From: a virus | Lineage: Duplodnaviria; Caudoviricetes | Length of the DNA: 26,633 nt | Direction: 5' to 3' (one strand) | IMG/VR virus record: IMGVR_UViG_3300017784_009472 | Location: 1-26,633 of that record | Notes under the pieces: generated by a model | Told to the model about the DNA's origin: nothing | The model's database searches: none | Seen by the model: only the letters and a program-made list of their open reading frames with translations | Made by a program: the position numbers and the translations under genes | Shown: positions 1 through 26,633 of the stretch, piece after piece | Layout of the letters: each line of letters starts with the position of its first letter | Position numbering within the stretch: position 1 is the stretch's first letter

Positions 1-95
1 AGAGAGACCAAACTCTACACATCTAACTGTTTTAGTAAAATCTAGTGCTCTAATGTCTTGGTAAGGTGGGGCCTGTGTGTATAATAAGGATCCAT
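1..95 (-). pseudogene. 5' fragment of a probable SAM-methyltransferase-like gene with an apparent 1-nt frameshift (runs off the window edge)
   Basis: ATG at 95-93, 2 nt after the folE stop, reads MDPYYTHRPHLTKTLEH*. The adjacent frame continues ALDFTKTVRCVEFG, which resembles the lead-in to class I MTase motif I. May be a sequencing error near the edge. Confidence 0.35.
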
Positions 96-97
96 AT

Positions 98-748
98 TTA
101 ATCCCTATTTTGTGCAAATTCAATAAACTTATAAAACTCTGAACGAGAGTTGTCATTGTTATCCAGAAATGCACCAGACATGCGTGCAGTGCGCATAGTG
201 GAGTCATGCCTGATGCCACGATTGGAACAACAAGTATGCTTGGCCTCAATCATAACTGCCACGCCATTATTCAATTCACAAGCCTGATCAATATGCTGAT
301 GAATTTGCATAGTCAGATTCTCCTGCACTTGTGGTCTGCGCGAAAACCAATCCACAATGCGATTGAGCTTGCTCAAACCAATAACCTTACCATCTCGAGA
401 AGGTATGTATGCTACATGTGCTACGCCAGTGAACGCTGCATGATGATGTGAACAAAGTGAAGTCACTTTGATATTGTTCTGGCATACAATGCCATCATAT
501 TGATCCACATTTGCAAATGCAGTTACTTTGGGTGGCGTGCTGTAACAACCGGAGGCTAAATCCTCAACAAAAGCCTTTGCAACTCGGTGTGGTGTATTGG
601 AGCTATTTGGATCATTGCGCCAATCAATGCAAAGTGCATCAAGATAAGCTTCATAAGCTTTTGCGGCATGATCAATAATCTCATTCTTCTCTTGTTCTGA
701 GCGAGGATGGTTATGATTTGCGTATGGAATCAATACTTTCTTAGACAT
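98..748 (-). CDS. folE: GTP cyclohydrolase I
   Basis: Motifs TPHRVAK, SLCSHH (Zn ligands), GVAHVAYIP, IGLSKLNRIV, RPQVQENLT, HTCCSNRG. Confidence 0.97.
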   Translation of the reverse strand: MSKKVLIPYANHNHPRSEQEKNEIIDHAAKAYEAYLDALCIDWRNDPNSSNTPHRVAKAFVEDLASGCYSTPPKVTAFANVDQYDGIVCQNNIKVTSLCSHHHAAFTGVAHVAYIPSRDGKVIGLSKLNRIVDWFSRRPQVQENLTMQIHQHIDQACELNNGVAVMIEAKHTCCSNRGIRHDSTMRTARMSGAFLDNNDNSRSEFYKFIEFAQNRD

Positions 749-756
749 ATTTACAT

Positions 757-784
757 AATATAACCTAAGGTTTTAAATTTTCAA
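757..784 (-). promoter_or_regulatory. sigma70-like promoter for folE
   Basis: Minus strand TTGAAA-N16-TATATT, 8 nt before the ATG. Confidence 0.55.
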
Positions 785-785
785 T

Positions 786-793
786 AATAAATA
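786..793 (+). promoter_or_regulatory. T4-type late promoter
   Basis: AATAAATA, 9 nt before ATG 803. Confidence 0.55.
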
Positions 794-802
794 TTATAAT
801 CA

Positions 803-1219
803 ATGAAATTTGATCAACTAGTCGAAAATACTGCTAAAACGCAGAATTTAAAGAGAATACGCATAAAGTTTGATCCTCTCAACAAAGAGCATGATGCGTT
901 CAAGGCATATGCAGGTTATGAAGGTTATGTGCTTCAAGAATGTGGTGGCTCTGTTTCAATTGTGGTGATGCAACCTGCACAAGACATGAACCCCATGGTT
1001 GAGCTGCCTGCCTCCATGGTTGCAGCGCCTGTAAATAATAGTTTAGAAGGATTGAAGATTTTCATATTGCAAAAATTAGGTGCACCTGCAGGTGAAATGA
1101 TTGCCAATTTAGCTGATATTGTAGCAATTGAAACCATACTTAAAGACAATGGGTTAAATGATATGCACATAAAAGATTTGTACAAGGAGTATATTCTAGG
1201 TAATGAGCAAATTCAATAA
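803..1219 (+). CDS. hypothetical protein, probable late/virion head protein
   Basis: 138-aa ORF after a late-promoter motif; N-terminus MKFDQLVE resembles a prohead-protease-cleaved leader. Confidence 0.75.
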   Translation: MKFDQLVENTAKTQNLKRIRIKFDPLNKEHDAFKAYAGYEGYVLQECGGSVSIVVMQPAQDMNPMVELPASMVAAPVNNSLEGLKIFILQKLGAPAGEMIANLADIVAIETILKDNGLNDMHIKDLYKEYILGNEQIQ

Positions 1220-2573
1220 TTTATTTTACCGCTTAATAGAAAAAAGGGATGGTGAGACAGATGAAGAGGCTCATAAGAGACAATCTGCAGGCTTAGAGAA
1301 ATTAAAGCAAATGTCGCAAATAAAAAAAGACATGAATGCTGCCGGCAATACTCAAGATGCAAGATTACAAGCTTTAAAAAACTTGACTGATTTAAGATAC
1401 AATAAAGGTAATTATGCAAGTCAGCAGCAAGCACCTGCACAACCTTCATCACCACAACCACCTCCCACACAGTCCCCACAGTCTCCAATGCAACCTCCAT
1501 CATCTCAAGCCTTGCCTCAGCTACCACCACCTTCACAGCAACCGCCTCAACAACCATCACTACAGCCCAAACAAACTGCTCCCAAGACAGCTCCTGCCCC
1601 TGCAAGTACAAAGCCTGTTGATGCTGCAAAAATAGCCAAGCAGTATGATACAATGAATAAAATTGCAAACGACCCAAATGCACCGCAAGGGGAAAAGTCA
1701 GCTGCAAAAAAGAAGATGTCTGAGTTTGAGAGTAATTATCAAGAGATTATCAGTAAGTATAAAACAGTACCTTCAGCACCTGCAAAACCTGCAAATCCTC
1801 CTGCGCCTGCTGCAGCAGCACCTGTGCCAAAAGCACCAGCATCTGCACCGGTGTCAGTGGCACCAAAGCCTGTTGTAACACCAGTAGTAGCAACACCTGC
1901 TGCACCACAACCAGTGGCTCCACAGCCGGTACCAGTTGCCCCTGTTGCACCACAGCCGGTACCAGCAGCTCCTGTGGCTCCTGCAGGCGGTGGGAAAATA
2001 CCACCACCACCAACCCCTCCACGCACATCTGCACCACCTGCAGGCCCATCTAATAATAAACCCAGAAGAATACCTAAACCCAGAAGAATACCTAACCCAA
2101 AGCAGCCTCAACAACAGCAGCGCGCGCCAAGTCCCTATAACCTGAGTGGTCTGCAACAACAATGGCAGCAAATGGGTCTGGGTCCAAATGCAAAAGCAAA
2201 TGCTCTGCCGCAAGGAAAAGCTGCAGCAGGTGTTGCACCTCAACCAAATATGAAGCAACAAAATTTTGGTGCATATATTCAACCCAAGCAGCAGGGTATA
2301 TTATCAAAAATTGCACAAGCTCCGTTTAAGGCATTACAAAAAGGTGTTGGTGCATATTCCAAGATAACAAACGCGCCAAGAGCTTTGGGACAGTCTTTAA
2401 AAGCTGCAGCAGGAGGCCAACCACAACAACTACAACAACAAATTGGTAGTGTAGCCGGCATACCTGCAAATAATAATAAACAATTAGAAATTAATAATCT
2501 TCTTCAAAGATTGAGAACAAACCCCAAAGATAATCAAGCTATAATCAGGTTAAAAGCACTCAAAGCTATATAA
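1203..2573 (+). CDS. Pro/Gln/Ala-rich low-complexity protein, candidate internal head protein
   Basis: 456-aa ORF overlapping the upstream gene by 17 nt; long PQA-rich tracts; N-terminus MSKFNNLFYRLIE. Confidence 0.8.
   Translation: MSKFNNLFYRLIEKRDGETDEEAHKRQSAGLEKLKQMSQIKKDMNAAGNTQDARLQALKNLTDLRYNKGNYASQQQAPAQPSSPQPPPTQSPQSPMQPPSSQALPQLPPPSQQPPQQPSLQPKQTAPKTAPAPASTKPVDAAKIAKQYDTMNKIANDPNAPQGEKSAAKKKMSEFESNYQEIISKYKTVPSAPAKPANPPAPAAAAPVPKAPASAPVSVAPKPVVTPVVATPAAPQPVAPQPVPVAPVAPQPVPAAPVAPAGGGKIPPPPTPPRTSAPPAGPSNNKPRRIPKPRRIPNPKQPQQQQRAPSPYNLSGLQQQWQQMGLGPNAKANALPQGKAAAGVAPQPNMKQQNFGAYIQPKQQGILSKIAQAPFKALQKGVGAYSKITNAPRALGQSLKAAAGGQPQQLQQQIGSVAGIPANNNKQLEINNLLQRLRTNPKDNQAIIRLKALKAI
1920..1979 (+). 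repeat. 30-bp period tandem repeat (PQPVPVAPVA / PQPVPAAPVA)
   Basis: ccacagccggtaccag occurs at 1920 and 1950. Confidence 0.8.
2057..2095 (+). repeat. exact 18-bp tandem repeat x2 (KPRRIP)
   Basis: taaacccagaagaatacc at 2057-2074 and 2075-2092, followed by taa. Confidence 0.9.
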
Positions 2574-2576
2574 ATA
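2569..2576 (+). promoter_or_regulatory. T4-type late promoter
   Basis: Perfect TATAAATA, 5 nt before ATG 2582. Confidence 0.75.
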
Positions 2577-2581
2577 TTAAT

Positions 2582-2890
2582 ATGAATAAAGACGTTTACA
2601 ACATTACAGAACATTATTCGAAGATGGAAGAAGGTTTATTGAATAGACTTGGTGCGCGTGTAGCAGGTGCACTTAGCTCTGGCCCGAAAGGTGGTTATAC
2701 TGCAGGTAAAGCAAATTATTATAAGACTGTTGCGAATGAAAAAATTGCTAAATTTGCACGTGATTTGTCAAATGATCTTCAAAAATTAGGCATACCTGTA
2801 GATGTAGCAAAAACTGCAGATCTAATGGCAGGCGCTTTTAACCAGACAATAGACACCATTGTAAACAATGCCATAAAAGGTACACCTTAA
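2582..2890 (+). CDS. hypothetical late protein, candidate virion head protein
   Basis: 102-aa ORF with its own late promoter; ITE and MEEG are candidate protease sites. Confidence 0.75.
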   Translation: MNKDVYNITEHYSKMEEGLLNRLGARVAGALSSGPKGGYTAGKANYYKTVANEKIAKFARDLSNDLQKLGIPVDVAKTADLMAGAFNQTIDTIVNNAIKGTP

Positions 2891-2918
2891 TAATACCTTG
2901 CATAATTAAAAAACACAG

Positions 2919-2946
2919 TTGATTTTTTTCGGAATTCGGTTATAAT
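2919..2946 (+). promoter_or_regulatory. sigma70-like promoter (distal, queD)
   Basis: TTGATT-N16-TATAAT. Confidence 0.65.
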
Positions 2947-2980
2947 AATACAGTAATATAAAGAATTGGTATGTTGAGAG

Positions 2981-3008
2981 TTGATTCATATAAAGGTGTA
3001 GTTATAAT
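2981..3008 (+). promoter_or_regulatory. sigma70-like promoter (proximal, queD)
   Basis: TTGATT-N16-TATAAT, 6 nt before ATG 3015. Confidence 0.7.
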
Positions 3009-3014
3009 GAGAAC

Positions 3015-3656
3015 ATGAAATACGAAAGTACAAAGATAATTGAATTAGGAAGTTGTGCATTTAGACAGTGGAAAGCAGATAGCCATTGCAAATATATCCA
3101 TGGATACAGGTTAATAGGAAAATTTTGGTTTGAATGTAATTATCTTGATGAAAAGAACTGGGTTGTAGATTTTGGTGGTTTAAAAGAACTCAAGCAAGTC
3201 CTAGAAAAACAATTTGATCATACATTATGCATTTCAGCTGACGACCCTTTGCTAGATCATTTTAAAAATTTACACACCTTAGGTGCAGCAGATCTAAGAG
3301 TCATGGACAAAGGTGTTGGTATTGAGAGAACAGCAGACTGGTGTTATGATGTAGCTGATGCACATGTAAGAGGCATAACTAGTAATAGATGTTGGGTTAG
3401 TAGGGTTGAAGTATGGGAGCATGATAAAAATTCTGCAATTGTTAGCTCAGGCTATCAACATGTACCGGATCATAATCCATATGCTGCAGATAAGCATGTT
3501 GCAACAAACAATACAATTGCAACAACAATACAACCATCTCTTGAACAAGTTAATGTTGTTAATGCCGGTGCTAATGTTGGTTCGGGTGTACCCCTTAGCA
3601 CTAAAGTTACCAAAGGCATGAGCAATCCTTTTGCAGGCACATCTTGGAGTGTTTAA
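3015..3656 (+). CDS. queD: 6-carboxy-5,6,7,8-tetrahydropterin synthase (QueD/PTPS family) with C-terminal extension
   Basis: SHCKYIHGY, WVVDFGGLK, FDHTL, VEVWEHDKNSA; neighbours folE and queE. Confidence 0.88.
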   Translation: MKYESTKIIELGSCAFRQWKADSHCKYIHGYRLIGKFWFECNYLDEKNWVVDFGGLKELKQVLEKQFDHTLCISADDPLLDHFKNLHTLGAADLRVMDKGVGIERTADWCYDVADAHVRGITSNRCWVSRVEVWEHDKNSAIVSSGYQHVPDHNPYAADKHVATNNTIATTIQPSLEQVNVVNAGANVGSGVPLSTKVTKGMSNPFAGTSWSV

Positions 3657-3854
3657 ATGGTGCACAGAGAGAAAGATCCAATTATACAAAAATTAAAATC
3701 GGATGTCTTTGGCAAAATGAGTGATATTGTTGATGGTGGCAAAAAACCTTCTGCAACACCAGTATTAAATTTTAACAATATGCAGACAAATTATAGCACA
3801 GAAGCACAAGAGAATATTCGCAAGGCACTTGAAGAGCTTAAGCAGCTCGAATAA
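3657..3854 (+). CDS. hypothetical protein
   Basis: 65-aa ORF whose ATG directly abuts the queD TAA; fills the gap to phoH exactly. Confidence 0.65.
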   Translation: MVHREKDPIIQKLKSDVFGKMSDIVDGGKKPSATPVLNFNNMQTNYSTEAQENIRKALEELKQLE

Positions 3855-4598
3855 TTATTTTGACTTGATATTTGCAATTACTTTAACAATAAACTTGAGT
3901 AATTTGCTGCGTGTAATGTCTTCTTCTGTTAGATGGAAGGCATGAATACCATTGTTACCACTTTCATTTGTATCAAAAGCTTTCATTATTTTTTCAAAAC
4001 CAGATTTTTGTATATCCGATTGTAAAGAATCTCCAATTACAAATAACTTACAGTTCTTTCCATATCTTGTTAATATTGTCACAAGCTCACTGTGTTCAAG
4101 ATTTTGAGCTTCATCAACTATTACTACACTGTTTGAGAATGTGGATCCTCTCAAGAAATTTACTGGTGTACATTTAAGATAATCACTATCAAATAGCATA
4201 TTTGTTATTTGTTTGCCAACAAGCTCATCACATTTTTCTACTAATGGTATGCTCCATGGTTTAAATTTTTCATCAGCTTCACCTGGCAAACTACCCAATT
4301 TTCTGGTAGCAGACTCCACTATGCTGCGGATATAAACAATCTCATCTATCTTCTTTTCTTTTAAAAGTGTTAATGCCACATACACTGCACAGTATGTTTT
4401 GGCAGATCCTGCAGGTCCGTCACAAAATAATATGTGTGATTCGTCTGCCAAGCCTTTATCTACAAAACTTTTATGGTGTTCATTGAAATGAAATTTTTGA
4501 TCAATCTTAAAATTAAGAAAGATATCGTTTTTAATAATTCCGTTCTCGTCTTTTGCTTGTTTTACAGCTTTTTTAAGCTGTCTGTCTTTTTTCGACAT
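3855..4598 (-). CDS. phoH: PhoH-like ATPase
   Basis: GPAGSAKT (Walker A variant), LGSLPG, FLRGSTF, IVDEAQN, GDSLQSD. Confidence 0.95.
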   Translation of the reverse strand: MSKKDRQLKKAVKQAKDENGIIKNDIFLNFKIDQKFHFNEHHKSFVDKGLADESHILFCDGPAGSAKTYCAVYVALTLLKEKKIDEIVYIRSIVESATRKLGSLPGEADEKFKPWSIPLVEKCDELVGKQITNMLFDSDYLKCTPVNFLRGSTFSNSVVIVDEAQNLEHSELVTILTRYGKNCKLFVIGDSLQSDIQKSGFEKIMKAFDTNESGNNGIHAFHLTEEDITRSKLLKFIVKVIANIKSK

Positions 4599-4605
4599 CT
4601 ATGAT

Positions 4606-4613
4606 TATTTATG
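4606..4613 (-). promoter_or_regulatory. T4-type late promoter for phoH
   Basis: Minus strand CATAAATA, 7 nt before ATG 4598. Confidence 0.55.
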
Positions 4614-4614
4614 C

Positions 4615-4642
4615 TTTATTTCTGCAAGAAGTATGATATAAT
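4615..4642 (+). promoter_or_regulatory. sigma70-like extended -10 promoter for queE
   Basis: TTTATT-N16-TATAAT with TGn extension (TGATATAAT), 6 nt before ATG 4649. Confidence 0.6.
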
Positions 4643-4648
4643 ATTGAA

Positions 4649-5398
4649 ATGGATAACGAGAATACAATCTTTTTAAGTGACGATAAAATCTTTTACACAG
4701 TAGAAGGAGAAGGTGAATATGCAGGCATACCTTCTGTTTTTATGCGTCTTTCAATGTGCAATTTAACATGTCAAGGTTTTAAATCAGCAGATGCACCACA
4801 TGGTTGTGATAGTTTTGTCAGTTGGTCTGTAAAGAACAGAATGACATTTGATGAAATTTTTGAATTTATAGCCCAGAATGGCTATAATTGCAAGCTACAT
4901 GATGGTGCAATATGGAAGATTACTGGTGGTGAACCGCTCATACAGCAAAAACAATTGCTCAAGTTAGTTCGTGCATATGCAGAACGTTTTGGTTATGTAC
5001 CTGTTATTGACTTTGAAACTAACGCTACAATTCTTCCGGATGAAGCTTGGATCAGTGAATTTAAAGCAACATTTACAACATCACCAAAATTAGCTAACAA
5101 CGGTGATCCTGTTGAAAAGAGATACAAGCCAGCTGTTTTAAAATGGCATGCAGAGAATGGTTCAGGATTTAAATTTGTTATTAGCAATGAAGCGGATATG
5201 AATGAAATTCTTGAGAAATATATACATAATTCTGATATTAATGTACCGAAGAACCGTGTATGGTTGATGCCTTGTTGCGGCAGTAGAGCTGAATTAGCTG
5301 AAAAAGCACCAATGGTTGCAGAGCTGTGCAAGAAACATATGCTTAATTTTAGCCCACGCTTGCAACTTGTAATCTGGGATAAAGCTCTTAAAGTATAG
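4649..5398 (+). CDS. queE: 7-carboxy-7-deazaguanine synthase (radical SAM)
   Basis: FYTVEGEG, PSVFMRLSMCNLTC...CDS, ITGGEPL, ETNAT, SPKL, FKFVI, WLMP, SPRLQ. Confidence 0.93.
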   Translation: MDNENTIFLSDDKIFYTVEGEGEYAGIPSVFMRLSMCNLTCQGFKSADAPHGCDSFVSWSVKNRMTFDEIFEFIAQNGYNCKLHDGAIWKITGGEPLIQQKQLLKLVRAYAERFGYVPVIDFETNATILPDEAWISEFKATFTTSPKLANNGDPVEKRYKPAVLKWHAENGSGFKFVISNEADMNEILEKYIHNSDINVPKNRVWLMPCCGSRAELAEKAPMVAELCKKHMLNFSPRLQLVIWDKALKV

Positions 5399-5399
5399 T

Positions 5400-6146
5400 A
5401 TGAGAATTGCTGTTTCCGGTTCTGCATGTCAAGGCAAGACAACATTTACAAATGACTTTCTTAAAGAATGGCCAACATATAGATTGGTTGAATCAAGCTA
5501 CAGGAAAGTAATAAGGGAAGAAAAAGCTCGTCATAGTAAGGAGACTACCAAGGATTTGCAATGGAAGATTCTCAATTGCATGATTGAGGATATGCAAAAA
5601 AATTGTGATAAAGGCAATAAAGTAATATTTGATCGTTGCCCGCTTGATAATATTGTTTATTCTCTTTGGGGCAATACCAAAACTCCCGATAAATTTGATG
5701 ATAAATTCATTGAAAAATGCATACCACTTGTTCGTGAATCCATGCGTTATTTGGATATTATTTTCTTCACACCCATTACACGTGTTGCGCCTGTACCAAT
5801 TGTTAATGATGATAAGCGTGAAGTGGATGAATCTTATATCAAAGAAATTGATAATATCTTCAAAACAATTGTGCATCAAATTCAAAAAACAGGTGTTTCT
5901 ACCTTTTTTCCAAAAGATGATTCGCCAGGTATTGTGGAAATATTCGGTAAACCAGAAGAAAGAATTCAGTTGGTAAGGTACTATCTTAATGTAGATGGCA
6001 ATCTAATCGGTGAAGAGCAAAGTGTTATTAGTGATCTGCAAACATCTTCACAAGTAGAAGATTTACTTAAAACACAAAAACAAATAGCTGAAAAAGAAAA
6101 ATTTGAAAAATCATTATATAATAATCTAATCCTACCAGATAGATAA
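5400..6146 (+). CDS. P-loop NTPase / nucleotide-kinase-like protein (AAA_28-type)
   Basis: RIAVSGSACQGKTT Walker A and VIFDRCPLDNIVY (the DR motif of dNMP/dNK-like kinases); 1 nt after the queE stop. Confidence 0.75.
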   Translation: MRIAVSGSACQGKTTFTNDFLKEWPTYRLVESSYRKVIREEKARHSKETTKDLQWKILNCMIEDMQKNCDKGNKVIFDRCPLDNIVYSLWGNTKTPDKFDDKFIEKCIPLVRESMRYLDIIFFTPITRVAPVPIVNDDKREVDESYIKEIDNIFKTIVHQIQKTGVSTFFPKDDSPGIVEIFGKPEERIQLVRYYLNVDGNLIGEEQSVISDLQTSSQVEDLLKTQKQIAEKEKFEKSLYNNLILPDR

Positions 6147-6149
6147 ATA
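6142..6149 (+). promoter_or_regulatory. T4-type late promoter
   Basis: GATAAATA, 5 nt before GTG 6155. Confidence 0.6.
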
Positions 6150-6154
6150 TATAT

Positions 6155-6373
6155 GTGAGCAATTTTAATAATAAGTTTAAGTCTTTACTTGAAGGCTACG
6201 GGTCCATTACATTTAAGAAGCGTCTTTTTTATCCGCGCAATCTGCAACTTTCAAATGAATTTATTAAAGCATTTAAATTAGAATTTAATAGACTTCTTGG
6301 AGAAGGTCATGGGCCAAAAATTATTCTAGATAAAATTTCGAAAGCTTTACACTTTCACTCAAAAAACAATTAA
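6155..6373 (+). CDS. small hypothetical late protein
   Basis: 72 aa, GTG start after a late motif; N-terminus MSNFNNKFKSLLEG. Confidence 0.65.
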   Translation: MSNFNNKFKSLLEGYGSITFKKRLFYPRNLQLSNEFIKAFKLEFNRLLGEGHGPKIILDKISKALHFHSKNN

Positions 6374-7119
6374 TAAAATTTCTGCACTTTCCAGGCAAGT
6401 AAAATATCATTACTAGGCATATTTAAAATTGATACTGGTATAACTACTTTGCGTGTGTTTGAGTCTATGTAATCATTGCCATCATCATCAAAATCACCGT
6501 TCAATGCATTTGCAAGAGAAAAATCAAAATCCTTCAAATTTATAAAAGGGAAGCTTGTATTGTATGTAACATATGTATTGTTAGGCACTAAATCTATCAT
6601 CTTACCTGCATTAAATAATACTTTTAACTGTATATCTTGTGCACCGATAGTAAGACCTGCTGGTGCAATTTTAATACCCGTGAGAGATATTTGATCAGCT
6701 CCATTAATATTTTCTTGGTGAATCAATTGTGTTAGCCTCGCTGTACCTGATTCAAAAAATACGTTAAAAACAGATGCAGAGAGTATACTTAAATTTGTTG
6801 TAAAGGTAGCACTAAAAGCGGTTATTTCTGAACTTACTGTATTGTATGCAGAAAGTATTAACCCAGAGCTTAAAATAAAAGTATTAAAATTACCTGTAAG
6901 AGTAGCAGTTTTTGCTGTAAAAGGTGCTATGCTGCTAACAGACAATGTTTCGCTTGTAACAATTCTTGCATTAGCAGAATATGAATCAATAACCGAATAA
7001 ATTTTTGGAAATTGATTTGAAATATAATTGATGTCTTGTGCACTTATTGAACCGGTATAGTTTGGTGTTTCAATCAGAAATAAATCTGATGACAGCAATG
7101 ATGTAACTACAGTGTCCAT
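6370..7119 (-). CDS. hypothetical Ser/Thr-rich probable virion structural protein (paralog of 7119-7844)
   Basis: 249 aa, beta-rich-looking composition; shares blocks with the upstream gene; 1-nt start/stop overlap. Confidence 0.75.
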   Translation of the reverse strand: MDTVVTSLLSSDLFLIETPNYTGSISAQDINYISNQFPKIYSVIDSYSANARIVTSETLSVSSIAPFTAKTATLTGNFNTFILSSGLILSAYNTVSSEITAFSATFTTNLSILSASVFNVFFESGTARLTQLIHQENINGADQISLTGIKIAPAGLTIGAQDIQLKVLFNAGKMIDLVPNNTYVTYNTSFPFINLKDFDFSLANALNGDFDDDGNDYIDSNTRKVVIPVSILNMPSNDILLAWKVQKFY

Positions 7120-7844
7120 TAACTATTGTATATTTTTGTTATATTCCAAGCTATTCTTGCACCAGACCTGAGTGGTGGTCTAAAGACAGCTCTAAATTGT
7201 ATTTTGCTGTTACTATTTACATAGCTGTTGCTAACATTCTCTTCAATGAATATCATGGGTATTGAGGAAAGAAGATTTGTTTGTAGAAAGCTATTCAATT
7301 CCGTATTAAAAAGATATTGCACATTGATATCACTAGGCTGTATAAACAAATTTTGTGGCACACTATTATTTCCTATAACAACTTCGGAAAAGGAAGGTGC
7401 TGAATTTGATGCTGCAACATATATAATTCCATTGTCTGTAAATATTAAGGGAACTGCAGCTGAAACTGCATTTAATTTTGTATCTGTTTGTGCACTTAAT
7501 GAATTTATGTAATCTGATGTTGTATTGCTTATATCAACAATAACACCGGAGCGTATGTCGAATGTGTTATAATTACCAGTCTTAGTTATTCCTGAAACAC
7601 CATTAACATACAATTGTGTAATGTATGCCGATGCTGCTGAAACTGCAGTTGAAACTGTTAAAGAATCAGAAGAAAGCGATCCTTGAATAGTAACATTATT
7701 CCCTGATACCGCTATAAACGGGAGATCAACAAAATCAATAAGTGCTTGACCTTGCGGTGTCTTTACAACAAAATAATCGCCAGGTGCGATTTCTGGTATT
7801 TTCGGTAAATCCGATATATTGACATAATTGTTATCGTTTGACAT
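7119..7844 (-). CDS. hypothetical Ser/Thr/Asn-rich probable virion structural (tail/baseplate-associated) protein
   Basis: 241 aa; N-terminal ISDLP..IAPGDYFVV resembles phage fiber attachment segments; late-type motif upstream. Confidence 0.75.
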   Translation of the reverse strand: MSNDNNYVNISDLPKIPEIAPGDYFVVKTPQGQALIDFVDLPFIAVSGNNVTIQGSLSSDSLTVSTAVSAASAYITQLYVNGVSGITKTGNYNTFDIRSGVIVDISNTTSDYINSLSAQTDTKLNAVSAAVPLIFTDNGIIYVAASNSAPSFSEVVIGNNSVPQNLFIQPSDINVQYLFNTELNSFLQTNLLSSIPMIFIEENVSNSYVNSNSKIQFRAVFRPPLRSGARIAWNITKIYNS

Positions 7845-7865
7845 TTCAATTATTTAATATATAAT
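7838..7865 (+). promoter_or_regulatory. consensus sigma70-like promoter of the glycosyltransferase operon
   Basis: TTGACA-N16-TATAAT, 7 nt before ATG 7873. Confidence 0.75.
7851..7858 (-). promoter_or_regulatory. late-promoter variant
   Basis: Minus strand ATTAAATA, 6 nt before ATG 7844. Confidence 0.45.
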
Positions 7866-7872
7866 ATCAAAG

Positions 7873-8637
7873 ATGAAAGAGAAAATAGGTGTAGGTATTG
7901 TAACCTGTGATAGGCCTGCTTTCCTTAAAAAATGTATTAAAAGTATTAATAAAGACTGGTATGATGAATTAGTTATTATAAATGATGGGTTTCAGAGAAT
8001 TGAACAGTCTGGGATGAATATTATTAATAATGAAGTGAATCAAGGTGTTGGCAAGTCAAAGAATAAAGCAATAAAATTTCTCTTAGAAAGAGGCTGTGAG
8101 CATATTTTTCTGGTTGAAGATGATGTTATTTTTCTTCAGAATGCATTTGAAGCATATATTGAAGCCAGCAAAAAAACTAGAGTGAAGCACTTCAATTACT
8201 GCTTGCATGGTCAAGACAACAAACAAAATAACACGCCTAATCCTCGTAAAATTTTTGAAATAAGAGGTCAGAGAGTTGCTTTATATTTTAATGTATACGG
8301 CGCATGTAGCTATTACCATAGATCGGTTTTGGAAGAAATCGGATTAATTGATGAAGTGTATATTAATGCTATGGAGCATGTTGATCATACAATGATTGCT
8401 ATAAACTACAAATACCACCCACCATTTCGATGGTTCATTGACCTAGAGAACAGCAATCAATACATTGTTGATCAAGACTACCATCATGACAAATCTACTA
8501 TAAGAAGAGGCAATTGGATGGAGAATTTTCGTAAAGGTGTAGAGAGATTCAAACAAAAACATAATGTTGATGTTACAAATCCCGGTCAACATTATGACAG
8601 TCTCGATAGAGTTATAGAATACTTTAAATCATTATGA
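7873..8637 (+). CDS. glycosyltransferase family 2 (GT-A fold)
   Basis: GIVTCDRP, LVIINDG, NQGVGKSKN, IFLVEDDV, EHVDH. Confidence 0.9.
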   Translation: MKEKIGVGIVTCDRPAFLKKCIKSINKDWYDELVIINDGFQRIEQSGMNIINNEVNQGVGKSKNKAIKFLLERGCEHIFLVEDDVIFLQNAFEAYIEASKKTRVKHFNYCLHGQDNKQNNTPNPRKIFEIRGQRVALYFNVYGACSYYHRSVLEEIGLIDEVYINAMEHVDHTMIAINYKYHPPFRWFIDLENSNQYIVDQDYHHDKSTIRRGNWMENFRKGVERFKQKHNVDVTNPGQHYDSLDRVIEYFKSL

Positions 8638-9416
8638 GTACAGAAAAAATTGGTGTGGGAATTACCACATATAATACAGAACACTATTACGAGGCATTAT
8701 ACAACTCTTTACCACGCGATAAAATTGATGAACTTGTAACTGTGAATGGTGGTAAAGAATACTCTAAAAAATATGATTCAGATTGGATACAGCACCGTCA
8801 AAACAGATATCCAAGTGTGTGTAGAAATGATTGCATTAATTTTCTCTTAGAAAAAAAATGTGATCATATTTTTATAATTGAAGATGATATGGTCATTAAA
8901 AATAAAGATATATTTCACAAATATATAGATGCGTCCAAAGCAAGCGGGTTAAAGTACTTTTCATTTGTAAGTACATCCTGGGAATCTGGTACTCCTGAAA
9001 AGCGAACACCTAAATTAACCGTAGAATATAATAAAGATACGAGCATTTCATTTTACCCAAATATGTGTAATGAATTTACATATCATCATGCATCGTGTTA
9101 CAGTAAGAACGGTCTGTATGATACAAGCTACAGATTTGCATGGGATGTTGATCTCACGTACAGAGAGTCCATTCGCAGTGATTATGCAGCACCGTTCTGG
9201 TGGTTTGCAGATTTAACAAATTCAGATAACTATATTATGAATAACCCTGAGACGAACAGTCGGATTGACGCACCGGATAATCCTGATGGTTCTCGTACTC
9301 AAAAAATACACAAAGAATGGGAATTTTTTATCAAAAAACATAATATTGCAGTAACACAAATACCGAATAAAACAAAGCAAGAAGTTGTTAGTTTCTTAAA
9401 GCAGATAAAGCCATGA
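8634..9416 (+). CDS. glycosyltransferase family 2-like (paralog of the upstream gene)
   Basis: GITTYN, VNGG, CRNDCI, IFIIEDDM, GLYD, WDVD; ATGA overlap. Confidence 0.85.
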   Translation: MSTEKIGVGITTYNTEHYYEALYNSLPRDKIDELVTVNGGKEYSKKYDSDWIQHRQNRYPSVCRNDCINFLLEKKCDHIFIIEDDMVIKNKDIFHKYIDASKASGLKYFSFVSTSWESGTPEKRTPKLTVEYNKDTSISFYPNMCNEFTYHHASCYSKNGLYDTSYRFAWDVDLTYRESIRSDYAAPFWWFADLTNSDNYIMNNPETNSRIDAPDNPDGSRTQKIHKEWEFFIKKHNIAVTQIPNKTKQEVVSFLKQIKP

Positions 9417-10270
9417 AAATTGCAATTGGTATAAATGCTTTCAAGCCTTATGATAAACTAAATCATCGCGAAATTCTTTGTATAGAGAGTTTACGAAAAT
9501 TAAAACAAAAATTTAAAAACGTTAATCTGTATATTGTAACTTTTGAAGAGGATAAGCTAACTTATGATGGGTTTACTACAGTTAATAAATTAAAAAAGAA
9601 ATCAAATGCAGTTATAAAAGAATATTTTAAGCAAGACTGGCTCTCGCATGAATACAATTTAAGAAAAAATGATATTGATAATAACAAAAGAGAATTACCA
9701 ATAGTAAATGAAATATTTGATGTTATGTCAGATATCGATAGTGATTATTTTTTATTTACAAATACCGATATAATAATTTCTGACAGATTTATTAAGCATA
9801 TAACTGAAGAATTTGAATGCTATCCTGCAAGTAAAGCCTGTATAAAAGATATAAAATCTCTTGAAGAAACACCTGTTGTAGATGCATATTCAGTTCACGG
9901 CTTTGATGCTTACGCCATTAATAACAAGGTATGGAAGAAAGTAGCACCGAGACTTAAACCCTTTATTCTCGGACACAACTATTGGGATACATACTTCTTT
10001 ACAATGCTAAATTGTTTTTGTAAGTGTAAAAATTTAAACAAATTACCTTTTGTTTGCTTCCATATAAATCATGATGGGTGTTCAAGTGATAAAGCTTTTG
10101 TTGAGAATTATTATACAGAAGATGTATTTAGGCGTGATGCAATAGTTAATAAAATTTGGTGGCCCTACGTGTTTAATGTCTTAGAAAAACGCCCGACAGT
10201 TAACAACTGTCTTTGGTACCAACCTTTTGAGAATGAAGTTGAATTAGAGCAACTATATTTTAAAATATAG
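9413..10270 (+). CDS. putative GT-A glycosyltransferase
   Basis: YFLFTNTDIII (DxD-like), GFDAY, LGHNYWD, CFHINH; operon context. Confidence 0.65.
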   Translation: MKIAIGINAFKPYDKLNHREILCIESLRKLKQKFKNVNLYIVTFEEDKLTYDGFTTVNKLKKKSNAVIKEYFKQDWLSHEYNLRKNDIDNNKRELPIVNEIFDVMSDIDSDYFLFTNTDIIISDRFIKHITEEFECYPASKACIKDIKSLEETPVVDAYSVHGFDAYAINNKVWKKVAPRLKPFILGHNYWDTYFFTMLNCFCKCKNLNKLPFVCFHINHDGCSSDKAFVENYYTEDVFRRDAIVNKIWWPYVFNVLEKRPTVNNCLWYQPFENEVELEQLYFKI

Positions 10271-10273
10271 TTA

Positions 10274-11077
10274 ATGAATTCTGTTGTTGCATTGTCTATA
10301 GGCTTTACTTTTGACTATATTAAACCTTTTTTAAAAAGTTTTAATGAACAAGTAGATGGTACTTTGTTTTTAGTTACTGATCTAGCGCCTGCAAATATCC
10401 CGCTTGATCTTAAAAAAATACAAATTATAAATTTCTATAAGTTTATTGAAAAGCATAACATAGCAAAAGGTCTTACACCTTACAACCTAAAACCAATTAT
10501 TTTTTATCTTTTACTCAAAGAAGTACAAAAGCAAACAGATTGTAGTATTACGATGCTTACAGATGTTGATGTTATTTTTCAAGGTGATCCTTTTAAAAAA
10601 TTTAACGATCAATATACAAAAAATGATGTTGTGTTAGCAGAAGAGCGCAATTCTTACAAAGATTGTGAGACAAATTCAATATGGTATAAAGTAGGATACG
10701 CAAATAGTTATGATACTGTAAAAGATAAAAAAATCTTAAATTGCGGTGTCACAATAGGTAGCATTTCCAAAATTATCGATTACCAAAAGCAAGTCGCACA
10801 AGAATTGAGCATAATATTATCACAACGAAATTATTTTGCATATGATCAAGTAATTTTAAACCTTCTTACATATGTTCGCAAGACGCTAGATCTCAAAATT
10901 CTCCCCTTTGGTAATGATTTTATCATCCACCTTTCTGCAGCAAGAGAAGAAGATTATAACACAGAATGGCTAAGAAATAATTTTTTTGCTGAGCCAGGTA
11001 AAGAACCATATACTATAGTGCATCAATTTGATAAAAAGAACATAACGAAAGAATTTGTTCCGAAGAAATATGAGTAA
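10274..11077 (+). CDS. putative GT-A glycosyltransferase
   Basis: LTDVDVIFQGDPF, LNCGVTIG, YDQVILN, IVHQFDK. Confidence 0.75.
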   Translation: MNSVVALSIGFTFDYIKPFLKSFNEQVDGTLFLVTDLAPANIPLDLKKIQIINFYKFIEKHNIAKGLTPYNLKPIIFYLLLKEVQKQTDCSITMLTDVDVIFQGDPFKKFNDQYTKNDVVLAEERNSYKDCETNSIWYKVGYANSYDTVKDKKILNCGVTIGSISKIIDYQKQVAQELSIILSQRNYFAYDQVILNLLTYVRKTLDLKILPFGNDFIIHLSAAREEDYNTEWLRNNFFAEPGKEPYTIVHQFDKKNITKEFVPKKYE

Positions 11078-11963
11078 TTTGGTTTATTTTTTTCTTAACA
11101 GAACATTTCTACCGGGAGATTATAAAAATATGTACACGGCGGATACTCTTCCGCTATATTATCAACAAACATATAATAACAATAAAAAATATGCCGATAA
11201 TTCTTACTTTATTACCCAGAGCCCTTGTAATCTGGATGGCTTTGTAGATGTTAACAGTCTAATTAATACAGAAAAATATAAAGAAGTTATCGATATCTTT
11301 CAAACTAAATGGTCAAGATATATGGTTGATCCGTTTTGGTTTAACACCACTATACGCGTATTTTTATTTTTAATATTTATTATAGAGAATAATTTAACTG
11401 ATACTGTTCATGTTGAAGGTGACAATTTAATTTATTATAATATAGAAAATTTAAATAAAATGTTTGTAAATAATGAATATGGCTTTTGTAATGAAGCACC
11501 GTTTGCTGCAGCGCCATGTTTTATTTTTGTAAAAGATAAAAAAGCCGCACAAACACTTTTAGAACTTCATATAAAACTTATTAAAAAAGGTGAAGACAGT
11601 CTCAAGTATCATGTAGGTCATTTTTATAATTGGATTACAGACATGGCATTATTAGATTTGATCTACAAATATAATAAAGACTATAAAATGCTTCCTTGTT
11701 TACCATATGGTGAATATTCACAAAATTTTGAAACAATAAAAATGTTATTTGATCCCAATCCATATGGCATGTTTTTAGGCGGTACCAACCAGGGTCACCC
11801 TGCAGGTTATACAGAATATAGACATTTTATAGGTAAAGAAATAATGGAAAAAAATATTGACGTAATTTATGAAAAAAAGCCTTTTGTTTTATATGAAGAA
11901 CAAAAAATACCTATTTTTAATCTACACCTGCATAATAAAAAATGTATTGAAAAATTTTTATGA
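11070..11963 (+). CDS. putative glycosyltransferase/nucleotide-sugar-dependent protein
   Basis: FWFNTTIRVF, VHVEGDNLIY, TDMALL, FDPNPYGMFLGG, FNLHLHNK. Start moved from TTG 11055 to ATG 11070, which overlaps the upstream stop. Confidence 0.6.
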   Translation: MSNLVYFFLNRTFLPGDYKNMYTADTLPLYYQQTYNNNKKYADNSYFITQSPCNLDGFVDVNSLINTEKYKEVIDIFQTKWSRYMVDPFWFNTTIRVFLFLIFIIENNLTDTVHVEGDNLIYYNIENLNKMFVNNEYGFCNEAPFAAAPCFIFVKDKKAAQTLLELHIKLIKKGEDSLKYHVGHFYNWITDMALLDLIYKYNKDYKMLPCLPYGEYSQNFETIKMLFDPNPYGMFLGGTNQGHPAGYTEYRHFIGKEIMEKNIDVIYEKKPFVLYEEQKIPIFNLHLHNKKCIEKFL

Positions 11964-12757
11964 TTGATAACACAGATTTTATAATCACACCTGATAAATT
12001 ATTAAGTCTAGCAACAAACTTTATATCTCGATATGGTAAAAAGATAACATATAATCCAGAAGAAAATATAATATTTTTGCACAGCGATAATATTATAACT
12101 TTTATTAGAGAGGTATTACCTAATATAAAATATAAGTTCGTTCTTATTACCCATGATGCAGATGCACCTATTATTGATGATTATCGAATAATTCTAGATA
12201 ATATATTTCTTGTTAAATGGTTTGCTATGAATTGTCACATACTACACGAAAAGCTACAACCTATTCCTATAGGAATGGCAAATGAATGCTGGGCTCATGG
12301 TAATAAGGAAACAATGCTAAAAATAATTAATGAAAATAATAAAAAAGATAATTTTGTTTATTGTAATTTTGATCCTAATACAAACTTATATGATAGATCT
12401 TACGCTATTACAAAATTAAAAGCAAATAAATTTATTAATTTTGAATTTACAAAATTGCCCTACGAGGAATACTTAAGAAAATTGAGTACATATAAATACG
12501 TAATATCACCGCCAGGTAATAGTATTGACTGCCATAGAATTTGGGAATCAATTTATGTTAAAACTATTCCTATTGTAATTAAAAGTATACCGATGGTTTT
12601 CTTTAAGGACTGTCCTATACTATTTATTAATGATTGGGACGACCTCTCACAGGAAATGCTTATTAATAATTACAATACAGTACTAGAGAAAAATAACAAT
12701 AAAGCAGATTTTAGTTATTATAAGAAACTAATTCTTGAATCTAGCAAACAAGAGTAA
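11960..12757 (+). CDS. exostosin (GT47)-like glycosyltransferase
   Basis: LITHDAD, WFAMN, PIPIG, YKYVISPPGNSIDCHRIWESIYVKTIPIV, DWDDL. Confidence 0.75.
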   Translation: MIDNTDFIITPDKLLSLATNFISRYGKKITYNPEENIIFLHSDNIITFIREVLPNIKYKFVLITHDADAPIIDDYRIILDNIFLVKWFAMNCHILHEKLQPIPIGMANECWAHGNKETMLKIINENNKKDNFVYCNFDPNTNLYDRSYAITKLKANKFINFEFTKLPYEEYLRKLSTYKYVISPPGNSIDCHRIWESIYVKTIPIVIKSIPMVFFKDCPILFINDWDDLSQEMLINNYNTVLEKNNNKADFSYYKKLILESSKQE

Positions 12758-12759
12758 TA

Positions 12760-13377
12760 ATGGTAAATATCACAATGGACTATGACGAGCAACTAGCTGA
12801 TGAAGCTCATCTGGGTGGTTACGGTTATAATGGAGACCCTGCTACTACATATCCAAATATGTGGAAATTTTTAGCTAAAGACAAAAAAATTAAATCTATT
12901 ATTGAATTAGGCTGCGCTAGAGGACAGGTATTAAGAATTTTTAATGACTTAGGATGCAAGGTATTGGGAATAGAGGGGTGCACGAAAGCGGTAAAAGAAA
13001 ATCTCCTACCCGACAGAGTCAGACAATATGATTTTACAAAAGTAAAAGTTATACCTCAAAAAAATTATGATCTTGGTATTGCTATTGAATTTGTAGAGCA
13101 TGTCGAAGATTACTATAAAGAAAATTATTTGTCTTGCTTTGATGCATGTAGATATGTTGCAATTACATTTGCCAAACCAGGACAAGGGGGTCACCATCAT
13201 GTAAACTGTCAACCCGAAGAATACTGGATAGGTATTTTTGAAAAAAGAGGCTTCACATACGATTTTGAATATACAAATATACTCAAAGATAAAGCGATGA
13301 CAGATAGATTCGAATATTGTCCGACTTTTGATGGTAATCATTTTGAACATAGGGGATTATTTTTTAGTAAAAAATGA
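12760..13377 (+). CDS. class I SAM-dependent methyltransferase
   Basis: IIELGCARG motif I, LGIEG, YDLGIAIEFVEHV, PGQGGHHHVNCQPEEYW. Confidence 0.88.
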   Translation: MVNITMDYDEQLADEAHLGGYGYNGDPATTYPNMWKFLAKDKKIKSIIELGCARGQVLRIFNDLGCKVLGIEGCTKAVKENLLPDRVRQYDFTKVKVIPQKNYDLGIAIEFVEHVEDYYKENYLSCFDACRYVAITFAKPGQGGHHHVNCQPEEYWIGIFEKRGFTYDFEYTNILKDKAMTDRFEYCPTFDGNHFEHRGLFFSKK

Positions 13378-14183
13378 AAAAAGTCTTTATATCAATGCCT
13401 CACTACAGTGGGTGGAAGCTAGATTATTTTAAAAAATATATGGCACCGCGTAATAGAAAATATTGCGAGCTGCACGGGTATAAATATATTGAAACTTCGC
13501 CTGAAACACTGCATGTTTCACAAATTTTTCCGGGTGTTCCTGATCGAGATAACATTATGTTTTTTAGATGGCAATTCTTTAAAAATGCCATTGAGACGGG
13601 AATGGTTAAAGATGGTGATATAATAAATCATTTTGATTGTGATGTATATATTGCACAACCCCATAAAAAATTTGAAACTACAAAAAGTTTTACTTATGCA
13701 ATTGATTCAGGCAATACCCATTGCATGGGAATCTTTTCTATGAAGATCAATGATTTTACAAAAAAATTGATTGACGCAATAACAAGTAGAGACAGATTTG
13801 AAGCATTAAAAAATTACCCTCTTTTTAAAGAAGACGTTGGACAGTATGTACCTTTTTATGCTTGTGATCAACACGCATACTACCATACTGCTGGTATCAA
13901 GCCTCACAGCTGGGTATCTTTTCTTGATATGCCTAATTTTGGATTTCATTCATGTAAAACAGAATACACAATTTTCAGTTTAGATGAATTAAAGGAACAT
14001 GTTGAAATTTTAGGCCCTGAATGGAACACAACGCATCTTATAGAAGAGACGGGTGAAAACGGCAAACCTAATTATTATGATATAGTACGTATTGAAAAAG
14101 ACAAAGTTATTAATCGTCATTTTGCGGGTGGTCAACCATGGCTTTGTCCAGAGTGGGAAGCTTATAGTCAAAAATATGTATAA
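13374..14183 (+). CDS. putative glycosyltransferase, GT34 (GMA12/MNN10)-like
   Basis: NRKYCELHGYKY, HFDCDVYI (DxD), DQHAY, WN, RHFAG. Confidence 0.65.
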   Translation: MKKVFISMPHYSGWKLDYFKKYMAPRNRKYCELHGYKYIETSPETLHVSQIFPGVPDRDNIMFFRWQFFKNAIETGMVKDGDIINHFDCDVYIAQPHKKFETTKSFTYAIDSGNTHCMGIFSMKINDFTKKLIDAITSRDRFEALKNYPLFKEDVGQYVPFYACDQHAYYHTAGIKPHSWVSFLDMPNFGFHSCKTEYTIFSLDELKEHVEILGPEWNTTHLIEETGENGKPNYYDIVRIEKDKVINRHFAGGQPWLCPEWEAYSQKYV

Positions 14184-14892
14184 CACGAAAATATTTGTTT
14201 GTCACTACCACGCTCTTACAGAACGTAAAGCGTATCTCGATACAGTATTACCAACCTTAGATATTTCCCATGTGTATTCTATGTCTTTCACTCGCGATAA
14301 TTTAAAAGAATATGAACACTGCTTTTCTATGGCCGATGAAGTAATAGACGAAAAATGTAAATATATGATTAATAAATGCGGTAAAGCTGACCTAGGCAAT
14401 GGTATTTCAAACCCTATTAAAGCATTATGCTTAGAACATATAAAAATCTATAATTCTATAGTTGAGGAAAATTTAGATTTTGGAATTATTCTCGAAGACG
14501 ATGCTGTGTTTGTAGATAATTTTAATGAAAAATTAAAAACTACAATAGATAATCTACCAGCAGATTGGGATGTAGTATTCTTAACAAACGGTTGCGAGGG
14601 CAGGCCACATCATTTAGCCTGGGCGCGTGAAAATAATCCGACTATTAATAATTTTGTAAAAATGGCTAAAAGAGTGAGTTGGACGGGAGGTGCATATATG
14701 GTTAAAAGACATATAGCAGAAAAATTTTCAAAGCATATATTTCCTATTGTTTACCCTCCTGACTGGGAATTGAATTACCTTTTAAATTTTTGTGAATGCA
14801 ATACATATTGGTTAGAAGACCCTATAGTATATGAAGGATCCAATCCAGTGTCAGGTCATATGTATAAATACGGAACAAGTGTGTGTAGATAA
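14176..14892 (+). CDS. glycosyltransferase family 25
   Basis: LTERKAY, LCLEHIKIY, IILEDDAVF, WDVVFL, TGGAYMV, PPDW. Start moved to ATG 14176, which overlaps the upstream stop. Confidence 0.85.
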   Translation: MYNTKIFVCHYHALTERKAYLDTVLPTLDISHVYSMSFTRDNLKEYEHCFSMADEVIDEKCKYMINKCGKADLGNGISNPIKALCLEHIKIYNSIVEENLDFGIILEDDAVFVDNFNEKLKTTIDNLPADWDVVFLTNGCEGRPHHLAWARENNPTINNFVKMAKRVSWTGGAYMVKRHIAEKFSKHIFPIVYPPDWELNYLLNFCECNTYWLEDPIVYEGSNPVSGHMYKYGTSVCR

Positions 14893-14895
14893 TTT

Positions 14896-15549
14896 ATGAA
14901 TAAAAATTTTAATTTAACAACACTTAAATGTATTATAGATGAATCAATAAACTACCCAACGCCTAGCAAATTTTCACCAGAAGGACGGAGCGGTGCTGCA
15001 GGCTTGGGTACTTTGTTATTTGGTTTAGTTGTATCTTTACGCGCAAAGAATATACTTGAATTGGGAACCGCTAGCGGTGGGTCTGCATACCCTTTGGTGC
15101 TGGGTGCCTACCTTACAAACGGTAAAGTTATTTCTGTTGATAATGGTACTTTTCCTATAAACATAAACTGGATTAATAATATTGCAATAGAGAATATATC
15201 AGAATACCAAGAATTTATACAATCAGATGCTATTCAATATCTTAAAAATAGAAAAGAACCTATTGATCTGGTGCATATTGATGACTGGCACGATAGGACC
15301 CACGTTTTAGCTGAATTAGAACTTGTAAAGGATCTCTTAACGCCTTGTGGTGTAATAACTATGCATGATGCCATGTATCATAACTCTGAACCGAAATATC
15401 GTGAAGAGCTGGATGCGGTTGGTGAATTTGGTGGAGGCGGTGTATATAAAGCAGTAAAAGATTTTGTAGCAAAATATCCTAATGATTGGGAATATGTAAC
15501 AATTCCTGCTGATCACGGGTTAACTATTTTAAGAAAAATTCAAAAATGA
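14896..15549 (+). CDS. class I SAM-dependent O-methyltransferase (Methyltransf_24-like)
   Basis: ILELGTASGGS, ISVD, IDLVHIDDWH, LTPCGVITMHD, GLTIL. Confidence 0.88.
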   Translation: MNKNFNLTTLKCIIDESINYPTPSKFSPEGRSGAAGLGTLLFGLVVSLRAKNILELGTASGGSAYPLVLGAYLTNGKVISVDNGTFPININWINNIAIENISEYQEFIQSDAIQYLKNRKEPIDLVHIDDWHDRTHVLAELELVKDLLTPCGVITMHDAMYHNSEPKYREELDAVGEFGGGGVYKAVKDFVAKYPNDWEYVTIPADHGLTILRKIQK

Positions 15550-16370
15550 ATATATTTGTATTAGGATCAAGTGGTCAGATTGGCGCGCCTCTTACATCGT
15601 ATCTAAGAAGTAATGGTCATACAGTAACCGAGTTTGACATTGTTAATACATATGATCAAGATGTATCTAACCCGCATATGTTTACTGTGGAAAAATTAAA
15701 AAAGGCTGATTTTGTTTATTTTCTTGCTTTTGATGTAGGTGGGTCGCGATATCTTAAAACATATCAAAATACTTTTAATTTTTTACATAACAATATTAGT
15801 TTAATGAAAAATGTTTTTGAAAAACTACAAATCACAAAAACACCATTTATTTTTGCTTCATCTCAAATGTCAAACATGACACACTCTTCATATGGTGTTG
15901 CAAAAAAGATTGGTGAGCTCTATACTGATATGCTCAATGGCTTGACTGTTAAATTTTGGAATGTTTATGGATATGAAGAAAATCTAGAGAAATCTCACGT
16001 TATAACAGATTTTATTTTAAAAGCAAAATCAGGCCACATCGATTGCTCTACCAATGGTCAAGAAAGTAGACAATTTTTATATGTTGATGATTGTTGTAAA
16101 GCTTTGCTTACTCTAGCTGAGCAGTGGAAAACCCTGGATAAAGGACCTGATCATGAATACCATATTACATCATTTGAGTGGCATACTATTCAGCAAGTAG
16201 CAGAGACAATACAGAAAATTATACCCTGTACACTCTCGTTTGCACAAGGAATCGATACAGTTCAAAAAGATTCTAAAAACGAACCTAGAAAAGATATTCT
16301 CAAGTATTGGTCCCCTTGTACGACATTAGAACAGGGCATAGACAATATTACTAAACTTTATAAAAAATAA
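15546..16370 (+). CDS. NAD-dependent nucleotide-sugar epimerase/dehydratase (extended SDR)
   Basis: VLGSSGQIG Rossmann motif, FASS, YGVAK (YxxxK), NVYG, RQFLYVDD. Confidence 0.9.
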   Translation: MNIFVLGSSGQIGAPLTSYLRSNGHTVTEFDIVNTYDQDVSNPHMFTVEKLKKADFVYFLAFDVGGSRYLKTYQNTFNFLHNNISLMKNVFEKLQITKTPFIFASSQMSNMTHSSYGVAKKIGELYTDMLNGLTVKFWNVYGYEENLEKSHVITDFILKAKSGHIDCSTNGQESRQFLYVDDCCKALLTLAEQWKTLDKGPDHEYHITSFEWHTIQQVAETIQKIIPCTLSFAQGIDTVQKDSKNEPRKDILKYWSPCTTLEQGIDNITKLYKK

Positions 16371-16372
16371 TA

Positions 16373-16400
16373 TTGAAAAAATAAAACTCTATAGTAAATT
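16373..16400 (+). promoter_or_regulatory. sigma70-like promoter
   Basis: TTGAAA-N16-TAAATT, 6 nt before GTG 16407. Confidence 0.5.
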
Positions 16401-16406
16401 TATATA

Positions 16407-17417
16407 GTGAAAAATCAAAAAAGCGCGCTTGTTTTAGGTGCCGGTGGGTTTATTGGCAACCATTTAGTTAATAATCTTAAAAATGACGGATATTTTGTCA
16501 GGGGTGTTGATCTTAAGATGCCCGAGTATTCTGAAACAAATGCCGATCAATTCTTTAGAATGGATCTTACAGATTTTAGTGCTGTTAAAAAAGCAATGAA
16601 TGCATCCTGGCACTACAACATGTCAAGTAATGTTAAACCATTTGATGAAGTGTATCAATTAGCTGCAGATATGGGCGGCGCAGGTTATATTTTTACAAAA
16701 GAACATGATGCTAATGTAATGCAGAATTCTGCAACTATTAATCTAAATGTCTGTAGAACAGCAGTAGAATACAATTATACAGACAGTAGAATTTTCTATA
16801 GCAGTAGTGCATGCATGTACCCGGAGCATAATCAATTGGATCCTAATAACCCTAATTGTGAGGAAAGCAGTGCTTATCCTGCAAATCCGGATAGTGAATA
16901 TGGCTGGGAAAAACTTTTTAGTGAGAGATTATATTTAGCTTACAATCGTAATTATAATTTAAATGTACGCATTGCAAGATTTCATAATATTTTTGGTCCG
17001 TTTGGGACCTGGAAGGGTGGCCGCGAAAAAGCACCTGCAGCGATCTGCCGCAAAGTTTTGGAATCAACCGGTGGTATAGAAATTTGGGGTGATGGTAATC
17101 AAACACGCTCATTCTTGTTTATTGATGAATGTATTGAAGGTGTGAGACGTTTAATGAAACAGGATAGTTTTCTTGGCCCGGTAAATATTGGATCAGAAGA
17201 AATGGTCACGATAAATCAGCTTGTAGATATGGCCTGTTCTTTTGAAAATAAAACTCTCGAGAGAAATTATAAACTTGACGGGCCTACAGGTGTGCGTGGC
17301 CGAAATTCTAGCAATAAACTCATACAAGAAAAATTAAATTGGCAACCAAACTATCCTCTTTCTAAAGGTCTTGAAAAAACATATTTTTGGATAAAATCTC
17401 AACTCGAAAAGTGTTGA
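16407..17417 (+). CDS. GDP-mannose 3',5'-epimerase-like extended SDR
   Basis: GAGGFIG, LAADMGGAGYI, YSSSACMYP, YGWEKL, GGREKAPAAICRK, WGDGNQTRSF, GVRGRNS: the signature set of the GME family. Confidence 0.88.
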   Translation: MKNQKSALVLGAGGFIGNHLVNNLKNDGYFVRGVDLKMPEYSETNADQFFRMDLTDFSAVKKAMNASWHYNMSSNVKPFDEVYQLAADMGGAGYIFTKEHDANVMQNSATINLNVCRTAVEYNYTDSRIFYSSSACMYPEHNQLDPNNPNCEESSAYPANPDSEYGWEKLFSERLYLAYNRNYNLNVRIARFHNIFGPFGTWKGGREKAPAAICRKVLESTGGIEIWGDGNQTRSFLFIDECIEGVRRLMKQDSFLGPVNIGSEEMVTINQLVDMACSFENKTLERNYKLDGPTGVRGRNSSNKLIQEKLNWQPNYPLSKGLEKTYFWIKSQLEKC

Positions 17418-17441
17418 TTTTCCTTGCAAAGCATTTATTAT
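17414..17441 (+). promoter_or_regulatory. sigma70-like promoter
   Basis: TTGATT-N16-TATTAT, 6 nt before ATG 17448. Confidence 0.6.
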
Positions 17442-17447
17442 TAAATA

Positions 17448-18032
17448 ATGATTATTAATCAAAAAATATACGACGGCTCACTATTACATTCACGATTTGC
17501 ATATAAATTTTTCCGAGAAAAGACACTACCCATTGGCAATATTATCGCATTTAGAGCACCGATGAAAGTTGAAGCAGAAGGCATGATTGACAGTGAAGAC
17601 ATTCTCAATGCTGATTATATTTACAGTGATGATGCAATTAATTTTCTCTGGGAAATTCCTAACCTTGATGCATTTGGCGCTGTTGCATATCAAAGACTTT
17701 TAAACACCCAGATTGCTAATATTCTCTCTACACAATATCTCAAAGCTCCCATTGAAATGAAGGGCGACGATTTGATTGTTCATAAGGAACACATACAAGG
17801 TAGTGTTGCACAGCCAACGGGCAAATGTAGTGTGAGCATCACATATACAAAGAATAATGTTGCACTTGGTCATACCGGTATTAACATTGTAGCAGGTAAG
17901 AAGGCACCCGCTTTTGCTTACTCCACAAATCTTACTGATGAGCAAGCTAATATCTTCATGGCAGAAGTTATTAATCTGTTTTATAATCTTAACGACGATA
18001 TCTTCATTGCCACAACTAAAGTTATTAGTTAA
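17448..18032 (+). CDS. DUF366-family protein (class II aaRS/biotin-lipoate ligase-like fold)
   Basis: YDGS.L...FAY, IIAFRAP, MID.ED, YQRLL, GDDLIV, GKCSVSI, GHTGINI match the DUF366 pattern as I recall it. Confidence 0.7.
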   Translation: MIINQKIYDGSLLHSRFAYKFFREKTLPIGNIIAFRAPMKVEAEGMIDSEDILNADYIYSDDAINFLWEIPNLDAFGAVAYQRLLNTQIANILSTQYLKAPIEMKGDDLIVHKEHIQGSVAQPTGKCSVSITYTKNNVALGHTGINIVAGKKAPAFAYSTNLTDEQANIFMAEVINLFYNLNDDIFIATTKVIS

Positions 18033-18394
18033 TGGATACAATTTTTGACTTTCTTAACTCCATTCTTTATTCTAAGAGAAGTAGAGAGATAAATCACGAT
18101 AATAATAATTCCTACACACCATTCATGATCAATAGATGGTGTTCTTTTTATAATAAAGAGTTAGCTAGTGTTATCAACATTACTACAAACCGCTTTACTA
18201 ATTTTTCAAAGCAAGAACATTTTTATTTTTTAAAAAATTTTTTACCAAAATACAATTTCAAGAAAATAGACTACGTTAAAAAGAAAAATACAAAGGAAGA
18301 AGAAGAGAGTAAAGAGTTAACAATGTTGGCTCAAAACCTTGAACTCTCTAAAAGAGAGATAAATCATTATATCTTATGTCAAAAATATCTGTAG
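18032..18394 (+). CDS. gp62: clamp loader small subunit (T4 gp62-like)
   Basis: IFDFLNSI, YTPFMINRWCS, HFYFL...LPK, K-rich segment, LSKREI; 120 aa. Confidence 0.75.
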   Translation: MDTIFDFLNSILYSKRSREINHDNNNSYTPFMINRWCSFYNKELASVINITTNRFTNFSKQEHFYFLKNFLPKYNFKKIDYVKKKNTKEEEESKELTMLAQNLELSKREINHYILCQKYL

Positions 18395-18828
18395 ATGCAC
18401 TTGGACCAGTACCAAAAAGTTTAATTGATTTTGCTGATCTACCCAAAAATACGTTTGATTCAGTATTTTTAGGTCACAATCTCAAGCAAGTTCTTGATGA
18501 TGTTATTCTTGCCATCTTTATTGATGAATCAGATAATGGTAAAGAGATTATTCGTAATGGTATTCTTGTACCAGTAAATGCTGAAACAAAAGCATGGCGA
18601 TTGGGCAGAGTTGTTCTTGCAGGCCCAAGTGTGAGATACGCTAAACTCGGTGATGTAATTTGCTTTCCAAATAATATGGGTGTGCCTATTTCAAATATCG
18701 ATGTAGATGGTTACGGCAAAATTAATAAAGGTATCTTTATTAACGAACAGCGCATATTCGGTATTTGCTCTACACGCGAGGACAATGAAAGTAGCCCTAG
18801 GATCGTTAAAAAATCTTCTAGAAAATAA
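18376..18828 (+). CDS. GroES/Cpn10-like co-chaperonin
   Basis: LDDVIL, NGILVP mobile loop, GRVVLAGP, KLGDVICFP, INEQRIFG. Confidence 0.75.
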   Translation: MSKISVDALGPVPKSLIDFADLPKNTFDSVFLGHNLKQVLDDVILAIFIDESDNGKEIIRNGILVPVNAETKAWRLGRVVLAGPSVRYAKLGDVICFPNNMGVPISNIDVDGYGKINKGIFINEQRIFGICSTREDNESSPRIVKKSSRK

Positions 18829-19165
18829 CGTCTGTGAAGTAAAGTTTTCTAGAAAGCGACCTGTTGCAGGTGAGCCGCTTACTCGTAGAATGCTATGCAC
18901 AAACAGTGTTACTCTTCTTAGCAGTGTAAATGGTAAAATTTTATTAAACTACAAGCAGCCAAAAAGAGCACCAAAATTTAACCCAACAAATAAAAATATT
19001 ATCATAACATGGGATATTTTTATGCAAGATTTTAGATGTGTTAATATGGAAAGCTGTGAACTCATAAAAACAATACCTGTTGCCAATGATGAATTTTGGA
19101 AATATTTTAATGAAAAATTACGCTTCATGTCTGCTGCTGAAAAAGAAAGGTTCATGGACACATGA
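18785..19165 (+). CDS. SH3/WYL-like beta-barrel phage protein (DUF2693-like)
   Basis: L.NNVCEVKF.RK...RRMLCT...TWDI..QDFR. Start moved from 18707 to ATG 18785. Confidence 0.6.
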   Translation: MKVALGSLKNLLENNVCEVKFSRKRPVAGEPLTRRMLCTNSVTLLSSVNGKILLNYKQPKRAPKFNPTNKNIIITWDIFMQDFRCVNMESCELIKTIPVANDEFWKYFNEKLRFMSAAEKERFMDT

Positions 19166-19500
19166 GCATTTTAAATTTAGAAAAAGACGTTTCCTCAATC
19201 TTTCAGAAAAATCTTAAATTCAAGATCAATAACAAGACATTGAGAGAAGGAAAGTTGATACTCTTCTCGTTCAAAGAATTTTATCTTCATTTTAAACTCT
19301 GTGTAGGACACAATGCATACAAGTATATTGAGATACCCTACCCTTATACATATAGATTTGAAGACAATAAATTATTTTTTGACTATACAAATGGCACACT
19401 CACAAAAAAAGACAAAGAGTTAGAAACCATTATCAAGCTTTTAAAAAGACAGAAATTTTCAAAATTTTACGATAATACCTTGATCATTGAGTTCTTATAA
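19162..19500 (+). CDS. hypothetical protein
   Basis: 112 aa, ATGA overlap with the upstream gene. Confidence 0.7.
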   Translation: MSILNLEKDVSSIFQKNLKFKINNKTLREGKLILFSFKEFYLHFKLCVGHNAYKYIEIPYPYTYRFEDNKLFFDYTNGTLTKKDKELETIIKLLKRQKFSKFYDNTLIIEFL

Positions 19501-19507
19501 CTACAAT
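19480..19507 (+). promoter_or_regulatory. sigma70-like promoter for the helicase
   Basis: TTGATC-N16-TACAAT, 6 nt before GTG 19514. Confidence 0.6.
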
Positions 19508-19513
19508 TAGCAC

Positions 19514-21142
19514 GTGCAGAAGAAACTAGTTTCATATTTCCCGCAAGACTACTCACCAAGTAAGAGCCAAATACAGCTCATTAACGGTGTAGAGAAGGCT
19601 TTTGCAAAAGGAAAAAAATTTGTAATTTGCTGTGCACCTACAGGCACTGGCAAAAGTTTTCTTGGCAAAACATTAGCCAACTTAAGCTCACCGCCTACAT
19701 CTGCATATGTTAATTTAATTAATAGCTACGATGCATTTAGACAAGATTATAGTGGCAACTATACACATGAAGCAGATGCAAGAAAAGAGCCTGCCTTTGG
19801 AACCTTCACACTCACCATAACAAAATCTCTGCAAGATCAATATGTGAAACTCTTTGAAGATGGCAAGCTTTTAAAAGGCAAGACAAACTATCAATGTCAA
19901 GTAGATACAAATTTTGATGTAGAGTCGGCACCATGTGTATTGGTGAATAAGCTCAAAGAAGATTGCTGGACAAAGAACATATGTCCATATTATACTGCAA
20001 GAAATACCGCTCTTACAGATAAATTTTCTATTTTAAATTATAAAATGTTTTTGTCGCTACCAGATCACGTAAAAAGAAAAAATTTTATTATATGTGATGA
20101 AGCTTCGGAATTGGAAGACGAACTAGTGAGACGATTTTCTGCATTTATAGAATATGATAGATTGAAGAATTATGATGTTAGTGTTGTGCCGCTTGTTACA
20201 GATAGTACTCAAAAGGTTCGCGTGTGGTTGTATGATCTCATTTTCCATCTTAGCGAAATAATAAACACTTTGCAAAACAGACAAACAAAAAAAATTACTA
20301 ATTTATCACCAATAGATAAAATTAAGATTCGCTATCTTAAAAATCTTTACAACAATTTAGTGATTATTGAATCATTATGGGATGAGTGTGAATTTGTTGT
20401 AGAGAAAGATTCACAACGCGCATCATTTACACCATTAAAGGTAGATAAATTGTCAAAATATATTTTTGATTATGGTGAAAATATTTTATTGATGTCTGCT
20501 ACAATCATTGATCACAAGAACTTTGCAAAAACGCTAGGCATAAAAGATTATGAGTATGTGGAAGTTGATTCTACTTTTGAATCATCAAAATCACCCATAT
20601 ATGTAACATCTAAAAATAAGTTAAACTATAAAACTATAAAAACAGAATTGCCGGAAATAGTTAATAAGATTAAGCAAATTTGCGATTTACATAAAGATGC
20701 AAAAGGTGTTATACATACACACACCATGGAGATAACAGAATATATAAAGACCAGATTACATGGGGAAAGATTTCTCTTTCGAGAGCTTGCTTCAAAAAAT
20801 GAAGATATTCTCAAAGAGCATTCCTCAAGTAGCAAACCTACTGTTCTTGTATCACCATCCCTATCGTTTGGTATCGATCTTAAGGATGAATTGGCCAGAT
20901 TTCAAATTATAGTTAAATTGCCATACCTGCCATTGTCTTCCAAGAGGGTTAAGAAGTTATTTGAATTGGATAAGAATTGGTACATTGATAAGATGTTAAA
21001 TGCCATGGTTCAAGCAACAGGAAGAGCCACAAGAAGCAAGAATGATTACTCTGTAACATATATTCTGGATGGAAATATAGTCGATGTTATTAAAACACAC
21101 AAACATAGACTACCAAAATATTTTATTGATAGGATTATATAG
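19514..21142 (+). CDS. DinG/Rad3/XPD-family SF2 helicase with a 4-Cys Fe-S motif
   Basis: Q motif (SQ), APTGTGKS, LQDQY, LKGKTNYQC...C...C...CPYY, ICDEAS, MSAT, GIDLKD, KLPY, QATGRATRSKND, ILD. Confidence 0.92.
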   Translation: MQKKLVSYFPQDYSPSKSQIQLINGVEKAFAKGKKFVICCAPTGTGKSFLGKTLANLSSPPTSAYVNLINSYDAFRQDYSGNYTHEADARKEPAFGTFTLTITKSLQDQYVKLFEDGKLLKGKTNYQCQVDTNFDVESAPCVLVNKLKEDCWTKNICPYYTARNTALTDKFSILNYKMFLSLPDHVKRKNFIICDEASELEDELVRRFSAFIEYDRLKNYDVSVVPLVTDSTQKVRVWLYDLIFHLSEIINTLQNRQTKKITNLSPIDKIKIRYLKNLYNNLVIIESLWDECEFVVEKDSQRASFTPLKVDKLSKYIFDYGENILLMSATIIDHKNFAKTLGIKDYEYVEVDSTFESSKSPIYVTSKNKLNYKTIKTELPEIVNKIKQICDLHKDAKGVIHTHTMEITEYIKTRLHGERFLFRELASKNEDILKEHSSSSKPTVLVSPSLSFGIDLKDELARFQIIVKLPYLPLSSKRVKKLFELDKNWYIDKMLNAMVQATGRATRSKNDYSVTYILDGNIVDVIKTHKHRLPKYFIDRII

Positions 21143-21145
21143 ATA

Positions 21146-21153
21146 GATAAATA
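21146..21153 (+). promoter_or_regulatory. T4-type late promoter
   Basis: GATAAATA, 5 nt before ATG 21159. Confidence 0.65.
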
Positions 21154-21158
21154 ACTAC

Positions 21159-21578
21159 ATGGGTCAAATATCATTAATAGGTCAAGCATTAGCACTACAC
21201 AATTTAGGCACAGATGGTCTCATAACCAGAACTGCAGCTGGTACAGTTGCAGGTAGAACCATATCAAGCGGCACTGGTGTCACAGTAACTAACGGTAATG
21301 GTGTAGCTGGTAACCCTAGTATTGCTTTGGCAGGACAAGCATTAGCATTACACAACATTAATACTGACGGGTTTATATATAGAACAGGTAGTGGTACATT
21401 TACTGCCGCAACAACAGGTGCTACTACTCTTGGTAATGTGCCCTTTTATAATAGTGCACCAGCAACCGCTACATCTGCTGGTAATCCTGGAGCAATTGCT
21501 ATAGCCGCAAACGGTACATTCATGTATGTATGCACTGCTACAAACAAATGGGCCAGGGTAGCTCTACAACCGTTTTAA
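21159..21578 (+). CDS. short fiber-like virion protein with an internal repeat
   Basis: Gly/Thr/Ala-rich; GQALALHN..TDG.I.RT..GT occurs twice; RTI.SGTGVTVTNGNGVAGNP fiber motif; C-terminal G.IA...MYVCTATNKWARVAL module. Confidence 0.7.
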   Translation: MGQISLIGQALALHNLGTDGLITRTAAGTVAGRTISSGTGVTVTNGNGVAGNPSIALAGQALALHNINTDGFIYRTGSGTFTAATTGATTLGNVPFYNSAPATATSAGNPGAIAIAANGTFMYVCTATNKWARVALQPF

Positions 21579-21621
21579 TCTAGAAATTCAGTGAAAAACT
21601 GTTTTTTTAAACTGTGTAGAC

Positions 21622-21629
21622 AATAAATA
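21622..21629 (+). promoter_or_regulatory. T4-type late promoter
   Basis: AATAAATA, 5 nt before ATG 21635. Confidence 0.65.
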
Positions 21630-21634
21630 ATATT

Positions 21635-22309
21635 ATGGCCCTAAAACTATTGGTAGAAAAACCTGCTCCAGAAGAACAATTTGAGTATGTTTTAGAGGAA
21701 AAAAATTCTAAAGGCCCAGCTACCCTGTATATTAACGGCCCATACATGATGGCAGAAGGTGTTAATAAAAACAACAGAGTATATGATGTAAATGAGATGG
21801 CACGTGAAGTAACCCGTTACAGTAACGAGCTTATTAAGAATAACCGTGCCATGGGAGAATTAAATCACCCTGCAACTGCTGATGTTGATTTGGAGAGGGC
21901 TTGTCACCTTGTCACTGAACTCAGACAAGATGGCAATGTGTTTTATGGCAAGTCAAAAGTTTTAACCACACCCATGGGCATGATTGTGCGTTCTCTTGTG
22001 AATGATGGTGTTAAAGTTGGCATGTCATCTCGTGCTTTAGGCAAATTAGAAGAGCAAGACAGTGGTGTGCAACGTGTTACAGAAATGCGCTTAGTGGCAA
22101 TTGATTGTGTTGCAGATCCATCGTTTCCCAAAGCTTTTGTCAATGGTATTCTTGAATCCAAGCAGTTTGTTGTGGAAGCAGATGGCAAGTATGCTGAAGT
22201 GTACGAAACGTTCTCCAACAAACTAAACAAACTACCCAGAGTGGATGTGGAGTCATATCTGAAGGAACAAATATCTAATTTCTTCAAAAAAATGACTCTG
22301 GTAGGATAA
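21635..22309 (+). CDS. gp21: prohead core protease
   Basis: LYINGPYM.AE..NKNNRVY, GELNHP (catalytic His), TPMG, GMSSRALG (catalytic Ser), DCVADPSFPKAFV. Confidence 0.95.
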   Translation: MALKLLVEKPAPEEQFEYVLEEKNSKGPATLYINGPYMMAEGVNKNNRVYDVNEMAREVTRYSNELIKNNRAMGELNHPATADVDLERACHLVTELRQDGNVFYGKSKVLTTPMGMIVRSLVNDGVKVGMSSRALGKLEEQDSGVQRVTEMRLVAIDCVADPSFPKAFVNGILESKQFVVEADGKYAEVYETFSNKLNKLPRVDVESYLKEQISNFFKKMTLVG

Positions 22310-22312
22310 ATA
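22305..22312 (+). promoter_or_regulatory. T4-type late promoter
   Basis: GATAAATA, 5 nt before ATG 22318. Confidence 0.65.
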
Positions 22313-22317
22313 TTTTT

Positions 22318-22470
22318 ATGCAGAAGAATTTAGCCAAGAACGACATCAAGCTTGAAATTAGTCAATTTATTCAAGCAATTTCTGAGAAAAATTTTGCCGC
22401 GGCCAATAAATATTTAAAGAACGCAATTGAAGAGAAAATTAAACATAAAATCTCTGAGGTTGCAAAATAA
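22318..22470 (+). CDS. small prohead core protein, T4 gp67-like (below the ORF-track cutoff)
   Basis: Hand translation MQKNLAKNDIKLEISQFIQAISEKNFAAANKYLKNAIEEKIKHKISEVAK (50 aa); own late promoter; fills the gp21-gp22 gap. Confidence 0.7.
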   Translation: MQKNLAKNDIKLEISQFIQAISEKNFAAANKYLKNAIEEKIKHKISEVAK

Positions 22471-22476
22471 TAATTT

Positions 22477-23364
22477 ATGAAAGAAGTAAAAGACGTACTA
22501 AAAGAAGCAACCAAAGATATACTCTCTGAGGAGACACTTAATGAATTGCAGAACATTTTTAATGAAGCTGTTAACACAAAAGTCAAGCTTCACGTTGAAA
22601 AAGCTCTAATTGAGCAAGATGAAGATTATTCAAACAAGCTGGAAAAGCTTGTCTCTGCTATTGACACAGATCATACAGCAAAGTTAAACAAAGTTTATGA
22701 AGCAGTTGTTGCTGATCATACCAACAAGCTCAAGAACGTTATTGAGAAATATGAAGGCATGTCAAACAATGATGCAAAGAATTTCAAAAATAATTTGGTT
22801 GAAAACATATCAAATTATCTTGAACTTTATATTGATGAAGCAATCCCTGCTGCATCAATCAATGAAGCAGTAAAGAACAAGCGCGCAGTCGCAGTTCTTG
22901 AAAGTATCAAAAAGACTCTCGCCGTTGATGAAGCTCTTGCAAATAGTTGTATTCGCGACGCTGTAATTGATGGTAAGAATCAAATTAATGAAGCTAATAA
23001 AAAGCTTGAAGCTGTTCTCTCAGAGAATGCAGCATTGAAGTCAAAGCTCAAAGAGATTGAATCAAAAAATCTTTTTGCGGAAAAGACAAAAGACATGGAT
23101 CCCAAGAAAGTCGAACAAGTAGTTAGACTTTTTGAAGGCAAGAATCCTGAATTTGTAAAAGAAAACTTTGACTACACTGTTAAAATGTTTGAAAAGTCTG
23201 AGACAGAACGGCTCGAAACTCTAGCCACTGAGGCAGTTGAAGAATCAACTACATCTGAAGTAGATCGCCCTGTTATTGAAGAACAGTTGATAGGCGAAAA
23301 TACAAATCTACCTGCAGCTGAAGATTCATCAAAATACTACCTCAAAGAGCTCAGCAAATACTAA
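22477..23364 (+). CDS. gp22: prohead core scaffolding protein
   Basis: Acidic coiled-coil; IFNEAVNTKV, NLVENISNYLELYIDE; lies between the protease and MCP. Confidence 0.88.
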   Translation: MKEVKDVLKEATKDILSEETLNELQNIFNEAVNTKVKLHVEKALIEQDEDYSNKLEKLVSAIDTDHTAKLNKVYEAVVADHTNKLKNVIEKYEGMSNNDAKNFKNNLVENISNYLELYIDEAIPAASINEAVKNKRAVAVLESIKKTLAVDEALANSCIRDAVIDGKNQINEANKKLEAVLSENAALKSKLKEIESKNLFAEKTKDMDPKKVEQVVRLFEGKNPEFVKENFDYTVKMFEKSETERLETLATEAVEESTTSEVDRPVIEEQLIGENTNLPAAEDSSKYYLKELSKY

Positions 23365-23380
23365 TTTTTTTGCAGTTTCG

Positions 23381-23398
23381 TTGAGGCTTAAGCCTTAA
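23381..23398 (+). other. stem-loop in the major capsid gene leader
   Basis: TTGAGGC-TTAA-GCCTTAA, containing the perfect palindrome AGGCTTAAGCCT at 23384-23395. Confidence 0.55.
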
Positions 23399-23443
23399 TA
23401 GGAAAAAACGGTCGACTATGTTACGGAGAAATTTATTCATATT

Positions 23444-24922
23444 ATGAAAAAAGTTGTTCGTCCTTCGCAGTCATATATTGACGAATCAAGAGCCGCAGCT
23501 CTTCTTGAAAAGTGGAGTCCAGTATTGGATTACTCTTCCAAGAATGTTGCAGCAATCGAAGATGATCATACCCGTTTGAACACAGCTATTCTCTTGGAAA
23601 ACCAAGAGCAATGGTGCTTAAGGGAAGCAGGCCCAAATTATGTGCCTTCTCTTCCTGATCAAGCAGGTTCAACAGGCTCTGTAGGTACATTCCAGACATC
23701 CAATTGGACTAATAATCCAGCTGGTACTCCTGGCACTGATTCCTATGCAGCAGGTGATTATCGTCTTCCAAAGATCTTGATTCCGATGATTCGTAGAACG
23801 TTCCCAGAACTTATTTCTAATGAAATCGTTGGCGTGCAGCCTATGTCAGGCCCAGTGGGTTTGGCATTTGCTTTGCGCTATCGTTACGAGAATGAGGCCC
23901 TTGGTAACGGTGTTGATGGTCAGCCATCAGCTACCGGTGCAACCGTTGGTACTGATTACGGCAGCACAACTGCCGCAGGTACTGATGGACAAGAATTGGG
24001 CTATCAGTTCCTAGATACACGTTTCACTGGTACATCATCTGCCGGCTTGTCCGGTAACTCTGCCTTCTCGATCCTCGGATCAGATGCAGGTGTAGCACGT
24101 ATTCTCAAGGACTTCGAATTGACGGGTAAAATCCCTCAAGTCGTAGTTTCTTTTGAGAAGACAGCAGTTGAAGCTGGTACACGTAGACTAGGCGCTCGCT
24201 GGTCAGTAGAATTGGAGCAAGATCTTAAGAACATGAACGGTATTGACATTGACACTGAATTGACAAATGCCATGAGCTATGAGCTACAGGCAGAAATCGA
24301 TCGTGAAATGATCATCCGCATGATCCAGGTCGCTCTAAACGCTGGCGTAAACACCGGCTACTCTGTTTGGAGCCCAGCTTCAGCAGACGGCCGTTGGCTC
24401 GTTGAACGTAATCGCGATTTCTATCAGAGATTAATTATCGAAGCTAACCGTATTGCTGTTCGTAATCGTCGTGGTGCAGCCAACTTTGTTGTTGCAACAC
24501 CTCGCGTTTGCGCTATCCTTGAGATGCTCCCTGAATTCCAGTGGGTACCTGTACAGGGTAATGTAAACACACAACCAGTAGGCGTAGCTAAGGTAGGTTC
24601 ACTTGGTGGACGTTTTAATGTGTATCGTGACACACGTACTGAGGCACAGTTTCAATCTGGTGCTCGTCAGCAACCGCTCGAGTATGCCCTGTTGGGCTAC
24701 AAGGGTCCTGAGTTCTACGACACTGGTATTATCTACTGCCCATACATCCCTGTTATGGTACAGCGTACAATTGGTCCAAATGATTTCGCTCCACGTGTTG
24801 GTCTCATGACCCGCTACGGTGTAGTCGACAATATATTTGGTGCTAACTTGTACTACCACGTTATCATCATCTCGGGTCTAGGCGTTGCCTTTACCCCTGG
24901 AACACAATCAGTCTACTTCTAA
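23444..24922 (+). CDS. gp23: major capsid protein, T4 gp23 family
   Basis: LLEKWSPVL, TAILLENQE, LIPMIRRTFP, GVQPMSGPVGL.FALR, EKTAVEAGTRRLGARWSVELEQDLK, AEIDRE, LLGYKG, YCPYIP, GLMTRYG. Confidence 0.98.
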   Translation: MKKVVRPSQSYIDESRAAALLEKWSPVLDYSSKNVAAIEDDHTRLNTAILLENQEQWCLREAGPNYVPSLPDQAGSTGSVGTFQTSNWTNNPAGTPGTDSYAAGDYRLPKILIPMIRRTFPELISNEIVGVQPMSGPVGLAFALRYRYENEALGNGVDGQPSATGATVGTDYGSTTAAGTDGQELGYQFLDTRFTGTSSAGLSGNSAFSILGSDAGVARILKDFELTGKIPQVVVSFEKTAVEAGTRRLGARWSVELEQDLKNMNGIDIDTELTNAMSYELQAEIDREMIIRMIQVALNAGVNTGYSVWSPASADGRWLVERNRDFYQRLIIEANRIAVRNRRGAANFVVATPRVCAILEMLPEFQWVPVQGNVNTQPVGVAKVGSLGGRFNVYRDTRTEAQFQSGARQQPLEYALLGYKGPEFYDTGIIYCPYIPVMVQRTIGPNDFAPRVGLMTRYGVVDNIFGANLYYHVIIISGLGVAFTPGTQSVYF

Positions 24923-24983
24923 AATTGGAAGTGATAGAGTTGTAGAAAGAAAAACATTTCACCTAGTACGTCCTAGGATAGTT

Positions 24984-25016
24984 AAAAAAGGGCCTCTTGC
25001 GGGGCCCTTTTTTTTT
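24984..25016 (+). terminator. rho-independent terminator after gp23 (potentially bidirectional)
   Basis: A6-GGGCCTC-TTGC-GGGGCCC-T9. Confidence 0.92.
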
Positions 25017-25037
25017 GCAAAAAAATAAACTATACAG

Positions 25038-25045
25038 AATAAATA
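25038..25045 (+). promoter_or_regulatory. T4-type late promoter
   Basis: AATAAATA, 5 nt before ATG 25051. Confidence 0.65.
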
Positions 25046-25050
25046 ATTAT

Positions 25051-25443
25051 ATGGCATCAATAGTATTTTCATTTCAAGTTGCAGATCCAGCTGCTTCAAA
25101 CCCAACATCTTTAAACTTATCCAAGTCGGCTTTTGATGCTGCAGGTAGTTTTCTTGGGGTTAACTTAATTACTTTGGGTAGCACTGCACAATCATTGTTA
25201 TTTCAAGCTGCTACCGGTAGCTTGACAAGTACATATGCTGTTCTTTCCGGTTCTCTGGATGGTGTTAACACATCATTTAGAGTTGATAAAGCTTATAACG
25301 GTGCACAATTTGCACTACAAAGATCAGATCGATCAAGCTCAATCTTCACTTGTGCAACAGGCTCAGCCGCACAGACATTAGCAGATAATGGTTTTGATAG
25401 CGTAAGTCCAGAAGCTCTAAGACTCTGGAATCTTAACGGTTAA
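25051..25443 (+). CDS. hypothetical late virion protein, candidate capsid decoration protein
   Basis: 130 aa, Ser/Ala/Thr-rich, starting MASIVFSFQV. Start moved from TTG 24997, which lies inside the terminator loop. Directly follows gp23. Confidence 0.7.
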   Translation: MASIVFSFQVADPAASNPTSLNLSKSAFDAAGSFLGVNLITLGSTAQSLLFQAATGSLTSTYAVLSGSLDGVNTSFRVDKAYNGAQFALQRSDRSSSIFTCATGSAAQTLADNGFDSVSPEALRLWNLNG

Positions 25444-26364
25444 TTATTGCCGTACTGTCTTAGTAAAGTACTTCCACTTGTCCCACATGGCACCGTTCTG
25501 CTTGAGCAGTTCCTGGCTATTGGCTCTAATAGGATTGATATCAATACCACCACGTCTCACATACAGACATGACACCATTAGTTCTTCAGGTCTTGTCAAA
25601 TCATAAAGACGCTTGTAAATCGTCTCACAAATCTCTTCATGGAAGTGACATTCGTCTCTAAATGAAACAATGTACTGCAACAGAGATGTTTGATTGAGTT
25701 CACAAGGTCCTTTGTAATGAATATAAACATCCCCCCAGTCCGGTTGAGATGTGACCCTGCAATTACTCTTTAACAGGGCTGAATGAAAGCGCTGCACTTT
25801 GCTACTGTCACCTTCTAACCAACCAAGTAGTGTAGGATCTTCTTTGTAGCCACGCGATTTGATAGCAGTGACATCAATATTGTTTTCCAGTGTAGGATAC
25901 AACGCAGAAGGAAACAATGCTGGGTAATACATTGCATCATCAATTGCTTTTGTAAGCCTGACACACACTCTGACTTCAGTTTCAAGCAATTTGGAAAGAT
26001 CATTTTCCATTACAGCTTCAAGCTGCTGCAGTACACTGATAATATTGCCTTGATATGTCTCCATATTAAACGAATTCATGTACAGTTTAATGGACTTGGA
26101 TTCAACAATATATTTGTTAGTAGCAGGGTAAACAACTTTAGCAATAGCTGCAATGGGCATGCCCTCTTGAGTCAAGCAAGACACTTCATAAGCATTCCAC
26201 ACATCGTAGCCAAAAAAAGGTGGATTTTCATCAGAGATGTTCAAATGTTTCCTATTATTTTGTCTTGGTTCCCGAACCAGAAGCGAAGGATCATATGTAC
26301 ATTTGTACCCGGTAATTTTACCCAAATGCTTTGAGATATTACTATTATCTAATTCTGTATTCAT
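25444..26364 (-). CDS. queF: NADPH-dependent 7-cyano-7-deazaguanine (preQ0) reductase, bimodular type
   Basis: YDPSLL, DVWNAYEVSCL, VESKSIKLYMNSFN (QueF motif), LLKSNCRVTSQPDWG (catalytic Cys/Asp), FHEEICE, YVRRGGIDINP. Confidence 0.96.
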   Translation of the reverse strand: MNTELDNSNISKHLGKITGYKCTYDPSLLVREPRQNNRKHLNISDENPPFFGYDVWNAYEVSCLTQEGMPIAAIAKVVYPATNKYIVESKSIKLYMNSFNMETYQGNIISVLQQLEAVMENDLSKLLETEVRVCVRLTKAIDDAMYYPALFPSALYPTLENNIDVTAIKSRGYKEDPTLLGWLEGDSSKVQRFHSALLKSNCRVTSQPDWGDVYIHYKGPCELNQTSLLQYIVSFRDECHFHEEICETIYKRLYDLTRPEELMVSCLYVRRGGIDINPIRANSQELLKQNGAMWDKWKYFTKTVRQ

Positions 26365-26371
26365 TGTATAT

Positions 26372-26399
26372 ATTATATGCTATCTATTAAGTTCTTCAA
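26372..26399 (-). promoter_or_regulatory. sigma70-like promoter for queF
   Basis: Minus strand TTGAAG-N16-TATAAT, 7 nt before ATG 26364. Confidence 0.65.
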
Positions 26400-26633
26400 C
26401 TCATTATATTTGTCATCCAAATTGTAAGTTGAAACGCCACCTGATAAAAGATGAGCAGTTTCTGGTAAAATATCTTCGTAACTTTCGTCACGTCGAATAT
26501 CAAGTCGCTTGATGCTTTCTCTAAACCTCTTGCTATTAAATTGCTCAATTTGATTCTTAAGCAACATAAAATTCATAATTGAAGAGAATTCTTGCTTAAC
26601 ATATGTGACACTTTCACCTGGAAAACGTTGCAG
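26373..26633 (-). CDS. 3' end of a gene that starts outside the window; resembles C-termini of phage radical-SAM proteins
   Basis: Frame open to the window edge (LQRFPGESVTYVKQEFSSIMNFML...); contains F...IKRLDIRRDESYEDILPE. Family call is tentative. Confidence 0.55.
   Translation of the reverse strand: MQRFPGESVTYVKQEFSSIMNFMLLKNQIEQFNSKRFRESIKRLDIRRDESYEDILPETAHLLSGGVSTYNLDDKYNELKNLIDSI

Follow-up and report, generated by a model that had tools for sequence, protein, structure and literature searches.

Two phage systems, the QueC family and one protein of solved structure are the closest described relatives of the locus reported here. In phage immuto_2-6A the G of the DNA is fully replaced by fdPreQ1, and the dDG pathway of Cellulophaga phage phiST comprises DpdL, whose signature is LxxxHRHxF, and DpdA3, with no QueC (bioRxiv 10.1101/2023.04.13.536721, in the part available to us). 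QueC itself converts CDG into ADG and ADG into preQ0 (available text of PMC13376578); Cap9 performs the amide-forming first half-reaction only, with a protein amine, and protein deazaguanylation is carried out by QueC-family proteins (both in the accessible sections of PMC12424860). The protein of solved structure is Pyrococcus horikoshii PH0223, a member of DUF366 (PF04017; PDB 2DDZ), which appears in the available part of PMC1414084 only as self-interacting. Our literature searches, which ran outside subscription papers and supplements, found no paper on DUF366, and the word "DUF" is absent from the accessible text of PMC6884629.

The window, i.e. the whole stretch of 26,633 nucleotides (26.6 kb) analysed here, comes from a Caudoviricetes record (IMGVR_UViG_3300017784_009472) and is 13% complete as a genome. 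It contains the following features:

98..748, minus strand, FolE, GTP cyclohydrolase I (PF01227, E 1.6e-47)
3015..3656, plus strand, QueD (PF01242, E 1.2e-16; phrog_2389)
4649..5398, plus strand, QueE-like radical SAM enzyme (phrog_2076, E 1.9e-43)
5400..6146, plus strand, nucleotide-kinase-like protein after queE
17414..17441, plus strand, sigma70-type promoter (TTGATT at 17414-17419, 16 nt spacer, TATTAT at 17436-17441), ending 6 nt before the DUF366 ATG
17448..18032, plus strand, DUF366 ORF of 194 aa with the biotin/lipoate-ligase catalytic fold
18032..18394, plus strand, gp62-like clamp-loader small subunit (phrog_225, E 1.9e-7)
25444..26364, minus strand, QueF of the two-domain type (PF14819/PF14489), adjoining the capsid gene

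The NCBIfam QueE models score the 4649..5398 protein below their cut-offs. The kinase-like protein which follows it is probably not pathway-specific, since it is retained in relatives without que genes. In the window DUF366 stands apart from the que genes: the end of queE is 12 kb away on the upstream side, beyond a glycosyltransferase island, and queF is 7.4 kb away on the downstream side. The island (7873-17417) is variable, with about 12 glycosyltransferase, methyltransferase and NDP-sugar epimerase genes, and its size and content differ among relatives. Just upstream of queF, a cut ORF (26373-26633, minus strand) has no match to the genes found upstream of queF in the relatives compared; a kinase occupies that place in the related genome G004.

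An initial annotation had read the 17448..18032 product as a DUF366 protein with a class II aaRS/biotin-lipoate ligase fold, and both assignments hold. Its PF04017 score is 82.4 bits (E 3.8e-23), above the gathering cut-off of 29.9, and the match covers model positions 8-183 of 184; sequence comparison leads to 2DDZ (E 2e-7), and the AlphaFold model (pLDDT 95) has 2DDZ as its best match, followed by biotin/lipoate ligases. The protein thus shares both the 2DDZ fold and the BPL/LplA catalytic fold. It is 23-25% identical to PH0223, with an insertion after GDD, and differs from it in being phage-encoded and placed before a clamp-loader gene rather than inside a que operon. Its conserved residues are Y8, D48, D51, Q82, R83, G106-D107-D108, K126, H142 and N146. 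GDD, K126 and the HxGIN motif align with the Asp, Lys and GIN of the Aquifex biotin ligase (a weak profile match, E 0.052), residues with ATP-handling roles in biotin ligases. Judging from the fold, K126, D108 and N146 together with the acidic D48/D51 loop likely make up a putative nucleotide/Mg site.

The biotin-binding loop of biotin protein ligase bears the motif GRGR, and LipB-type transferases have an invariant acyl-carrier Cys. A GRGR-type loop was found in 0/58 and 0/60 rows of our two DUF366 alignments, and no Cys is invariant (the best Cys column is filled in 46/60 rows and is a Met in the window protein). When compared to BirA/BPL and LplA/LipB, DUF366 has an acidic loop instead of GRGR, no invariant Cys and no extra domain, and it is linked to queC, not to carrier proteins. 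The structure-matched biotin/lipoate ligases are only 7-16% identical to it.

The linkage to queC was established on metagenome loci, namely the best 80 of 428 obtained when aligned cellular DUF366 sequences served as the query, the neighbours being identified with profiles built from them and confirmed by Pfam; this sample is biased towards the search motif, and its loci are not phylogenetically independent. At least one of queC, queD and queE is nearby in 73 of these best 80 loci, and in 44/45 of those whose flanks reach 1.5 kb or more on each side, which bears out the link to the que pathway proposed in the initial annotation; the remaining 7/80 have no que gene. Gene by gene, the same best 80 of 428 give 63 loci with queC, 61 with queE, 41 with queD and 25 with folE, and queC is directly upstream of DUF366 in 59 of the 74 which have at least 300 nt upstream. 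Chance adjacency of queC and DUF366 would be very unlikely, because a 3-kb operon sits in a multi-megabase genome. Among four distant viral loci, queC lies within 350 nt upstream of DUF366 in three. These distant phages (L084-L087) have DUF366 within deazaguanine clusters, three of which add FolE2, a phosphoribosyltransferase, a kinase and a DpdA3-like gene. The window QueF, used as a query, had no match in the 84 DUF366 loci (the best 80 of 428 metagenome loci plus the four viral ones). Two cellular copies (L152, L153), the only 2/80 with both D51N and D108N, occupy the usual site, with no que neighbours; they are probably one lineage.

Among 14 control genomes DUF366 was found in M. jannaschii and M. 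acetivorans only, with QueC in 13. In a set of 50,697 phage records, QueC was matched in 293 and DUF366 in one. This sole record (L083, MW495066.1, "Microcystis phage MaAM05") holds a 30-kb region with secDF, glyS, fabI, flagellar and murJ genes, and resembles a bacterial chromosome deposited as a phage. The phages immuto_2-6A, CP220 and VH7D all have QueC, and DUF366 was not matched in them. DUF366, in which the initial annotation saw a possible missing step, is therefore no universal one; immuto_2-6A even makes fdPreQ1, according to the accessible part of its description, with no DUF366 match.

The remark of the initial annotation that QueC is absent is correct for the 26.6-kb window and fails for most of the related records. 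QueC was found in 10 of 16 related records searched (among the larger ones behind the 80 viral loci discussed below), including G004 (91% complete) and G005 (88%). The distance from DUF366 to the upstream queC is 32-38 kb in G002-G005, which places queC past where the window begins, and it is probably not missing from the phage of the window. In G004, the stretch between recA and a helicase is occupied by queC, a free glutamine amidotransferase and a glycosyltransferase; this genome also has folE-queD-queE, and dpdA3-formyltransferase-kinase-queF beside the capsid gene. The DpdA3-type gene set (DpdA3, FolE/QueD/QueE/QueC/QueF) is thus complete in G004, while the window has folE, queD, queE and queF only. 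In relatives queF closes a dpdA3-dpdN-kinase-queF block, whose window counterpart would fall past the window end, and the clade carries a DpdN-like formyltransferase beside QueF. G004 shares with immuto_2-6A the gene order dpdA3 (a 44% identical DNA guanine transglycosylase), formyltransferase, kinase, queF, and also has folE, queD, queE and queC. The difference is that immuto_2-6A has a canonical PDCR-type QueC, whereas the clade of the window has DUF366, a QueC without this Arg and, as observed in G004, a free glutaminase. Next to queC there is a free-standing Ntn glutamine amidotransferase both in G004 (L180:12009-12692) and in Vibrio phage VH7D (L378:3714-4322); the latter is annotated as hypothetical and has no Pfam match, our call coming from its Met-Cys start and general look.

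The DUF366 of the window would operate in a system of an already described type, the DpdA3-type modification of DNA with deazaguanine. By analogy, the window's T4-like phage is predicted to carry a 7-deazaguanine, probably formyl-preQ1, in its DNA. Judging from the gene content of relatives, FolE, QueD and QueE would produce CDG, QueC with ammonia from the free glutaminase would convert it to ADG and preQ0, and QueF, DpdN and DpdA3 would finish and insert the base.

The gene was also said to have a dedicated early-type promoter. Sigma70-like sites occur in the window at chance level (42 found against 36.0 +/- 5.7 expected). The site before DUF366 is nevertheless kept in position in 46/55 distinct upstream sequences of relatives (1.3 by shuffling), and a Shine-Dalgarno-like site was found in 0/55 of them; from the sequence we infer a host-sigma70 promoter and a leaderless DUF366 transcript. 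The word "dedicated" does not stand, as the DUF366 stop codon overlaps the start of the gp62-like gene and other genes of the relatives share this promoter type (groES-like 14/57, epimerase 7/17, queE 3/4). It is missing before gp21 (0/26), gp23 (0/18) and gp62 (0/47). Leaderless-type sigma70 promoters before several genes, with Shine-Dalgarno sites rare, are a possible clue to the host of this phage group. The gp62-like and groES-like genes follow DUF366 in 80/80 viral loci, whatever stands upstream, and gp62 was not found beside DUF366 in the cellular loci. The groES-like gene (window 18376-18828) encodes a conserved 150-aa protein, present in 80/80 loci and GroES/gp31-like by eye; it has no Pfam, PHROG or NCBIfam match, and its label comes from a look at the sequence.

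We compared the state of DUF366 with the presence of QueC in T4-like phages using 80 of 242 loci chosen through the groES-like gene downstream, so that DUF366 itself played no part in the selection, and a second set of 80 loci reduced to 55 distinct proteins by dropping 25 identical duplicates. In the groES-anchored loci DUF366 is either intact, eroded (in two types) or absent. The usual order in the T4-like sister clades is queC-GATase-GT-DUF366-gp62, and among the distinct intact DUF366 with at least 3 kb upstream, queC is present in 29/34 and dpdL in 0/34. Eroded type 1 has lost the acidic loop and carries changes in GDD, K126 and N146; wherever there is enough flank, dpdL-dpdA3 stands where sisters have queC-GATase (9/9) and queC is found in 0/9, although these 9 proteins are one clade and so count as one event. 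Its complete member G174 (217 kb, terminal repeats) carries folE, queD, queE, dpdL and dpdA3, and queC, GATase, queF and dpdN are all absent from it; its DUF366 has neither acidic loop, GDD nor K126. The DpdL-like protein of G174 has the LxxxHRHxF signature and matches phage phiST (E 2e-17). The sister clade of G174 thus has the same gene set as phiST, from which it differs in being T4-like and in still having an eroded DUF366. In L216 (G174) and L296-L305, dpdL-kinase-dpdA3 replaces queC-GATase. This clade is predicted, by analogy with phiST, to carry 7-deazaguanine (dDG).

Sequence conservation follows the same division. In the clade of the window DUF366 is the most conserved, with a median identity of 78% (capsid protein 73%, groES-like 72%), while in the DpdL clade it is the least conserved of five proteins, with 43% (capsid 87%, groES-like 75%). 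In a quick tree of the neighbour gene, the eroded clade falls within intact relatives linked to queC, with 96 SH-aLRT support. For eroded type 2 (L187:9998-10588, L196, L197 and L199; genomes G172 and G180), 93.6 kb of sequence contain no que/dpd genes at either the kinase or the capsid site, and in this clade DUF366 keeps 74% identity against 62% for its neighbour, a conservation without que genes which hints at another, possibly non-catalytic role. The eroded copies remain full-length, and there are many further eroded forms among distant DUF366 matches. In G181, where the recA-GT-helicase, phoH-kinase and gp23 sites are covered, DUF366, folE, queD, queE, queC and dpdA3 are all missing. Against the pattern, G197 (L373/L220; 27 kb, 13% complete) has dpdA3-dpdN-kinase-queF and no DUF366, either before gp62 or elsewhere in its 27 kb. 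In G184 an intact DUF366 occurs with no QueC match in 121 kb, the recA/polymerase region which holds queC elsewhere being outside this fragment; in the one complete genome without QueC, DUF366 is eroded. Altogether this makes roughly three events of erosion and a single loss, rather than dozens of cases.

The residues of DUF366 that look catalytic are needed with QueC and dispensable when CDG goes to DpdL, hence its job should come after CDG. Phage erosion alone cannot separate QueC from later steps, because the DpdL clade is also without QueF and DpdN; the QueC step itself is indicated by those cells which keep only queC beside DUF366, with queF neighbours lacking. We think it probable, without being assured of it, that DUF366 is an accessory enzyme of the QueC step, acting beside QueC rather than in its place. 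This is the "assisting" variant of the initial annotation, favoured by the queC linkage and by the decay where QueC is lost.

The partner QueC retains the PP-loop, the aromatic-Asp pair and the Cys ligands of canonical QueC (B. subtilis 3BL5) and of Cap9 (9NTO); DUF366 bears no relation to QueC. The DCR motif has its Arg in 3BL5 and 2PG3, but this residue is missing from 101 of the 109 DUF366-linked QueC (59/59 cellular, 8/8 of the clade, 33/39 of the sister clades, 1/3 of the distant phages), 8 keeping it, and Cap9 is also without it. Since the linked QueC and Cap9 are both Arg-less and Cap9 is amide-forming only, we tentatively suggest, as a possibility we would not bet on, that DUF366 helps to turn the ADG amide into the preQ0 nitrile, in an ATP-dependent way, for the Arg-less QueC subtype. 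This guess is weakened by VH7D, whose QueC is Arg-less and accompanied by a free glutaminase with no DUF366 match, by CP220, whose QueC keeps the Arg and which carries ADG all the same, and by the 8 linked QueC with Arg. Near alternatives at the same step are the first adenylation, or the binding, channelling or repair of a CDG-AMP/ADG intermediate. DUF366 would be required by certain QueC subtypes or where the flux is high, rather than in every case.

Other readings explain part of these data. The fold adenylates carboxylates and transfers acyl groups to amines, and the initial annotation had accordingly proposed that DUF366 might replace QueC or acylate preQ1. Making ADG or preQ0 from CDG alone would agree with this adenylation, with a window devoid of queC and with the G184 fragment; but no neighbour is more constant than QueC (in 63 loci among the best 80 of 428), related phages encode it, and DUF366 is eroded in the complete genome without it, so that we hold replacement to be very improbable. 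A role after preQ0, in which DUF366 for example acylates preQ1 or passes preQ0 to QueF or to the transglycosylase, draws on the acyl transfer and on the loss of QueF and DpdN along with QueC in the DpdL clade, where erosion fits any post-CDG step. Nevertheless, QueF went unmatched in the 84 loci (best 80 of 428 plus 4 viral), a DpdN-like formyltransferase is already encoded next to QueF in the phage clade, and queC, not queF or dpdA3, is the constant neighbour; we find this role unlikely. An ordinary biotin/lipoate ligase or transferase, near que genes by accident, can hardly be believed, given the missing GRGR-type loop and invariant Cys and the low identity to such ligases, and it would leave the queC linkage and the co-decay unexplained.

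The initial annotation had also evoked the attachment of a deazapurine to a protein. DUF366 could do this, or be the protein acceptor of QueC as in type IV CBASS/QatBC, and the linked QueC is indeed non-canonical, in a family some members of which deazaguanylate proteins. However, a Met-Gly acceptor start, as in CdnD and QatB, occurs in 0/58 and 0/60 aligned rows (some of them cut to the profile envelope), and the operons are complete preQ0 operons, accompanied in phages by DpdA3. We found no support for this proposal and give it very little credit. Last, a second, non-catalytic job at the replisome, in the clamp-loader operon, might keep the phage DUF366 beside gp62: the two genes overlap, gp62 is next in 80/80 loci, the eroded copies are full-length, and one eroded clade is conserved without que genes. 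Yet DUF366 is wholly absent from some relatives picked by the neighbour gene (L233, L234, L242, L256, L220), its place before gp62 is accounted for by the order of genes in the sister clades, and no gp62 accompanies the cellular DUF366. Such a job seems improbable to us. Taken as a whole, the observations of the initial annotation were confirmed in part and its interpretation supported in part: DUF366 probably assists QueC, without being its substitute or a universal missing step.

In its boldest form, which we regard as rather doubtful, our proposal is that preQ0 synthesis is split into two steps across a wide part of the living world, an Arg-less QueC making ADG and DUF366 being a new ATP-dependent ADG-to-nitrile enzyme, in bacteria, probably archaea, and guanine-replacing T4-like phages, which becomes a pseudoenzyme after the switch to DpdL. 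The QueC-less DpdL clade provides natural dead variants of DUF366. The preQ0 pathway is treated as one of four enzymes, FolE, QueD, QueE and QueC. If DUF366 is tied to QueC, it would be a fifth conserved protein, shared by cells and phages, and a function would be found for a family whose structure has been solved. A helper of QueC could account for the altered active-site motif in many QueC proteins, and would place new chemistry on the biotin-ligase fold.
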